Shown here piece after piece: positions 1-64,000 of a DNA stretch of 64,000 bases (position 1 is the stretch's first letter; every line of letters begins with the position of its first letter). The position numbers were made by a program, and so were the translations under genes. The DNA lies in the IMG/VR virus record IMGVR_UViG_3300033149_004566, positions 1-64,000 of that record. One strand, given 5' to 3'. Origin of the DNA: a virus. The notes beneath the pieces are model-generated. The model worked only from the letters and a program-made list of their open reading frames with translations, was not told the origin of the DNA and did no database searches.

Positions 1-318
1 CCTGTACTTGTTCACGTCGCCGTGAACGAATTTCAGTTTAAACTTGTTTTTTTCAAGATCTTTTATGGTCTCCTTCATGTCGTCTTCTGGAGTCCAATAG
101 CACTCGTATCCGTAAATCACATCTCCTGAGTCCAACTTTATTTTCGGGTTTCCGCCCATGTATTCAAATATGGGGTAGAAAAAATCATCTTTTTCCACGG
201 TATGTGGCATAACTTTGCCCTCATATACTCCAAATCCGAAGAACACGAAGTACATATTATTCATTATGTACGCTCCGACGCGTGTTCCCGGTTCATAATC
301 TACCATTTTTTTCACCAT
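1..318 (-). CDS. Hypothetical viral protein (runs off window edge)
   Basis: Hand-translated open frame MVKKMVDYEPGTRVG...NPKIKLDSGDVIYGYECYW; not in ORF track because truncated. Confidence 0.7.
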   Translation of the reverse strand, partial: MVKKMVDYEPGTRVGAYIMNNMYFVFFGFGVYEGKVMPHTVEKDDFFYPIFEYMGGNPKIKLDSGDVIYGYECYWTPEDDMKETIKDLEKNKFKLKFVHGDVNKYR

Positions 319-526
319 AAAAAAAATAAATTAGACCGCGGCTTTTTTACGCCGCTTTTTCGTATACTTTAACGGAACGGCTATTGCATAACCGTTCTCT
401 ATGAGCTGCAGCACTTTTTTGGCCGCAAGTAATAATTCGACGAACGTCGATGTATAATTGGACTTTAGCGATTTTGATGTCGTTTCTAGCTTCGTCAAGC
501 AGCCGAAAGCGGCATCAAAATCGAAC

Positions 527-1249
527 TTATACGACTTTTTTTTTGACATATTCAATGAATTCCTCGACATTCTTGAATTCTTCTTGCTTTCTTTCTTTCG
601 GGGCTTTTAAAGAACCCCAACAGAATAGAAAACCGCCCGGATGCGTGAACCAACCCGGCAAGTTTAGCTTGCTCAAGTCGGGCTCGTTTTTTCCCGGAAA
701 CCTGGATATGCCGATGTTATTCCCGTCGGCATATATCATGCCGGTACATCCGAGCTTTGGGCCAATCTTTCTGATGAGCGGATGATGACGGCCCTCATTG
801 ATAAGAAATTCCCATCGGCCTATCTTCACGCGCTTCATCTTTTTTATTTTCTCGGCTGCTTTGTGCTCTTTATTTTTTAGTATTGTTAGTCCCTGCATCA
901 CCGGATGGAAAAACTTCACGATATCGAAGTCGTTCCATCCCATTGCTTTTAATGCATCTATGAAGATTGCAAAATCCGTGTACCTACCGGTATTATCACG
1001 ATGTACAACGGATTTTACAAATTCTTCCGGGTACATGTCTTTGTACGAGCAGACGGCAGCGTCGCCATCCGGATGCTTGTTTGCCTTTATGTCCACCGGA
1101 ATTTCATCCGGTGATCTTTTATTGTAATCCGCCGGAACGAACAAAATGTTTTCCAGCGGTAATTCATTTGCCATGGCACATGCCAATACGGATGCGACAT
1201 TATCGGCATCGACATTGACATGAGTTATAATCTTTTTTATCTTTACCAC
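527..1249 (-). CDS. Divergent DHH/MYG1-like phosphoesterase-fold protein
   Basis: N-terminal IITHVNVDAD and C-terminal WFTHPGGF resemble MYG1/DHH motifs. Confidence 0.45.
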   Translation of the reverse strand: MVKIKKIITHVNVDADNVASVLACAMANELPLENILFVPADYNKRSPDEIPVDIKANKHPDGDAAVCSYKDMYPEEFVKSVVHRDNTGRYTDFAIFIDALKAMGWNDFDIVKFFHPVMQGLTILKNKEHKAAEKIKKMKRVKIGRWEFLINEGRHHPLIRKIGPKLGCTGMIYADGNNIGISRFPGKNEPDLSKLNLPGWFTHPGGFLFCWGSLKAPKERKQEEFKNVEEFIEYVKKKVV

Positions 1250-1827
1250 TTCGTTATCTTGATATTTTTCGGGAGACTTTTACTTATAAAATGTGGCTCC
1301 CTGCATCTGAAGCAATGCGACTTGTCATATGCAGCAAGTATTGCTTCAGTAAAATTATTTAGAGACAACGGAATTTTTTCTATGATGTCGTCATCTCTAA
1401 CTCTCTTTTCAAACATGACGTCCGTTGTTACGTCCCCAGACAATTTGTCGATGTGATATTTTTTTAATGTAATTATGATATTTTTCACATCGCGTTTTGC
1501 TAGTCTGTCGACGGTTACCTCTATCAGAACCGGCATTGCCGTCGTGAACAAGGCCTGGACTTTGAGAGGTCTTACGGATTTATGAATGTAAAATGGCTTG
1601 AGAGGGTCGCCGTTTCCATTGCATATTACGGTGGCTTGTCCGAACCCAACATGGATTCCGCCACCCTTTTCTTCACCTACTAGTCTCCATGCTAGTAGAT
1701 TACTGTCAATTCTTTTATTTATATTGACAATCTGAGAAACGTAATAGTTTCTCCTTAATTTTCTCCATTTGATTTTCGGCACCTGTATTGGTGAACGTGC
1801 CGTTGCTTGCTTTTTCATAGATATCAT
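1243..1827 (-). CDS. Hypothetical protein with C-terminal CxxCxEPH motif (paralog of 6725..7303)
   Basis: Shared GGG..G.AT.IC..NG..LKPF and C..CREPHFI motifs. Confidence 0.8.
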   Translation of the reverse strand: MISMKKQATARSPIQVPKIKWRKLRRNYYVSQIVNINKRIDSNLLAWRLVGEEKGGGIHVGFGQATVICNGNGDPLKPFYIHKSVRPLKVQALFTTAMPVLIEVTVDRLAKRDVKNIIITLKKYHIDKLSGDVTTDVMFEKRVRDDDIIEKIPLSLNNFTEAILAAYDKSHCFRCREPHFISKSLPKNIKITKW

Positions 1828-1836
1828 CCTCCTTTT

Positions 1837-2100
1837 TTAAAATATTTTTATTTTATTGTTTTTATTTTTTAATTCTCTCACGTTTTCAAGACATTCATGG
1901 AGTATCTTCAAAACATCCTCATTAATGTCTTCGGTCACGTGAGTGACCTCATCGACGATTTTATTGGACACGAGATGAATCGCGCCCTCTATCAAAACGT
2001 CATTAAAGACAGCCCCGTCCTCATCAATGAAACAAGGAACATCCCTGAGAATTGAGCCATCTCGAAGTTTAAAGTCCCGTTTTCCTCTTTTTCTGATCAT
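1837..2100 (-). CDS. Hypothetical protein
   Basis: ORF in co-directional gene string. Confidence 0.6.
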   Translation of the reverse strand: MIRKRGKRDFKLRDGSILRDVPCFIDEDGAVFNDVLIEGAIHLVSNKIVDEVTHVTEDINEDVLKILHECLENVRELKNKNNKIKIF

Positions 2101-2296
2101 GTATTCTCAACTACTTTTAATTTTTTCCATATCACCGTTGAAAATGTCTGTTATCCAATGTTCCAGGTCGGAAATACGGATGGTGACATTTTCCTTGAAC
2201 ATGATCTTTTCATAACTCATGATCTTTTTGAAAAGATCCATGAGCTTGTTCATGTCGCCCACGGTGACATTTTCCAATTTTAAAATAATATCACCT

Positions 2297-2677
2297 CTAA
2301 AACGTAATTTTTATATTCTTGCCATGTGCTATGGCAAGATTAACGTACTCACGAAATACATTTTCGTGATAGAGTTTATTTGAGCTTTCATTGTCTCTAA
2401 TAAACTCTAATAGATTCAAATTTAACAGAATGCACGGATCTTCCGAAAACGTGCCAAGGCACGGCTCGGAAAATAGTTTTTCATCGAATCCCAATAGAAA
2501 TTCGATGACTTCATCTATCTGGCCTATAGACCCGAACCAACATCCCTCTCCGCCACTAATAGAGGGATGAAGGTTAAAATCACACCTCGTGCACATCTTG
2601 ACGTCGTTATGCACGAGATTCATTATCTCACATCCGCTGTCGATTTCAATGCATACGCCCAAAGTAAGTCGCCACAC
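2297..2677 (-). CDS. Hypothetical protein
   Basis: ORF overlapping neighbours in operon fashion. Confidence 0.6.
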   Translation of the reverse strand: MWRLTLGVCIEIDSGCEIMNLVHNDVKMCTRCDFNLHPSISGGEGCWFGSIGQIDEVIEFLLGFDEKLFSEPCLGTFSEDPCILLNLNLLEFIRDNESSNKLYHENVFREYVNLAIAHGKNIKITF

Positions 2678-3026
2678 TTTTTATGTTATTTAAGCATTTT
2701 TTACAAATATCCGCGCCCCATAAAGATTTCGGATGATCATCGTTATCGTCCTTAAACTCTACGGCCGACAGATATATGAATTTTTTTACCAATGTGTTGC
2801 AGATGCTACACGTCACGTTGTACGACGCATTGTTATTTTTTTTACCATAATATGCTGCTAATATTTCATCATCTCCAATTCCTTCTATCAACGTGGGGAT
2901 GATGTTTTTAGCACCCAAATATTTTACGAATGCGTAATCTATTTCGCAATTCTTAATTCCGGGATTGTCGATGCCTTTTATGCACAACAACCTCCAGATC
3001 AAGTCATTTTTACTTATTTGTCTCAT
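2646..3026 (-). CDS. Hypothetical protein with two CxxC motifs
   Basis: CSIC and CKKC motifs; coupled to neighbours. Confidence 0.6.
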   Translation of the reverse strand: MRQISKNDLIWRLLCIKGIDNPGIKNCEIDYAFVKYLGAKNIIPTLIEGIGDDEILAAYYGKKNNNASYNVTCSICNTLVKKFIYLSAVEFKDDNDDHPKSLWGADICKKCLNNIKSVATYFGRMH

Positions 3027-3349
3027 CTGAATCTCGCCTCTTTTACATTTACATCGAGTGCCTCGTCCAACATCGCGCTCTTTTCGAGAAGCCTGCCCAA
3101 TTTTTCAATTATTTCTTCTTTTTTGTATCTATCCGGCATGCCTCTCCGATCGAAATTCCTCATATCTATTACATCGTGTTTCCAGAAGATCCATTCATCT
3201 CTCAGCTCTTCCGGAAGAGATTGAGGAATTTCTAATTCCAATAAATGATCGGTTGCCCTCATGAAAAAATCACGAGAGCGGTCTTTTGCGTGTTTTAGAA
3301 ACAGCCCGATGCAGTATAAAAATCCAGAGCCAAATCTCGATTCATTCAT
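3023..3349 (-). CDS. Hypothetical protein
   Basis: ORF overlapping neighbours. Confidence 0.65.
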   Translation of the reverse strand: MNESRFGSGFLYCIGLFLKHAKDRSRDFFMRATDHLLELEIPQSLPEELRDEWIFWKHDVIDMRNFDRRGMPDRYKKEEIIEKLGRLLEKSAMLDEALDVNVKEARFR

Positions 3350-3689
3350 TCCATTTGCCCTCCAAAAACACCTTTTTCATTATGCCATATAGGCATTTGT
3401 TGCATTTCCTGAACCACGTAACCATCCTGCATCGACCGCATAAATCCAACGGTTCCAACAGTTTTCTCATGTCGCTCATTTTTCCATCGGATGCAGCGAC
3501 GTCCAGTATTTTGCAGTTCAATTTTTTGAACTCTTCTACAGCATTGTCCACGCACTTTCTGCACGTCTGGTGTTCCATCTCGATCTCATCCACGCTTTCA
3601 TGCTTTATTTTATCAAACATGTCGCGCGTTATTTCAACGTTGTTCATCGTTACACTCCCACACGCGGGACACACGACGATGTAGATCAA
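3342..3689 (-). CDS. Multi-CxxC zinc-binding protein
   Basis: Four CxxC pairs; C-terminal pattern shared with 3686..4372 and 4933..5538. Confidence 0.7.
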   Translation of the reverse strand: MIYIVVCPACGSVTMNNVEITRDMFDKIKHESVDEIEMEHQTCRKCVDNAVEEFKKLNCKILDVAASDGKMSDMRKLLEPLDLCGRCRMVTWFRKCNKCLYGIMKKVFLEGKWNE

Positions 3690-4372
3690 TCAAACGACAC
3701 CCCGAAGTACGCCATGTAATGCATGACGTCGCAATTATTACAGTGCTCGGCGAATAAGAGACGGCACAACGAGCACGCTCTCTTTACAAGAGCATTGCTT
3801 TTTTCTTTAAATTCACCAAGCGGCAACCCACGTAAATTTTTAAGATAACGCAGGTTTATCACTGCGTCTCTGAAATTTTTCTCAGCTGTATCTTCACAGC
3901 TGCTACAGAGTCTTTCGTTTTTTTCACCGATCAACTCGATTATTGTTTTTCCGTCATTACACATTATGCCGTCGAACACGTACGTGTTGTCCTCAACATG
4001 ATGCAGCGTGGATATGTAGATCTCATCAAATCCACCTAGTTTTATGTACTCGGCGCCGCACATGACGCACTTGTGAGGAACGCACTGCATGCTCTTTAGC
4101 TTGTTGAGTATTCCGGCTCCACTCCGATGATACGTCATTATCACCAACGGAGCCTTTTTATCATTGATATTTTTAAGGATGACCAATTCATCCCTTAATA
4201 TTGCGCCCTCGTTCATTGAGAGCGTTTCAAACACTGGCCTTTCACCGGGTAAGCTGATCCATCTCGACCTTGCAAAGAGGAGATGGAACGGCAGTTTTGT
4301 TATTGATGTATAAGTCATTTTTATTTTAACCTCACGTAAATGTATACAATTGAAATTTGCGACGCAGTCCAC
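3686..4372 (-). CDS. Multi-CxxC zinc-binding protein (paralog of 4933..5538)
   Basis: KLPFHLLFARSRW vs KMPLHVLFGKARW; four CxxC pairs. Confidence 0.75.
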   Translation of the reverse strand: MDCVANFNCIHLREVKIKMTYTSITKLPFHLLFARSRWISLPGERPVFETLSMNEGAILRDELVILKNINDKKAPLVIMTYHRSGAGILNKLKSMQCVPHKCVMCGAEYIKLGGFDEIYISTLHHVEDNTYVFDGIMCNDGKTIIELIGEKNERLCSSCEDTAEKNFRDAVINLRYLKNLRGLPLGEFKEKSNALVKRACSLCRLLFAEHCNNCDVMHYMAYFGVSFD

Positions 4373-4635
4373 ATTATCATTGATAATGTAAAAGACAGCA
4401 TAGCAGTTTTGGAATAAATTATCAATTTAACGACAACATATTCCAATAACATTGCTTCCGTGCGAAATATCGTGACGGTGTTAGTGTATCTGCTCGTCAG
4501 ATCCCACGTCACCAATTCGCTCCACGAAAACAATACCTGTAAGAAGATAAATAATGAAACGGATACAATGATATTTATTATGCTTGCAAATATAATTATG
4601 ACTTTAGCGTCCTCTTTACTTAGCTCCATTATCAT
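4321..4635 (-). CDS. Small membrane protein
   Basis: Two to three hydrophobic segments. Confidence 0.55.
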   Translation of the reverse strand: MIMELSKEDAKVIIIFASIINIIVSVSLFIFLQVLFSWSELVTWDLTSRYTNTVTIFRTEAMLLEYVVVKLIIYSKTAMLSFTLSMIMWTASQISIVYIYVRLK

Positions 4636-4939
4636 AGAATTCCTCCGGTATTAATTCTATCAGGGGATGATATCCCTCAAAATCGGATATTCTCAATATT
4701 TGATCTATTGAGTCCCATCCCCGGAGTGATACATTTATATAATCTACAGGACTTTCGCGTTTATAGTGATACATGTTATACGGGTACCACTTTCCTTTTT
4801 TTATCAAAGCATGTCCCCTTCCGTCGCCTTCATCGTTTTTTTTATAATTATATACTAATAGTTCGGCACCGAACCTTAGTACCTTCAGAATGTCTTTAAA
4901 TTCCAATTCCATTGATCCATCAGCCCTGATGACTAACAT
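4616..4939 (-). CDS. Hypothetical protein (paralog of 34073..34417)
   Basis: FGAELLVYNY..G.G.ALIKKG..W...YH and PLIELIPEE match the 34-kb copy. Confidence 0.75.
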   Translation of the reverse strand: MLVIRADGSMELEFKDILKVLRFGAELLVYNYKKNDEGDGRGHALIKKGKWYPYNMYHYKRESPVDYINVSLRGWDSIDQILRISDFEGYHPLIELIPEEFYDNGAK

Positions 4940-5538
4940 TTTAGTCCCCGTTTAATTACAGCAAAACCACAATCATCGCAGAGGTCATCGTCGCCAGACT
5001 GTGCTATGGTGCAGGCCTTGCACGATTTTTCCATTATTTTTCTTATTATTTTTCTGACCTCTCCGATTGCCGGCGTGTTCATTTCCATCACCATGTCGGC
5101 GACTTCTTTCAGCGTTCTCAACCTCACTATCGATTCGCGATAGCACCGGCTGCATGTTTCAACGTGATTCCGATCGGTAACGTGCAAGAACACCCCGTGC
5201 TCGTTGAATTTATTGTCAAGAAAGTACGTGACGTAATCCAATCGGTACATGTCTTTCAAGTAATAATTTCTACCAAATGGATCACTTACGAACTTATTAT
5301 TGCATCCCGGACACGTGAAGACCACCATTGGATACACGTGATCGTACGCCAATACTGATGGATTCTGATGGGTTGCAAAAACATACCCATCGTCCATCTC
5401 GATCAGGTAAAAATCTATCTCACGCTCTTTGGCACGTGTTAGCCAATACGTGACGAATTCCTGATCGGGATATCCGACCCATCTTGCCTTTCCAAAGAGT
5501 ACATGGAGAGGCATTTTTTTGAACATTCTTTTGATCAT
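4933..5538 (-). CDS. Multi-CxxC zinc-binding protein
   Basis: Paralog of 3686..4372. Confidence 0.75.
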   Translation of the reverse strand: MIKRMFKKMPLHVLFGKARWVGYPDQEFVTYWLTRAKEREIDFYLIEMDDGYVFATHQNPSVLAYDHVYPMVVFTCPGCNNKFVSDPFGRNYYLKDMYRLDYVTYFLDNKFNEHGVFLHVTDRNHVETCSRCYRESIVRLRTLKEVADMVMEMNTPAIGEVRKIIRKIMEKSCKACTIAQSGDDDLCDDCGFAVIKRGLKC

Positions 5539-5695
5539 ATCAACACCGAAACAACTTTATTTATTTTTGGACGTTTTTTTTAATTTTTTCTGGACGATGC
5601 GTCCAAAATTATTTTTATAGTTTTTGCCATTAAAATACTCGGCATACTCGTCAACATAGCCGAGTATTTTTAACTTTTTTTTGATTTCTTTCATG

Positions 5696-6214
5696 TCAAC
5701 ACCTTTTGAGTGCAATAGAAAAGAATTTTTTTATTATTTCAAAATATTTTTTAATATCTTCTTGTTTACTTATCATATTAGTATTCCAGACCGTGGTTCC
5801 AACTTCCCCATCAGTAAACGAAAAGAGAAGTTGAGACAATTCCATTTTAAATTTAGGAATTAGAATATACCCACAGTCAATTAGTCTTTTCAAATACTTT
5901 GAAAAGTGTAGAATATAATATGTAGTTTTTTTATCTTCATAAAAAAAACTATCTTTCTCGATAGTTACTCCTAATTTGATGCCACGATTTATTTTTTCAA
6001 TAAATTTTTCGACATTTTCTTCGGATACGATTACTTCAGCATCATATCTATTAATAATATCACGTGGCATTTTTCTATGAAGATACAATGAATATATTTC
6101 GCCGTCAACGCGTAATAAAAATGGCTCAGACGGTAGACATACCGCTAGACTTGCGTCTGTAATTACATTTTTTTCATCACTATGTATTTTTTTTACCTTT
6201 ATTAACTCAAACAT
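5696..6214 (-). CDS. Hypothetical protein
   Basis: 172-aa ORF with GGTGGTGA SD upstream. Confidence 0.65.
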   Translation of the reverse strand: MFELIKVKKIHSDEKNVITDASLAVCLPSEPFLLRVDGEIYSLYLHRKMPRDIINRYDAEVIVSEENVEKFIEKINRGIKLGVTIEKDSFFYEDKKTTYYILHFSKYLKRLIDCGYILIPKFKMELSQLLFSFTDGEVGTTVWNTNMISKQEDIKKYFEIIKKFFSIALKRC

Positions 6215-6247
6215 TTTTTTTCACCACCAATAAAAAAAAAGATTGTC

Positions 6248-6311
6248 ATTCCGAATTTTCCCGACCCGATCGGTCGAGAAGCGGCAACCGCGATGGTTGC
6301 CGTTTCGGAAT
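6248..6311 (-). terminator. Three-way-junction RNA structure followed by U-tract
   Basis: Outer stem ATTCCGAA/TTCGGAAT enclosing hairpins CGGCAACC/GGTTGCCG and CGACC/GGTCG; T-run downstream on minus strand. Confidence 0.5.
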
Positions 6312-6314
6312 TTA

Positions 6315-6485
6315 TCATGACTTTTTTTTAAGCGGTTTAATTCCGCTTTCCACGCGACGGAGTTCGCCTATGGCGTCATCCACCGCGCGGATGAATCTTT
6401 TATATTTTTTCGGGCCTTCCGCCTGCCTCTTGACCTTTATGAGACAGGCAAAGGCCCTGTTAATATTTAACCCTTCTTCAATCAC
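6315..6485 (-). CDS. Small hypothetical protein (start trimmed from the 6659 call)
   Basis: AAGGAGGTGA SD/GTG at 6485; the upstream extension runs through a structured RNA. Confidence 0.5.
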   Translation of the reverse strand: MIEEGLNINRAFACLIKVKRQAEGPKKYKRFIRAVDDAIGELRRVESGIKPLKKKS

Positions 6486-6623
6486 CTCCTTAACGTTTTT
6501 ATCCCACCGCAGAAATGCATGTTTTCCCGCGCCCGGCCCGGCACTGGAAAACTGCTCTATTGACCAACGGGGATAAGCCGATCGGCCAACTATCCCGCGG
6601 TGCTTGGACAACGTAAGGAGATT

Positions 6624-6678
6624 GAAGATTCTTGGTTTAAAGCCCCGCCGCCGCGTCAAGGCGATCCTCGTGGCGGGG
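6624..6678 (-). ncRNA. Minimal HDV/CPEB3-like ribozyme candidate, copy 1
   Basis: P1 CCCCGCC/GGCGGGG, P2 GAGGAU/AUCUUC, P3 GCC/GGC, L3 UUGACGC, J4/2 CCAA. Confidence 0.75.
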
Positions 6679-6724
6679 AGAAAAAATTAGGAGAAAATAT
6701 AGGCACAGTATGATGAATGTTGAT

Positions 6725-7303
6725 TTATCTAATGAAGTGAGGCTCTCGACAATGATAACATGTCGATTTCCTCAATCCAGCTTCGATAGCTTCTTTATAG
6801 CTATCGTACTTTCTTGGTATGCTTCTCATGACGTCATCGTAAAGCGCATCTGCACTTTGGTCTAAAGACCAGACTTCAGTGCGTTTTACGATGTTGTCGT
6901 TTATTGTCCACCTGTATATCGATACGCTAAAATCCTCGCGATGATGATTCACGTGGATTTCAACGAATCTCTGACCTATGAACGTGGCGTGCTCAGAGCA
7001 CGCCAAGTGTCCTCGTTTAATGACTCGAAACGGCTTTAACTTCTCACCGTTCAAGCCACAAATTATCGTGGCGTGTCCGGTGTTGCTGTATCCGCCGCCG
7101 TTCTCCGATAAAAGAAATCTCCAATAACAGTTCTCCAATTTTGGGAGAACTGTATTGTTATTATATAGGTTGAACAGTTGAGAAACACTGTGCCCTCTGA
7201 GAACCGACCACTGTATTACATGCTCCTCGTTGTCGATTTTAACCGTTTTTATTTCTTCTGGAGCTTCTGTTTTTGCTACTAACTGTAGCAACTCTATCAC
7301 CAA
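6725..7303 (-). CDS. Hypothetical protein (paralog of 1243..1827)
   Basis: GGGYSNTGHATIICGLNGEKLKPF; CYHCREPHFIR. Confidence 0.8.
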   Translation of the reverse strand: MVIELLQLVAKTEAPEEIKTVKIDNEEHVIQWSVLRGHSVSQLFNLYNNNTVLPKLENCYWRFLLSENGGGYSNTGHATIICGLNGEKLKPFRVIKRGHLACSEHATFIGQRFVEIHVNHHREDFSVSIYRWTINDNIVKRTEVWSLDQSADALYDDVMRSIPRKYDSYKEAIEAGLRKSTCYHCREPHFIR

Positions 7304-7361
7304 TTATCTTGCCTTCCCATTCGGAGCCCTTTCGGGCTTTATAGTCGCGTCATTACGACTC

Positions 7362-7418
7362 GATCGCCTCTCGGTACAAGCCCCTCCACCACGACAAGGT
7401 GGACGATCATCGGAGGGG
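7362..7418 (-). ncRNA. Minimal HDV/CPEB3-like ribozyme candidate, copy 2
   Basis: P1 CCCCUCC/GGAGGGG, P2 GAUCGUC/GGCGAUC, P3 ACC/GGU, L3 UUGUCGU, J4/2 CCGA. Confidence 0.78.
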
Positions 7419-7427
7419 AGAAAAAAA

Positions 7428-7550
7428 TTATTCGGATTTCTTGAACATCTCTTCGAGCTCTTTTAAGAGGCGGGAGATGTTTTCCTTCGCCTCCTCGGGC
7501 GAGGAGGGAGGCGAAAGTGGGGAAGATGTGGGAAAGTAATGGATTTTCAT
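7428..7550 (-). CDS. Small 40-aa ORF MKIHYFPTSSPLSPPSSPEEAKENISRLLKELEEMFKKSE
   Basis: Hand-translated; GTGG SD-like site; stop directly before the U-tract and ribozyme copy 2. Confidence 0.45.
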   Translation of the reverse strand: MKIHYFPTSSPLSPPSSPEEAKENISRLLKELEEMFKKSE

Positions 7551-7753
7551 AGTTTACCACGCCATCTTTTTTATTTTTTTTATAATCATAAATACTTTTC
7601 TTATATCGTCTGCTTCGCGCGTCCTGAGCACGCGAAACAGCGCTGTAAGAAAAACTTTCGTATAAATTACACGTCGACAGGTATGTAATGTTAATTTATC
7701 TTGTAGCTGTTCCAATTCTTTACCGCACGGATGTGCGGTAAAGTAATTATGTA

Positions 7754-8059
7754 TTATATTCGTTTTTGCCCCATCCTATACGTAAATATGAAGTCAGTCG
7801 AATCTACAGAAGATAATGGATAGCCCATCTCGCATTCGCGAAACGAGCTGACCATATACCTTAGATTGAAACATCTACCGAATATCTTCCTTCTCATCCG
7901 ATAAGGAAGATATTCCTCCGCAATCCTCGCACGCGCTTTCAGCAAGAAAGCGAAAAGCGCGTCGATAAAAGTGGCACGGCATTTATGACATACCATTTTT
8001 TCTCGCGAAGCAGTTTTCCTTTTCACGTTCATGATTTTTATTATTCTTTTTAGATCCAT
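7754..8059 (-). CDS. Hypothetical protein
   Basis: GGTGA SD before ATG; followed by perfect 11-bp hairpin CTTTACCGCAC/GTGCGGTAAAG. Confidence 0.65.
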   Translation of the reverse strand: MDLKRIIKIMNVKRKTASREKMVCHKCRATFIDALFAFLLKARARIAEEYLPYRMRRKIFGRCFNLRYMVSSFRECEMGYPLSSVDSTDFIFTYRMGQKRI

Positions 8060-8095
8060 TTAATCACCAGACTAAGAAAACGATTCGATTTTACT

Positions 8096-8155
8096 GCGGG
8101 TGAAGCAGTTTCCTGCCCCGCACGTCCCGCAAGGCGTGCGGACTGACAGAAAAAA
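8096..8155 (-). repeat. Structured intergenic repeat (pseudoknot motif B), copy 1
   Basis: 50-bp segment 8106..8155 identical to 8466..8515; stem CCGCACG/CGUGCGG whose loop GCGGG is complementary to downstream CCCGC. Confidence 0.75.
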
Positions 8156-8168
8156 TTTAGATAGAAAG

Positions 8169-8426
8169 TCACCCAACAAGACGTATACCAGCCATACAAT
8201 AGTGCTGATCTCCTCTGTGGTAAATGTTTTTACATTTACTCCAATTTGTCATACAATAATTGCACTCTATGACAGCTACGCAATATTCGTGTCCATATTT
8301 GTCACAGACTTTACTTTTGCAATGCCCTTTATTGTCCTCATAAGGACAAAGAGCAACACAATCTTGTAATGATACAATAGCACCCATATCGAGTGCTTTT
8401 TGTATATATTTCGATATATGTTTCAT
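8169..8426 (-). CDS. Cys-rich small protein (start trimmed to MKHISKY)
   Basis: GGAAGTGG SD before ATG at 8426; many Cys. Confidence 0.65.
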   Translation of the reverse strand: MKHISKYIQKALDMGAIVSLQDCVALCPYEDNKGHCKSKVCDKYGHEYCVAVIECNYCMTNWSKCKNIYHRGDQHYCMAGIRLVG

Positions 8427-8454
8427 TAAACCACTTCCTTTTTTATTTTTTCTA

Positions 8455-8515
8455 GCGGGTCGTAACAGTTTCCTGCCCCGCACGTCCCGCAAGGCGTGCG
8501 GACTGACAGAAAAAA
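8455..8515 (-). repeat. Structured intergenic repeat (pseudoknot motif B), copy 2
   Basis: Identical core to 8106..8155, 360 bp apart; CCCGC retained with a different spacer. Confidence 0.75.
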
Positions 8516-8551
8516 GGAGATTAAAAATAAAGAACTTATGTATACAAATAT

Positions 8552-8857
8552 TTAAATTTCTTCTTCGCTCTCCGCCGCGCATTTGTAGCAGAGATAGATT
8601 TTTTTTTTATTTTCTGATATTTCATCATCATCGTAGGGATCCGGCATTAAAAAAACCCAATACCGGGATCCACATCTCTCGCATGCGTTGCGAGAGATCG
8701 ACTTTTTATATAATATAGAAAAGTGTTCACATGGTTCAATGCTTTTCATTCTTCTGGCATTGCCAGAGAACAAAAAGCACGTTGGATATACGTTGCCATT
8801 CCACGTGTCTATCCACGTGAAATAACAACAAAAATTGCATTTGATTAAATTTATCAT
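8552..8857 (-). CDS. Cys-rich zinc-finger-like small protein
   Basis: CNFC, CERC, CYKC; GGAAGTGA SD. Confidence 0.65.
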   Translation of the reverse strand: MINLIKCNFCCYFTWIDTWNGNVYPTCFLFSGNARRMKSIEPCEHFSILYKKSISRNACERCGSRYWVFLMPDPYDDDEISENKKKIYLCYKCAAESEEEI

Positions 8858-8879
8858 GGTAAATATCACTTCCTTTTAG

Positions 8880-8936
8880 ATCGCCTCTTGGTGGTAAGCC
8901 CCTCCACCACGGCAAGGTGGGCGATTGTCGGAGGGG
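8880..8936 (-). ncRNA. Minimal HDV/CPEB3-like ribozyme candidate, copy 3
   Basis: P1 CCCCUCC/GGAGGGG, P2 AUCGCC/GGCGAU, P3 ACC/GGU, L3 UUGCCGU, J4/2 CCAA. Confidence 0.78.
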
Positions 8937-8953
8937 AGAAAAAAAAGATTGGT

Positions 8954-9268
8954 TTAATCCTCATCATCGTCTTCTTCCACTACATCGTAGTGGAAGAGGC
9001 CTTCCAATTCCTTCCAAGGGAGGAAAGAAAGGGAGACACATGACTCCGAAACGTTACTAACGACTTCCATCGTAAAGAAGTCGTAGTAACCAACATCCTC
9101 CATGAAAGAGGGTTCAAAATCTCCCCCTCTCTTATGGAGGACGAAATTAACTCGACCTCCATATTTTTTCATGGAGTACATAATTGCCTTAATTGACAGC
9201 TTTTTGGAGGGATGTTGTCCTCGAAGTTTTAACTTTAAACATTTTAAAATTGGATCCATAGGCATCAC
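8954..9268 (-). CDS. Hypothetical protein with acidic tail
   Basis: ORF between ribozyme copies 4 and 3. Confidence 0.6.
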   Translation of the reverse strand: MMPMDPILKCLKLKLRGQHPSKKLSIKAIMYSMKKYGGRVNFVLHKRGGDFEPSFMEDVGYYDFFTMEVVSNVSESCVSLSFLPWKELEGLFHYDVVEEDDDED

Positions 9269-9332
9269 ACCGTTTTTTTTTGCATTCCTTTCGGGCTCCT
9301 TTTCGGAGCTTTAGCGTCGGGTCGTCCGACGT

Positions 9333-9389
9333 GACCATCTCTCGGTAAAAGCCTCCCCACCACGGCAAGGTGGATGGTCGTCGGGGAGG
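9333..9389 (-). ncRNA. Minimal HDV/CPEB3-like ribozyme candidate, copy 4
   Basis: P1 CCUCCCC/GGGGAGG, P2 GACCAUC/GAUGGUC, P3 ACC/GGU, L3 UUGCCGU, J4/2 CCGA. Confidence 0.8.
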
Positions 9390-9525
9390 AAAACTTATTC
9401 ACCAGCTCTTTACGCGATCTTCCGCTAGAGGGAGGGAGGATAGGTGAAGAATTATGAAACACAAAAAAAAGGTGCGGAAGATCTTCACGCGAGCCGGTGA
9501 TCTTCAAAAAAATAGTGTGTGAAGT

Positions 9526-10509
9526 TCATGCCTTTTTGGACAGCAGTTTCCACTGATAATATTCGTCCAGCTTGGAATCCAAGTCCAGAAAACAGTCCGT
9601 GCAAAGGCCGTGCATGCGAACCGTCCTACAGGACGGAACGACGTAATTTCCGACTATGCTCTTGAGCTGATCATCGGTAACGCGGGAATTATAATCCCTC
9701 CAATGACCCATGCCGTGCAACTTTTTTATCAGGTCTTTGATGCCGCACGGCGTGAGTTGCCCGGTGTAGAGCAGGTAGACCGTCATCATCCAGCGCGCCC
9801 AGTGCACCGGGTTGTCCGTGCCGAGTATGGATCGTTCGATGCACGGCGGAAGAATCAAGTCCTTAAAAGAAGCCGTATCGGAGCCCGCCATCGACAGAGG
9901 CTCCATGTCGGGATAATTTTTATCCCACGATGAAAGATCGACCAGTTTCTTTCCGATCACCGTGATCTTTCCGCTCGGAGTTCTTGCAAGTTTCAAGACA
10001 TGATCTTTGCCGGCGTAAAGATCGTCCAACGTGACGGGCACGCAATAAAGCCCGGACTTCAAGTGTACCGTGAACGGCACGCGCGCCATCTGGCTCAGGT
10101 CTCCCTTGATGTGAAAATCATTTGACTTCAAATCCAGTTTTTCCTCGACGTGAGCCACGTAGGATCTAAGAGCATTTTTTTTATTCACCGGTTCCGTGCA
10201 CCACCTGTAATGGTGGAATCCTTTTCTTCCGGAAAAAAAATTCACGTGCTTGATGCCGTCATCAATGGCATCGAGTGTCAGCTTGATGGCGTCGTCCAGC
10301 GCGCCCTCACCGTCCAGATCGAAGAACACTTTATCAACCACTGCCGTGGGATAGGTAGCCCGTAGGTGATTGGCTTCACGAAAGCCGTACACCGTGACGT
10401 AACAATGCTTGCCGCCATTATACTTGTTGATGAGATCCATCATTTCTTCCCTGGATCTGACCAGCACGCGTTTTGGGAAGCCGACTTCCCTCGGAAAAAT
10501 ATCATACAT
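9526..10509 (-). CDS. Archaeo-eukaryotic primase (PriS-like catalytic domain fused to PriL-CTD-like Cys domain)
   Basis: FFDLD, SGRKGFH, GDLSQMARVP; C-terminal LPPCI..HWAR..PSC...GLC..C; start trimmed to MYDIFP. Confidence 0.85.
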   Translation of the reverse strand: MYDIFPREVGFPKRVLVRSREEMMDLINKYNGGKHCYVTVYGFREANHLRATYPTAVVDKVFFDLDGEGALDDAIKLTLDAIDDGIKHVNFFSGRKGFHHYRWCTEPVNKKNALRSYVAHVEEKLDLKSNDFHIKGDLSQMARVPFTVHLKSGLYCVPVTLDDLYAGKDHVLKLARTPSGKITVIGKKLVDLSSWDKNYPDMEPLSMAGSDTASFKDLILPPCIERSILGTDNPVHWARWMMTVYLLYTGQLTPCGIKDLIKKLHGMGHWRDYNSRVTDDQLKSIVGNYVVPSCRTVRMHGLCTDCFLDLDSKLDEYYQWKLLSKKA

Positions 10510-11296
10510 TGAAATCAATGTCGTTATCTTTTCTGCATTGCTCGAAACAGGGACAGCCTTCCATCCACCTGCCATCTTTTAACTGCCTCGTGAAGCAATT
10601 ATAACCGGGCTTTGGCGAAAACTCACCGCGCTCTATCGCACTTATCACCTTATCTCTAGATTTCAAAGCATAGGTCTTCGTGACTTTTTGCAACGGCTCG
10701 AATAACACGACGTTATCCCGCGGATACACGCAACATATAAACTTCACCGGTTCTTTAAATTGTTTTTCCATCGCTATGGAATACAACGCCAGTTGCTTCT
10801 TGGTGTCGCCTATCAATTTTCCGTCCTTTGGAGCGTGCCCGGTTTTATATTCGGTGGGATGTAAAGAACCATCATAGGCCCTATCTATCCTGTCTATCTT
10901 GCCCTTCAACCTTATGTCCTCGTCCTTGAAATACAACTCGCAAGCCACGGGATACCAATATTCGTAAACATCGAGCCCCATCTCGCGAATTTCCATCAGT
11001 CTCGTGGTTTCCATCATGCAGAAATTTTTTATCATGGGGTCGTCAACGCGCTTGGGAATGATCTTCTTGAAAGTCTCGAGAAAATACTCGTAAATTTCTC
11101 TTTCGGTCACCAATTCTTTGAGATGTTTGATGTTGATCGCGGGAAAAAATTGCTCGTATGCGTCGTGTATTATTATACCGTCCATTGCTATTTCCGGCAT
11201 GTCGTATTTCATCTTGTCTATGTACAGGTACTTGTACTTCATCGGACACTGCAAGTACGTGAAGATTTCCGTCTTGCTCACGGCATCGACTCTCAT
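10502..11296 (-). CDS. Cas4-like/RecB-family PD-(D/E)XK exonuclease
   Basis: CPMKY, GKIDRID, EYKTG, QLALYS and three C-terminal Cys. Confidence 0.85.
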   Translation of the reverse strand: MRVDAVSKTEIFTYLQCPMKYKYLYIDKMKYDMPEIAMDGIIIHDAYEQFFPAINIKHLKELVTEREIYEYFLETFKKIIPKRVDDPMIKNFCMMETTRLMEIREMGLDVYEYWYPVACELYFKDEDIRLKGKIDRIDRAYDGSLHPTEYKTGHAPKDGKLIGDTKKQLALYSIAMEKQFKEPVKFICCVYPRDNVVLFEPLQKVTKTYALKSRDKVISAIERGEFSPKPGYNCFTRQLKDGRWMEGCPCFEQCRKDNDIDFNV

Positions 11297-11544
11297 TTTT
11301 TTAACCTTTCGAGTATTTTTAAAAATGTGTCCGCACCGACATCGCCCTTCTCTATGAGAGGATAAGACAACACTCTAACCGCTTTAATTAACTCGTCTAT
11401 TCTCTTATCGACTCTTTCTATCTCATTCATCAAGCGCCGTTCCATTCCCTTGGATTGGGGAACCATGTCGTCATCTTTTTTGGTAGAAGCGGTCGGTTTT
11501 CTGCCCGCCGGTTTTGATCTTTTAGCTGCTGGCAATAAACTCAC
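11293..11544 (-). CDS. Hypothetical coiled-coil protein
   Basis: Overlaps polB and the nuclease gene. Confidence 0.55.
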   Translation of the reverse strand: MSLLPAAKRSKPAGRKPTASTKKDDDMVPQSKGMERRLMNEIERVDKRIDELIKAVRVLSYPLIEKGDVGADTFLKILERLKK

Positions 11545-14047
11545 CCAACAATTTTTGTCCGTTAATCATCCTGTAATAATCATAACCCAACACGTCAATA
11601 ATCTTATCGACCTTGTTGTCTATGACCTTTTCCACCATCTTAGTCCAATCAATTACATAATCCGGTGGTAATTTTGTATCCATCTCGAATGCTATTGCAT
11701 CATACGGTCTTTTAAAATAAGCGTACATCGGCTTGTCGTTCAAACCCAAATTCAAGCCCAGGTTTTTATTGCTCCATTTTGCTGCCCTTACATGGATCGG
11801 ATTCGTGCTGTAGTCATCCAGGCGCTTCGTTATCTGCATGGGTATGCCGACCAATTTATAATCGATCCTGCCGCGCATCATTTTTTCCCTGCATTTTCTT
11901 ATGAATCCCATGATTTCTTTTATCCCGGCATTTTCTTCGAGGATCATCTTGAATATCTTTTTCTGCATGTAAGACGTGTATCTGGACGTGTCGGATCTGA
12001 CCACTTCGATGCCTTTATATCCAACGACATCTACGTCTTTTCCCTCGTCCCACGTCTTTCTATAAGCATATCGTTTCTTGACGGGAAACAGCAGCAGTCT
12101 TTCGTACAGGCTCTCGAACTTGATTTCCACGTGATTTTCCGTGACTCCATGCGACGCCAATAATTCGTCATAGAAGACATTTAACGACCTCGCCATGTCT
12201 TTTGCAATCTTTATCGCGTCGTCTTTCGTGATGTCCATCGGAACTTCGATGAATATGGAATCCGTGTCACCGTATATGACCTTATACCCCATTTCATTCA
12301 CGTGTCTTGCGGTCTGTTCGATTATGTAGCGTCCCCAAGCTGTCACGGTCTCTCCGGAAACGGGCGAATATAACCTGAATCCCGGATATCCCAATATGCC
12401 GTAATAGGAGTTCGTCAAAAATTTATACACGGTTTGTATGGAGTTCCACGTCTTCCATTCCTTGCCGCCGAAAAGTTCGGAGTTCCGTCTATTCTTAAAC
12501 TCCGATCTCTTGGATATGAACTCCCACAACACCTTCCTGGTTATGCTCTCCCTGTCCCTCAACCAATACGTGTCATTCGGGGCCCGTATGAGACCCATGT
12601 CGCGAGCCGGGTAGAGATGATGCACGAGCATTATGGCGTCGAGATCCCGCTTGTTCACGTACGTTTCATAGGATATGTTGCTGCTCAGCATTATCATCGG
12701 ATACAAGGATTTCAAATCCAACACGATGGCCCTGTAAATTCCTTTTTTCGGGGATAAAACGGTGGCACCCTTGATCCTCTTTATCATTTCGATGTCGTTA
12801 TTTCTCGGCGGAATGACGTATCCCATCTCGCGGGCCTTTTCAAAGATCACTATGGACATCACCGTGGCATTCGACATGCACTGCTTGAACTCGCATCCGA
12901 CTTGCGAAACTATGCTCGAAAAATATTCAAATATGGATCTTTTTTCACATATCAACCACGTCATTTCCACGTCGTGCACGTTGTAATTCAACAGCCTCAA
13001 CGGATCGTCCTCCCAAAGCGTGCCCAAGTTGCCGGAGTCTTCAGTTTTTCCCACGTCCAAAACCTTCTTTCCTATCAAGTCCAACTTGTAGGATCGCTCT
13101 TTATTTGGCGTTATTTTTCTGTAAGCCATCAGGCCATCGACTATGACGCGGCCCTTGATGTAGCACTCGACCACGTTTTTTGCGTTTTTTCCGCGACTGT
13201 AATTCAGCTTCTGTTTTTCGTACACTCCCGCTTTATGCAGTGGAGACATTCTCTTATAATCTATTTTAAGATCTTTACACCTACACATGATTTTTGCAAG
13301 ATCGTAAGATTCGACGTTCCATCCCGTAAAAATATCATAGTCCATTTCCACGACATGTTCTATCACGTCTTTTAACATGCTTTCTTCCCTTCTGTACGTC
13401 TTCACGTACCACTTGTATTTTTTTCCATCAATTATCTTGCTCTTGTAAGTTCTTTCACCACTCGTTCCGGTAAATTCGGGCTTCCATAAAAACGAATACA
13501 TTGAATCGGTAAAATTATCATAAAACGTGACGCACGTGATGGGAGCACCGTCATCGTGTCCGAAGTTTTCCACGTCTCTCACGTCGACTTCTATGTCCAG
13601 GCATCCAACCCTAATATATGAATGATAATCATTGATCATACATGGCTTTATTGAGTTTTCATTAATCACGTTTGACGAGTCGTCTGGTATTTCTACCCCC
13701 GACTTTATTCCCTTATCGAGCTTAAAACGATTTCTAAACGGAATATCCGTCTCGTAAACGTTAACGAACTTGTCCTTAACTATGGGAACATCGCTCGGAA
13801 CCTTGACTACTGCTCTCGTCAACGGCCTGCCATCCAATGATTTTAGTTCGGTGGTGATGTCGTAAAACAGCACCCTATCATTTGGTATTTCAACGTTGCT
13901 TAAAGAGTCAAAAAAAAAGTAGGGACGGTAACCGTCCACTCTCAAGTGAACCCGCTTATTTCTATCCGATTCGTCCCTACAAAAAAGATGCACGACCGGT
14001 TTACCGTCAAAAATTTCGTATTCGGTAACCGTGCTTGCGAGTCTCAT
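11522..14047 (-). CDS. polB: Family B DNA polymerase with 3'-5' exonuclease
   Basis: DIE, GWNVESYD, YNVHD exonuclease motifs; DLKSLYP, KFLTNSYYG, YGDTDS, KKRY. Confidence 0.97.
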   Translation of the reverse strand: MRLASTVTEYEIFDGKPVVHLFCRDESDRNKRVHLRVDGYRPYFFFDSLSNVEIPNDRVLFYDITTELKSLDGRPLTRAVVKVPSDVPIVKDKFVNVYETDIPFRNRFKLDKGIKSGVEIPDDSSNVINENSIKPCMINDYHSYIRVGCLDIEVDVRDVENFGHDDGAPITCVTFYDNFTDSMYSFLWKPEFTGTSGERTYKSKIIDGKKYKWYVKTYRREESMLKDVIEHVVEMDYDIFTGWNVESYDLAKIMCRCKDLKIDYKRMSPLHKAGVYEKQKLNYSRGKNAKNVVECYIKGRVIVDGLMAYRKITPNKERSYKLDLIGKKVLDVGKTEDSGNLGTLWEDDPLRLLNYNVHDVEMTWLICEKRSIFEYFSSIVSQVGCEFKQCMSNATVMSIVIFEKAREMGYVIPPRNNDIEMIKRIKGATVLSPKKGIYRAIVLDLKSLYPMIMLSSNISYETYVNKRDLDAIMLVHHLYPARDMGLIRAPNDTYWLRDRESITRKVLWEFISKRSEFKNRRNSELFGGKEWKTWNSIQTVYKFLTNSYYGILGYPGFRLYSPVSGETVTAWGRYIIEQTARHVNEMGYKVIYGDTDSIFIEVPMDITKDDAIKIAKDMARSLNVFYDELLASHGVTENHVEIKFESLYERLLLFPVKKRYAYRKTWDEGKDVDVVGYKGIEVVRSDTSRYTSYMQKKIFKMILEENAGIKEIMGFIRKCREKMMRGRIDYKLVGIPMQITKRLDDYSTNPIHVRAAKWSNKNLGLNLGLNDKPMYAYFKRPYDAIAFEMDTKLPPDYVIDWTKMVEKVIDNKVDKIIDVLGYDYYRMINGQKLLGEFIASS

Positions 14048-14643
14048 GTGGGATTCGCATCCGATATTTTTTCTTTAACTATCTTTTTTATAGTTTCGTA
14101 GTTTTTCTCAAAAGTATCGGCATCGAGAACTACGACTCGTTTTTTTATCCCGGGATTTTTATTCAGGACGGACTTGAAGATCCGATCTATATCGGTTTGA
14201 AAATCAACATTCGTGCTTCTAAACCCATCATCAATATTGAAGTTGGTTTTTTGTATGTTGCAAAAAAACACCACGTCATAATATCTCATCCATTGACCGA
14301 GCATGGCGTTTATTACCGTGACGTGATCTCCGTTCATGTTGCCTCTATCGTAAGCATATATAGCGTAGATGTAAATATCTAGAAGTGTTCTATCCATCAC
14401 GACAATGTCGTACATTTTCGAGGCCTTGATCTCCTCTTCGACTTGCCTGGCCGCAAGATAAATTTGTGTATCAGTATCCGTCTCTTCGTTTATTTTAAAC
14501 CCATTCGGTAAATCCCTTGCAATTTCCTGAACCTTACCGACGGTATATCCTTCCTTTTTTAAATCGGCACAGATCATGAACGAATACGTGGTTTTTCCGG
14601 TGGCATGAGCCCCACTAAAACCTATCTTGATCGTTTTTTTCAT
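14044..14643 (-). CDS. P-loop nucleotide kinase (AAA_28/dNMP-kinase-like)
   Basis: GAHATGKTT, EIAR, MDRTLLD, DDGFR. Confidence 0.75.
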   Translation of the reverse strand: MKKTIKIGFSGAHATGKTTYSFMICADLKKEGYTVGKVQEIARDLPNGFKINEETDTDTQIYLAARQVEEEIKASKMYDIVVMDRTLLDIYIYAIYAYDRGNMNGDHVTVINAMLGQWMRYYDVVFFCNIQKTNFNIDDGFRSTNVDFQTDIDRIFKSVLNKNPGIKKRVVVLDADTFEKNYETIKKIVKEKISDANPT

Positions 14644-14849
14644 TTTAACGCCTCCTTTATTTCCATCATGTCCATTTTTTTAATCATCATCACCTTGGTT
14701 TTCTGATCCAGGTCTTCACCATGGTTGATGAGATGAAGCTTTAATGAATACCACAACACCATGTAATTTATCTCGCTTCCGGCGTTGGGAGAAATAAAAA
14801 GAAGATTTTTTTCATCTTCCGTTAAGGGCGGCATTTCGTCAGCTACCAC
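14640..14849 (-). CDS. Small hypothetical protein
   Basis: Coupled to both neighbours. Confidence 0.55.
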   Translation of the reverse strand: MVADEMPPLTEDEKNLLFISPNAGSEINYMVLWYSLKLHLINHGEDLDQKTKVMMIKKMDMMEIKEALK

Positions 14850-15736
14850 GATAATTTCGTCTCCGAATTTTTTAATAGATCTATTACCTTGACGACATTG
14901 GGCTTCATTATACGCGTTCCCGGCTCTACACCGGCTCTGGCTCCACGCACATATGCGACCCTGACCTTTTTACCGTCAATATATTCAAATTTCATTTCCA
15001 TGATTATGTCAAACCAATACCCCGTGGTATTATGACATATCGGGATTGTTTCGCCCGTCTTTTGAAACTTCGGTTCTTTTTGTCCGGCAAGCTGCACCAC
15101 GTCCCAGTCGTCCTTGACCTTACACGTGATAATGACGTTGCATTTCCTATGGCGTAAAAATTTCATCAGGGATTCCCACTTATCATTTCTCCAATACCAG
15201 TCTTTGGGTTGAATGTCGGCACTTTCGTCATCTTTCATCTTGAGAACCTTGATTCTCAAATACGAATTGATCCACTGAAACACGTCAGAAAGACTGTCTA
15301 TCACGATGGTTCCCTCTTCCATGTCTTTATATTTTATCAGAGTTTCCCAAAACACCTCATATGAAGCACAAGGATCGACTTCCAATGTTTTTTCGTTTTC
15401 AACGTACACGTCGTGATATATTATCTTTCCGTTTTCCATTTCTTCCTTGAAGAATTTTCCGAGCCAGTGCGCCGACAATTCCGTGTCGATGATGACCACT
15501 GGATGTCCCTTGGGAACCGGAATGGATCCACTGATGTTGGTATTTTTATCCAAAAAAACGGATGATGCGGCAAAGATTGTCTTGCCGATTTTTGCGGGCC
15601 CATCTACCATAATTTTAACACCGGATTCGTTGTTGGCCTCCTTTATGCCTTTCTTTTTTGCTGGCTCGTATTTTTTTTCTTCTTTTTTTTCTTTAACGGC
15701 GTTTTGCCACGGGCTTGCCTTTCCCTTCGGACTCAT
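14843..15736 (-). CDS. RecA-fold ATPase (AAA_24/Sak4-like single-strand annealing protein)
   Basis: GPAKIGKT, IDTE, IVIDSLS; next to putative SSB. Confidence 0.7.
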   Translation of the reverse strand: MSPKGKASPWQNAVKEKKEEKKYEPAKKKGIKEANNESGVKIMVDGPAKIGKTIFAASSVFLDKNTNISGSIPVPKGHPVVIIDTELSAHWLGKFFKEEMENGKIIYHDVYVENEKTLEVDPCASYEVFWETLIKYKDMEEGTIVIDSLSDVFQWINSYLRIKVLKMKDDESADIQPKDWYWRNDKWESLMKFLRHRKCNVIITCKVKDDWDVVQLAGQKEPKFQKTGETIPICHNTTGYWFDIIMEMKFEYIDGKKVRVAYVRGARAGVEPGTRIMKPNVVKVIDLLKNSETKLSW

Positions 15737-16749
15737 TCATCATCACCGAATTCATCAAAATCTAGATCTTCCGTCTTTATCACCGGTGGAGTGACGGTGG
15801 GCTCCAGAAAAATGATGCCGGACGCATTGATCCTCGGCTCACCATTCTTGGATAAAGAAACTTTACCTATCACGTAACATTTCGTGTCCATTGAAATTCC
15901 ATCCAATGAGATTGACTTTGGAACCCATGCCGTGACAGGAGGCAGATCATCTTCATCGTCTTCCAAGCTCCATAATGTCTCGTCGTCCAACAGAACCATG
16001 TCGTTATTGGAATTATCCATTATGGTATAATTCAACACGGTGCCTTTTGTCACGATGAGTTGTTTTCTGACATTCTTTTTTAATTCATTTAACGGAACGT
16101 AATATTTCTTGCATAACTGCATCAACGTCTCAAATTTCGGCAGCTCTTCATCCCATGGTTCAAAATGCGTGGACGTAGTGCATCGCACGTGATATGCTTC
16201 TTTATCCTTTTCATTTTTATTTTCCACAGCCATGAACGTGATCGGCTCTTTCAAAATTGGTTCTAAAAACTTTTCATTTTTTGGATCGGCATACACGCCG
16301 CTTACCGTCATGAAAATTGGTTTTATGGAAGGATCAACGTCTTCATTCTTAATCGGAGCTCTCGCAGCCAGGCCAAAAAACGTCCTGATATAGAGATTTC
16401 TTGGAATTTTATTGTCATCCGGGCCATATATCACGCCATTCACCTTTTTATATCCCTGTTGGGACGCAAGGTCGGGACGGTTGATCATCATCTGTTCTAT
16501 TTTTCCGTATTTATAAGAAGCCCAGTCAAAAGGCTCCGTTGCCGCCAATAGAATGCCCTCAAATTTGAGCAAGTCCGCGGTCAGGTTACTTCTCGATAAA
16601 GACAAACGAACTTTTTCAATTGCCCTATCTTCTGAAAAACCTTTCTTTTTAAACTCGGTGAGTTTGGTTTCAAGTTCCTTAATGGAAACATTAAATTTTC
16701 TTGATAGTTTTTCAAGCCATTTATTTTTATCTTTCATTTGTATTATCAC
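15733..16749 (-). CDS. Putative OB-fold ssDNA-binding protein (RPA-like)
   Basis: C-terminal OB-like strand pattern (VTKGTV..MVLLDD..VTAWV..YVIGKV..INASGI), acidic tail, replication context. Confidence 0.5.
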   Translation of the reverse strand: MIIQMKDKNKWLEKLSRKFNVSIKELETKLTEFKKKGFSEDRAIEKVRLSLSRSNLTADLLKFEGILLAATEPFDWASYKYGKIEQMMINRPDLASQQGYKKVNGVIYGPDDNKIPRNLYIRTFFGLAARAPIKNEDVDPSIKPIFMTVSGVYADPKNEKFLEPILKEPITFMAVENKNEKDKEAYHVRCTTSTHFEPWDEELPKFETLMQLCKKYYVPLNELKKNVRKQLIVTKGTVLNYTIMDNSNNDMVLLDDETLWSLEDDEDDLPPVTAWVPKSISLDGISMDTKCYVIGKVSLSKNGEPRINASGIIFLEPTVTPPVIKTEDLDFDEFGDDE

Positions 16750-16809
16750 CTCATTTTTTAAATGATTTCAACTTTGAAAAAGTTGCATACAATATTTATT
16801 TTACAATCA

Positions 16810-18594
16810 TCATTTATAAATCTTTTCATTAACCGAAAATTCAGCCCTTTCGTGAAATTCCTCGCGCTTGGATGGATTCCACCCGCTAACGGGTCTATAA
16901 TATCCAACAATTCTAGACCATATTTCCACGTCTCCACCACAAGTTGGACATATGACATACGAGCCGACAATTGATTTCCTACATTTTTCACAGTGCGTTA
17001 AATTTGGAGTCACCGAAAAATATCCCAAAGATGAATTCTCTGCCACGTTCTTGATAAATTTTGAAAGCCCGTCGAAATTCGGCAATTCATCGATAAAAAT
17101 ATGCGTCATGCAGCCACCCGTGAATATCCTCTGGAACTCTCCCTCTATCTTGACTTTCAAATAAAGATCGTTCACGTCGACCGGTAAATGCGTCGAGTTG
17201 GTGTATTCTTCTTTTCCGTCAACGTTTATCGAAATGTACGACTTTCCGCGAAATCTTTTCTTATCATAATATGCGAATCTCGCGGCAGTTCTCTCAGCTG
17301 GCGTTTGTTCCAGGTTCCACAACGTCTTGTCGATCTTTTGGAACTCGGTTATCTTTTCTCTCACGTGTCCCAAGACTTTATTCACGAACTCGACGGATTC
17401 TTCCTCCCAAATCGGCTTTCCCAGATAATTCATGCACATGTCGTGCATTCCTATGATCCCGATGGTGTTGAAATGTGTTTTCAACTTTCTTGGAAGATAA
17501 GTGCGAATGGTCGGTATCATGCCCATCTCGTAAGATTTCAACACGTTTTTCCTCTTCCAATTCAGCTGTTTTCTCGCCATGTATAACAATTCATCTATCC
17601 TGTAAAAGAGCTCGTCATCGTCCCTACACGTGTAGCCGAGCCTCGGCATGTTCAGAGAAACCACGCCTAAAGATCCGGTAGACTCGCCTATAGACCACGT
17701 TCCTCCGAGATGTGCCTGGACTTCAGCATAGTTGATATTGAGACGGCAGCACATCGCAAGAATGCTTTCTCTATCCAAGTAATCCACGTTATAATTCAAG
17801 AAGTACGGCTGTCCTCTAAGAGCTGTCATTTCAAACATGTATCTGGACATTTCACTATCGTAATCAAATTCCGGGCTCAACTCTACCGTTATTATGGGAA
17901 ACGTGAACGGAGCACCGTGATAATCCCCGTCAACGTGAATCTCACAAAAGGCCCTGTTGATCATGTCAATCTCGTTTTTACAATCATGATAAGTGAAAGT
18001 CATTTCCTCTCCACCCACGTAGGGAACTTTATCATCATATCTTTTGGGAATTGCCTGACAAATATTGAAGTTCATGAAAGGGCTCTGGAATCCATAGCGG
18101 CTCGGCTGATTTAGGTTGAAATAAAGCGACTGAATCTCTTGTCTGACCTGACGGTAATTCAATCCATCATTTTTGACAAACGGTGCCAACAACACGTCAA
18201 CATCACCGAACGCTATTGCGCCCGCAACTTCCTGCTGCACGCTCGTGGTAAAATTAATCAATTGATTTAACACCGTTGATAAATGCTTGGGAGGGCCAGC
18301 TCTTTTGGACAACTTCAAACCATCCATTATTATACTTTCAAGTGGAAAACTGGAACAATACGGCATGTACTCCGCCGTCCACAGGTCATGGAAGTGTAAA
18401 TCGCCCCTATCGTGTGCTTTTGCACTCTCGGGATAAAATTTAGCAATTTCAACCAGGGCGTGTTTTTTCATGTGATTTTGAACTATCCAGTTATACAAGC
18501 CGCTGGCACACACGGTAGTATTGGCATTATCATTTTTATGATAACCATTATTCTTATAATCGTATATTATTCTATCTAATGTTTTCATTTGCAT
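16810..18594 (-). CDS. nrdD: Anaerobic (class III) ribonucleotide reductase
   Basis: HFHDL, MCCRL, EQTPAE, YTNS, CxxC..CxxC and glycyl-radical SRIVGYY. Confidence 0.93.
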   Translation of the reverse strand: MQMKTLDRIIYDYKNNGYHKNDNANTTVCASGLYNWIVQNHMKKHALVEIAKFYPESAKAHDRGDLHFHDLWTAEYMPYCSSFPLESIIMDGLKLSKRAGPPKHLSTVLNQLINFTTSVQQEVAGAIAFGDVDVLLAPFVKNDGLNYRQVRQEIQSLYFNLNQPSRYGFQSPFMNFNICQAIPKRYDDKVPYVGGEEMTFTYHDCKNEIDMINRAFCEIHVDGDYHGAPFTFPIITVELSPEFDYDSEMSRYMFEMTALRGQPYFLNYNVDYLDRESILAMCCRLNINYAEVQAHLGGTWSIGESTGSLGVVSLNMPRLGYTCRDDDELFYRIDELLYMARKQLNWKRKNVLKSYEMGMIPTIRTYLPRKLKTHFNTIGIIGMHDMCMNYLGKPIWEEESVEFVNKVLGHVREKITEFQKIDKTLWNLEQTPAERTAARFAYYDKKRFRGKSYISINVDGKEEYTNSTHLPVDVNDLYLKVKIEGEFQRIFTGGCMTHIFIDELPNFDGLSKFIKNVAENSSLGYFSVTPNLTHCEKCRKSIVGSYVICPTCGGDVEIWSRIVGYYRPVSGWNPSKREEFHERAEFSVNEKIYK

Positions 18595-18726
18595 GATTTC
18601 GACCTCTTTTCAATCATTTTTACTACATGTCCTCCATTTTTTACAATTTTCCGAATCACGCTTTTACAAGCGAGCACGTCATGTAAGACGCGATTTTTTT
18701 ATCTTGCATATTATATGACATCAATG

Positions 18727-18743
18727 ATATATAAATTTTTTGC
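18727..18743 (-). promoter_or_regulatory. Archaeal BRE-TATA promoter upstream of nrdD/replication operon
   Basis: Minus strand GCAAAAAATTTATATATC. Confidence 0.55.
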
Positions 18744-18798
18744 ATGCCGAAATTGATTTTTTTACATCCCAAACGACTTTTCAAAACTCGGTTTTGAT

Positions 18799-18853
18799 GG
18801 TATAGATTTGGTATAAATTGGGTATAGAGTTGGCATAGATTTGGTACAAAATA
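18799..18853. repeat. Five tandem 11-bp iteron-like repeats
   Basis: GGTATAGATTT, GGTATAAATTG, GGTATAGAGTT, GGCATAGATTT, GGTACAAAATA at exact 11-bp spacing. Confidence 0.8.
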
Positions 18854-18989
18854 TTATTAGTCTATTATCTAAAATGCAAAAAAACGCAATTTTTGACAAA
18901 CATCGCTTCGTGTTTTGAAAAATACCTAACCCGCGCAACATCATTACACTGTTATGTATTTTTTATAAAAAAATATATTTTTGAACAAA

Positions 18990-20345
18990 TCAAGCACGAC
19001 CATCATTTCTCATGACTTTATTCAGGCCCTTTTCCGTTATCCACACGCGGGCTCTCTTGGTTCCTTTTGTCTCTATAAGGCCCAATTTTTTCATTTTATT
19101 AATCTCTTGCTTGCGTATCGTTTCTTTTGCCAGACCGGTGTTGTTTTTTATAAAAGTCACCAATTCATCATAAAGAACGCTCTCCTTGTAAGACGTGGCA
19201 TTCGTATCGTAAAGATATTTCAACGACTGGATCATGTTTTCTTCGAGATTTCTCGAAACGCTTGCAGTGGCCCATTCTTCAACAAATTTTAACGACGAAT
19301 TTACCATCCAATATAGATATTTTCCAGCGCGAGTTATGTCATCAACTTCAACTTGTTCGTGCCTTTCCATGATGGAAATGATGGATGAAACTCTCAACAT
19401 GTTCCTCATTATATCAGACTGCATGGAATTTAAAAGATCATTTGCCGGGCCGATGATCTTGCCTATCAACCTCTTGTTGATTTTATTTGTCATGCTGAAC
19501 ATCTCCTCCATCGTGCCATCCGTAAATTCAACCACGTTGTTTCTCCTCACGTAAGTTTCCAGCGATGACGAGCCCTTCAAGTCACACAGAAACTTGATCC
19601 ATTTCTTCCAAGAACTATTTAACCTCGTCTCATTTACCACGTTTATGACCTTTTCTCCGAGCCCATTCCAGACTTCATCCATCGATGGTTTTATATATAA
19701 TAATATTCCCCTCCGCATCAGCCCGGTAGAAAGCGTGCTAAAATCTATTGGCATCGGTTGCATGAAGAATACGATGGTGCAAGTCGGCCTGTAACGTATT
19801 GGATCATCGAACGACACGTCTACACGATGTTTTATGACTTCATTGTTTCCTATCGTGTTCATGGCTTTTTTTAGAGTCGACCTTATTTCTTCTTTTCGTT
19901 CGTCTTTTAATATAACCTGTGCCTCATCAAATGCCACGAAATCCTTTGATAAAATTCCTTTATTGTCTTTCATCACGTCTATAAATTTTTTCTTCGACTT
20001 TCCAATGACGTAATCTGGATTATCTTCCCTCGACACGACCTTTTTACCTATCAGATGATCCACGTGCAATCGATCGCTCGTGCTAAAAACCTCGTTTGGA
20101 ATGTGCGTGATAGTGGTATTCATCATGTCATAAATGCTGGTCTTTCCGGTTCCGGCACGCATTATGTAAAAAGCGTGCAACCTTCCATCTATTAACTCCT
20201 TACCAAAATATAATGGATAAAATCTTCTCGCATGACAGGTGAGTACAAAAAACGTGGATATCTTGATGACATCATAACTTTTCCCGTACAAGTCCCACAA
20301 GTTCAAGAAATTATCATACACTGGATGATCTATGTAGAGATCCAT
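18990..20345 (-). CDS. MCM-like AAA+ replicative helicase with C-terminal winged helix
   Basis: Walker A AGTGKTS, Walker B VAFDEA, LKKAMN, LMRRG arginine finger. Confidence 0.7.
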   Translation of the reverse strand: MDLYIDHPVYDNFLNLWDLYGKSYDVIKISTFFVLTCHARRFYPLYFGKELIDGRLHAFYIMRAGTGKTSIYDMMNTTITHIPNEVFSTSDRLHVDHLIGKKVVSREDNPDYVIGKSKKKFIDVMKDNKGILSKDFVAFDEAQVILKDERKEEIRSTLKKAMNTIGNNEVIKHRVDVSFDDPIRYRPTCTIVFFMQPMPIDFSTLSTGLMRRGILLYIKPSMDEVWNGLGEKVINVVNETRLNSSWKKWIKFLCDLKGSSSLETYVRRNNVVEFTDGTMEEMFSMTNKINKRLIGKIIGPANDLLNSMQSDIMRNMLRVSSIISIMERHEQVEVDDITRAGKYLYWMVNSSLKFVEEWATASVSRNLEENMIQSLKYLYDTNATSYKESVLYDELVTFIKNNTGLAKETIRKQEINKMKKLGLIETKGTKRARVWITEKGLNKVMRNDGRA

Positions 20346-20986
20346 TCCTCTCTCACCTTATCGTATATGAGCGATGCGGTCTGCTTACCTATATTCGGAA
20401 CCTGCATTAATTCCTCTACGGATGCATTAATTATGTTATAAACGTTTCCGAATTGTTTTAAAAGCAACTTTCCGTTTTTCTGTCCGATTCTCGGAAGAGA
20501 CATCACCATGGATAACACCTCGTCATTTTTAATTCTATGCACTTTGGGAACTGGCTCGTAAGTTCCCTTGTCAATCTTTTCAAAAATTTTCTTCACTACA
20601 TACGTGAAATCGTCCGTGCCAGACACCATGAAAATTGACACGTTAGACCTCGCCATCACGCTTGCAATGGCAGATTTCACGGCAGCCCATTTTATGAACT
20701 TGTACTTGTTCATTGCCACGAGTTTTTTCCACGTGTGTTTCAGGTTTCCAACAATTCCTATCATGCACTTTTTAAAATTTCTATCCATGTTGATTACCTG
20801 TCGCTGTAATCGCCCATCGACAATAGATGATATGAAGTCGCCGCATTCTTTTCTTTCAATACAAATACTACGGTCAAGATCTATTACATCACCAATTTCT
20901 AATCTTTGGACTTCATATTTTATCTTGTGTCGATCAAACGACTTCCTTATTTCTTCGGGTTCTCTATCATCTAAGAGGATCGGCAT
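20330..20986 (-). CDS. ERCC4/XPF-type structure-specific nuclease with tandem HhH
   Basis: DDRE, LEIGD, IERKECGDF, DGRLQRQ; LPRIG and VPNIG HhH motifs. Confidence 0.9.
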   Translation of the reverse strand: MPILLDDREPEEIRKSFDRHKIKYEVQRLEIGDVIDLDRSICIERKECGDFISSIVDGRLQRQVINMDRNFKKCMIGIVGNLKHTWKKLVAMNKYKFIKWAAVKSAIASVMARSNVSIFMVSGTDDFTYVVKKIFEKIDKGTYEPVPKVHRIKNDEVLSMVMSLPRIGQKNGKLLLKQFGNVYNIINASVEELMQVPNIGKQTASLIYDKVREEWIST

Positions 20987-21642
20987 CCTACTATTAACTC
21001 CTTCATAGTAACTATCTCATCAAATCCAAACCATTTCAACCACGTCTGAACAAAATTAGCATTGCTCTTGTTTTTACGCAACATCCTGGTATTGCTTTTA
21101 CATTTTTTAAAATGATCCGTGGTAATCAAGCACTTTGCAGCCCGTTTTGATATCTGTTTTAACATCAACATCGGATCCACCGCTTTTTCCAGGACTTCAT
21201 ACATTATTATCGTGCCATACATGTTCTCTATCGGAACCACGTCGTATCTCCCGTTAATCATCTCCGCGATGCTCAAAGATATGGATCTGATATCCGACGG
21301 CACGACGTGCATTTTTCCCATGGCACTCAAGTAATACGCGTTAAAACCACCACAATCTCTAAACGTCAAGACGTTATCAATTGCACCGAACGTCAACATG
21401 GCATCATAAGCGGCGTGCAAAAATGGTACCCTTTTCTCTATATTTTTAAGATCGTCAAAGATCACGGATATCGACCTGCTGTACCAGCCGTCAATTGCGC
21501 TCTGAGTTATTTCCACGTTTAAAAATTCCCTTCTCACGTGCAAGTGAGGAACTCTCAAATACGTTTCGTAGGTATCGTCGTCTATTTCAAAAGTTTCCTT
21601 CAAAAAATCTCCGACCGTTTCCTTTAACGTCTCAAATATCAT
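20971..21642 (-). CDS. Degenerate class I methyltransferase-like protein
   Basis: YEVLEKAVDP..MLKQI resembles post-motif II of SAM MTases; glycine loop degenerate. Confidence 0.4.
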   Translation of the reverse strand: MIFETLKETVGDFLKETFEIDDDTYETYLRVPHLHVRREFLNVEITQSAIDGWYSRSISVIFDDLKNIEKRVPFLHAAYDAMLTFGAIDNVLTFRDCGGFNAYYLSAMGKMHVVPSDIRSISLSIAEMINGRYDVVPIENMYGTIIMYEVLEKAVDPMLMLKQISKRAAKCLITTDHFKKCKSNTRMLRKNKSNANFVQTWLKWFGFDEIVTMKELIVGCRSS

Positions 21643-21976
21643 TTAACATGTCCTCCATTTCCATCATCACGTACCTGGGAATGCATCCCACCTTGTATTT
21701 TCTCGAAAATCCGCTCATTATGCATTCCCTTTTCACGCGGTTTTTTAAAAAAAACATGCAGAGATATTCCCTGAGGAACATCCTATTGACGTGTTTTATG
21801 GCGTCGCTTTCTCCTACATCTTCCATGTTGATAATTATCCTGTCATCAATATTCCACGCAACGCGACTACTGTCTTTAGAAACGACATCAACGTCCATTA
21901 ATAACATTCTCCTAATTTTTAAGGAAATGCGTGTAAGAGCCCAATGGAAATATTCCAACTTTCGACAACATTTCAT
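21632..21976 (-). CDS. Hypothetical protein (start probably later)
   Basis: Fills gap between MTase genes. Confidence 0.45.
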   Translation of the reverse strand: MKCCRKLEYFHWALTRISLKIRRMLLMDVDVVSKDSSRVAWNIDDRIIINMEDVGESDAIKHVNRMFLREYLCMFFLKNRVKRECIMSGFSRKYKVGCIPRYVMMEMEDMLNDI

Positions 21977-22649
21977 AGAGGCTGAAAATGTTCATTCCCA
22001 TGTATTTTTTTAGATGACTGGGATTCGACCTATTATCCTGTGGATTCAAGGGAAAAGTCACCCGCAAGAATAGGTGTCCGTCGTGTTTTAACAAGTTTGA
22101 AATTTGCTTGATCTCGTACTCCAAGTCATTACAATGCTCCAACACGTCGTGGCAAATGACGCAGTCAAATTTTTCATCTGGTATTTCTCTTAAAAATCTT
22201 ACAGTTGCGCCGTGTTTTTCAGCTCTGAACCTTGCAAATTCTTGTACTCTTTCACCTATATCATAAGACGTTATATCGTGGCCCATCTCTGAAATTCTAA
22301 TGTCTAAAGATCCTATACCACCACCATAATCTAAAATCTTCATCTTTGGCGCATTTTTCAAGAAATGAAGTACTTCAAATGAATATATTTCATATTTAGT
22401 CATTTGTTTGCCATCAAACAACATTTTTTTATCATCGCTATGCCATTTAGCCATGTCAAACGCTGCAAACATGGATTTCTTATAAAAATCCTTGATTTCT
22501 TCATCACCTTTCGGTGGATGTGGCCCAAAAAGCCTGTTCCATTCTTCCATGTAATATCTATCGCCATTTTCCAAGTAATGAAGTGTCTCATCTTCAGGAA
22601 AATGAAAAAACTCCGCAAGTTCTTTTACCATTTCATTCTTATCATACAC
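21912..22649 (-). CDS. Class I SAM-dependent methyltransferase
   Basis: ILDYGGGIG, FDCVICHDVLEH, LLKHDG. Confidence 0.9.
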   Translation of the reverse strand: MYDKNEMVKELAEFFHFPEDETLHYLENGDRYYMEEWNRLFGPHPPKGDEEIKDFYKKSMFAAFDMAKWHSDDKKMLFDGKQMTKYEIYSFEVLHFLKNAPKMKILDYGGGIGSLDIRISEMGHDITSYDIGERVQEFARFRAEKHGATVRFLREIPDEKFDCVICHDVLEHCNDLEYEIKQISNLLKHDGHLFLRVTFPLNPQDNRSNPSHLKKYMGMNIFSLYEMLSKVGIFPLGSYTHFLKN

Positions 22650-22803
22650 CCGGCATTCCTCCCGAGCTTTTCTCTATTATTTTTATCAGGGATCTTTCTA
22701 TTTTTTCAGCCAAGCATTCGACATGAAAATCCCTGACATCATTTATCGTCACTATATCGTCCCCGTCTTTAAACGGTTTTTTACATTTACTACACGTTCT
22801 CAT
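22642..22803 (-). CDS. Small zinc-finger protein (CxxC...HxxC, LIM-half-like)
   Basis: Hand-translated MRTCSKCKKPFKDGDDIVTINDVRDFHVECLAEK...; 53 aa. Confidence 0.55.
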   Translation of the reverse strand: MRTCSKCKKPFKDGDDIVTINDVRDFHVECLAEKIERSLIKIIEKSSGGMPGV

Positions 22804-22868
22804 GATCATCACTTTACAATGTCGCCGTGCCTTTTAAACTTTTCTACCACGTTTTTTCATATAAATCT

Positions 22869-23795
22869 CTAACAAATCCATTCTTTTTTACCTGATAAAA
22901 TAAAATTTATCAAATCGTTTATCTCTTTTTTACCGTGCGGCACTGGATGTGATGGATCATTTACATCTATAGCGTATATTCCACGTCCCAATATTAGATT
23001 CCAAGGCCGTATATCGTGATGGCCTTCCAATTTAACATCTTTTATCATGGAAACTATTTCGCCGCGCGTTGGATATATCCCATTCAATTGAATATATGTC
23101 CAAAGATTTATTCCGGGTATCCATTTTCTCTCTTCATTTTTTCTTTTTGAAACGTATATTTTTTCTTCGTAATTCGATATAACATATCCATTAAAATCGT
23201 ATTCGGTTCCATAACGCGTTGTTTTAATATCAATGTTGTTTTTAACACAATACATGGGTCTTTTCTTTAAAGGATCGACGTGTGATTCGATCAACGCATC
23301 TGGCACGCCCAAATCATTTATAATTAAATTATTTTCCTCGTACTTTTTACCCAACGATTTTTTTTCAACGGCCATTTCATATATGACGTGTTCAGCCAGT
23401 TTTTTGGACGCAACGTACACGTCATGAATATCTTCATCAAAATTATGAATCACGCTTAACAACAGGGCTATATCGAAATGAGAACACGACTTCAACGCAT
23501 TCAATTTTTCTACCGTCAATTTATCGTTCAATACGACAACATTTTTTAATTTATTGACCTTTATCGACAATAATATCTCATCCACGTATGTTGGTTCTAC
23601 CGCAATAAACACGCTTTCTGGAAAATCTATTGCTCCTCTAATGCAAAAATATCCAGAATTGGCTCCAATATCGAGCAATGTAAATGGTCTTTTATATTTT
23701 TGACAAATTCCACGTATCATTTTATATCTATCATTACATTCTCGAATGCCTTTACTAACGACCTTACCATTTATCCACGTATCTTGATAATTCAT
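22869..23795 (-). CDS. WbdD-like methyltransferase with C-terminal kinase-like segment
   Basis: YQ..RECNDRY..RPFTLLDIGANSGYF..FDIALLLSVIH..SH..RPMY..HHDIRPWNLIL..AIDV. Confidence 0.7.
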   Translation of the reverse strand: MNYQDTWINGKVVSKGIRECNDRYKMIRGICQKYKRPFTLLDIGANSGYFCIRGAIDFPESVFIAVEPTYVDEILLSIKVNKLKNVVVLNDKLTVEKLNALKSCSHFDIALLLSVIHNFDEDIHDVYVASKKLAEHVIYEMAVEKKSLGKKYEENNLIINDLGVPDALIESHVDPLKKRPMYCVKNNIDIKTTRYGTEYDFNGYVISNYEEKIYVSKRKNEERKWIPGINLWTYIQLNGIYPTRGEIVSMIKDVKLEGHHDIRPWNLILGRGIYAIDVNDPSHPVPHGKKEINDLINFILSGKKEWIC

Positions 23796-23806
23796 AGCAA
23801 CACTAT

Positions 23807-24361
23807 TTATAATTTTCTAAAAACAAATCCATTTATTGGATCTTCTTTATATTTTATGAATTTCAGGCCGCGGTCTTCCATGAATTTGATCCACCCCTCT
23901 TTTACAAATGTTGTGAGAGTGTCGACATCACATTTTTCCTGAAAAACAAAAAGCCCGTTCTTTTTAATGGCACGAACTATCAAAGGAACGTATTTTTTCT
24001 TATTTTCGAGATTTATGTGTTGTAAAACCGTGTTCATGAAAACCAAATCGAACTCTTCTTCGTAATCCAGGTCTCCGATGTTTAGCAACCTGAAATTTCC
24101 TTCCGGATATCTTTGTCTCGCGTAGTCTATGGCAGTATGACTTGCATCGACGCCAGTATATGTGCCGCCAGCAGCGACGAGTGCCGCATGCCAATTACCG
24201 ATGTTACAGCCCAAATCCAAGACTTTAAATTTTTCCGGCAATAAATATCTAAAATAATCAAATATTTCCGTATTTTCATTATGCTTGCGTTTCTTCCATT
24301 GATTTCTGGCTTCTTGACACCATGATATGTTATCATCACCTACAAAATCCATGACAATCAC
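23807..24361 (-). CDS. Class I SAM-dependent methyltransferase
   Basis: VLDLGCNIG, GVDAS, FDLVFMNTVLQH. Confidence 0.9.
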   Translation of the reverse strand: MIVMDFVGDDNISWCQEARNQWKKRKHNENTEIFDYFRYLLPEKFKVLDLGCNIGNWHAALVAAGGTYTGVDASHTAIDYARQRYPEGNFRLLNIGDLDYEEEFDLVFMNTVLQHINLENKKKYVPLIVRAIKKNGLFVFQEKCDVDTLTTFVKEGWIKFMEDRGLKFIKYKEDPINGFVFRKL

Positions 24362-25359
24362 TTCAATGCCAACACGTGTTTATGAGGATCTCCATTTCCA
24401 AAAATCATTACTTCTTTAAATCCGTGACGTTTTAAATCATCCGTAAGTGTTTTACTATCGGGATAATAACCCTCGGGATGCGGATATTTTGCATCCACAT
24501 ATGTATACATCATGAACAACTCGTTTGTAACGCGCGATATTCTCTCCAAAACATCGTCCTTATTTCCCAAACATTTACTACGGTGTTTCGTCAAAAAATG
24601 ATATATGGCTTGATTACACATAACAATATCATATTTTTTATCGAAGGGATAATCCCAAAATTCGCACACGTCAAACCTACAATTTTTTAACGGATAAATA
24701 TCGGCAAAATCACGAGCCAACTTTATCAAATACGGAATTAAATCAAATCCCACTACTTCTTTCGCTCCCTGCAACGCATATACTATTGAATACCATCCAG
24801 TATTACATGCAATATCAAGGACAGTTTTTCCAGTTGCAATATAACCCACTTTAAATCCTTTTAATATGGATTCACAGTCGTCTCTTCCGCACCATTGATA
24901 CTCGTCAGAAAAATTCCACGTTTGAAATAAATCCTTTTTACCCCGAATGTTGGATGGCTCTTTCATATTGTCCAATACATTTTTTATCCTTTTTTTCTGC
25001 TCATCATCGTAATTTAAAACCACTTCACGATATACCGGAATTTTTTTCAATCTGGCTAATCTTGCGGCAACAATTCTATGTATTCCAAGAGGTATGAAAT
25101 TTTCCTTGATGACTAATGGATGTCCCAATAATTTTCCAGGAAATACATCGTTATGTAAACTAACATCAATTCTATCGGGCATAAACCCATTATTTTTTAT
25201 AGATTCAACCAAATTGTCCATTGGATATCCAATTCCCCTTTCTTTAAATGTTTCAGGATGTAAAACCCATTCTCTCGCAAGATCGCTCGTATATTTATAT
25301 TTTGATAATGTCTCATTATCTAAAACCAAAGAATATTTTTCTACCATTTTGTTTAACAT
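24358..25359 (-). CDS. ParB-like N-terminal domain fused to SAM methyltransferase
   Basis: LVESIKNNGF..GIHRIVAA; VLDIACNTGW, GFDL, YDIVMC. Confidence 0.75.
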   Translation of the reverse strand: MLNKMVEKYSLVLDNETLSKYKYTSDLAREWVLHPETFKERGIGYPMDNLVESIKNNGFMPDRIDVSLHNDVFPGKLLGHPLVIKENFIPLGIHRIVAARLARLKKIPVYREVVLNYDDEQKKRIKNVLDNMKEPSNIRGKKDLFQTWNFSDEYQWCGRDDCESILKGFKVGYIATGKTVLDIACNTGWYSIVYALQGAKEVVGFDLIPYLIKLARDFADIYPLKNCRFDVCEFWDYPFDKKYDIVMCNQAIYHFLTKHRSKCLGNKDDVLERISRVTNELFMMYTYVDAKYPHPEGYYPDSKTLTDDLKRHGFKEVMIFGNGDPHKHVLALK

Positions 25360-26276
25360 TACATCACGTCTTCTTGACTTATAGGATTAACTGGAATGTC
25401 ATTCTCCTTCATGAAATTCCTGTAAAATTCCTTGTCTTCATCACTGGATATGAGTTTCAGCCACTTGAAAAACGCAATCACCTCACGATGCACCGGCGAT
25501 TCGTTGCCGTCCATTATATTCGGCAAATTTAGAATGAACTTCAGAATGCCTTTTGGCATGTCTTTTCGCTTTCTTATCGTTGCACGCAAGTCCTTCCATC
25601 TTTCGATACCGTATTTTTCGTACATCCATTGTCTAAACTCGCGCCACAGGCTTCCCTGCACGTTTATTCCGGATCCACAACAGAAATAATTCCGGGCACC
25701 GCGCTCTTCAACTTCCCATTCTTCTTTCAAATGATAAAAGAAACAATTTTTTGGAGCTCTCAACACGCATATGCCGCCGTGCAACGTCTCGTGCACCAAC
25801 CCGGTATATCTCGTGTTGGGCTCTCTTTTAAATAACAAAATCTTGTAGTTGCCACACGGCTCTGCAACGTACTTGGTGCCATCGGCACGCAACATTTCAT
25901 ACTGGTTATCGAATTCTACCTGATTGCATCCGATATTTTCGGCATCTTCTATTAATTTTCTAAACGATCTCACCGCGTCATCGTTGAACAATTCATCCGG
26001 ATCGCTGACCAGAATCCAGTCTCCAACCGGAACTTCGTTCACGTAATAGTTGCGATATTTCGAGAAATAGTCGATCCATTTTTTGTGAATCGTCCTGCAA
26101 TTCATGGATTCGAGCCATTTTAACGACTCGTCGTCCACGTCATCATGAATGATTATGCACTCGTCAACCCAGGGACGAACCTGGGTCACGCATTTCTTCG
26201 TCTGTTCCATACGTTCTCCATAAGTGCATTGACAGTAATATATCTTGTTCATCAAACCAACTCCTTTTTCCACCAT
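25359..26276 (-). CDS. Family 2 glycosyltransferase
   Basis: VDECIIIHD, FSKYRN, WILVSDPDE, YTGLVHE. Confidence 0.85.
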   Translation of the reverse strand: MVEKGVGLMNKIYYCQCTYGERMEQTKKCVTQVRPWVDECIIIHDDVDDESLKWLESMNCRTIHKKWIDYFSKYRNYYVNEVPVGDWILVSDPDELFNDDAVRSFRKLIEDAENIGCNQVEFDNQYEMLRADGTKYVAEPCGNYKILLFKREPNTRYTGLVHETLHGGICVLRAPKNCFFYHLKEEWEVEERGARNYFCCGSGINVQGSLWREFRQWMYEKYGIERWKDLRATIRKRKDMPKGILKFILNLPNIMDGNESPVHREVIAFFKWLKLISSDEDKEFYRNFMKENDIPVNPISQEDVM

Positions 26277-27133
26277 TTAACGGTACGTTCAATACCATCG
26301 CTCCAACTAACGCGGGGTCTCCACCCCATGGTTCTCATCTTCACGTAATTAAGTCCCTGATGCACGATTTCTCTCACGTTGTTTTCTTTTTTAACATGCA
26401 ACAATTCCGATGAAGGAAAGAATCGCGCCAAATCCTTCACGACTTCTTCTTGTGTCTTTCTAACACCGGTTCCGACGTTCCAAGCTTCGCCAGCCGTTGT
26501 ATCAATGTGATCCATGAGAAAGATGAGAGCATCAACAACATCATCCACGTAAATGTATTCTCTCGTGGATGCATCATCATAAATCACGGCCTTGTTCTTG
26601 GCAATTAAACACCGCAGGGTGTTGGGAATAATCCTCTTATTTTTATCGCCGGGCCCGTACACGTTAACTGATCTCATCACTGTAGCGTTCACGTTCATTT
26701 CATTCGCAAATATTAACGTCGCCTGATCCGCTGCAGCTTTAGTAGCACCGTAGATGTCGATCGGCCTTAACGGGCAATTTTCATCCGTCGGTATTACATC
26801 AGCATTGCCGTATACTTTATCGGTGCTCATCACCACGACGTCGATATCATACCTGGACGCCACCCTAAGGACGTTTAACGTGCCAATTACATTTGTATTA
26901 TATGACGTCCACGGAATTCTCTTGGCCCGAGCGACAATCGTTTCCGCGGCAAGATGATATATCTTCCTCACGTCTTTTTTTACAACTATCTCGTTCAATC
27001 TATCATGGTCAGTCACGTCACCAACAACGTCGCGTTCTTCTCTAGATCCGTAACGCGTCAGACCCCACGCATCGAGACGTTTTCTCAGATGGCTTCCGAT
27101 GAAGCCGCTACTTCCCGTTACCAATACTTGCAA
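26252..27133 (-). CDS. NAD-dependent nucleotide-sugar epimerase/dehydratase
   Basis: TGSSGFIG, HLAA, STDKVYG, YGATK, NVYGPGD. Confidence 0.92.
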   Translation of the reverse strand: MQVLVTGSSGFIGSHLRKRLDAWGLTRYGSREERDVVGDVTDHDRLNEIVVKKDVRKIYHLAAETIVARAKRIPWTSYNTNVIGTLNVLRVASRYDIDVVVMSTDKVYGNADVIPTDENCPLRPIDIYGATKAAADQATLIFANEMNVNATVMRSVNVYGPGDKNKRIIPNTLRCLIAKNKAVIYDDASTREYIYVDDVVDALIFLMDHIDTTAGEAWNVGTGVRKTQEEVVKDLARFFPSSELLHVKKENNVREIVHQGLNYVKMRTMGWRPRVSWSDGIERTVKWWKKELV

Positions 27134-27938
27134 CTCTCAAATACCTCCTTAAATCGTCTTTAAGATCGTCTTCAGCTTCGTGAAGATAATCGTAAAATTT
27201 CATTTTTTCCATCGTCATGTTTCCGTGATGAATGATGTTGTACCGCGTGTAAACTGGATTTTTCGGCGAAAGAACTTCATGAACCGGTCTACTCCACGTC
27301 AGACTTTTCTTATACAGCCTGCACTGCCAATCTGGATAATCAAACATCTTTTCATTTATCCTGCGAAAATAAAAAGCGTCGTTGTCCGGATTTTGTTCTA
27401 TGAGAGATTTTAGATTTTTTCTTCCCACGTATTCCATCGTCTCATCGGCATCCAGCGTGAAAAGCCACTCGTGCTTTGCTATGGACGCCGCAAAATTTCG
27501 CAATTCGCTAAAAGATCCGTTAAAACTCGTCTTTATGAACTTGATCGGCATTCCAACGTATAAAGACACGTCAAAATCGAACGGATAATCGGTTTCGTGG
27601 AGTATCATCACTTCATCAACGTGCCTCGCCACCTGTCTTATCGTCCTGTAAATGGTGTTCCACTCGTCCTTCAGTATCTGATAGAACGTTATCTTCGTGG
27701 TTTTTTTGACGCGATCTATCAGATCGCCATATATGTCGTACTCTTCAAGTCTCAACATGGATCCGAAATAATTTTTATATTCAAATATTTCCATCAGATT
27801 GCAATTGTTGCAATACGCTTTCGCCATAAGAGCTTCTCTATTATAATCCGTTCTCAACCCGAAATGTATGTTTCCTTTATGACAATTCGGACACTTGAAC
27901 GTTTTTTTATTCTTGCGTTTCTTTTTACGCTTCGTCAT
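27108..27938 (-). CDS. Elf1-like zinc ribbon fused to family 2 glycosyltransferase
   Basis: MTKRKKKRK..FKCPNC..AYCNNC..EEYDIYGDLID followed by FSELRN, WLFTLDADE, PVHE. Confidence 0.75.
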   Translation of the reverse strand: MTKRKKKRKNKKTFKCPNCHKGNIHFGLRTDYNREALMAKAYCNNCNLMEIFEYKNYFGSMLRLEEYDIYGDLIDRVKKTTKITFYQILKDEWNTIYRTIRQVARHVDEVMILHETDYPFDFDVSLYVGMPIKFIKTSFNGSFSELRNFAASIAKHEWLFTLDADETMEYVGRKNLKSLIEQNPDNDAFYFRRINEKMFDYPDWQCRLYKKSLTWSRPVHEVLSPKNPVYTRYNIIHHGNMTMEKMKFYDYLHEAEDDLKDDLRRYLRVASIGNGK

Positions 27939-28148
27939 TCAAATCACTTTCGGTTTCGGTCTTTTTTTCAATATGCCGTATTTTTCCATCAATCTTGCCG
28001 TCCAACCCCGCGTGTCCATGCGATCATTTATGGTAGAATATGCATCCCTAGATCTGGATCCCCTAACATGGTTAAAATTATGAACGCACTGGGCACAGAC
28101 GGCCATTCCGTACCAATAACAATCTTTTTTATCGCACTCTATTTTCAT
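27939..28148 (-). CDS. Small Cys-rich protein
   Basis: C-x4-C..CxxC; coupled ORF. Confidence 0.55.
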   Translation of the reverse strand: MKIECDKKDCYWYGMAVCAQCVHNFNHVRGSRSRDAYSTINDRMDTRGWTARLMEKYGILKKRPKPKVI

Positions 28149-28384
28149 CCGTACTGTACACTCTTGCTGCGTTTTTCATGTTCGGCCCGTATCCTTTCCA
28201 TGACCAATTCGTTGAAAATTGCGTCCACGATGGTATGCGTGTAAAAAGATACAGCTTCATTAATTTGTGGATCTATTATACCTCTTTTATGTAATTCATC
28301 CACGAAGTGTGCAACCAATTCAGCAGTCGCGTCAGTAGCTTCAACTATTCTTCTCCATATAACGTCTTTTATACCGTATTTCAT
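28145..28384 (-). CDS. Hypothetical protein
   Basis: Coupled ORF. Confidence 0.6.
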   Translation of the reverse strand: MKYGIKDVIWRRIVEATDATAELVAHFVDELHKRGIIDPQINEAVSFYTHTIVDAIFNELVMERIRAEHEKRSKSVQYG

Positions 28385-29406
28385 TTATTATCACCTATAT
28401 TACCTTTTAAATATATTACCGCGTCTTCAAGCCTGGAAAATGGCACCGCCGCTTTTCTATCGGGTGATAAATAAATGGCCGTGCATCCTATGGTGCCCTC
28501 ACGATATCCAATTTTTCTCGCATAATCGTCTATTCCTTTATACGTTCCATTGCAAATCGCAAGAAACTTTTTGCCCTGTTTTTCACAGACTTCAAAAGCA
28601 GGAGCATGATGGTGCGCAAGAATGCCTATGTCGAACGGCCCGTGCTCATCATGCATTTTTTTCACGGAATGCGTCAGATTTAATGATGAATTATACCTGT
28701 ATTTGTGCCTGGCATAAATTTTATACATCACGTCTCCAACAACTATGTTTAAATAACCACCGTGTCCTAGAGTTGATCCGAGTATGTCCTCCGAGTAAGT
28801 CTCGGTTATGTCCCACCCATCTATCTTGTAAGACCAGTGATCGTGACACCCCATGAAAATTCCGATAAAATTTTCACCGTATCTCTTGAAAAGATACGAT
28901 GCCATCTTTTTCTGTTCCTGTAACGTGTACAATGCTTCGTGTTGTCCTCCAAGCGGCGTGCCCACGGGTTTGAAATTATCTATCACGTCTCCTACCATCA
29001 CGGCAAATGCGTCCGGAACGGAATCTATGATGTCCAGATCGTTTTTTAACATGCCGTAATCCGTGTTTATGTTGCCCAAATGCCAGTCAGATGTCACCAC
29101 GAGTATTATACCGAAAGGATAATCTTCTATTTTAAATTCGGCAGTAATTTCATTTAAAGGATCGTGTAACTCACGCCTGTTTATCGAGTGAGATATCGCG
29201 TCCAAAAATAATTGCTCGCCCGTTGCATCGATGCTTAACTTCGGCTCCATCGTTACCTTAGGAGTTTTTTTTAAGCCTAATTTCCACGCCATGTTCTTTA
29301 TAGCGCCCAGAGATCTATTCACGAGTAATTCATTGAGCTCATGATAACTTAAATCCTGGAAATTATCGCGCAACGTCTCGATTTCTTCTTCAGTCCACTT
29401 CATCAC
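28381..29406 (-). CDS. Calcineurin-like metallophosphoesterase with N-terminal Myb-like HTH
   Basis: WTEEEIETLR; SDWHLG, GDVIDN, GCHD, RHK, AHHH. Confidence 0.8.
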   Translation of the reverse strand: MMKWTEEEIETLRDNFQDLSYHELNELLVNRSLGAIKNMAWKLGLKKTPKVTMEPKLSIDATGEQLFLDAISHSINRRELHDPLNEITAEFKIEDYPFGIILVVTSDWHLGNINTDYGMLKNDLDIIDSVPDAFAVMVGDVIDNFKPVGTPLGGQHEALYTLQEQKKMASYLFKRYGENFIGIFMGCHDHWSYKIDGWDITETYSEDILGSTLGHGGYLNIVVGDVMYKIYARHKYRYNSSLNLTHSVKKMHDEHGPFDIGILAHHHAPAFEVCEKQGKKFLAICNGTYKGIDDYARKIGYREGTIGCTAIYLSPDRKAAVPFSRLEDAVIYLKGNIGDNK

Positions 29407-29415
29407 ATGATGTCC

Positions 29416-29601
29416 TCACAATATTTCAACTTTTATCAGATGGAATATACATTCCAATGTATCGGATGACGAACACCGCCCGCGAGCCTTTTCCAAGGCA
29501 CGAACCGCTTCATCATGATCGAGATACACTTCATATCTATCGCCGCAATCAAAATTACTACACGCTATCTGCCATCCATCCATTTCCATCACCAATCCCA
29601 A
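29416..29601 (-). CDS. Small hypothetical protein
   Basis: Co-directional ORF. Confidence 0.45.
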   Translation of the reverse strand: MGLVMEMDGWQIACSNFDCGDRYEVYLDHDEAVRALEKARGRCSSSDTLECIFHLIKVEIL

Positions 29602-29807
29602 AGAACCACAATAAATGTAGCCACGGCGATAATTATCTCCGTCACACCAACTATCGTCACGATGATGACATATATTGCCACGAGCACGTCATCCAGTTCC
29701 GACATAACCGACAAGAAACCGAACACCGATCCAATCGCCACCAGCAATAAAAAAGATACCAGCGTGCTAAAAATCGCCGTCATGCACGCAATGTCATCCT
29801 TGTCCAT
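29589..29807 (-). CDS. Two-TM membrane protein
   Basis: Two long hydrophobic stretches. Confidence 0.6.
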   Translation of the reverse strand: MDKDDIACMTAIFSTLVSFLLLVAIGSVFGFLSVMSELDDVLVAIYVIIVTIVGVTEIIIAVATFIVVLWDW

Positions 29808-29991
29808 TTTCTTTCCACACCATTATCATCATTATCAAGCCGATTACCACTCCGAAAAATCCGAGAAAAATCACGATGGCATATTCCGCAGGTAGTCTTA
29901 AAACCATGAAAGCACACGCCAATTCCACCGTTGCAATCAATAGAATTAACGTGAAAACAATCACAAAAATTATCTCATTAAAATCCCTCAT
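29794..29991 (-). CDS. Two-TM membrane protein
   Basis: Two long hydrophobic stretches. Confidence 0.6.
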   Translation of the reverse strand: MRDFNEIIFVIVFTLILLIATVELACAFMVLRLPAEYAIVIFLGFFGVVIGLIMMIMVWKENGQG

Positions 29992-29992
29992 T

Positions 29993-30211
29993 CTACAACG
30001 CCATCCTTCTCATCCACATCATTTCATCTTCAATAAGTGATTCGTTTTTCACGTATTTGTTGCAGAGATAAAAATGCTCTTTTTCGATATTTTCCGTGCC
30101 ATCCATCTTGCAAAACCCATAACAGTCGTAATAGGGCTGAAAATTTTCACACGTTGCACAACATTCTACTATTCTGAGATCATGTTTCATCACATCAACT
30201 CCTTTTTTCAC
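29993..30211 (-). CDS. Small Cys-rich protein (family with 33238..)
   Basis: VECCATCENF...C...C..Y pattern. Confidence 0.65.
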   Translation of the reverse strand: MKKGVDVMKHDLRIVECCATCENFQPYYDCYGFCKMDGTENIEKEHFYLCNKYVKNESLIEDEMMWMRRMAL

Positions 30212-30227
30212 AAGCTTGTTACATTTA

Positions 30228-31247
30228 TCAAACGTGCCCCAAAATAGTAATCAATAATTGTTCAGCAATTTTTTTTGCAAGTAGCGGAGGAACAGCATTG
30301 CCCAATTGAATCAGAGCTGCAGTTTTTCCACCCTTAAATTCAAAGTCATCCGAAAATGACTGTGCTCTTGCCATTTCCCTCACGGTTGTCCTTCTAAGAT
30401 ATAACCCTTCGTCGTCCATGATAACGATTATCGGCGTGTTTCCATGATTTTCAGTAACTGTTAAAAATGGTCTATCAATCACGAGTAATTTTTGTCCCTG
30501 CCTAAATCTCGAATTAATTGCTCTTATCATCGTATCATGTTTAGATCTCGTATATTCATTTAAATTTGGAATATCGTCGCGACTCATGACACAGTATTTT
30601 TTCAACGCATGTTTTTTAAATGTTTCGTATTCTTCAGATCCTCTTTTAAACCTTTTAAATTTTCCCTTTGGCTCAGGAAGAAATTGTATGGCATCTCTCA
30701 CCGTATACACGTCATCCGATTTTTTCGGAAACTCAAACTTTTCATCAATGTCGTCTCTAATACCCACGATAAAAACCCGCTTTCTTGACTGTGGCACGCC
30801 GTAATCAGATGCCAACATCAATTTGTGGACAACTTTATAACCAACAGATGACAAGTCATCAATTATTCTTTTAAAAACGTTACCATCTTCCATGGAAAGC
30901 AATCCTTCCACGTTTTCACACACGAAAGCGGCCGGCCTCATCACGATCAAAAACCTCAGCCCCTCTCTATAAAGATTAGATCTTGGATCATTTGGATCAC
31001 GTAATCCAGCAATGCTAAATCCCTTACATGGGAATCCAAAAAGAAGCACGTCAACATGAGGCACATGACCTATATCAACGTTTTTTATATCGTCATTAAT
31101 AGCAAGTGCCCCATTAAAATTATGCCTAAATGTTTCAATTGCTTTATCATAAATATCTATCCCAAACTTGACCTCGTAACCGGCTTGCCTAAAACCATCT
31201 AAAAATCCACCGCAGCCACAAAAAAGATCGCCAACGGTCAAAACCAT
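30228..31247 (-). CDS. dcm: C5-cytosine DNA methyltransferase
   Basis: DLFCGCGG, FPCKGFS, ENV, QSRKR, VREMAR.Q.F, GNAVPP. Confidence 0.95.
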   Translation of the reverse strand: MVLTVGDLFCGCGGFLDGFRQAGYEVKFGIDIYDKAIETFRHNFNGALAINDDIKNVDIGHVPHVDVLLFGFPCKGFSIAGLRDPNDPRSNLYREGLRFLIVMRPAAFVCENVEGLLSMEDGNVFKRIIDDLSSVGYKVVHKLMLASDYGVPQSRKRVFIVGIRDDIDEKFEFPKKSDDVYTVRDAIQFLPEPKGKFKRFKRGSEEYETFKKHALKKYCVMSRDDIPNLNEYTRSKHDTMIRAINSRFRQGQKLLVIDRPFLTVTENHGNTPIIVIMDDEGLYLRRTTVREMARAQSFSDDFEFKGGKTAALIQLGNAVPPLLAKKIAEQLLITILGHV

Positions 31248-31251
31248 GTTA

Positions 31252-31380
31252 TCAACTCCTTTTTTTCTTTTTTTCTTCTGTAAGCTTGATGCAATCGTAT
31301 TCTTGAACGCACAAGAGGCATTTCATGCTCGTAAACGATCTTTCATCATACTTACCAAAACATTTTTTTTTCTCATTCAT
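31252..31380 (-). CDS. Small four-Cys protein
   Basis: Hand-translated MNEKKKCFGKYDERSFTSMKCLLCVQEYDCIKL; ATGA overlap. Confidence 0.5.
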   Translation of the reverse strand: MNEKKKCFGKYDERSFTSMKCLLCVQEYDCIKLTEEKKKKRS

Positions 31381-32057
31381 ATATTGCACTCACCATTAAT
31401 AAACTTTTCGATATCATTCATTAATCTCACGAGCGGAACTCCATCCACCACGCGATGATCGGCAACCACCACGACTGGCAAAACTTTTCTCATCCTTAGA
31501 AAACCATCTTTTATTATCAGGACATCTTTAATACCACTTATTATAAAAAAAAATGTAAAATGCGTCTGAGTAAAAGCCACTCCAGTTGCTTCTGGGCCCA
31601 AGTTTGATAAACCAATAATTCCCGTGGTTTTTTTCTTTACCCAAGCACTTTTTTCATGGATCCACCAAAAAGCACGTCTAAGTATTCCTGGTAAGGAGTG
31701 AAAGCTACGAACGACAGGATTTTTCTTGAATTCGTTCATGGCATTCCTGATATCATCAACCGACATTTTCCCAACGTTTTTCAACACGCACGGATACGGA
31801 TCCACGCGACCGTTCACTTCAACGTTTAAAGTTACCGTGGCGGTAATTTCATCGATCCATTTTTTTCCACCGCGCACCCAAGCCGAATGTAAATCAGAGT
31901 GAGGTTGACGCGAAAGAAGCGCGACTATGGCTCTTAACATGCGAGCCGTGATGTCGTGCGTATTTTCAGTCACATCCACGTCCACTTGATAACATAAGGG
32001 ATGAAACTTTCTTGACTGCATCACCATATCGGAAATTATCGATTTTCTAAAATTCAT
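31377..32057 (-). CDS. Stand-alone 2-oxoacid dehydrogenase E2-type acyltransferase catalytic domain
   Basis: RKSII..M..S, VDVDVT, LSNLG, catalytic DHRVVDG. Confidence 0.85.
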   Translation of the reverse strand: MNFRKSIISDMVMQSRKFHPLCYQVDVDVTENTHDITARMLRAIVALLSRQPHSDLHSAWVRGGKKWIDEITATVTLNVEVNGRVDPYPCVLKNVGKMSVDDIRNAMNEFKKNPVVRSFHSLPGILRRAFWWIHEKSAWVKKKTTGIIGLSNLGPEATGVAFTQTHFTFFFIISGIKDVLIIKDGFLRMRKVLPVVVVADHRVVDGVPLVRLMNDIEKFINGECNI

Positions 32058-32425
32058 TTCACATGTGCCCTATTTTCTTTTCTCGGTATCCACGTGACCG
32101 TGAACTCTTCAAATGGAAGATCGACGTCCCACGCATCACTGACCTCGCGGGATATTTTTTTAAGCATCTTGAGCTTTTCGTCCTTCGACTTCCACTTGTC
32201 ATTGAATTGATTCACGACCAATTTTGAATCACCCATGAGGTGAACTTTTTGATAATTCATGATGTATGCCATCAATACGCCCAAATGCAATGCCAGCCAT
32301 TCCGCCTGATTGTTGGTGCCGTACGTTCCATTCAATTCAAAACACTCACCGTCTTCCGACACGGCACAGGCAGTTATCGGGCCGGGATTTTCGGGCCTTG
32401 CTCCACCATCAAACCATATTTTCAT
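32054..32425 (-). CDS. rnhA: Ribonuclease HI-like protein
   Basis: FDGGA..NPG, TNNQAE, GDSKLVV, WIPRKEN; final conserved Asp absent. Confidence 0.8.
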   Translation of the reverse strand: MKIWFDGGARPENPGPITACAVSEDGECFELNGTYGTNNQAEWLALHLGVLMAYIMNYQKVHLMGDSKLVVNQFNDKWKSKDEKLKMLKKISREVSDAWDVDLPFEEFTVTWIPRKENRAHVK

Positions 32426-32525
32426 TCGGAAAAACCTCTTTTTATATTTTTCATTTATCGGACTCCAACTCCATTTTCTTTTTAAATGAATCCATCAATT
32501 TTTCATCTTTCTCGTAATCTTCGCA
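32401..32525. repeat. ~124-bp direct repeat, copy 1 (copy 2 at 33189..33312)
   Basis: Near-identical DNA spanning a gene 3' end, the spacer and the next gene start. Confidence 0.9.
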
Positions 32526-32642
32526 TTCTTCAACCTTTCGGTTGCACTGTATTTCCCAATTACACCTACCGCTCTTTACACATTGTGTGCATAAATATTG
32601 TTTTGATTCCAATTTAGTCATTTTCTCAACTCGTATAAACAC
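32451..32642 (-). CDS. Small Cys-rich protein
   Basis: C-terminus CEDYEKDEKLMDSFKKKMELESDK duplicated in 33238 ORF. Confidence 0.6.
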   Translation of the reverse strand: MFIRVEKMTKLESKQYLCTQCVKSGRCNWEIQCNRKVEECEDYEKDEKLMDSFKKKMELESDK

Positions 32643-33034
32643 TTTTCACAATAATACCTACTACCATTACCGTCTTCCAAATTCACGCAATATAATACCA
32701 ATGTCGGTTCTTCACATTCCTCACACCAGTTAATCGAATTACTCGCACAATAATTTTTAGCCTTATTAAGAAGCATCTCTCTAAGATACACGCTGTCAAT
32801 CTCTTTAATTTTCTTCACTGCTTGAAGTGCATCCTTGAGTGTTAATTTACCGCCCAATCCTCTGAATAAATTGTATATCGTGGATATAACCGAGCAGGGA
32901 TTATATAATTTACATTTGTAACAATTCACGCTTTTAGTAAAGTTACTTCCAAATGACATGCAAATACAACCAAAATGTAAAAAGATAGATTTACGTATTG
33001 CGTTAAGACCAGACGTGTAACCGATTTTACTCAT
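32618..33034 (-). CDS. Cys-rich hypothetical protein
   Basis: Several CxxC motifs. Confidence 0.6.
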   Translation of the reverse strand: MSKIGYTSGLNAIRKSIFLHFGCICMSFGSNFTKSVNCYKCKLYNPCSVISTIYNLFRGLGGKLTLKDALQAVKKIKEIDSVYLREMLLNKAKNYCASNSINWCEECEEPTLVLYCVNLEDGNGSRYYCEKCLYELRK

Positions 33035-33213
33035 TTAACCATCTCCTTCAACTTATATATTATCTCTTCAATAAACAATTCTATATATTCGTGATATTTC
33101 TCTTTTATACAATCACGCAAAAACAATGGATTTAAGATATCATTACTCACGCCAACGGCTCTGGAAATTAAATCCCATAATGAATACTCTCCGCCATCAA
33201 ACCATGTTTTCAT
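33031..33213 (-). CDS. Small protein starting with the RNase H N-terminus (MKTWFDGG)
   Basis: First 8 codons lie within the direct repeat. Confidence 0.5.
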   Translation of the reverse strand: MKTWFDGGEYSLWDLISRAVGVSNDILNPLFLRDCIKEKYHEYIELFIEEIIYKLKEMVK

Positions 33214-33312
33214 TCGGAAACCCTCCTTTTATATTTTTCATTTATCGGACTCCAACTCCGTTTTCTTTTTAAATGAATCTATCAGTTTTTCGTCTTTCTC
33301 GTAATCATCGCA
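33189..33312. repeat. ~124-bp direct repeat, copy 2
   Basis: See 32401..32525. Confidence 0.9.
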
Positions 33313-33465
33313 GATGCAAAAAGACTCCACGATGGATTCCGTCAAGGCACACCAGGAAACGCACTCATAATCGGTATTGAAATTGATACACGATCCACAA
33401 CATTCGACAAATTCCATTTCGCCACTTCCTTCCATCATTTTATGAAAAATCCAATAATCAAACAT
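33238..33465 (-). CDS. Small Cys-rich protein (start uncertain)
   Basis: FVECCGSCINF..C..C...C.DYEKDE; paralog of 29993..30211. Confidence 0.6.
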   Translation of the reverse strand: MFDYWIFHKMMEGSGEMEFVECCGSCINFNTDYECVSWCALTESIVESFCICDDYEKDEKLIDSFKKKTELESDK

Positions 33466-33466
33466 T

Positions 33467-34012
33467 TCACAACCCCCTACAAAAGACATCACTTCGCAAA
33501 GCCCTCTTGATATAATATGGATATAAATCCCAAAGCCACACGTCGCCATCTTCGTCGTACACGAAAAAATCGTCCTTGCCGGATTTGACAAACTGATGAA
33601 TTGTATTCCAAGTACCGGATCTCATGTTATAACGCCTTATAAAAGCAATGATCCTATCCGACTTTTCCGCTATCAGGCCGTTTCTTTTAAAATACTCCGA
33701 CCTGCTGTAACAATTCGGTGGAGCGCGACCGATCTCATTCTCGTACATCCTACCATTCGGATGAAATATCAAGAATCGAACACCATTCCTACGTGCCCAC
33801 ACGACGGCATGAGAGTCCACGCCAAACGCGCCGCCGGATACCAACACGTCATCTTTATCAAAAATTTCGTCCAGTATTTTACCCACCACCGATTCTGAAA
33901 TGCTTTTCCTATTACCGATCACTCCGACGTGCATCCCAACACCAACGGATCTTTTAAATTTTTTTTCATGGTCTCCATAACGGCAAGCACGTCCGAATGA
34001 CATTTCGGACAT
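33467..34012 (-). CDS. SLOG/DprA-like Rossmann protein
   Basis: VGVIGNR, VSGGAFGVD, RNGLIA..SD, SGTWNT. Confidence 0.8.
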   Translation of the reverse strand: MSEMSFGRACRYGDHEKKFKRSVGVGMHVGVIGNRKSISESVVGKILDEIFDKDDVLVSGGAFGVDSHAVVWARRNGVRFLIFHPNGRMYENEIGRAPPNCYSRSEYFKRNGLIAEKSDRIIAFIRRYNMRSGTWNTIHQFVKSGKDDFFVYDEDGDVWLWDLYPYYIKRALRSDVFCRGL

Positions 34013-34072
34013 AATAATTCGTCAAACGCCTTTAATTTTTTTCCGCAGCTCGCGCATTTTTTTTCGGGCATT

Positions 34073-34417
34073 TCACGGCCCCCTACGATAAGCGTCGCTT
34101 CGTAACCACTCTGGAGGTATCAAATTCAACAACGGCTTAATATCGTCCAGCAACTCATCCGATGCCTTATCTTTTAATTCTTCAATAGTTTCATACCGAA
34201 CCGATTTATTTTCTATATCATCCATCGGCCCGTAACAACTGCAATGGTAGAGATCTAAAAGAAACCAGACCAGGCCTTTTTTCATGAGAAGATAACCACT
34301 TCCCTCGTATGGATAACATTCGTAATGATATATTGCCATGTCAGCACCAAATCGCACGATACTTTCTATATCGTCGTCCTCAAAATCGTCGGAATTTTCC
34401 GTTCCAATCAACAACAT
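34073..34417 (-). CDS. Hypothetical protein (paralog of 4616..4939)
   Basis: YEGSG, HCSCYGP. Confidence 0.75.
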   Translation of the reverse strand: MLLIGTENSDDFEDDDIESIVRFGADMAIYHYECYPYEGSGYLLMKKGLVWFLLDLYHCSCYGPMDDIENKSVRYETIEELKDKASDELLDDIKPLLNLIPPEWLRSDAYRRGP

Positions 34418-34562
34418 CTTACATCACTCCTTTTTTTTTGAAAAACGCCTCGCGTATTCCGTAAATTCTCCTTTTAACAATTCTGCGAGCTGCGGCTTGA
34501 CGAGCCTGATGATGGCGGCGGCAATCACGAGCTCCGGAAATTTCAACGCAAACTTCACGTCG

Positions 34563-34706
34563 TTAACATCCACTAAAATCACCACGATCCCTAAAATGCG
34601 TGACACAATACGCATTTATTTGGCACTCCCTACACAACAACATCGTACAACTCGCTTTTAACTCTTTATGACATCTAATACAACGCGGAATTAAAACTTC
34701 AAACAT
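34563..34706 (-). CDS. Small zinc-finger protein (AN1-like Cys/His spacing)
   Basis: Hand-translated MFEVLIPRCIRCHKELKASCTMLLCRECQINAYCVTHFRDRGDFSGC; GAGG SD. Confidence 0.55.
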   Translation of the reverse strand: MFEVLIPRCIRCHKELKASCTMLLCRECQINAYCVTHFRDRGDFSGC

Positions 34707-34812
34707 TTAAATGCCTCTTTTTTATCCCGTTTTTTAAATAAATAATAAAATGGATTTTTCTCATCCCACGTTAAATCGGTGGGCCCCGGTTTTCTAGATT
34801 TAAATATTTTTT

Positions 34813-35430
34813 TCATCCAATCAACCTCTTGCATTCTTCTATTGCGTCCCTCGGATAGAAAGCCCATGCATCGGCTCCCATCTTTTTAGCACGCTCTTTT
34901 GAGACCGGGCGACCGCCGACAATGACCTTCATGTTTCTCTTTTTGGCGGCTTTCACGACCCTTTCCATCTCATCCAAACACGTCGACAGAAGCGTGGATA
35001 GCGCGAGTATGTCCGCATCGTGTTCCTCCATGGCATCGAGGAATTGTTCTTCCGTGACTTCAACGCCGAGATCGTACACCATAAACCCGGCCCCGATTAG
35101 AAAAGCACTGATGATCGTCTTCCCAATATCATGTATGTCTCCCCTGACAGAGCCAAACACGATTCTTCCAAGTGATGCATTTTTATCGCCCTCTAAAATG
35201 GGCTTGAGCATGTCAATGCCCCTACTGGCACGGTCGCCGGCTATCAATAATTCGGCGAGGAAATATTCCCCGTTTTCGTACATTTCTCCCACCGTGTCAA
35301 GGGCGGAAGACATGACAGATATTAGATCGGAAACGTCGGCACCGTTTTTGAGAGCATCATTTATCAACGACTCCATGCGGTCATCATCATCGATGTCGAT
35401 CACGTTTCGCTTCAATTCATTAATAAACAT
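34813..35430 (-). CDS. Cobalamin-binding corrinoid protein (MtbC/MttC/MtaC-like)
   Basis: Cap domain (VGEMYENGEYFLAELL), GDIHDIGK B12 motif, LSTLL, VIVGGRP, GADA; start trimmed to MFINEL. Confidence 0.9.
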   Translation of the reverse strand: MFINELKRNVIDIDDDDRMESLINDALKNGADVSDLISVMSSALDTVGEMYENGEYFLAELLIAGDRASRGIDMLKPILEGDKNASLGRIVFGSVRGDIHDIGKTIISAFLIGAGFMVYDLGVEVTEEQFLDAMEEHDADILALSTLLSTCLDEMERVVKAAKKRNMKVIVGGRPVSKERAKKMGADAWAFYPRDAIEECKRLIG

Positions 35431-35685
35431 GTTAAATCTACCCCCACGCGTGTAATCAGTTTTCATCATCCTCAATGGGCAAAACAACGTCATTTGAAAA
35501 ACGTTGCAAACATACCATTTCCATGTAAAAATCCAACGATCCGGAATACATGGCGTCGTAATTCGTGTCATTTAAATGCGGGTGCATTATTGACGTCGAA
35601 ATGACCGTCGCTGACACGATTCTTTTTTTAAAAATTATCCTTTTCTCTTCAACGCGATGATACGCGTTATTTAGATACCACATTA

Positions 35686-35961
35686 TCATTCATCCAACTC
35701 TTCTATTTCTTCCCATTCGTCGTCTGCACGCATCCACGCCACCACGTCCTCGATAATTTCTCTTCTCTGACGATACATGTTTCCTAAACTTCCACGCATG
35801 ATGGCCGGACACAACATAGCGTTATCCGACACGTGAGAGCCAGAAAGCACAAACATGATCGATTCATCATTCATGTCGTTCTCGATACCCACGTCCCGAT
35901 CTCCAAAATTCAAGTGGGGTTCATTCACATATTGATATTTTCCGTACTCATACCAAGTCAT
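35686..35961 (-). CDS. Hypothetical protein
   Basis: Co-directional ORF. Confidence 0.5.
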   Translation of the reverse strand: MTWYEYGKYQYVNEPHLNFGDRDVGIENDMNDESIMFVLSGSHVSDNAMLCPAIMRGSLGNMYRQRREIIEDVVAWMRADDEWEEIEELDE

Positions 35962-35965
35962 TAAT

Positions 35966-36118
35966 TCACACGTACACGATTTTATCGTATTTTAGCTGCA
36001 AGTCGTGAATGACGCGACTGCCGAATTTTACATAAAATTCATCGACAACGTATTTCACGTACACCCTGACCTTCCAAACCTTCATGTTGTTTGGCCTAAT
36101 CCATACCACCCTTACCAT
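35966..36118 (-). CDS. 50-aa small protein, tandem paralog A
   Basis: NNMKVWKVRVYVKYVVDEFYVKFGSRVIHDLQLKYDKIVYV aligns with 36112..36264. Confidence 0.65.
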   Translation of the reverse strand: MVRVVWIRPNNMKVWKVRVYVKYVVDEFYVKFGSRVIHDLQLKYDKIVYV

Positions 36119-36264
36119 TCATAATTGCACACGTAAATGATTTTATCATAATCATCCAATTCCAAGTTAGAAATGACACGGCTTTTAAAATTAATATAAC
36201 GTTCCGAAACCAAGTATTTTATGTAGATTCTAATCATCATGTTGTTCAACCCAAACTCCGCCAC
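36112..36264 (-). CDS. 50-aa small protein, tandem paralog B
   Basis: NNMMIRIYIKYLVSERYINFKSRVISNLELDDYDKIIYV. Confidence 0.65.
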   Translation of the reverse strand: MAEFGLNNMMIRIYIKYLVSERYINFKSRVISNLELDDYDKIIYVCNYEW

Positions 36265-36390
36265 ATCACATCTCGCCTCTTCTTATAGATACAAAAACGC
36301 GATCTTCGTTTTCATCCACGGTGACCTCACGATCAGAAATCTTGATTTCGCGTTCGCGTACAACGTGAACGTGATAAAAGTTGTCAAAAT

Positions 36391-36759
36391 TTACCACGTG
36401 TCTGCGGCACTCCTGATATGTTTATATATCACGTCTTCAAGCGTGTCCACGGCCCGGCTTCCGAAGTCGCAGCTGTCTTCAATCACGTACAACTTGCTCA
36501 GATCTAATACCACCGTGACGCGATACGTGTCCACATACACGCATACGTACTTGAGCCTTTCATAAAAAGACATTCCCAATTCTTCCATGATATCCTGTAA
36601 AGCCATTTGCAAACAGTCTTTCGAGCGCCACTTCACCGACAGGGAAAATTTGACGTATATCTTGCACGCGTTCTTTTCGACGTTGATGGATCTCACGCAC
36701 AGATGCTTGCTGACGCCATCAAAAACCGCAACCATGGCCATTTTCATGTTTTCGTCCAT
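36391..36759 (-). CDS. Hypothetical protein
   Basis: One of four similar-sized overlapping ORFs at 36.4-37.9 kb. Confidence 0.6.
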   Translation of the reverse strand: MDENMKMAMVAVFDGVSKHLCVRSINVEKNACKIYVKFSLSVKWRSKDCLQMALQDIMEELGMSFYERLKYVCVYVDTYRVTVVLDLSKLYVIEDSCDFGSRAVDTLEDVIYKHIRSAADTW

Positions 36760-37160
36760 AAACCCAACTCATTTATGGCATCATTCACGCATTTCAACAA
36801 CGGCTTTCCGAAGGAATTTACCTCGTGCATGTCGACATCACACTCGAACACGGCATCCACGGCGACCTTAAAAAACAACACGATGGAGACGCTGCCCGAT
36901 CCCGGCATTATCAACATGTCAAAGCGCACGCCAGCGTCGAACAAAAATCTCTTCAGAAAACCGCTGTAATAATGCAGATCCACGCCCTTTACCAAGTCAG
37001 CATTTGTGGTTTGACATCTCACCAACACGACACCGTCCTCGTGCGACAATTCGATGACCGACGCTCCTGTATCTTTCACGTAAGTCTTCATGGTATCGAG
37101 TATCACGGAAAACAATACGACGCCTCCAAGCACGACATTCCGGCAGCATCCGTGATGCAC
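36744..37160 (-). CDS. Hypothetical protein
   Basis: Member of overlapping ORF array. Confidence 0.6.
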   Translation of the reverse strand: MHHGCCRNVVLGGVVLFSVILDTMKTYVKDTGASVIELSHEDGVVLVRCQTTNADLVKGVDLHYYSGFLKRFLFDAGVRFDMLIMPGSGSVSIVLFFKVAVDAVFECDVDMHEVNSFGKPLLKCVNDAINELGLWTKT

Positions 37161-37483
37161 TCAACGATAGTGTTCCTGATGTCGACGACATCGTTTAATT
37201 TCACGCTAAACTCCGGAACCACGCCCGTGTCGGAAATAAAAAACATGGTAGCACTCTCATAAGTACCCACCGTGATCATTTTCATCCTAAAATACACGCC
37301 ATGAATCCACAACTCGTTCTTATAAATTACATTCCATAGCCATTTATCGATGCCGTGCTTCGTGAAAAATGAAATGCCGCCGGCAAAATCATTCACCACG
37401 TGAATTCCAATGCATTTCACGTCCGGATAAGAGATTATTGTTTTCATGATCTTGTTAAACACGTCCATCAATGCCACGTGCAC
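37103..37483 (-). CDS. Hypothetical protein
   Basis: Member of overlapping ORF array. Confidence 0.6.
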   Translation of the reverse strand: MHVALMDVFNKIMKTIISYPDVKCIGIHVVNDFAGGISFFTKHGIDKWLWNVIYKNELWIHGVYFRMKMITVGTYESATMFFISDTGVVPEFSVKLNDVVDIRNTIVECITDAAGMSCLEASYCFP

Positions 37484-37881
37484 TCATCCCATTTGATTTT
37501 CGTGACCACGTCATAAAAAACGGACTCGAACACGTGCGCCGTGTCCATTACCATGAGGCGGGCAACGCTATTAATGCAATGACCAATGGCAAGATCCGGC
37601 TCCATCACGACATCGGCTTTCATTGTCACGGACAAGACGACGGCATTTATTTTCTTATCATATTCAAATTTAAACGATATGTTGTCAAGCACTCTCTCAG
37701 AAAGATGTCCAATGATTGCATTCCGGCAATTCATCGGTTCTTTTTCTTTCAAGAAAAATGTTATCGTCATCACGTCCAATTTTTCCCGCAAATTTCCGAC
37801 AATTTCAACGCGTCTCGTCGGACATACCTCGTAGATGAATCTACCGACATCTATCATTGCCTTCATTATTGACAACACCAT
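37468..37881 (-). CDS. Hypothetical protein
   Basis: Member of overlapping ORF array. Confidence 0.6.
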   Translation of the reverse strand: MVLSIMKAMIDVGRFIYEVCPTRRVEIVGNLREKLDVMTITFFLKEKEPMNCRNAIIGHLSERVLDNISFKFEYDKKINAVVLSVTMKADVVMEPDLAIGHCINSVARLMVMDTAHVFESVFYDVVTKIKWDECTWH

Positions 37882-37896
37882 GAATAATAATTGCCT

Positions 37897-38334
37897 TCAT
37901 TCATATATAAATGTTTCGTCCGCCGGCACGAACACGTCGTCAACATTCATGGCGTGCTCGTTGATTATCTTCATGTCTGGAAAGACCGCCATGTCGAGAT
38001 CAAAATTGTAAGGATCGAACCTGATCACGGCATTGATTCCGCACTCTTTCATGCGATGCGATACGAAAGCTGACAGATCCCTGAGAGTGAGCTCGAACCA
38101 TAAATCCAGCACCGCATATTTTGCAAAACTATCCAAATGTTCTATTGCCGTTAATTTATCATTGGATACCAGGACTACGTGCTTGTATTTTATCACGCGC
38201 GCGCTGTCACTTGGATACATGTCGCGATACGTCCGCATGTCAAATTCGGTCACGCGCGCCTTTATCTCGTCGAAAAAATCGTGAATTTTTTTCATGAACT
38301 CTTCATAAATTTTTTTCACGACCCTGCACTGCAA
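37897..38334 (-). CDS. Hypothetical protein (paralog of 39421..39918)
   Basis: YEEFMKKIHDFFDEIKA..HVVLVSNDKL vs YDELVRDINKIFDDIRA..HFVVVCDKVL. Confidence 0.65.
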   Translation of the reverse strand: MQCRVVKKIYEEFMKKIHDFFDEIKARVTEFDMRTYRDMYPSDSARVIKYKHVVLVSNDKLTAIEHLDSFAKYAVLDLWFELTLRDLSAFVSHRMKECGINAVIRFDPYNFDLDMAVFPDMKIINEHAMNVDDVFVPADETFIYE

Positions 38335-38339
38335 CGACG

Positions 38340-38831
38340 TCAGATTGAACTGCCTGATAATGGTATCAAGCCTCCTTTCAATTCAATTTTTGGCTCTGCA
38401 ATTACAGCGATATTGCGGCTAATTCTCAACAATATCATGCCCAGGCCGGAATCCTTTTGGATGAACCCGTAGTTCGTGTCGCGAAGATATTCACGAATGG
38501 CGCTGAAAAAATTCTCCAACAATTCTTGATATTTTTTACACAGCGCGCGCAACAATCTCATCGATAGATTGCATTGCACGTCGTCCAACTTTTCTCCGCT
38601 GACCAAGCACATGTTTTCATGAGTGACGGCGTGCAATTTTTCTCCGTCATCCGGCTCATATAATAACAGCTTCATCCTGAGGGGTTTTACCCATTCCCGG
38701 GCACGGCGCACGAAATCTCTCACGCTGTCAAATTTCCTTTCGCAAACATCCACTATCTTCTTGATGTCGTCCAAGTTGACATGATAACAGTCCATGAAAT
38801 TGATCACGAGCAACGGATCGGTCTTAATCAC
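38340..38831 (-). CDS. Hypothetical protein (paralog of 38828..39268; start trimmed)
   Basis: FMDCYH..IKK and RDTNYGFIQKDSGLG; GTG overlaps upstream stop. Confidence 0.75.
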   Translation of the reverse strand: MIKTDPLLVINFMDCYHVNLDDIKKIVDVCERKFDSVRDFVRRAREWVKPLRMKLLLYEPDDGEKLHAVTHENMCLVSGEKLDDVQCNLSMRLLRALCKKYQELLENFFSAIREYLRDTNYGFIQKDSGLGMILLRISRNIAVIAEPKIELKGGLIPLSGSSI

Positions 38832-39268
38832 ACCATTTCCTCCATGAACTTCGACGGCTCGGGTATTTTCTGGATGTCGCGCATCACTCTCATCACGATT
38901 ATTCCAACGCCAGTATCCTTTATTATGAACGTGTAATTCGTGTCGCGAAACAATTTTTTGATCCGCAGAAAAAACTCTTGCATCATCTTTAAATATTTTT
39001 TGTAGATGGATTCCAGCAACCACGTTGCCCTGTCCATGTACTGCATCGTCATGCCTTCTTGCATGACCAGATACAGCGTGCCGACGCGCACCCGTTCGAT
39101 GCTTGCATGGGGAGGATACGTGCACAGGATGAGAGTGGTTTTTCGCAACCACTGCCGCACGTCATCGAAAAATTTTTTGATGAACTCGAACTCCGCGCGG
39201 CACCTCGCAACCGTGTCCTTGATGTAGTCGTTGTCGTAATGGTAACAGTTCATGAATTTCACGGACAA
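38828..39268 (-). CDS. Hypothetical protein (paralog of 38340..38831)
   Basis: FMNCYH..IKD and RDTNYTFIIKDTGVG. Confidence 0.75.
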   Translation of the reverse strand: MSVKFMNCYHYDNDYIKDTVARCRAEFEFIKKFFDDVRQWLRKTTLILCTYPPHASIERVRVGTLYLVMQEGMTMQYMDRATWLLESIYKKYLKMMQEFFLRIKKLFRDTNYTFIIKDTGVGIIVMRVMRDIQKIPEPSKFMEEMV

Positions 39269-39420
39269 TTCCGGGTCTACTTTTGGACGATAAATCGCTT
39301 TTCACACTCCTTACAGGTTATGATCAAATGTTTCGGGCCGTCGGACGTTGACGTGACCTCGATGTGGAACGCGTCGCAGCCGCAGTAGGGGCACTTAATT
39401 TTACCACGCATCACTTTCAA

Positions 39421-39918
39421 TCACGCCACTTCCCACACGTCAATTGCCGCCTCCAACACCACGTGATGATCGATAGATAAGATGACGCTCGGCTCGAAAC
39501 TATATATAAGAAAATCCTGCATGCAGACCAGCCCGCTCGCGTTCATGACGTTATACGTGTCGTACATGCGCGTTGCTATCTTGACATCCAGGCCATAATC
39601 GATGCTCGAAAACGCGCTCTTACACCACCTTCTCTCGTCGTCAGATAGCACTTTATCGCACACCACCACGAAATGATGAAACATCACGGCGTGATCCGGG
39701 TCGAGGCGCTGCACTTCCGAGTATTTTTTCACGTGCACGTCTTCAGGGGGTAACGCCCTTATATCGTCAAATATCTTATTGATATCACGGACGAGCTCGT
39801 CGTAATAATGTCTTGCCATTTTTACCTGACTTTCCGTCAAATCCTTACAAAATAACAATAAACGTCCCTCACATGCGAATTTCCGGCTCTGACACGCGTT
39901 CAAAGTCCCGATTGACAA
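39421..39918 (-). CDS. Hypothetical protein
   Basis: Paralog of 37897..38334. Confidence 0.65.
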   Translation of the reverse strand: MSIGTLNACQSRKFACEGRLLLFCKDLTESQVKMARHYYDELVRDINKIFDDIRALPPEDVHVKKYSEVQRLDPDHAVMFHHFVVVCDKVLSDDERRWCKSAFSSIDYGLDVKIATRMYDTYNVMNASGLVCMQDFLIYSFEPSVILSIDHHVVLEAAIDVWEVA

Positions 39919-40399
39919 TCATGGTGCACTCATTATCATCATGAAATAAAGTAATGGACTTTAACATCATGTACGACGCGAGATCTTCAATCTGCCCCAG
40001 ATAAATTTCCAGCCTCTCCCGCATTTGATAGCTAGAATTTGTCATGAAACTCGCCAATTTTCCCATGTCCGCTGAAGGGTCGACTTGCAAGAACTTGACC
40101 CAGCGCGTGTAGTAAACGTCGTTAGATGAATTTCCTCGCCACGCCCCACGGAAGCCAAACTCCACGTCAAGCCCGCGCTCTGAAACTTCATATTGAAATT
40201 TTGACATTTCCATGTCCAAGCGTTTCAATATCTCGATAATTGAATTTACGAGCATGTTTTTTTGATGTTGCTCGATATTGCGGCTGAAAATTGTCAACTT
40301 CATTCGGCCAATCTTTCTTCTCAATACATTGCACCCAAACAATTTAAATCGATGCGAGACGTATTCCATCTCTTCTTTAGATGGACAGATCAACAGCAC
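39869..40399 (-). CDS. Hypothetical protein (paralog of 40390..~40880)
   Basis: KLTIFS, YYTRWVKF, LFHDDNECTMIV. Confidence 0.7.
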   Translation of the reverse strand: MLLICPSKEEMEYVSHRFKLFGCNVLRRKIGRMKLTIFSRNIEQHQKNMLVNSIIEILKRLDMEMSKFQYEVSERGLDVEFGFRGAWRGNSSNDVYYTRWVKFLQVDPSADMGKLASFMTNSSYQMRERLEIYLGQIEDLASYMMLKSITLFHDDNECTMIVNRDFERVSEPEIRM

Positions 40400-40878
40400 G
40401 ATTCAGCCGCCCCGCTAATGAATACGGTGCATTCATAGTTGTCGTGGAACAACACGTACCCGTCCACATCCAGCTTGTAGGATAGAGAGCCGACGTAGTA
40501 ATCCACGTAATCACGCACGCCATTAGCATTCAGGTCGAGGTACCCGTGATGCATCTGTCCGAACGTGCAATGAAACCTAACGCCATTAGTCCAGTACGTC
40601 TTCGCATTCCAAGACGCGTCGTCTGGAATCTTAATATAAGTAAATTCAGGAAAATAACCCAACTCCATGATGCCTTTCTTGAACGCGGACAACCTTTCAT
40701 CCAATTCTTCCAATTGTTCCGTGCACGTTGCGAGCACGGCGTCATCTATTTCGGCCGCGGAGAAAATCTTCAGCGACACGTTCTCAAAGCATTTTGACAC
40801 GACGTGTCCGGATTCGGTACCGATTTTCGCCTTCATTGCGCTGATTTCGGATCGCAGCGGGTTGATGATTACCAGAAT
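40390..40878 (-). CDS. Hypothetical protein (start approximate)
   Basis: SLKIFS, YWTNGVRF, LFHDNYECTVFI. Confidence 0.65.
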   Translation of the reverse strand: MLVIINPLRSEISAMKAKIGTESGHVVSKCFENVSLKIFSAAEIDDAVLATCTEQLEELDERLSAFKKGIMELGYFPEFTYIKIPDDASWNAKTYWTNGVRFHCTFGQMHHGYLDLNANGVRDYVDYYVGSLSYKLDVDGYVLFHDNYECTVFISGAAESCC

Positions 40879-41279
40879 TTTAAAGACCTCGCACTGCTTT
40901 TTCTGGTTCGCGGGCTGTCGAAAACGAAGTCGCAGACCAGGTGATTTACCACGCCAAAGAAAGCCGCAACCGGTAGTATTATCAGATAGAAGTGAAGTAA
41001 CACTCCGGCCGCCCACGGGGCCGCGAAGATGAATGCCGCCGCGATTGAGTGGAAGTGTCCCCTGTGCTTGACATGACGCTTTAGGATTTTTCCGATGGGG
41101 GTTCTGGGGTGATCCCAGTCGGGGAATGTAACTCCGATGTAGTATGGGATTAGAGCCGCCATGATTAGAATTGCAAGGATGACATCAGATGGAGAGACCA
41201 CGAAGATTAGAATTGACGTCATTTGTGCAGCGACGGCGGCGAATGCGAGGTGTTCCATTAGATTTCCCATGGCAATCAT
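40869..41279 (-). CDS. Membrane-bound metal-dependent hydrolase (YdjM-like)
   Basis: H..., FPDWDH, HRGHFHS, HLVCD with hydrophobic segments. Confidence 0.8.
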   Translation of the reverse strand: MIAMGNLMEHLAFAAVAAQMTSILIFVVSPSDVILAILIMAALIPYYIGVTFPDWDHPRTPIGKILKRHVKHRGHFHSIAAAFIFAAPWAAGVLLHFYLIILPVAAFFGVVNHLVCDFVFDSPRTRKSSARSLKFW

Positions 41280-41539
41280 TCCTCCGATTTTTCATTGGTG
41301 CGGATTTCGCACCCGGCTGCAGGCGGTTCTCTGAGAATTTTTTGGCCGGCTGGACGGCATTGTCTCGGGCCCGCCACCCCTAACATGGGCCCGACACGCC
41401 CCGTGACAATTGAAATAGGAATGCTGTAATTTTCCGGATGTTGATCTAGAGAAGATCTTCCGGATCGTATTTTTAGATTCATTCTATCACCATCCATCCC
41501 GTTTAAAACGGGTTGAATTCGTATTTTCCGAAACCCGGG

Positions 41540-41845
41540 GCTGCGAAAATTTTTTTACGGTATTGGCGAATACCGTATAATCTTCGAGCAGGGAGAGGAT
41601 TTCGGCGCGATCTTTTCTATAAATGGATTTTCTCATTTTTTACGGTATTAACGGTATATAAATACCCCTTAAAAAATATTTTTTTTTTATTTTATAATAA
41701 TATATTCTATATATATATATATTAGTGCCCGTAATCCGTAATTCCTGAAATCGAGGAGAGACGACATTTTGGCCGTATCTCTCCGTAGATTGAAAGTTGC
41801 AAATTTATTACGGGCAATAACGGTAAATCGAGGAGAGACGAGATT
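41540..41845. other. AT-rich non-coding region with direct and inverted repeats (origin or packaging-site candidate)
   Basis: (TA)n tract; 17-bp direct repeat AAATCGAGGAGAGACGA at 41748 and 41825; IR TGCCCGTAAT/ATTACGGGCA; palindrome TACGGTATT-GGCG-AATACCGTA. Confidence 0.5.
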
Positions 41846-41851
41846 TTTGTC

Positions 41852-42313
41852 CTACCGCGTCATGTTGTCAAAATAGCATGTCTTGTATGCTTCGTTAGGG
41901 ACGTATAGGTCGTCTATTGGGTGGAACGTGATGCATTCCAAATTGCTGAAGTCCGCCATGAACTCGTCGAAGTCGAATTCGGGGTCGAATAGTGCGTTTT
42001 GTTGGATGTCTTTGAGTAGTTCTGACGTGAATGCGCGTTCGGGGTTGATGTTCTTGAATATGTCCCAGTATTTTTCGATGATTTTCTTGTCGTTTTCTGT
42101 TGGTTGCTTGCTGTTGTTGTTTTGCTGTTTTTTATTATTGGTTGTTCGCCGCATGTTTCTTTCAATCCTCGGCTGGTAATAGTGTCGCACGATTGCGCGA
42201 ATTGCATGAGCCCGGCTTTCAAAAACACCGGACTCGATGTCTCTTTGGAGTTCCTCATGGAACGCCTTAAGTAACCGCACCCTAATGTAGGGCCCAAACT
42301 GAGCGTATGTCAA
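41852..42313 (-). CDS. Ribbon-helix-helix (CopG-like) DNA-binding protein with extra C-terminal domain
   Basis: IRVRL...ELQRDIESGVFESRAHAIRAIVRHY; Asn/Gln/Lys linker. Confidence 0.7.
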   Translation of the reverse strand: MTYAQFGPYIRVRLLKAFHEELQRDIESGVFESRAHAIRAIVRHYYQPRIERNMRRTTNNKKQQNNNSKQPTENDKKIIEKYWDIFKNINPERAFTSELLKDIQQNALFDPEFDFDEFMADFSNLECITFHPIDDLYVPNEAYKTCYFDNMTR

Positions 42314-42370
42314 ATCTATACCCCAAGTTGGTATAGGGTTATGCCAACTCTATACCCTATTTTGGTACAA
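42311..42370. repeat. Cluster of GGYATAG repeats overlapping the RHH gene start/leader
   Basis: 42340..42357 is the exact reverse complement of 18820..18837. Confidence 0.75.
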
Positions 42371-42391
42371 GTTTTTTTATGCCCAATCACA

Positions 42392-42426
42392 TATATAAAT
42401 GTTTCGGTCACCGAAAGATTTATATA
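42392..42426. promoter_or_regulatory. Back-to-back divergent archaeal BRE-TATA promoters
   Basis: CCGAAACATTTATATA (minus) and CCGAAAGATTTATATA (plus), 3 bp apart, at the strand switch. Confidence 0.8.
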
Positions 42427-42684
42427 GGATGAAATACTATATTACTCTAGGTATGTTAAATTTCTTCGGATATTATTATATTTATAAAAAGCCATCTCTT
42501 CGAGAGCGGTCTGGAGAGCATTCTGATGATCATGGAAGAGACACGGCGAAATTTAAAGGAGGCAAGACATCACGAGTGAATTGATAAAGTGCCCGGAATG
42601 CGGCGAGTCGTATTATCTCGACGAGCTGGTACGGGTTAAATACAAGGATAGAGAGATTGACGTCAGTACTAAATAATTTGGGAG

Positions 42685-43422
42685 ATGCCCGGCGTGTCTA
42701 AATGCAAGGTATGCGATCAGCCGTTCACGGCCGAGATGGAGCGGCTGCGGCTAAAGCTGCCAGTCCTCTCGTATGACCGCGTCCGCGAATGGTTGCGCGT
42801 CAAGCACAACTTTAGCGTGTCCAGAGATACCTTGATACGCCACTTCAGAGAGCATGTCAGAGCTCCCGAAAATAATTCGTGCAAGATCTGTGCCGCAGGC
42901 CTCGCCGATGAAATTGCTAATTTTGTCATGAAAGGGGCCCACCCATCGATCATCGCACGGTTCTGCCGCGAAAAAGGACACGACATAAAGGAGCCTGATG
43001 TTCATTCCCACCTGGAGCACATGGAGGTCGAAGATAATGAAGACCACGTCGTGGCCGCCCGGGTGGTGGAATTAGAGACAAAGAGAGACCTCAGATCACT
43101 AGACGAAATCGAGGAACTCGGAAAATTGATCTATAAACGAATGGACAGGATCAAAAGGCTCGAAGAAAGGGTGGAATCGGTAACGGGCCCCGACTCCAAA
43201 ACGCTAAAAGAAATCGACGCGCTGCAAAAAAACCTGATCGAATACCACAAGCTAAGGCAAAACATCGGGCAGATCGATACCGTGCAAAAAGCACAGCTTA
43301 ACATGGTTCTAATTCAGCAGGTATCAACGCTGCCAAAAGAACGCGTCAGCGATCTCGTCAATCTATTAAAATCTAAACTCGGCATGGAGGATAAAGAAAT
43401 TCCTAAAATATCCGTTAAATAG
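42685..43422 (+). CDS. Putative terminase small subunit / DNA-binding protein with two CxxC..H..H repeats
   Basis: CKVC..HFREH and CKIC..HLEH repeats, coiled-coil C-terminus; first large gene of the late arm. Confidence 0.5.
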   Translation: MPGVSKCKVCDQPFTAEMERLRLKLPVLSYDRVREWLRVKHNFSVSRDTLIRHFREHVRAPENNSCKICAAGLADEIANFVMKGAHPSIIARFCREKGHDIKEPDVHSHLEHMEVEDNEDHVVAARVVELETKRDLRSLDEIEELGKLIYKRMDRIKRLEERVESVTGPDSKTLKEIDALQKNLIEYHKLRQNIGQIDTVQKAQLNMVLIQQVSTLPKERVSDLVNLLKSKLGMEDKEIPKISVK

Positions 43423-43514
43423 GTGCAAACGCGCTTGAAATCGTTTATTTTTATATGGATACCCCCCATGCCCTTTCATGAGAGAAAAATTTTTAAAACA
43501 CGGACGACGAAAAG

Positions 43515-44231
43515 ATGAATAATGAAATTTACCTCAACGAGGCGCTCCGCCTGTATCTTGACGAGTATGACTTCATGACCTGGGGGCCGGAGAAGTGGAA
43601 GAGCCACATCGAGCATGCGAAGCTCAAGGAGCAGCACGGTGCTTTGAAGAAGGCCGCGAGGGAAAGATACACGGCTGCCAAGAAGCAGCGTGAGGAGCTG
43701 CTCAAGGCCAGGTACGGTGGCGTCACGGGCAAGAAGATACATAAGGAGGCGAGGAAGGTTCTCAGGCAGAAGAAAAAGTACCGCAAGGCGTCTGAGAGTG
43801 CCGCCAAGCATGCAGAAAGGATTTCCGGTTTTTCCGGCGCGCTAAAGGCCGCGCAAGAGCTCAAGAATAAGAGAATCGCCAAAAAGCTCGAAAAGAAAGT
43901 GCAAAGGGCGCGGCGAAAGGGCGAGGCCGCCATCAAAAAACACGCGGAGCTATCGCAACAGCGCGCCGCCGCGAGAATTGCGGCCGGAAGATTCAGGAAG
44001 CCGGCCAAGGAAAAAGTCCCAAAATTCAAGCAGTGGCTCGCCGAAAGAAACAAGCCGCCGGTTGCGGGCGCCGCCACGAAGAAAAAAGGACGGTCGAAAA
44101 TATCTGAGTCCACGCGGAGATTTAAACTCATCGGCAAGAACAAGCCGAAGAAGGTCAAGGCGTCATCCGATGACAACTTTGACGCCGAAAAAATCTTGAG
44201 AAGCGTGACACGCCACACGAAGGGCCTGTGA
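43515..44231 (+). CDS. Highly basic Lys/Arg/Ala-rich protein (putative core/DNA-condensing)
   Basis: Composition; short acidic N-terminal leader. Confidence 0.7.
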   Translation: MNNEIYLNEALRLYLDEYDFMTWGPEKWKSHIEHAKLKEQHGALKKAARERYTAAKKQREELLKARYGGVTGKKIHKEARKVLRQKKKYRKASESAAKHAERISGFSGALKAAQELKNKRIAKKLEKKVQRARRKGEAAIKKHAELSQQRAAARIAAGRFRKPAKEKVPKFKQWLAERNKPPVAGAATKKKGRSKISESTRRFKLIGKNKPKKVKASSDDNFDAEKILRSVTRHTKGL

Positions 44232-45011
44232 TGAACGTCAAAATCTACGCGAACGAAGCCGTGCAACTCCGCGTCGAGCAATACGGCGGAATCCTGGATC
44301 GCATCCTCGGAAGAACGCCGGAACGGCTCCGAAAAAAAGGCCGAGAAAGAACGGAAAAAACAGGAGTACGCGGCGCACCGGAAAAAAATCCTCGGGCCAT
44401 ATGAAAAAAAAATGAGAGAGTACAGCGAGCGGCTGAGGGCAATCGGCCCCGGAAACGTGACCGGCAAGAAAGCCCTCAAGCGCGCGAGAAAAACCATGAA
44501 AAATGAGAAAAAACTGCAAAAACTCGGTAAAAAGCGCGAGAAAGCCGCCGAAACCCTGCAGAAATGGCAGGCGGCCAGCGAAGCCGCGAGAAACCTCGGC
44601 GGAAGAAAGGGCGAGAAAATCCGGGCGCGAATAAAGAAGGGCACCAAAAAACACCACGAAAAGCATGAGGACATCATCAGAAAACACGTTGGCGCGGTGA
44701 CATCCCATGAGCGCGCCAAGGAAGTTGTTAAAAAGTTTAAAGAGCCCCAGAAGCCGAACGTGCCGTCGTTCGGGCAGTTCAAGGCCGGAAAACCCGCGCC
44801 GGCATCGAAACCGGTGTCGAAAATTGCGAGATCCACGCAGAGACTGCGCGCGGTAGTTCAAAAACCAGTTCAAAAACCAGTTCAAAAACCAGCTCAAGTT
44901 CCGCAGCGGAAGCCGATCCCTCCGGGTTATAAACCCAGGCATTTCAGGACTTACGGCTCGGTCGTTCACAAGCCGAAATATACCGTGAAAGGATTAAACG
45001 TGGGTGATTGA
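44231..45011 (+). CDS. Highly basic paralog, interrupted by a +1 frameshift at the A7 run (44332..44338)
   Basis: MNVKIYANEAVQLRVEQY matches the N-terminus of the 43515 protein; continues in the 44412 frame. Confidence 0.6.
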
Positions 45012-45394
45012 TCATGTCCATGGATTACGTCAAGGCGCAGCTGTATTCTTCCATCATAGCGGAGCTCTCGAAGCTCGACATCAACACGTTGACGCAGATC
45101 CTTGCGATCATCCGGCGCATTCCAATACAGGAATTTGAAGCTCCGGAAGTCACCATAGAAGGCGTGACTGCACAAGACGCGTGTAATAGGTCTCTGGACT
45201 ATGCAGACTGCATGGAAGAGTTCCACAGGCGCCTCAGAAAGCAGAGAAAATACCTCATAGAAGAATACGAAAAAGTCTATCCAGAGGCAAAGGCCAAGAA
45301 AAAAAAGAAAAAGGTCACGAGATCAAAAAAGAAACAGGCCGCCCTGACCACGCTGGCAATGCTGGCATCGAGGGCCGCGGCCGCATTTAGGTGA
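45008..45394 (+). CDS. Hypothetical virion-associated protein
   Basis: Coupled ORF in late operon. Confidence 0.65.
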   Translation: MIMSMDYVKAQLYSSIIAELSKLDINTLTQILAIIRRIPIQEFEAPEVTIEGVTAQDACNRSLDYADCMEEFHRRLRKQRKYLIEEYEKVYPEAKAKKKKKKVTRSKKKQAALTTLAMLASRAAAAFR

Positions 45395-46170
45395 AATTAA
45401 TGATAGATAAAGGCGTGAAAAAAATAAACGACGATTACATCGTTAGGCAGCTCGAGCTCAGCCCCGAACTGAAATGGGCCATTCCGAAGCCCGATAAATA
45501 CGAAGAAATCGCGGAAAATTATGGTAGAAAAAATCCGGAGCCCGGCAAGATAATTGCCGTTCAAAGGGAAAGGCCCGTCACGTTGTCAGCGGAAAAACAC
45601 GAATACATGGACGGCGCGGTCGAAAAATTGAATGAAGAGGCCGTCGACTTCATGGACGAAATATACCCGTACATGCTCGAGTCAAAAGTAAAAAAGAAAA
45701 AGTCGTCTCCGGCAAGATCTACGGCCAATCCGTCGGGCATTCCTGCCGTCAAGGCGACGGTCAAGGGGTTCGAGGACGATCCATCCATAGAAGAGTACGG
45801 CTTGTTCGACCTCGTCAGCAGGCTGCGCTTTCGGAGCACTGAGAAAAAAATTAAAAGACGCCGTGAAAAACTCAAGAGCCTGAAAGAAAAACAAAGAGAG
45901 CACGAAAAAGGCACAAAAAAACATGGGAGAATTTCCAGGAGACTACGGAGAACAAAAGAGGAAATCGAGGCCCGCGAGAGAAAACAGGGCGAGCGCATCA
46001 TGAAATATTATAATAAATATAAGAAAAAATACGGCAAGGGAAAAGAAGTAAGCAAGAAAAAAGGTTTTCAAGAATTGGTGCGCAAGTTGGCAAGAGGAGA
46101 AGAGAGTGCCAAGAAACAGGCCGTGACGTCCAAGATTAAAAAACAATATAGGAGTGGCGGCGTTGCCTGA
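45391..46170 (+). CDS. Basic hypothetical virion-associated protein
   Basis: Acidic N-half, Lys/Arg-rich C-half after IEEYGLF. Confidence 0.7.
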   Translation: MKLMIDKGVKKINDDYIVRQLELSPELKWAIPKPDKYEEIAENYGRKNPEPGKIIAVQRERPVTLSAEKHEYMDGAVEKLNEEAVDFMDEIYPYMLESKVKKKKSSPARSTANPSGIPAVKATVKGFEDDPSIEEYGLFDLVSRLRFRSTEKKIKRRREKLKSLKEKQREHEKGTKKHGRISRRLRRTKEEIEARERKQGERIMKYYNKYKKKYGKGKEVSKKKGFQELVRKLARGEESAKKQAVTSKIKKQYRSGGVA

Positions 46171-46435
46171 AACGTGGATTTTAAATGGTAGGATTGTTAC
46201 CATGCCGGATGATTGGCGCGAAAGAGAGGTGGACACGAGCCTGATGATATACGAGAACGATTACGGCACCGATTACGACATGCCGTGGCTGGAAAAAATC
46301 CACGTGTCCATGTCCGATGACCAGATCTTGCGCGTGATTGAAAACGAGGATCCGGATCTTTTCTCCGTGACTCGGGTCACGAAAGGAAAGATAGACGCCG
46401 ATCCATCAATATTGACCAAAATGAGGGAATTCTAA
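46154..46435 (+). CDS. Hypothetical protein
   Basis: Coupled ORF. Confidence 0.6.
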   Translation: MAALPETWILNGRIVTMPDDWREREVDTSLMIYENDYGTDYDMPWLEKIHVSMSDDQILRVIENEDPDLFSVTRVTKGKIDADPSILTKMREF

Positions 46436-46578
46436 TGACTGTTACAATGACTTTATACAATACTAAAGCTGAATTTGACACGGCTGCTGCCGAAGTTAGT
46501 TCTTCTGACATTGTCAATGCTGGCGTGGCACAGCGATACCCTGGCAAGCTCGTGTATTACTTGGTAGTGAAATCTTAA
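46435..46578 (+). CDS. 47-aa small protein
   Basis: TAATG overlaps at both ends. Confidence 0.55.
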   Translation: MTVTMTLYNTKAEFDTAAAEVSSSDIVNAGVAQRYPGKLVYYLVVKS

Positions 46579-49124
46579 TGACCGAACTGGTTGGAAAGCC
46601 CCCAGAAAAGCGCGATGAGCCCGGGGATTCAAAACAGTGGAATCTCCGCCGGCAAAAGGGACGCCCGGTTCCGTTTTCCGCAGAAATATACGAGCCGCAA
46701 ATGCAATACATTCCCATAGAGGAAATGATGGCGCGGCTCCGGACTAAGGGATACTTCAACAAGGAGCCGAAACGAAAAAAGGATTCCTTGCGCGATTACG
46801 GCGGAAACACCGACGAACGGAGATTTGATGCGAACAAGACCGGGCCGCCGCTGACAAAGAAAAAGCGCGGCGAGGCATGGTCTGATAGATACGTTGCTAA
46901 ATACATGGAAGAAGATGACATCGTTCAATCTGTCGAAGAATACGCGATTTTTGGAAGGGCGGAGAGAAAAAGAAAGGAAGCTAAAGAGCTCTATGCCAGG
47001 CCGGCAAGCTCTCTGGCGCGAAAAAAATTCGAGACATACCTGCAAAAATCAACTCACGTGGCTGGAACCAAGGCTCCATCCATTATAGAGGCTAACAAGC
47101 ATCTGATGACAAAGCTAAAGGGCGAGGGAGGATTCCAAGCCGTTTCGACAAAAAAATTAAAAAAATATCTCGAAGAGCACGCAAAGAGCGTTGAGAGCGC
47201 GTATGCCGGTGCCAAGATAAAGCCGGCAAACATCAAGGAGGGCATCGAAGAGATCCTTCAAATGAAGCGAAATCTACCCCTGGTCACCGGAACTAAAGCC
47301 CAAAAATTAGCAGGGCTTGGGCACAAAATAAAACAAACCGAAGCCGGCGTCAAGGTATCGGGCGGAAAGTTTAGAGACAGGAAGTACATTCCGGAGCCGT
47401 TAAAAAAGAGTGGAATGATTTCATTCGGCCAGGTTGAAGACATGCAGGAGCTCATGTCGAATTACAGCATCGGTAATCTCAAGATAGGTGCGAGGCCTTC
47501 TCTTCCGGAAAACACGATGATGAGCGACATCGTTACTTTCAACAAGGAGGCATTGAAGCGCGGCGAGGCCGTCATGGAAATAAATCCAAAATACAGGTCG
47601 ATGTTGACGAAAACCGAGTTGAAAACCATCACTAGAAAGGCGAAGAGCATTTTTGACCTTAAAAAATTGTCCGTGGAGCTGGAGCGAAAGCCCGAAGTTG
47701 GGGTCTTCTTTGACAAGTACAGGAAAAAAGCGGTCAACAAGATGAAAAATTATTGGAAGGCGCAGTACGACATGTATTTTGAAAGTCGATCCAATTGGAT
47801 AAGCAGCTCCAACGAAGCATTGAGCGGCAGAAATCCGTTGGTTGAGGCGGGCCTTCCGGAAGATTATAAAAGTCCCGGATTCACGACTCCTTTCATGATG
47901 ACCGACTCGTCCGTCAGGCTTGAAGAGTGGTCTCCTTTGACCGGAGATCCGTCTTCCGTGGAAACATACCTCGGATCCGATTGGGAATACGCGCCTCTAG
48001 TGAGCAACATGGTGAAAAATGCCATTAGCATGTTGCCGCAGATGAGTGACGAGGACAGGCAGCGAAACGTCGCCAAGTTCACGGCCGTTGCCATGCAGAT
48101 GTGCGGGATGTATTTCGATCCGGATTATCCGCCCGTTGCATTCTTTCCGAAGTCCGAAAGAAAGCGGGTTGCGGAACTGGACAGGCAGATCGTGGACATC
48201 GAGAAAGTCGTGGCGAGGGATTGGTCAAAGTATCCCGACATGAAGAAAAGATACGACAAATTGAGGGACGAATGGGTCGATTTGTCCAAGAGATATAGAG
48301 AAGCATTGATGAATTCAATGTTGAAAGCGGGAGAGGGTGGCGTTGCTAACGTATTATCATATACCATTGATAGAAACGATCCTCAAATCGTGCAGTGGGA
48401 CGAAATCGTGCAGGGGTTTCGGAGAGTGATGTCGACCAAGGAGAACGAGATGCGGGAGCTCGAATACAAGCTCTTGGGATATATGGATCCGTCCAAGCGC
48501 GATCATCTCAAAAAATTAAAGGACATGAGAAAAAACATTGCCGCAAAGTTGGACATCAAGGATTATCTGAGTTCAAATCCGATCAGTTTTGATGTCAAGA
48601 ATGACGTGATCGAAAACCTCAAGAGAGTTTACGAGGAAACCATGTCGTTTGCCAATCATTTCAACATTGATCCCGACATTGCAAGCGCGGGGTTGGAAAA
48701 ATTGATAGTGAAGAAAAAACGAAGGTTTAGATCTTCAAAATACGAGCCGCTGGATGTAAAAAAGATGTATGAAAGCGTGGCACAGTACGAAGTCGATGAT
48801 AAGGGCAATAAGAAAGAAAATGTCAAGAGCAAAAAAACCGAGACCGCGGAGGAAGATCGTGCCACTACAAGATTAAAAGAACTGGCATTAAAAGCTTCGC
48901 AGACCATACCGAAGCCGATGCCGACCCAGCAATCTTTATTGGACATACAATTATTCCTTCAGCAAAATCCGGTTAGCGATGATCCGGCCGTTAATGAGGA
49001 AGTCTACAAGCACCTCGAAAACCTGGCCGGCATAGCACAGGCCGTTGCACAAAAAACTGGAAACTGTTACGTGATAAAAAGAGTGACGTGTGGCGGCGTT
49101 GAGGGGGGCGTTCAGGCTGAATGA
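46578..49124 (+). CDS. Large mosaic hypothetical protein (putative internal virion protein)
   Basis: 848 aa; alternating basic and acidic segments; no recognised domain. Confidence 0.75.
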   Translation: MTELVGKPPEKRDEPGDSKQWNLRRQKGRPVPFSAEIYEPQMQYIPIEEMMARLRTKGYFNKEPKRKKDSLRDYGGNTDERRFDANKTGPPLTKKKRGEAWSDRYVAKYMEEDDIVQSVEEYAIFGRAERKRKEAKELYARPASSLARKKFETYLQKSTHVAGTKAPSIIEANKHLMTKLKGEGGFQAVSTKKLKKYLEEHAKSVESAYAGAKIKPANIKEGIEEILQMKRNLPLVTGTKAQKLAGLGHKIKQTEAGVKVSGGKFRDRKYIPEPLKKSGMISFGQVEDMQELMSNYSIGNLKIGARPSLPENTMMSDIVTFNKEALKRGEAVMEINPKYRSMLTKTELKTITRKAKSIFDLKKLSVELERKPEVGVFFDKYRKKAVNKMKNYWKAQYDMYFESRSNWISSSNEALSGRNPLVEAGLPEDYKSPGFTTPFMMTDSSVRLEEWSPLTGDPSSVETYLGSDWEYAPLVSNMVKNAISMLPQMSDEDRQRNVAKFTAVAMQMCGMYFDPDYPPVAFFPKSERKRVAELDRQIVDIEKVVARDWSKYPDMKKRYDKLRDEWVDLSKRYREALMNSMLKAGEGGVANVLSYTIDRNDPQIVQWDEIVQGFRRVMSTKENEMRELEYKLLGYMDPSKRDHLKKLKDMRKNIAAKLDIKDYLSSNPISFDVKNDVIENLKRVYEETMSFANHFNIDPDIASAGLEKLIVKKKRRFRSSKYEPLDVKKMYESVAQYEVDDKGNKKENVKSKKTETAEEDRATTRLKELALKASQTIPKPMPTQQSLLDIQLFLQQNPVSDDPAVNEEVYKHLENLAGIAQAVAQKTGNCYVIKRVTCGGVEGGVQAE

Positions 49125-49635
49125 GGCGTTTCCCGATTCTAACATTAAAAAGGTGAAAAAAGAATTAAAAAAAGAAGAGCGCGGTGAAAAAAAATTGAAA
49201 CAACAATTTGTCACTAAAGATAGAAAGGTCATGTTGGGCAAGGAGAGCAAGATTGGGCCAATTTCTGAGGCTCTTGAAGATTTCATTTCAAATCAACAGT
49301 ACGATGAGGCCGCCGAATATAAATTCGTTGATAAAACGCCGGATATTCCGATAAAGTTCATGCCCGGGTTGACATGCAATGCGTCAGACTCTTTCTATTA
49401 TGGAATGGGAGTTTATCCTGGACAGGCGGCTTGTGCCATGTACGAGAGATTCGGCATGTGTGGTAACTGTCCGAATGCCATCATGATGATGTCGCATCCG
49501 CTTAAAAAACCCAGCAGGCCATCGATAAGCAAGCGATATCCCGGCGAGGTTTCGGAGGGAATGATAAAAGTTCCCATGGATGAAATGAATTCCGTAAAGA
49601 ACAGCGGAGGCCGCCAAAAATCAAGAAAAAAATGA
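49090..49635 (+). CDS. Hypothetical protein with Cys cluster
   Basis: Coupled ORF. Confidence 0.6.
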   Translation: MAALRGAFRLNEAFPDSNIKKVKKELKKEERGEKKLKQQFVTKDRKVMLGKESKIGPISEALEDFISNQQYDEAAEYKFVDKTPDIPIKFMPGLTCNASDSFYYGMGVYPGQAACAMYERFGMCGNCPNAIMMMSHPLKKPSRPSISKRYPGEVSEGMIKVPMDEMNSVKNSGGRQKSRKK

Positions 49636-49934
49636 AAGAATCCGAATACATGGAGTCCAATCCTGTAATACTCGACATGATACAGCAAGAAATGTGGGTA
49701 AGGGCTAGAAACAATCCCCAGCTCGGAAAAATGATGTACATGGAAAACATCAAGCTTCCGAAAAAAAAAATTTACCTTGAAAGCGGGTTGAGAAGAGAAA
49801 TACCGGTTGACGTGAAGCCCACGTTTAGCAGCCGATTGGATAGGATTTTGGCAAGGGGATTTGCTGGCACGAAATTGGAAGATGACTTTGTAAAATTGTT
49901 CTATGGGGGTAAGTTACCATCGAAGAAAAGTTGA
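49632..49934 (+). CDS. Hypothetical protein
   Basis: ATGA overlap. Confidence 0.6.
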   Translation: MKESEYMESNPVILDMIQQEMWVRARNNPQLGKMMYMENIKLPKKKIYLESGLRREIPVDVKPTFSSRLDRILARGFAGTKLEDDFVKLFYGGKLPSKKS

Positions 49935-50320
49935 TTGAAAAGGGCATGTGCCCTATTAGAGCCCCACATAGAGCTAAAAAAATACGTGCCATGATTTCCG
50001 AGTTTGGATTTCGGATAGGCGACCCCGAGCTCAGATCTCCTTTAACTATGGACTTGCTTTTGAAAAATAGAGAAAAAATTCAAAAACAAATTGCCGAAGA
50101 AACGTCAGAAACTGCTCTGGAAATGCTGAATAAATCTCTAAATAAATTGAATGACAGGATAAAGTATCGCGAGGAAATGTTGCGGACGGTTTTATATCCG
50201 AAGGGTAAAGTTCCTTTCTCGATACAAAAAAAGTTTCCGATGTCGTTCTGGTCTACTAAAGGTGGGTTGAGAAATGTTCAAACGGTTGGTGTGAGAAGGC
50301 GTGGACGTAAGAAGCATTAG
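49931..50320 (+). CDS. Hypothetical protein
   Basis: Overlaps terminase start. Confidence 0.6.
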   Translation: MIEKGMCPIRAPHRAKKIRAMISEFGFRIGDPELRSPLTMDLLLKNREKIQKQIAEETSETALEMLNKSLNKLNDRIKYREEMLRTVLYPKGKVPFSIQKKFPMSFWSTKGGLRNVQTVGVRRRGRKKH

Positions 50321-51989
50321 TCCGTTTTTGGATGATTTTCTAAAAAAATACGATTTCAAGGGCATGGATGATAACAGAATCATGAAGATGCTCTTGTCGT
50401 CTTTAGATTGGTCTACGTTTGCGGAAACGTGGTTTAGAAACCCAATAGATCCCACGCTACCATTAAAATTGGAAAAGTTTCAGCGCCGCATCATAAATTA
50501 TTTTCAATACGGCAAGTGCAGTAACATAATTGTCAAGTGCCCCCGTCAATTTGGTAAAACCACTCTCATATCGATATTGTGTAATTTAATTGCCATTTTT
50601 GATCCGGGTGCTAAGATAGGCCTATTTTCTACATCACACGACCAGTCCAAGGAGATATTGGGTAAGGTCAGGAAATTCATGAGAACGTCGGCATTTTCTT
50701 ACTTACTTGACGATAAAAGCGTTCAAACGCAAACCGAAATAAATTATAAGGATCCTCGCGGCCTTGGGCATGGGTGCAGGATTAAAGCGTATTCTAGTTC
50801 TGGCAAAACCGTTCGTGGCCCCGATTTGACTTACACGTTTATGGATGAAATGGGCCAAATGGACGACGACTTCGTAAATCAGGTTGTCCGTCCGATGGGA
50901 AGGGCTGTTGGAAAGAAAGAACTCGGGGCAAGCACTCCTTTCGGTACGAGGGGCGAGTTTTGGAACTCACATGAGAAGCCGTATCATTGGGAATGTCAAT
51001 CGTGTCATGCTAAGGGCTTTGATGAACCACACCCTTACACGTGCCCGAAATGCGGCGGTTCAGTTCAGACTCTTGGCCAATATAAAGTGTTTGATGTTTC
51101 ACCTCTTGACGTGTCTTGGATCACGCCCGAAAAACTTGCGGCAGAAGCTGCACGTCTCGGCCCGATTGCAGCGCAACAGGAGCTGTTTGGAGAGTTTATC
51201 CCGGCCGGAGATACTTATTTTAGACACGACTGGATAGTGAATGCCAGGGTTTTCACGCCAGAGCAAAATTCAAGATTTTCATCCATGGGAAAACCGTATT
51301 ATACCTATTATCTTTCCACGGATTATGGTAAACAACGTGATAGAGGCGTGATCATGATAGGCCATTTTCAGGATGACGTGTTGTATCTGGATTGGGTCGA
51401 ATCACATCTAAAAATGCCGTATCCAAGATTTCAAGATAGAATGAAAACTCTTTGTGATAGATATAATGTTTCAGAGGCCATTTTGGATGGGAACGGTGTC
51501 GGAATTGCTCTCATAGATTATCTCCGCGAGGACGTGCAGGTGCCGATTTTTACCAACAAGCCCGATTTGGGCCCCGGATATAAGTACGGTAACAAGGAGA
51601 AATTTCAGATGTTGGAAGCTCTTGCCAACATGTTGATACGGAAGAGAGTTCGTTGGCCGTATCATGAAAATCACTCTGACCCGAGGCAGGAAATGTATGA
51701 GTTATACATGATGGAGCAGGAGCTCATCAATTATTCTTATGAATGGGGAAAATCGTCAATCATAATGGGAACTCAGAGCGAGCACGACGATAGGGTCATG
51801 GCTTTGGCACAGCTCGTTGGGGCAACAATGATGACACATTTTGACGATGTCATGCCGTATGGGGCTTCTGACGTGTCAAGAGATGATCGCGGATGGCCGG
51901 TTTTTGACGAGGTCGGGGAAGAATTTGACGTGATGTGGGTTGATAACACGACGGATCCGGAGTACGAAATATATGACACCATCTTCTGA
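50301..51989 (+). CDS. terL: Terminase large subunit
   Basis: PRQFGKTT, TFMDEM, ASTPFG, STDYG, LDGNGVG, HDDRV. Confidence 0.93.
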   Translation: MDVRSISPFLDDFLKKYDFKGMDDNRIMKMLLSSLDWSTFAETWFRNPIDPTLPLKLEKFQRRIINYFQYGKCSNIIVKCPRQFGKTTLISILCNLIAIFDPGAKIGLFSTSHDQSKEILGKVRKFMRTSAFSYLLDDKSVQTQTEINYKDPRGLGHGCRIKAYSSSGKTVRGPDLTYTFMDEMGQMDDDFVNQVVRPMGRAVGKKELGASTPFGTRGEFWNSHEKPYHWECQSCHAKGFDEPHPYTCPKCGGSVQTLGQYKVFDVSPLDVSWITPEKLAAEAARLGPIAAQQELFGEFIPAGDTYFRHDWIVNARVFTPEQNSRFSSMGKPYYTYYLSTDYGKQRDRGVIMIGHFQDDVLYLDWVESHLKMPYPRFQDRMKTLCDRYNVSEAILDGNGVGIALIDYLREDVQVPIFTNKPDLGPGYKYGNKEKFQMLEALANMLIRKRVRWPYHENHSDPRQEMYELYMMEQELINYSYEWGKSSIIMGTQSEHDDRVMALAQLVGATMMTHFDDVMPYGASDVSRDDRGWPVFDEVGEEFDVMWVDNTTDPEYEIYDTIF

Positions 51990-52746
51990 CTTGCGGCCGA
52001 AAATATCCCTTTTTACGTTATTGCCTTACGTGATTCAGGAGCATAAAGCCAAGCGTGCCGGCTTACACTACGACTTTCGCGTGAAGCGCGGCGAAAATGA
52101 TTGGGAATCCTGGGCGATAAGAAAGGGATTTCCGAAAAAGCCCGGGATAAAACATCTGGCCGCACCGACGCCGAGTCATGATGAATATTGGGCAAAATTT
52201 AGCGGCGTCATACCCAGGGGTTACGGCTCCGGTAGACAGAAAGTCGTTGAAAGCGGAAAAATAGACGTGATAAGGGAGCGAAAGAAAAAAAATAAATCGA
52301 TTACTTTCAAAAAGGGAAAAGATTATTACACCATGATAAAGTTAAAAAAGGGAAAAAATTGGTTGATTTTTAAAAACGAGTCGGTGAAGTGGCGCAGGAC
52401 GAAGAGCGGGGGCAAATTTCCGAAGATCGATGAGATGGAAAAGGGAATGCCAAAAATGACGAACAAGCAATATAAGGAGTTTTACAAGCGGATGTTGGAC
52501 TTGGGCTTGTTGAATCAATATAAAACGATTGGTAAGCCCATAAAACAGGATCATGGGGGCATACCCATAATAGAAGATGGAATGTCGGCTCTTTCGGCTT
52601 ATCCTACAGCTATAGGGGAAGTGTGTCCGAAATGTGGACACCCGGAAATAAAAACGTGGCAGCGTCAGACTAGATCTGCTGACGAACCGATGACGCAGTT
52701 TTTCAGATGTGTCAGGTGCGGATATACCTGGAGGGAATACGATTGA
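51973..52746 (+). CDS. LigD-type 3'-phosphoesterase fused to TFS/TFIIS C-terminal zinc ribbon
   Basis: VIQEH..LHYDFR..SWAIRKG..HLA....H...FSGVIPRGYGSG; CPKCG..QRQTRSADEPMTQFFRCVRCGYTWREY. Confidence 0.88.
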   Translation: MTPSSDLRPKISLFTLLPYVIQEHKAKRAGLHYDFRVKRGENDWESWAIRKGFPKKPGIKHLAAPTPSHDEYWAKFSGVIPRGYGSGRQKVVESGKIDVIRERKKKNKSITFKKGKDYYTMIKLKKGKNWLIFKNESVKWRRTKSGGKFPKIDEMEKGMPKMTNKQYKEFYKRMLDLGLLNQYKTIGKPIKQDHGGIPIIEDGMSALSAYPTAIGEVCPKCGHPEIKTWQRQTRSADEPMTQFFRCVRCGYTWREYD

Positions 52747-53054
52747 GCGTGACGTATAACGGTTACACGGCAATACAGCCGAGAGTCATGTTGAAAGAAT
52801 ATATTAAGAGGACAAATAATATTCCAGAAAGACGCGATGATAAATATGATAGAAATCCGAAAGGAAAACATGCTAAATTAAAAACAAAAGAACCGAAGAG
52901 ACCCAAATATGATAAGAGTAATAGTAAGCCCGGACTTACCGATGATCAGATTCGTGGAAACCCGAAGGATTGGAAAAATTATACGATCGTGTTAAAAAAT
53001 GTCAAAAAGATGCCGAAAATGGTTTTTGATCAATATGAGAGGTGTAGGGTTTAA
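52707..53054 (+). CDS. Basic hypothetical protein
   Basis: ORF between PE-TFS gene and portal; start uncertain. Confidence 0.5.
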   Translation: MCQVRIYLEGIRLSVTYNGYTAIQPRVMLKEYIKRTNNIPERRDDKYDRNPKGKHAKLKTKEPKRPKYDKSNSKPGLTDDQIRGNPKDWKNYTIVLKNVKKMPKMVFDQYERCRV

Positions 53055-54865
53055 TGGACGACGAATATGACGCATGGATGGACGTGTACAAGCCGGAAAG
53101 AGTTGAAATTGAGAATTATGAAGATATAAATGATCTTTCTAATAGCATCGTGTCCATGGAGGTTGGGTACGAAGTTGCCATAAATATAGAAGATACGGCA
53201 CAGGAAGACGTCAATTGGTATTATCAAACGCAGGACGAAGAAATACGCCGCCTGAAAAGGCATCTCATTAAAAAAACACCGCAAAATTTGAGTTGGGCGT
53301 TTTGGGAAGATGATACTGCACAAGCATTTGCCATGGTTATAACTTATACTATAATAGGTGATGGCATAAGAGTGCGACCGAGAAAGGACGGCTTGAAGAA
53401 AAAGAAAAAAGAAAAATTAGAAAGAATTATAGATGATTTCAATAACAATATCAACGAACGCGGAGAAGACGTGTATGATATAATTCATCAAGCCGTGATA
53501 GGTAACGTGATACATGGAAAACAATTATTTAAAAAGGTGTTTAGAAAAGATCCGTACACTGGAAAGGAATATTTGTCTCTTTATGAAATAGACATGAGAA
53601 CCATATCTGAACTTGTAAATCCCATTCATGGATACAGGAAGTTCGTGCAGGATCATTACATTAATGAAGAATTGCGCGACATTGATAGAAAAACATTCAT
53701 GGAAACGTACGATCCTTTTATAAATCCGGAAGATAAAAAAGTGATTAATATGGGAATTGCGAGGCACAGGGTTCCGGTTTATGATAATGAAGTTCTTTTC
53801 TTTAAATTTTATAAAAAGCCCCCAATGAGATCTATTGTTGATCTAATAGTTTATAAAAAATGGATTTATTATTTCATGAAACAGGCCGCCAAAGTTAGGG
53901 GCGTTCCGCCTCCAGTAATTACCGTTGGCAATCAGCAGAGCCATCCGACTTCACGTGATTATCCAAAGTATCTAAAAAGGGCCGCTCAAATTGGTGGAAA
54001 ATTAAAAAATTGGGATGCCCTTTCGATGCCTTGGAATTGGGCAGTACAGTGGATGGAAGGTGGAAGGCCGTTTGATTTCACGCCACATCTTCAATTTATC
54101 AATAGGAGAATTGTTTTCTCATTGCTCGGTTCGATATCTCTCTTGGAAGGCGCATCTGGAGAGCTTCATGGCCATGTCATAGAAACGGTTTGGCTTCGTG
54201 TAATTTCAGCATTTAGAAGAAAAATAGCTAGGGTGTTAGAAAAGTGCTACAATGAAGTACTCAAGATGAATGGCATCAACGAGGAAGTTGTCATTGAGTG
54301 GACGCCTTTACGTGAGCCCATTAGTAAAGCTGAAATTGCCGCGATATTATCATCGTTATTCCAATTGAATGCTCTGAAGGATGTTAATGAGTTACGTGAA
54401 TTATTTTCAAAGAATGGCATAATAGATTTGTCTCCGATGGATGAAGATGAAGAAGAAAAAGGCTACGCTGGTACCGGAGTTGAAGAATTGATAACGTCGG
54501 TTATGCCGGTACAAATGGAAAATAAAATATTAAAACAAAAACTCGAAGAATTTAGTAAAACTGGCGATTTCAATAGAAAACAAGTTCACGTGAAAAATTT
54601 AAAAAGAAGCCTGTCGATGTTGAACAATTCTTTGGGAACTGAACAGGCAAGACCCGAAAAAGCCGTGAAAAAACCGTCGATAAAAACTCCCATGAATCCA
54701 AAACCGGATTCACTTGGTCATTCATCTTTGAAGATACCATCTTTGAAGGTAAAAAAGGAAGGACAGCAATACATGGAAGCATCATCCGACGATGAAAGCA
54801 CGTGTTATGAGGAAGACGGCGTGAAAAAAGGATATTGCCCGGAGGAAATAAAAAATGGAAAATGA
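53054..54865 (+). CDS. Portal protein
   Basis: Size and position between terL and MuF; helical pattern with EVVIEWTPL near the end. Confidence 0.75.
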   Translation: MDDEYDAWMDVYKPERVEIENYEDINDLSNSIVSMEVGYEVAINIEDTAQEDVNWYYQTQDEEIRRLKRHLIKKTPQNLSWAFWEDDTAQAFAMVITYTIIGDGIRVRPRKDGLKKKKKEKLERIIDDFNNNINERGEDVYDIIHQAVIGNVIHGKQLFKKVFRKDPYTGKEYLSLYEIDMRTISELVNPIHGYRKFVQDHYINEELRDIDRKTFMETYDPFINPEDKKVINMGIARHRVPVYDNEVLFFKFYKKPPMRSIVDLIVYKKWIYYFMKQAAKVRGVPPPVITVGNQQSHPTSRDYPKYLKRAAQIGGKLKNWDALSMPWNWAVQWMEGGRPFDFTPHLQFINRRIVFSLLGSISLLEGASGELHGHVIETVWLRVISAFRRKIARVLEKCYNEVLKMNGINEEVVIEWTPLREPISKAEIAAILSSLFQLNALKDVNELRELFSKNGIIDLSPMDEDEEEKGYAGTGVEELITSVMPVQMENKILKQKLEEFSKTGDFNRKQVHVKNLKRSLSMLNNSLGTEQARPEKAVKKPSIKTPMNPKPDSLGHSSLKIPSLKVKKEGQQYMEASSDDESTCYEEDGVKKGYCPEEIKNGK

Positions 54866-54992
54866 TGAGGTTTATGCAACCGTTGTAAGATACGCGTGTA
54901 AGACACCGCATAAAAAAATACGATCCAAGGGAAAGGGACGCGGAAAAGCCAGGGGCAAGGGTAAAGGCCCGATTGGTATTCCTATAAAGTAG
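54855..54992 (+). CDS. 45-aa Gly/Lys-rich protein
   Basis: GGAGG SD; TPHKKIRSKGKGRGKARGKGKGPIGIP. Confidence 0.55.
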   Translation: MENDEVYATVVRYACKTPHKKIRSKGKGRGKARGKGKGPIGIPIK

Positions 54993-55002
54993 AGGTGTTA
55001 AA

Positions 55003-55263
55003 ATGGATTCATCCATATGGTTGATGGAAGTTGTTCGTCTCGAATCTGAAAAATGGAAAGACGAGGATACTGAGCCATCTGAAGGAATGTCTGAAGAGGA
55101 AAAATCTGAAGTTGTAAAAAAAGCGAAAAAAGGTAAAGATATCGGTAAAAAGGGAAAAAAATTTAAAGAAGTGGCTGAAAAAGCGGCAGAAAAGTACGGA
55201 TCTAAAGAAGCCGGTGAAAAAGTTGCTGCTGCCGCAATGTGGAAAAATTTGAAAGGTAAATGA
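55003..55263 (+). CDS. Small basic virion-associated protein
   Basis: KKAKKGKDIGKKGKKF...YGSKEAGEKVAAAAMWK; GAGGTG SD. Confidence 0.7.
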   Translation: MDSSIWLMEVVRLESEKWKDEDTEPSEGMSEEEKSEVVKKAKKGKDIGKKGKKFKEVAEKAAEKYGSKEAGEKVAAAAMWKNLKGK

Positions 55264-55266
55264 TCA

Positions 55267-57525
55267 ATGATACCCGTGTCCGTATTGATGGAACCGCCCA
55301 AGGTGGTAAAAGATCCTTTAAAATCATCGTCATTGATAAAGTCATTCGTGATGATGAATAAAATGAAATTTAAGGGTCTGGTTCCAAAAATAATGGACGC
55401 TATCAGGCAATCCAGGCGCGTTGTTCAGATGGAAACCGGTGCACGATATCTCAAGAGATACATCGATAACATGTTATATAATAGCATTGTCGATCCGCAT
55501 TTATTGGATAGGATGAAGTCATTCGTGGAAAACACGTATATTCAACACTCTAGAATGTTGCAAGAAGAATTGTATAAATTGAAGATGGTTCCCACGACAA
55601 TGGCCGTCATGACTCCTACTGATGAGGACAGGGTAGAGGATAGAAAGGATACTATAGAAAAAATGGCAAGCCTGGAAGCCGAACGCTTGAGTGCGAGGAT
55701 TCATGACATAATAGATAGGGCTTATCATAATGCCGAACCGTTATACAAAATAAAAAAAGAACTACAAAAATCCATAAAAGTTAGCAAGAAAGAATCCGCT
55801 AGAATTGCCAGAACCGAGCTCATAAAAACCATGAACTTGGCCAGGTTGGAACGTATGACTTCATCGGGGATCGAATATTATCAGTGGGTTTCGGCTCCTT
55901 CGTTTGATGAGAGATTGTGTCCTTTATGTGGCGAATTAAATGGAAAAGTAATAAAGTTGGGCAGGTCGTTTTCGGATTTAGTGCGAAACGAATCATCCAA
56001 GAAAATAATGGGAACTAGACAGATCTATTATCCTCCGGCACATCCGAATTGCAGGTGCACTATAAGGCCATCTTATGCTCCGGTAATTACCAGGCCGTTA
56101 AAAGAACCGAAATTTATAAAGAAAATATTCGATAAGTTTCCTGGCTTGAGGCCCAAAACCTTGATAACACAAAAGATCGGCCCGACTTCGATAGATATCA
56201 TACAGGCGGAAGAATTAGAGGACTGGCACGAATTGCACGATTTATATTTAAATGAATCGAAAAGATGGGGTGGCGATCTTCGTAAGCGATTGATATATCA
56301 GGCGATGGAAGCAAAAAATAGGGCAATGAAGGAAGACATAGAATTATTCGAGCGCGATAACTTGGAGGAAATGGAAAAGCCGAAATGGACGCATTATCCT
56401 TTAACAAAAGATGAAATTTATTATCATTATGCGCGAAATTGGGATAAATTGTATCCGGAATTGAAGGGCCGAAGAGTGGCGATCCGTAACCGCAGGGGCG
56501 TCATTTTACGTAATTGGGAGCCCGGTGGAAAGCCCATAGAAATAAAAAATAAAAATGATTTAAAAAAAGTAGTCTATAATAAAAATGCGGTTGAATTGAT
56601 TCCGGAGTTGAGCACCAAAAGGATGAAACCATCAAATACAAGAAGGTTTCTCGTGGATTTAGATTCAAATAGACCGATAGACGAGACGGTTGTCAAAAAA
56701 ACAGTTGAAAAAATGAAAACGCTGCCGGTCAATAATGTTCAGGTTATATTTTCCGGGAAGCGTGGATATCACGTTAGAGGTGATACAAAAAAGAGTTACA
56801 CGTGGAAAAAAGCGAGAAAAATGCTTCGTGAGGCGATGAAGCCTCTATCAGAACAATACAATGATATAATTTTTGATTTATCACCCATGAAAAGACGTGG
56901 AGTTAGTGTATCTCCTTATAGTTTGAGATATTTGCCGACAGAAAGACAGGGCGTTGCACATCACGTGCAATTTGAAGAGTGGTATGAAAAGGGTGCGTTA
57001 GGCACGCGGGACATAATTCCGGAAAAATTAAAATTGCCTAGCGGAAGAAATGCTTTCTTCAGGAAAACGTTTCTTGGCATCCAAAAACGAAAGTTGTATA
57101 CCGAACAGGAATATAAATTGCAGGCGGCTTTACCGATCATATCGGCATTGAAACACGATCTCGATTTATCCGATTCGGTACAAAAAGAAGCGAAAAGGAT
57201 ATTTAAAAAGGCTTATAGTAGCGGGATAACACAGGGTAGAAAAACATCGTCCAATGCCGCGGTATCTGTTTACAATGCCATGAGATCGTTGGGAATGAGC
57301 AGGCCGATAAAAGATTTTCTTCCGCATGCAAATGTAAAGACCGGATCTTTTGTCAGGGCGGTTAAAAAATTTCAGGACGCTTTAAACTTGCCAAAATTTA
57401 AAGTCGGAAAGCGCGCCGACGTGGAAGAGGCAAGAAAGTATTATAAAAGCATGAAACGTACCGGTATAAGCAAGCGTAAAGTTGCAAGAATGTTTGGCGT
57501 GTCTCCGTCGAGTATAGGTGATTAG
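55267..57525 (+). CDS. MuF/SPP1 gp7-like head protein carrying LigD-polymerase, TFB-core and HTH domains
   Basis: RIARTE, CPLC..LNG, PPAHPNCRC; TKDEI..Y, VDLD, SGKRGYH, IIFD, SPYSLR; cyclin-fold segment EAKRIFKKAYSSGITQGR..AAVSVY. Confidence 0.85.
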   Translation: MIPVSVLMEPPKVVKDPLKSSSLIKSFVMMNKMKFKGLVPKIMDAIRQSRRVVQMETGARYLKRYIDNMLYNSIVDPHLLDRMKSFVENTYIQHSRMLQEELYKLKMVPTTMAVMTPTDEDRVEDRKDTIEKMASLEAERLSARIHDIIDRAYHNAEPLYKIKKELQKSIKVSKKESARIARTELIKTMNLARLERMTSSGIEYYQWVSAPSFDERLCPLCGELNGKVIKLGRSFSDLVRNESSKKIMGTRQIYYPPAHPNCRCTIRPSYAPVITRPLKEPKFIKKIFDKFPGLRPKTLITQKIGPTSIDIIQAEELEDWHELHDLYLNESKRWGGDLRKRLIYQAMEAKNRAMKEDIELFERDNLEEMEKPKWTHYPLTKDEIYYHYARNWDKLYPELKGRRVAIRNRRGVILRNWEPGGKPIEIKNKNDLKKVVYNKNAVELIPELSTKRMKPSNTRRFLVDLDSNRPIDETVVKKTVEKMKTLPVNNVQVIFSGKRGYHVRGDTKKSYTWKKARKMLREAMKPLSEQYNDIIFDLSPMKRRGVSVSPYSLRYLPTERQGVAHHVQFEEWYEKGALGTRDIIPEKLKLPSGRNAFFRKTFLGIQKRKLYTEQEYKLQAALPIISALKHDLDLSDSVQKEAKRIFKKAYSSGITQGRKTSSNAAVSVYNAMRSLGMSRPIKDFLPHANVKTGSFVRAVKKFQDALNLPKFKVGKRADVEEARKYYKSMKRTGISKRKVARMFGVSPSSIGD

Positions 57526-58093
57526 ATTGCCGATAACAGTAAAAATGAGCTCTTTAAAATTAAAAAGGTTGATTCCACAGGCAATATATCATATAAAAAG
57601 CGAAGCCGCGCAAATATTGATGTTTAGCATAATAGAAGTTTTCATGCAACAGGGACTTCCGGATGAACAATGGAAGCAGTTGTCGGCGATAACTGTCGAG
57701 AAAAAACACTCCAGATCTATTTTGATAGATAAGGGATTTTTGATGAACTCCATTACGGTTGGGCCAATCGATGTTGATAAACCCGTGGAAGTTGGAATAT
57801 TTGAAGGGCCCGCTCTCAGGTATGCTTGGATACATGAGTTTGGTGGCACGATTCCGGTTACTGACAGCATTAGAAAATTTTTTATAGCAAAGACCGCAGA
57901 AGAACGAAGACAACGTCCAGGATTGCCTGAAGATTCTTACACGTGGCATCCTTTGAGAAATGATACTAACGTGATATCAATTCCGGCAAGACCCTTTATG
58001 AGGTGGGGCGCCATCATTGCACGTCCTAAAATTAGTAAAATGGCTGAAAGAGTTTGGTATACGATGATTAATCAGGGATTGATAATTAAATGA
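57518..58093 (+). CDS. Phage virion morphogenesis protein (Mu gpG-like)
   Basis: W..LS..T, ILIDKG.L..SI, YAWIHEFGG, IPARPFM. Confidence 0.85.
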   Translation: MIRLPITVKMSSLKLKRLIPQAIYHIKSEAAQILMFSIIEVFMQQGLPDEQWKQLSAITVEKKHSRSILIDKGFLMNSITVGPIDVDKPVEVGIFEGPALRYAWIHEFGGTIPVTDSIRKFFIAKTAEERRQRPGLPEDSYTWHPLRNDTNVISIPARPFMRWGAIIARPKISKMAERVWYTMINQGLIIK

Positions 58094-58926
58094 AAACATT
58101 ACCCATTTATACGTTGCAAGACACTCTAAATCCTGAAATTTGGATAGGAGATGGTAAAAATGCAAGATTGCGAAAAAAAATTAAAAATGTCATCATGGAT
58201 TCCGTTCGTAAATCTTTGGATAAATACGGTGGTAAGCCAAAGCGTATCATCATCGTTGGCTCCTCTGTTGCTTATAGATGGCGAAAAGACGGTGATATTG
58301 ACGTACACGTTGAGGGAAAATTTCCCATCAATGACTATGAGGTGGACGAATATAAAATACCCGGATCAAAATTGACTATAGAGGTGGTATTAACCAATCA
58401 AAAATTTCCCAGTACAACGCGCGCTGAGGGCGTTTATAACGTGGTGATGGATAAATGGATTAAAACTCCAGAACGATTTCCGGGCAAGGTTTATTGGGAT
58501 CCATTAATAGAGGAAGCGTCTTCATGGGCTAGAAAGGTGGATCTCGATATGGGCGAATTAAAACGCGATCTTCTCGAATATATTTTATATAAAGAGAATG
58601 GCGGCGACGAGTCTGCCCTTGCAAGAAAAGCCGACGAAATAAAATCCGATTTGAATAGCATTGTTGATACTTGGGATGCTCTAAAAAATGAAAGAACGAA
58701 GGCACTTTCCGGCGATTCCGACGACACGAGGTTTTTTAAAAATCCGAGCAAGTCATCCATGTTGCAACCGGAAAATTTGATATTTAAAATACTGCAGAGA
58801 TTTCAGTACAACGATTTGATGAAGCGCGTGAAACAACTCGTCAGGGATCTTCAGGACGAGACGAATTTTGATGTTATTGAGAGGATAATAACGAGATTTT
58901 TGAAGAAGGAAAGGTGGATTAAATGA
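58090..58926 (+). CDS. Pol-beta-superfamily nucleotidyltransferase
   Basis: VGSS..Y.W...GDIDVHV, IEV, GVY.....WIK. Confidence 0.75.
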   Translation: MKTLPIYTLQDTLNPEIWIGDGKNARLRKKIKNVIMDSVRKSLDKYGGKPKRIIIVGSSVAYRWRKDGDIDVHVEGKFPINDYEVDEYKIPGSKLTIEVVLTNQKFPSTTRAEGVYNVVMDKWIKTPERFPGKVYWDPLIEEASSWARKVDLDMGELKRDLLEYILYKENGGDESALARKADEIKSDLNSIVDTWDALKNERTKALSGDSDDTRFFKNPSKSSMLQPENLIFKILQRFQYNDLMKRVKQLVRDLQDETNFDVIERIITRFLKKERWIK

Positions 58927-59402
58927 ATAGGAAAGCCAAACTCATGCTCAAAGGTATGAACGAAAGAAATGCAAAGATTTCCAATGAATTAATGTCAATA
59001 GCCATACCCGGAGAACACGGCACGGGAATACCGGTTCTTCATCCGTATCAAAGATTGAGACATTGGTATTTCAAGAAAAAAATGGAACAGGCCAAAAAAT
59101 TGGCAAAAAAATATAAAGAAGGAACTCCTGAATACAGGGCATACATGGATGCATTTAATGTTGCAGTTGGTAAAACTTTAGCGGCTTATAGAAAGAGCCG
59201 CGATCTGACTTTCCCGATGATGGCCGAGTTTGAAGAATTAAAAGAAAAATTGGAAAGATTTGCGTGTCCTAAAAGTGGTGAACGCAGCGGTTATAACGTT
59301 CATGCTGTTTGTACTGAAAGTGTATGCGGCGACGCAGAAGACGTGGAAAAATGTAGAGAATCTGATAAATATAAGAGATGTACTGAAAAGGTAGGAAAAT
59401 GA
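58923..59402 (+). CDS. Hypothetical protein
   Basis: Coupled ORF. Confidence 0.6.
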   Translation: MNRKAKLMLKGMNERNAKISNELMSIAIPGEHGTGIPVLHPYQRLRHWYFKKKMEQAKKLAKKYKEGTPEYRAYMDAFNVAVGKTLAAYRKSRDLTFPMMAEFEELKEKLERFACPKSGERSGYNVHAVCTESVCGDAEDVEKCRESDKYKRCTEKVGK

Positions 59403-59638
59403 TACGTAAAGCTCGCTCTAAAAGACCGTATAAGCCGTTAGATCTATCAAAACGCTTACAGATAATGTTGATGGCAATGGAAGATTATTCAATATCTTCC
59501 ATATCTAAAGAGTTACGTGTTGCTCGTAATACCGTTAAAAAGTATATTGAGCCAAAAGAGAAGGATAGAACTATGACCGACATTGTAGAAGTGGTCAAGG
59601 TCTTGACAAAAAACAAGAAAAAAACTCCATTAGAATGA
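59399..59638 (+). CDS. Helix-turn-helix protein
   Basis: SISSISKELRVARNTVKKYI. Confidence 0.7.
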   Translation: MIRKARSKRPYKPLDLSKRLQIMLMAMEDYSISSISKELRVARNTVKKYIEPKEKDRTMTDIVEVVKVLTKNKKKTPLE

Positions 59639-59722
59639 CGTACAGGCGATTTTAACCATACTTAAAATGACTTATATGATTAATATTAGAGTTTTACGTT
59701 ATTTTTAGTAATATACACTTGA

Positions 59723-60955
59723 GTGATCTCGATGAAACATGATGAGTTGGAATACTACAATGAGCCAAAAATTACGAGTCTGGAGAGAAAAGGTAACAGT
59801 TTGATATTTGAAACCGTTACTCTCACGGATAAGTACGTGCCTACAAACGTTCTTAAAGAAAATTACAACACAATAGAAAATAAAGAAATGAGATGGCGGC
59901 ATTTACCTCCGGAAGAGAATGCGAGTTCTTTTATAGGGGTGGTAAAAAATGCCAGGCTTGAAGAGATCACTGATAAGTCTGGCGATAAAGTGACGGCGTT
60001 GATTACTAAAAATGAAATCTTTGGTAACACGAAGTCGCAAAAAAAAGCACAATCTCTGATAGAAAAATGTTATGAAAACGGCGAGGGCGTTTGTGGTGTA
60101 AGTGCCGGCTTTGTTAAATTATCTGATGATGATGGTAATGTTGTCGGCATGCATATAAGAGAATTGAGTCTTACACCGAGACCTAAATGTAAGGAATGTG
60201 GTGTGTTGACTCCAGAAGGTGTCGTATTAGAGATGACAGATAAGTTAAAAGAACATTATAAACCAGACATTGGCGACTCGCAAAAACCAAAAGGACACAT
60301 GGAAGGCGGACAAAAAACATCTTCTGCCAAGTCCGACGTTGGAAGCGGAGTCAACGAAGAGTCTGGAAAACAGAAAAATAAAAAGAAAAAATTGAAACCA
60401 TCTTCATATGGCATGGAAGACGATGAAAGTCTTCATGGTGCCATAGGGGTGTACGAAAAGATGAACAAGGTTTTAGAAAATAGGAACATTGAACTCGAAG
60501 TTCTTTCCGAAGAGCTGGTAAGTAGGGTTGAATCTTATGAATCAAAAATAAAGCAATTGGAAGATTTATTGGTTCAGTCTACCGCTTATATTGAAGAGCT
60601 TGAGGATAAGAATGAAAAACTTGCTACGATTCCATTACGTATGAGAATTGCGGAACTAAAAGGCTTGGAAGATCCCGAAGAAATTAAAGAAGTTCTTGAA
60701 CGATATGAAGACAGATCATTCGATTATTTAGTCGATATAGTTGAAGAATTGGAAGATTTGAAATCTGAAGGGCAGGACAAGATTATAGCGGAAGAGTACG
60801 AGGAAAAACAACCCGATAAACAGGTAGCAATTGCCATGGAAGAAGAACAGGTCGTACAATTTGAAGATTTGACGGATCCCAATGACATATTAAAACATGC
60901 CGGTTTTTCGGAATATGAAATACAGCAAATTTCACGGGGAGCATCTGTTAGGTGA
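59723..60955 (+). CDS. Prohead protease-scaffold fusion
   Basis: RWRH, GVSAGF, RELSLT..P followed by an acidic coiled coil; directly upstream of capsid genes. Confidence 0.8.
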   Translation: MISMKHDELEYYNEPKITSLERKGNSLIFETVTLTDKYVPTNVLKENYNTIENKEMRWRHLPPEENASSFIGVVKNARLEEITDKSGDKVTALITKNEIFGNTKSQKKAQSLIEKCYENGEGVCGVSAGFVKLSDDDGNVVGMHIRELSLTPRPKCKECGVLTPEGVVLEMTDKLKEHYKPDIGDSQKPKGHMEGGQKTSSAKSDVGSGVNEESGKQKNKKKKLKPSSYGMEDDESLHGAIGVYEKMNKVLENRNIELEVLSEELVSRVESYESKIKQLEDLLVQSTAYIEELEDKNEKLATIPLRMRIAELKGLEDPEEIKEVLERYEDRSFDYLVDIVEELEDLKSEGQDKIIAEEYEEKQPDKQVAIAMEEEQVVQFEDLTDPNDILKHAGFSEYEIQQISRGASVR

Positions 60956-60960
60956 TTTAA

Positions 60961-61389
60961 ATGACAAATGTAAATTACATATTGAAACGAGATTTTCCGA
61001 TCACGTTTGAAGCCACCGCAACAGAAGATTTGGGTATGGATAGTACCGGCAAAACATGGCCGGAAGCACCGGATACGACTGTTGGGTTATTGCTTCAATT
61101 TACAGGCGACGATCAGGTGGGATTGTGCGATCCGTCCAGTGGAACGTACTTTGCTGGAGTTAGTGAAATTCCAGTTTATTCCGGGCAAAAAGCCACGGTT
61201 AGAACATCAGGAATCATTTTGGTTGTTGCTGGCGAAACAATAGTCGCGGGACAACACGTGAAAGTTGACGAATCCACGTCTCAACGAGTTGCAGTAGCAG
61301 GCGCAACGGAAGCCACCAAGATTATTGGTAGAGCAATAACTGGCGGAAACGACGGAGACACGATAAAAATCTTATTGAGAGGTTATTAA
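60961..61389 (+). CDS. Head decoration/cement protein (DUF2190-like)
   Basis: FAGVS, VRTSG..VVAGETIVAG..V, IIGRAITGG..GDTIKILL. Confidence 0.75.
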   Translation: MTNVNYILKRDFPITFEATATEDLGMDSTGKTWPEAPDTTVGLLLQFTGDDQVGLCDPSSGTYFAGVSEIPVYSGQKATVRTSGIILVVAGETIVAGQHVKVDESTSQRVAVAGATEATKIIGRAITGGNDGDTIKILLRGY

Positions 61390-61390
61390 C

Positions 61391-62329
61391 ATGAGTGTTA
61401 CACATTTAGCTAATACAGCATTACATCCGAGAGTTATTCTTGCAATCGCTGTAAAGCGAGCGCAGGGTGCGATGATCAGTACCGATTTCTTACCGGAACG
61501 TCCAGTAAATAATAAGGTATTTGAATATCGCGAGTACGGTCAAACAGATCGTGAAATCGGAACGTTGGCTCCGGAAGTAAATGAAGGCGATACTACACCA
61601 TTGGACAAACTTGGATACGAGATGCGAGTTAAACGAGCAAAGGAAATACGTTTGGGAACTCTAATTACAGAACAAGCACAAAAGTTCTTGTTTAGAGATG
61701 TGGTTAAAGACCACGTAACATATATTACGGATCGAATTGCTCTTAAACAGGAATCTATGGCATTCGACGAATTATTTGAGGTAAGTTCTGTAACCGGTGC
61801 TTTAAAAACGACTAAAGATCTGACAACGTCATGGGACGAAACCGATGCCGAAATCCTTAACGATTTAGCCGATGCTAAGAAACGGTTTAGGGATATTGCT
61901 CACGTCATTCCGGATTCTTTGGTTGTTGGTAGCGATGGTGAGAATGCTTTACTAAAGTCAGTTGAAATGAAATTATGGAGATATTCCGGGCCTTTCACTC
62001 AAACACCGATCATTGAAGGAACGATTGGTCGTCTTAGGGGATTGGACGTGTGGGTTACGGATGCGGTTAAATTAAAAGATAATACAGATCCTACGGCTGG
62101 ATTAATTCCGATTGTTCAGGATCGCGTTTTGGTCACGCGAAGAGGGCCAGATCTGGGTTTTACTGCTATTGCCGAACCTTTTAATTCGCGACGAATTCCC
62201 AAGCCAGGTCGTCGATCCATCATGCTTCAAATGTTTAAGACATTTTTACCGGTGATCATACGACCCAGGCGCATCTACATAATTAACAATATCAGTTCGT
62301 CTTTATCAACTGATACTGCTTTATCGTAA
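61391..62329 (+). CDS. Major capsid protein (HK97 fold)
   Basis: Position; APEVNEG, ILNDLADAK, PDSLVVG, IGRLRGLDV, PVIIRP. Confidence 0.85.
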   Translation: MSVTHLANTALHPRVILAIAVKRAQGAMISTDFLPERPVNNKVFEYREYGQTDREIGTLAPEVNEGDTTPLDKLGYEMRVKRAKEIRLGTLITEQAQKFLFRDVVKDHVTYITDRIALKQESMAFDELFEVSSVTGALKTTKDLTTSWDETDAEILNDLADAKKRFRDIAHVIPDSLVVGSDGENALLKSVEMKLWRYSGPFTQTPIIEGTIGRLRGLDVWVTDAVKLKDNTDPTAGLIPIVQDRVLVTRRGPDLGFTAIAEPFNSRRIPKPGRRSIMLQMFKTFLPVIIRPRRIYIINNISSSLSTDTALS

Positions 62330-62373
62330 AATGCCACCAGGCATTTATTTTTTTATATTAAGGAGGCTGTTAT

Positions 62374-63552
62374 ATGAAAAGAATACTTTTTTGTTCCGAT
62401 AGTCCACTTGTAAATAGTGGGTTCGGACACCAATTACACGGTATATTGACGGGATTGAAACAATTATATCCCGGAGCATACGATTTACATTGTATCGGAT
62501 GGCAATACGTTGGCAGGCGATTGAATGTTGACGGATATACATTGTGGTCTAGAAGTGCCATGGGGTTTGGTGTTGACGTTACATCCGATTACTTGAATAT
62601 ATTAAAACCGGATATTTTATTTACTTTGGGCGATTTATGGATGATTGAATGGTTGACAAACGTAGATAGAGATTGTCCTTGGGTCGCTTATTATCCGCTT
62701 GATGGCACGCCGTTGCCGAAAAGATGGGTTGAAATAATTAAAAAAATGGATTATCCGGTAGTTTTTTCAAAATTTGCTTTAAATTTATGTAGAAAAGCCG
62801 GATTACGGCCTTATTACATACCGCATCATGTCGATACAAGCGTTTTCTTTCGCTTACCAGATGAGACAAGATCCAAGTTAAAGGAAAAGTACGGCATTCC
62901 GCCGGATAAAAAGGTAATATTGACGGTTGCACGTCCCAATCCGAGAAAAAAATTGCATCTCGCGTGTAGAGCTCTGGACTTGTTGTATAAAAAAAGACAG
63001 GATTGGGTTTGGTATTATCACGGTGATATGGCTCACGATAAGATGTTGAGCAAGGGAACGTTCAAGGACGAATTGGAATATTCTTTATTCTATAAAAATG
63101 GCGCGTTTAAGAGATCTCATTTTAATTATTTCATGGGCGTGTCGGACGCGCATTTGAACGAAATATATAACATGGCTGACGTTTATTTCATGCCAACTGG
63201 CGGCGAAGGATTTGGATTAACAGTTTTAGAGGCTGGAATGACCGGGTTACCATCCGTTTTAACCGATTATACAACGTCAAGAGAGTTAATTGAGGGCAGA
63301 GGAGAATTGATAAATGTTAGATCTTATTCGCCCGATGGAAACTCCGAAGGCGTGTTAAAGGCCAATATAGATATTTACGATGCGGTAGAAAAACTCGACA
63401 CGATGCTGTCGAATGATGATTTGAGAAAAGAATACGGTTATAAATGTCAGGAAGAATTCATCAAGTATGAAAAAATGCTGATAATGCCGATGTGGCACGA
63501 ATTATTTTCAAAAATAAATTACAATTTGGTGGCTCCGGAATGGCAAGAATAA
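62374..63552 (+). CDS. GT-B (family 4) glycosyltransferase
   Basis: SGFG, ARPNPRK, EGFGLTVLEA. Confidence 0.9.
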   Translation: MKRILFCSDSPLVNSGFGHQLHGILTGLKQLYPGAYDLHCIGWQYVGRRLNVDGYTLWSRSAMGFGVDVTSDYLNILKPDILFTLGDLWMIEWLTNVDRDCPWVAYYPLDGTPLPKRWVEIIKKMDYPVVFSKFALNLCRKAGLRPYYIPHHVDTSVFFRLPDETRSKLKEKYGIPPDKKVILTVARPNPRKKLHLACRALDLLYKKRQDWVWYYHGDMAHDKMLSKGTFKDELEYSLFYKNGAFKRSHFNYFMGVSDAHLNEIYNMADVYFMPTGGEGFGLTVLEAGMTGLPSVLTDYTTSRELIEGRGELINVRSYSPDGNSEGVLKANIDIYDAVEKLDTMLSNDDLRKEYGYKCQEEFIKYEKMLIMPMWHELFSKINYNLVAPEWQE

Positions 63553-64000
63553 ATCTGACATATATGGGACAGGTGGACGATCCATCCGGATATGGTAATG
63601 TTGCAAGAAATTACGTGGAAGAGCTTGCAAGAAGAAAAAATATAATTGATTTGAAAGTAATTCCTATCAATTTCATGCCTAGGTTAAAATGGTCTGAAGA
63701 ACATCGGGATTTATTATTTAAAGATGGCGATAAAAAAGATATTGTAATACATCATATGACTCCTGACAATTGGAAAAGTGCGCCGGGAAGAATAAACATA
63801 GGATATGCTGCGTGGGAAACTAATATGATTCCGAGATATTGGTTGCCGCACTGCATGATGATGGACGAAATATGGACACCGAGCGAATATTCCAGGCAAG
63901 CTTTTATTAATTCTGGCATACCTCCAAAAAAAGTGATAGTGATTCCGCACGGGGTTGACGTCGATAAATTTTCTCCAAATGATATTGCCAAGCTTCAGAT
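63540..64000 (+). CDS. GT-B glycosyltransferase (partial, runs off window)
   Basis: SGYGNVARNY, IGYAAWET, DEIWTPS, IPHGVD. Confidence 0.85.
   Translation, partial: MARINLTYMGQVDDPSGYGNVARNYVEELARRKNIIDLKVIPINFMPRLKWSEEHRDLLFKDGDKKDIVIHHMTPDNWKSAPGRINIGYAAWETNMIPRYWLPHCMMMDEIWTPSEYSRQAFINSGIPPKKVIVIPHGVDVDKFSPNDIAKLQ

Follow-up and report, generated by a model that had tools for sequence, protein, structure and literature searches.

A viral head-module protein that combines a MuF domain, a LigD-type polymerase domain and a TFB core

Why should a gene in the head module of a virus encode, behind a MuF domain, a polymerase of the end-joining type and the core of an archaeal basal transcription factor? 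The question is raised by one open reading frame in the 64,000-nt stretch analysed here (positions 1 to 64,000 of the IMG/VR virus record IMGVR_UViG_3300033149_004566, hereafter the window). Positions 55267–57525 (+) form a single stop-free ORF of 752 aa, P0001, in which a MuF domain, a LigD-Pol-type AEP domain and a TFB core lie on one polypeptide. Such an architecture had been proposed in the first-pass annotation; profile, phmmer and AF2/Foldseek evidence agreed on it, and every motif quoted there was found in the 752-aa translation. The three-domain fusion suggests that this machinery enters the cell together with the viral DNA.

Domain architecture of P0001

The features of the ORF and of its neighbours are collected in the table. 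The ATG at 55267 is supported as the start codon, since conservation with P0003 and P0004 begins at residue 2. These two relatives are 35–38% identical to P0001 (35% over the full length for P0003) and have the identical domain order. The segment between the MuF and AEP domains was modelled by AF2 as three helices, and its conservation was confined to this three-protein family.

Table. Coordinates in the window of P0001, its domains and the neighbouring head-module genes
Feature	Residues	Position (nt)	Strand	Basis or remarks
Whole ORF P0001	752 aa	55267..57525	+	MuF - helical linker - LigD-Pol AEP - TFB core
MuF / SPP1 gp7 minor head domain	145-266	55699..56064	+	PF04233, TIGR01641, PHROG
Acidic helical linker (EELEDW, WGGDLRK)	291-380	56137..56406	+	alignment; AF2; pI 5.4
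LigD-Pol-type AEP (Prim-Pol)	381-565	56407..56961	+	phmmer, family profile vs PDB, AF2, Foldseek
Basic low-confidence connector	566-610	56962..57096	+	pLDDT <50 for residues 590-609; no Pfam match
TFB cyclin repeat 1	~611-710	57097..57396	+	PF00382, phmmer, AF2, Foldseek, VIA
Truncated TFB cyclin repeat 2	715-752	57409..57522	+	alignment A3; VIA
TerL		50301-51989		phrog_2
LigD 3'-phosphoesterase + TFS/TFIIS zinc ribbon fusion		51973..52746	+	PF13298 E 8e-16; PF01096 E 1e-17
Neck1		from 57518		phrog_26
Scaffold		from 60961		phrog_673
Major head protein		from 61391		phrog_1650

The MuF domain, recognised earlier by its PPAHPNCRC motif, was confirmed above the curated cut-offs of both PF04233 (E 1.2e-14, 55.5 bits against 29.6) and TIGR01641 (56.4 bits against 39.65), and it was also matched by many PHROG head-morphogenesis and minor head families. 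PPAHPNCRC occupies residues 256–264 (nt 56032–56058), with HPNCRC at 259–264, and CPLC lies at 218–221; the MuF Cys residues are invariant in P0003, and the Cys/His motif is invariant in the relatives. The gene itself occupies the canonical MuF slot of a head module with the order TerL, portal-position ORF, MuF, Neck1, scaffold and major head protein. Portal profiles gave no match to the 603-aa ORF at the portal position. With a MuF domain followed by unrelated enzymatic/effector domains in a virion gene cluster, P0001 falls within the definition of a MuF-carrier or polyvalent protein.

The assignment of the second domain to the LigD-Pol type of AEP, with intact DLD, SGKRGYH, third Asp and SPYSLR, held in full. 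Motif I contains D464 and D466 in LVDLDS (residues 462–467, nt 56650–56667), motif II is SGKRGYH (496–502), motif III contains D537 in FDLSPMKRRG (536–545), and SPYSLR occupies residues 549–554. The catalytic set is complete, with DxD, SGxxGxH, the third Asp and PYS(L/V)R all aligning with 5dmu and 2fao; across the AEP family alignment, D464 and D466 are invariant and G500 and H502 nearly so. P0001 alone scored 19.9 bits against LigD_Prim-Pol (PF21686; cut-off 27.4), for which its relatives P0004 and P0003 scored 28.3 and 27.1 bits, and TIGR02778 matched P0001 at E 1e-5, far under the equivalog cut-off. An exhaustive phmmer search with the AEP domain resulted in 37 matches, the nearest of which beyond the three fusions were proteins of the ligase+Pol, Lig+Pol+PE and Pol+PE types. 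Relatives found in this way included P0005 (1e-18) and P0006 (ligase+Pol, 8e-18) and, further, P0008 (Lig+Pol+PE), P0011 (Pol+PE) and P0012 (Pol+Lig); LigD_Prim-Pol was present in 23 of the 26 remaining matches. Comparison of the AEP family profile with the PDB gave the Methanocella NHEJ polymerase 5dmu (E 3.8e-19), together with the LigD-Pol domains of Pseudomonas (2fao) and Mycobacterium tuberculosis (2iru). The AF2 model of the domain (pLDDT 83.6) retrieved NHEJ polymerases, either LigD-Pol or Prim-PolC, in all of the best 14 Foldseek matches (E 3.5e-9 to 6e-7), CAPP Prim-Pol and PriS ranking below them. So, the assignment is secured by the agreement of phmmer, the family profile against the PDB and the fold, despite the Pfam score below cut-off.

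The C-terminal part had been described as the linker and first cyclin repeat of a TFB "mimic", followed by a terminal HTH, and here the picture had to be partly redrawn. The first cyclin repeat stood: PF00382 (TFIIB repeat) matched at E 3e-12 with 46.8 bits (cut-off 23.6), rising to 52.3 bits on the isolated C-terminus, and phmmer connected the segment with the Pyrococcus TFB core (1d3u_B/1ais_B) at E 1.7e-7. In the AF2 model (pLDDT 82.9), the repeat consists of five helices (613–631, 636–652, 660–674, 685–688 and 692–705), the first of which contains EYKLQAAL (615–622). The AlphaFold/Foldseek check that the first-pass annotation had proposed led the C-terminus to TFB/TFIIB, just as it led the AEP domain to NHEJ polymerases: all of the best 29 Foldseek matches of the TFB-core model were TFIIB/TFB. 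VIA superposed model residues 22–163 on residues 1102–1284 of 1d3u_B with Z 17.3, an rmsd of 2.7 Å, 140 aligned residues and 26% identity, and this alignment with the Pyrococcus TFB core (from a TBP/BRE/TATA complex) extended through the last residue. The C-terminus is, in other words, a true TFB homolog and not a mimic. The structural matches in the ESM Atlas were likewise all TFB/TFIIB clusters, spread over many archaeal and eukaryotic phyla and carrying no host signal; the Atlas feature scores were below 0.8 and serve as leads only. Short sequences related to the TFB part did not turn up in a word-based search.

The linker did not stand: a TFB B-linker was rejected because residues 590–609 are modelled with pLDDT below 50 and most alignments to TFB/TFIIB begin no earlier than the first core helix. 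The terminal HTH was likewise rejected as a module of its own, its helices being assigned by alignment, AF2 and VIA to H3'-H4'-H5' of a truncated second cyclin repeat. Compared with P0003 and P0004, in which repeat 2 is complete, about 35 residues (H1'-H2') are missing. H3'-H4'-H5' of TFB repeat 2 form the BRE-reading HTH, and the recognition helix of P0001 stops after about seven residues; with the repeat truncated in this way, canonical BRE reading by P0001 is doubtful. Upstream of the core, no B-reader or B-linker was detectable in connector residues 566–610, and the zinc ribbon (PF08271) was absent from the ORF, with none above cut-off elsewhere in the viral genome, where no TBP was found either. 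In TFB, the zinc ribbon, B-reader and B-linker recruit RNA polymerase. As these parts are missing, blocking of host initiation, or tethering, is more plausible than the redirection that had also been suggested.

The virus, its neighbouring genes and relatives of the fusion

The virus is a tailed virus of Asgard (Helarchaeota) archaea; it is the Nidhogg virus of Helarchaeota or is nearly identical to it. In the Nidhogg preprint (Rambo), a minor head protein and a PrimPol are named but TFB and MuF are not, and a search of the viral record for TROVE/Ro60, described for Nidhogg, was negative. Megablast against GenBank phages gave no match, although nearly identical entries may have been left out of the set searched. 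The terminal repeat of the record is only 114 bp long, and this "DTR" is probably an assembly overlap, not a physical genome end.

Between TerL and the portal-position ORF lies a second unusual fusion, of a LigD 3'-phosphoesterase and a TFS/TFIIS zinc ribbon with an intact RSADEP hairpin, and its product is a possible partner of P0001. No two-domain relative of this fusion was found; therefore, a recurrent pairing of NHEJ enzymes with transcription factors is not claimed. Neither Ku (PF02735) nor an ATP-dependent DNA ligase (PF01068) had a match in the 112.9-kb viral record, which contains one sub-threshold RNA-ligase-like ORF, so the virus has the PE and does not encode a complete Ku-dependent NHEJ system. 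At the same time, PolB and a second AEP-like gene are both encoded in the replication block, and the head-borne polymerase thus looks like an extra, specialised copy.

The combination of MuF, Pol and TFIIB was found only in P0001, P0003 and P0004 among 1.84 billion representative proteins. P0003 comes from ENA/JGI (a 7-kb ENA contig) and P0004 from Logan (a 3.3-kb contig). Scanning of IMG/VR with the P0001+P0003 alignment yielded 80 loci with MuF-only matches, and none of the ORFs of at least 150 aa at these loci matched the AEP or TFB HMMs; the AEP-TFB part had no relatives in IMG/VR or in GTDB genomes. The back-translated pattern of DLSPMKRRG gave no match in IMG/VR, and a relative was recovered by 1 of its 36 matches in metagenomes (L108, the virus of P0003) and by none of the 28 in genomes.

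Possible roles of the fusion

[quoted passage not shown] The C-terminal domains of MuF proteins have been proposed to be delivered cargo (PMC5576092), and for MuF fusions and polyvalent proteins a role as early-phase effectors that enter with the DNA is predicted (PMC5512222); the location of P0001 in the head module fits this published idea of MuF as a carrier of cargo into the head. The reading that we prefer, although we regard it as evenly poised between right and wrong, is that P0001 is such a virion cargo protein, whose polymerase would serve the genome ends and whose TFB core would dock at promoters. The MuF part would bind the portal, so that a few copies per capsid are carried and leave with the DNA. 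In the new cell, the polymerase might use NTPs or dNTPs for filling or extending ends and gaps in the newly arrived genome, and the neighbouring phosphoesterase-TFS protein and a ligase would probably cooperate in sealing or circularising it. The TFB core would dock on TBP-bound TATA/BRE DNA and, since it cannot recruit RNA polymerase, might tether the protein, and with it the genome end, to promoters, compete with host TFB, or do both.

Counting against this cargo reading are the lack of matches to Ku and ATP-dependent ligase, the truncated repeat 2, the portal-slot ORF without a portal profile match, the LigD_Prim-Pol score of P0001 below the Pfam cut-off and the terminal repeat of the record, which is probably an assembly overlap.

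Among the alternatives, the one that survives best, unlikely as we consider it, confines the protein to the producer cell or the capsid interior: built into the head through MuF, like SPP1 gp7, it would have a polymerase and a TFB core that mainly bind DNA or hold its ends, anchoring the packaged genome end at the portal or completing it there (for example, by fill-in after terminase cutting), and that take no part in host transcription after entry. Binding and synapsis of DNA ends are known for LigD-Pol domains, for instance, from the M. tuberculosis PolDom structures 2r9l and 4mky, both of which were among the best Foldseek matches of the AEP model. Moreover, both C-terminal domains of P0001 are strongly basic (pI 10.2 and 10.5), the phosphoesterase gene lies next to TerL and the portal-position ORF, and the SPP1 precedent (PMC5576092) is itself one of portal and DNA binding. 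However, a generic DNA anchor would hardly be expected to derive from TFB in particular, with repeat 1 preserved (46.8 bits) in three divergent proteins, and conservation of the full catalytic set favours enzymatic use over mere binding.

It is rather improbable that P0001 is a promoter-directed primase-polymerase, in which the AEP domain has replaced the RNA-polymerase-recruiting N-terminus of TFB: docked on TBP/TATA, the TFB core would place the AEP domain just downstream, where it would make a primer or short transcript on the incoming genome without the host RNA polymerase, thereby starting replication or early expression. The AEP domain does lie directly N-terminal of the TFB core, in the usual place of the zinc ribbon, B-reader and B-linker, and neither a TFB zinc ribbon nor a TBP is encoded anywhere else in the virus. 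NTPs are substrates of LigD-Pol enzymes, and primase activity is known for some of them, but LigD-type polymerases are mainly engaged in gap-filling and end-extension and are not processive or origin-specific primases; moreover, no DNA-melting element is evident in P0001, and its repeat 2 is truncated. Early-phase precedents are provided by virion-delivered primases and the N4 virion RNA polymerase (PMC5512222). An elaborated form of the same idea, which we take to be quite improbable, is a promoter-guided priming machine: the TFB core, docked on host TBP at TATA/BRE sites, would bring a primase-polymerase to the start site in place of RNA polymerase, and this capsid-delivered enzyme would begin synthesis on the incoming genome at promoter-like sites, while the phosphoesterase-TFS protein would trim RNA 3' ends at the secondary channel of RNA polymerase, coupling transcription complexes to DNA priming.

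The poorly understood function of MuF (PMC5576092) leaves room for a protein that is not virion-associated at all, in which MuF would serve as an assembly chaperone or persist as a relic, and the protein as a whole would act late in infection in the cytoplasm as a repair or transcription factor. The position in the canonical MuF slot and the invariant MuF Cys/His motif speak against this, as does synteny: the virus of P0003, with a protein only 35% identical, retains the downstream Neck1-like and nucleotidyltransferase-like genes, and we give this explanation little chance.

Finally, an assembly chimera, or separate genes joined by sequencing-error read-through, might be suspected from the metagenomic source and from the only public runs containing the sequence (two DNA runs from one marine-sediment study, probably its source, with no RNA runs among those listed), but it is effectively refuted by the identical protein on two assemblies of 112,862 and 117,419 bp, by the matching order of the three domains in P0003 and P0004 from other sources, and by the GC and GC3 contents, which are uniform along the ORF from domain to domain.

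Comparison with known systems

The NHEJ polymerases of Methanocella paludicola (5dmu), Pseudomonas (2fao) and M. tuberculosis (2iru) and Prim-PolC (6sa0) have the AEP fold in common with P0001, as well as the DxD, SGxxGxH, third Asp, PYSLR-type and N-terminal TK...YY motifs, although identity to the solved structures is only 13–18%; these polymerases stand alone or are fused to ligase/PE, whereas the domain of P0001 is joined to a capsid protein on one side and to a TFB core on the other. The archaeal TFB core of Pyrococcus woesei (1ais/1d3u) is the closest to P0001 in both sequence and fold (26–27% identity, Z 15.5–17.3), but P0001 is without the zinc ribbon, B-reader and B-linker and has only the last three helices of repeat 2. 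Viral TFB homologs are known (10.1101/2021.07.29.453957, PMC13700489). Those of rudivirus SSRV1, WyrdV1, JinchiV1 and PBV300 and the TFIIBs of giant viruses share the TFIIB-type cyclin repeat with P0001; all of the viral TFBs found were free-standing proteins of ~230–560 aa, whereas the TFB core of P0001 forms the C-terminus of a head protein.

In the SPP1 gp7-like proteins, MuF toxins and polyvalent proteins, as in P0001, an N-terminal MuF domain encoded near the portal/terminase genes is followed by variable enzymatic cargo, and loading of such cargo in the head and its delivery with the DNA were proposed by Jamet et al. 2017 (PMC5576092) and Iyer et al. 2017 (PMC5512222). In the 2017 survey (PMC5512222), no phage was among the carriers of polyvalent proteins with Primpol modules, all of which were conjugative elements from Firmicutes or Fusobacteria; neither of the two papers mentions TFIIB/TFB or LigD. 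The cargo known from MuF proteins of bacterial phages is made up of toxins (ARTs, nucleases, RelA/SpoT and others), whereas that of P0001 is a polymerase and a TFB core in an archaeal virus. On these grounds, and with a next gene that is Neck1-like and not of the immunity type, P0001 was rejected as a MuF polymorphic toxin.

The Ku of mycobacteriophages Corndog and Omega reportedly uses the host LigD for genome circularisation, as Pitcher et al. are said to have described in 2006. The N4 virion RNA polymerase and T4 Alt are virion-delivered early enzymes (reviewed in PMC5512222). With these three systems, P0001 would share the concept of a protein that enters with the incoming genome or acts first on it, so as to start its transcription, or that has it circularised by end-joining enzymes, but the likeness is a functional analogy between different hosts without homology, and in none of them does a repair polymerase occur together with a basal transcription factor domain. 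To our knowledge, archaeal viruses are thought to depend wholly on the host RNA polymerase and basal factors, and we know of no archaeal virus that carries transcription or repair machinery inside its capsid. If delivered, P0001 would be the first candidate for an early toolkit in the capsid for archaea, in a virus whose hosts belong to the archaeal lineage nearest to eukaryotes, and its small, separately expressible domains make polymerase activity, TBP/promoter binding and competition with TFB accessible to biochemical tests despite the uncultured host. It would also extend the MuF-carrier and polyvalent idea from bacterial phages to archaeal viruses, adding the basal transcription factor domain as a cargo class absent from the earlier surveys (PMC5576092, PMC5512222).

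Domain composition of the MuF fusion

The window covers bases 1-64000 of a 112,862-bp virus record of IMG/VR. The MuF fusion is encoded by 752 codons without a stop, and every motif quoted in the first-pass annotation was found at the place assigned to it there. Its proposed MuF domain was supported by Pfam (Phage_Mu_F, residues 145-266, 55.5 bits against a cut-off of 29.6), and the same residues matched the SPP1 gp7 model of NCBIfam and numerous head-morphogenesis families of PHROG. Between this domain and the polymerase runs an acidic helical segment of 90 residues (EELEDW, WGGDLRK); it matched no known family, its conservation is limited to the three fusion proteins (the MuF fusion and two distant relatives, P0003 and P0004), and it may be a hinge or cleavage region.

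For the MuF fusion alone, the matches to LigD_Prim-Pol (19.9 bits, cut-off 27.4) and ligD_pol (E 1e-5) were sub-threshold, and residues 295-600 were therefore used as the phmmer query in an exhaustive search of 1.84 billion representatives, which gave 37 matches. The best of these after the MuF fusion itself were P0003 (1e-65) and P0004 (1.5e-41), both of like overall architecture, followed by genuine LigD-type proteins with stand-alone Prim-Pol, ligase+Pol, ligase+Pol+phosphoesterase and Pol+phosphoesterase arrangements. Among the remaining 26 matches, PF21686 was present in 23 and the LigD phosphoesterase in six, and neither MuF nor TFIIB was present in any of them. Across a 23-sequence alignment, D464 and D466 (DxD) were invariant, G500 and H502 of SGKRGYH were near-invariant, and the motif III block DLSPMK...YSL was shared. 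The profile built from this alignment retrieved the Methanocella paludicola NHEJ (end-joining repair) polymerase 5dmu (3.8e-19), then Pseudomonas LigD-Pol, Mycobacterium LigD-Pol and Prim-PolC, with catalytic motifs coinciding with those of the query family. The AlphaFold model of residues 295-600 had a mean pLDDT of 83.6 (>90 for most of the catalytic core), and its best 14 Foldseek rows were all NHEJ polymerases, 5dmu first (E 3.5e-9), with the CRISPR-associated Prim-Pol and PriS ranked only after them. Because the phmmer relatives, conserved motifs, profile and fold all agree, the LigD-Pol-type AEP (archaeo-eukaryotic primase-polymerase) with intact catalytic residues, as first annotated, is confirmed. 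Polymerases of the LigD type act in gap filling and end extension and prefer NTPs, and in bacterial and Methanocella NHEJ the ribonucleotide tracts that they leave are trimmed by the LigD phosphoesterase.

The C-terminus had been described as a TFB mimic, aligning with the linker and first cyclin repeat of archaeal TFB, followed by a terminal HTH. The first repeat was recovered by Pfam (TFIIB, residues 617-703, 46.8 bits against a cut-off of 23.6) and by phmmer against PDB sequences, where residues 617-710 aligned to the first cyclin repeat of the Pyrococcus woesei TFB core (1d3u_B, 1ais_B; E 1.7e-7) and human TFIIB matched far more weakly. The linker was not upheld; the MuF fusion has no zinc ribbon, B-reader or B-linker, and residues 590-609 form a low-confidence part of the AlphaFold model. 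This model (residues 590-752, pLDDT 82.9) shows five helices and then three; its best 29 Foldseek rows were all TFIIB/TFB, and VIA-align matched 140 residues between positions 22-163 of the model and 1102-1284 of the TFB core of 1d3u, a TBP/BRE/TATA complex (26% identity, rmsd 2.7 A, Z 17.3). After repeat 1, about 80 residues follow in P0003 and P0004 (Pfam finds two TFIIB stretches in the latter) and 42 in the MuF fusion, whose tail aligns with the final part of theirs (ARKYYKSMKRTG-ISKRKVARMFGVSPSSIGD). From this alignment and the superposition on 1d3u, the HTH-type helices are present, not as a separate module but as what remains of cyclin repeat 2, namely its end H3'-H4'-H5', the part that reads the BRE in TFB/TFIIB (1d3u, 1c9b); the MuF fusion has lost H1'-H2', and its recognition helix ends after about seven residues. 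The domain is not a mimic but a true, though incomplete, TFB homolog of archaeal type.

Conservation and genomic setting

An identical MuF fusion protein is encoded on two assemblies (112,862 and 117,419 bp), the latter an NCBI contig. P0003 (828 aa, ENA) aligns from the first residues over its full length at 35% identity, and the match takes in the Cys/His motif of MuF, EELEDW and WGG.LRK of the helical linker, all AEP motifs and the TFB core; MuF, Pol and TFIIB are also the Pfam domains of P0004 (795 aa, Logan). The JGI contig L108 encodes a C-terminal part identical to P0003, followed by Neck1-like, nucleotidyltransferase-like and small ORFs homologous to the next genes of the window; GC and GC3 are even over the MuF, AEP and TFB parts. 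These observations exclude, for practical purposes, a chimeric assembly or a read-through error. The three-domain family is tiny: protein-guided and motif-guided scans of IMG/VR, JGI metagenomes and GTDB genomes gave no further members, and no AEP or TFB domain was seen among the ORFs of 150 aa or more at the 80 MuF loci of IMG/VR closest to it.

Features of the viral genome and residues of the MuF fusion (G000:C1, positions on the full record; L108, positions on that contig; other nucleotide positions refer to the window)
Feature	Position	Strand	Remarks
MuF fusion ORF	55267-57525	+
PPAHPNCRC	residues 256-264		motif
LVDLDS	residues 462-467		motif
SGKRGYH	residues 496-502		motif
FDLSPMKRRG	residues 536-545		motif
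SPYSLR	residues 549-554		motif
EYKLQAAL	residues 615-622		motif
Acidic helical segment	56137-56406	+
Head module		+	TerL, 603-aa ORF in portal slot, MuF fusion, Neck1/tail completion, scaffold, major head protein
LigD 3'-phosphoesterase (HKAKRAGLHYDFR motif)-TFS/TFIIS zinc ribbon fusion	51973-52746	+	between TerL and portal-position ORF
603-aa ORF	53054-54865	+	TerL on one side, MuF on the other
Nucleotidyltransferase-like gene	58090-58926	+	NTP_transf_2, E 0.0025; two genes past MuF fusion
Its homolog in the P0003 virus	L108 207-1682	-	C-terminal half of 491-aa ORF, syntenic
PolB, NrdD, C5 methyltransferase		-
Second AEP-like ORF	9526-10575	-	weak; adjoins PolB in replication block
Second TFIIS-type zinc ribbon match	39292-39399	-	weak (E 0.007); 47-aa open frame
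Glycosyltransferases
Three ThiF/E1-like genes	G000:C1 92252-92788, 99380-99883, 100407-101015	-	outside window
RNA-ligase-like ORF, 377 aa	G000:C1 112021-112461	-	outside window, far end of genome
'Direct terminal repeat'	G000:C1 1-114 and 112749-112862		114 bp of exact identity only

The 603-aa ORF occupies the canonical portal position, matched no Pfam or PHROG family, and may be a very divergent portal. The phosphoesterase-TFS gene, two genes upstream of the MuF fusion, retains the RSADEP acidic hairpin of the ribbon; here too, within one head module, an end-joining enzyme is joined to a transcription-factor module. The two parts were found together in no further protein. The second AEP-like ORF weakly matched DNA_primase_S (E 0.0015) and chains of CAPP Prim-Pol and PriS (E ~0.03-0.04); it may correspond to the published 'PrimPol' or supply the replicative primase. 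The presence of both PolB and this ORF in the replication block suggests that the polymerase carried on the head protein is an additional, specialised one. The genome encodes neither Ku nor an ATP-dependent DNA ligase; its sole ligase candidate accompanying Pol and the phosphoesterase is the RNA-ligase-like ORF (PF09414, 20.4 bits, below the cut-off, whole profile spanned).

Nidhogg viruses were described from Guaymas Basin sediment and assigned to Helarchaeota by CRISPR spacer matches (Rambo et al., bioRxiv 10.1101/2021.07.29.454249). The present virus, whose sequence also comes from marine sediment, is Nidhogg or a near-identical one, the host being taken from those spacers, and its three ThiF/E1-like genes agree with the three E1 homologs reported. 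TFB, TFIIB and MuF do not occur in the main text of that preprint, so the tripartite fusion appears to be previously undescribed; its parts were probably listed separately as 'minor head protein' and 'PrimPol'.

Possible function and comparison with known systems

The analysis establishes how the fusion is built, that its catalytic set is intact, that its gene lies in the head module and that it is conserved. Delivery to the cell has been proposed for MuF proteins with C-terminal effector domains (PMC5576092), and Iyer et al. counted MuF fusions among the 'polyvalent proteins', which accompany the DNA into the cell and work during the first phase; the precedents they named were transferred primases and the N4 virion RNA polymerase (PMC5512222). 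By analogy, the MuF fusion would enter the cell with the viral DNA and its polymerase would work on the incoming genome; the TFB core could occupy TBP-TATA DNA although it has none of the parts that recruit RNA polymerase, and would then be a tether or a competitor of host TFB. No TFB-type ribbon or TBP was found elsewhere in the viral genome. We give this combined reading an even chance. Caution is advised by the missing Ku and DNA ligase, by the truncated repeat 2, and by the 114-bp terminal repeat, which probably arose as an overlap in assembling a circular or permuted genome and does not mark its physical ends. Anchoring of DNA or finishing of its ends inside the capsid, with host transcription unaffected, is unlikely, and it is slightly less likely that the AEP stands in for the polymerase-recruiting N-terminus of TFB and acts as a primase guided to promoters. 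A role in the cytoplasm with no link to the capsid seems improbable, and an artefact is scarcely credible.

Known MuF carriers with variable cargo belong to bacterial phages and bear toxin-type cargo, whereas the carrier described here belongs to an archaeal virus. The 2017 survey of polyvalent proteins found Primpol modules in no phage and solely in Firmicutes and Fusobacteria conjugative elements, and mentions neither LigD nor TFIIB (PMC5512222). The viral TFB homologs of rudiviruses, WyrdV1, JinchiV1 and PBV300 are free-standing, and the nearest viral folds to the present core are likewise stand-alone TFB proteins, whereas here the core is fused to a head protein. Since MuF carriers and viral TFBs are both known, but cargo and host differ, the MuF fusion is classed as a MuF cargo protein of an archaeal virus, with an NHEJ-type polymerase and a TFB core as its cargo.
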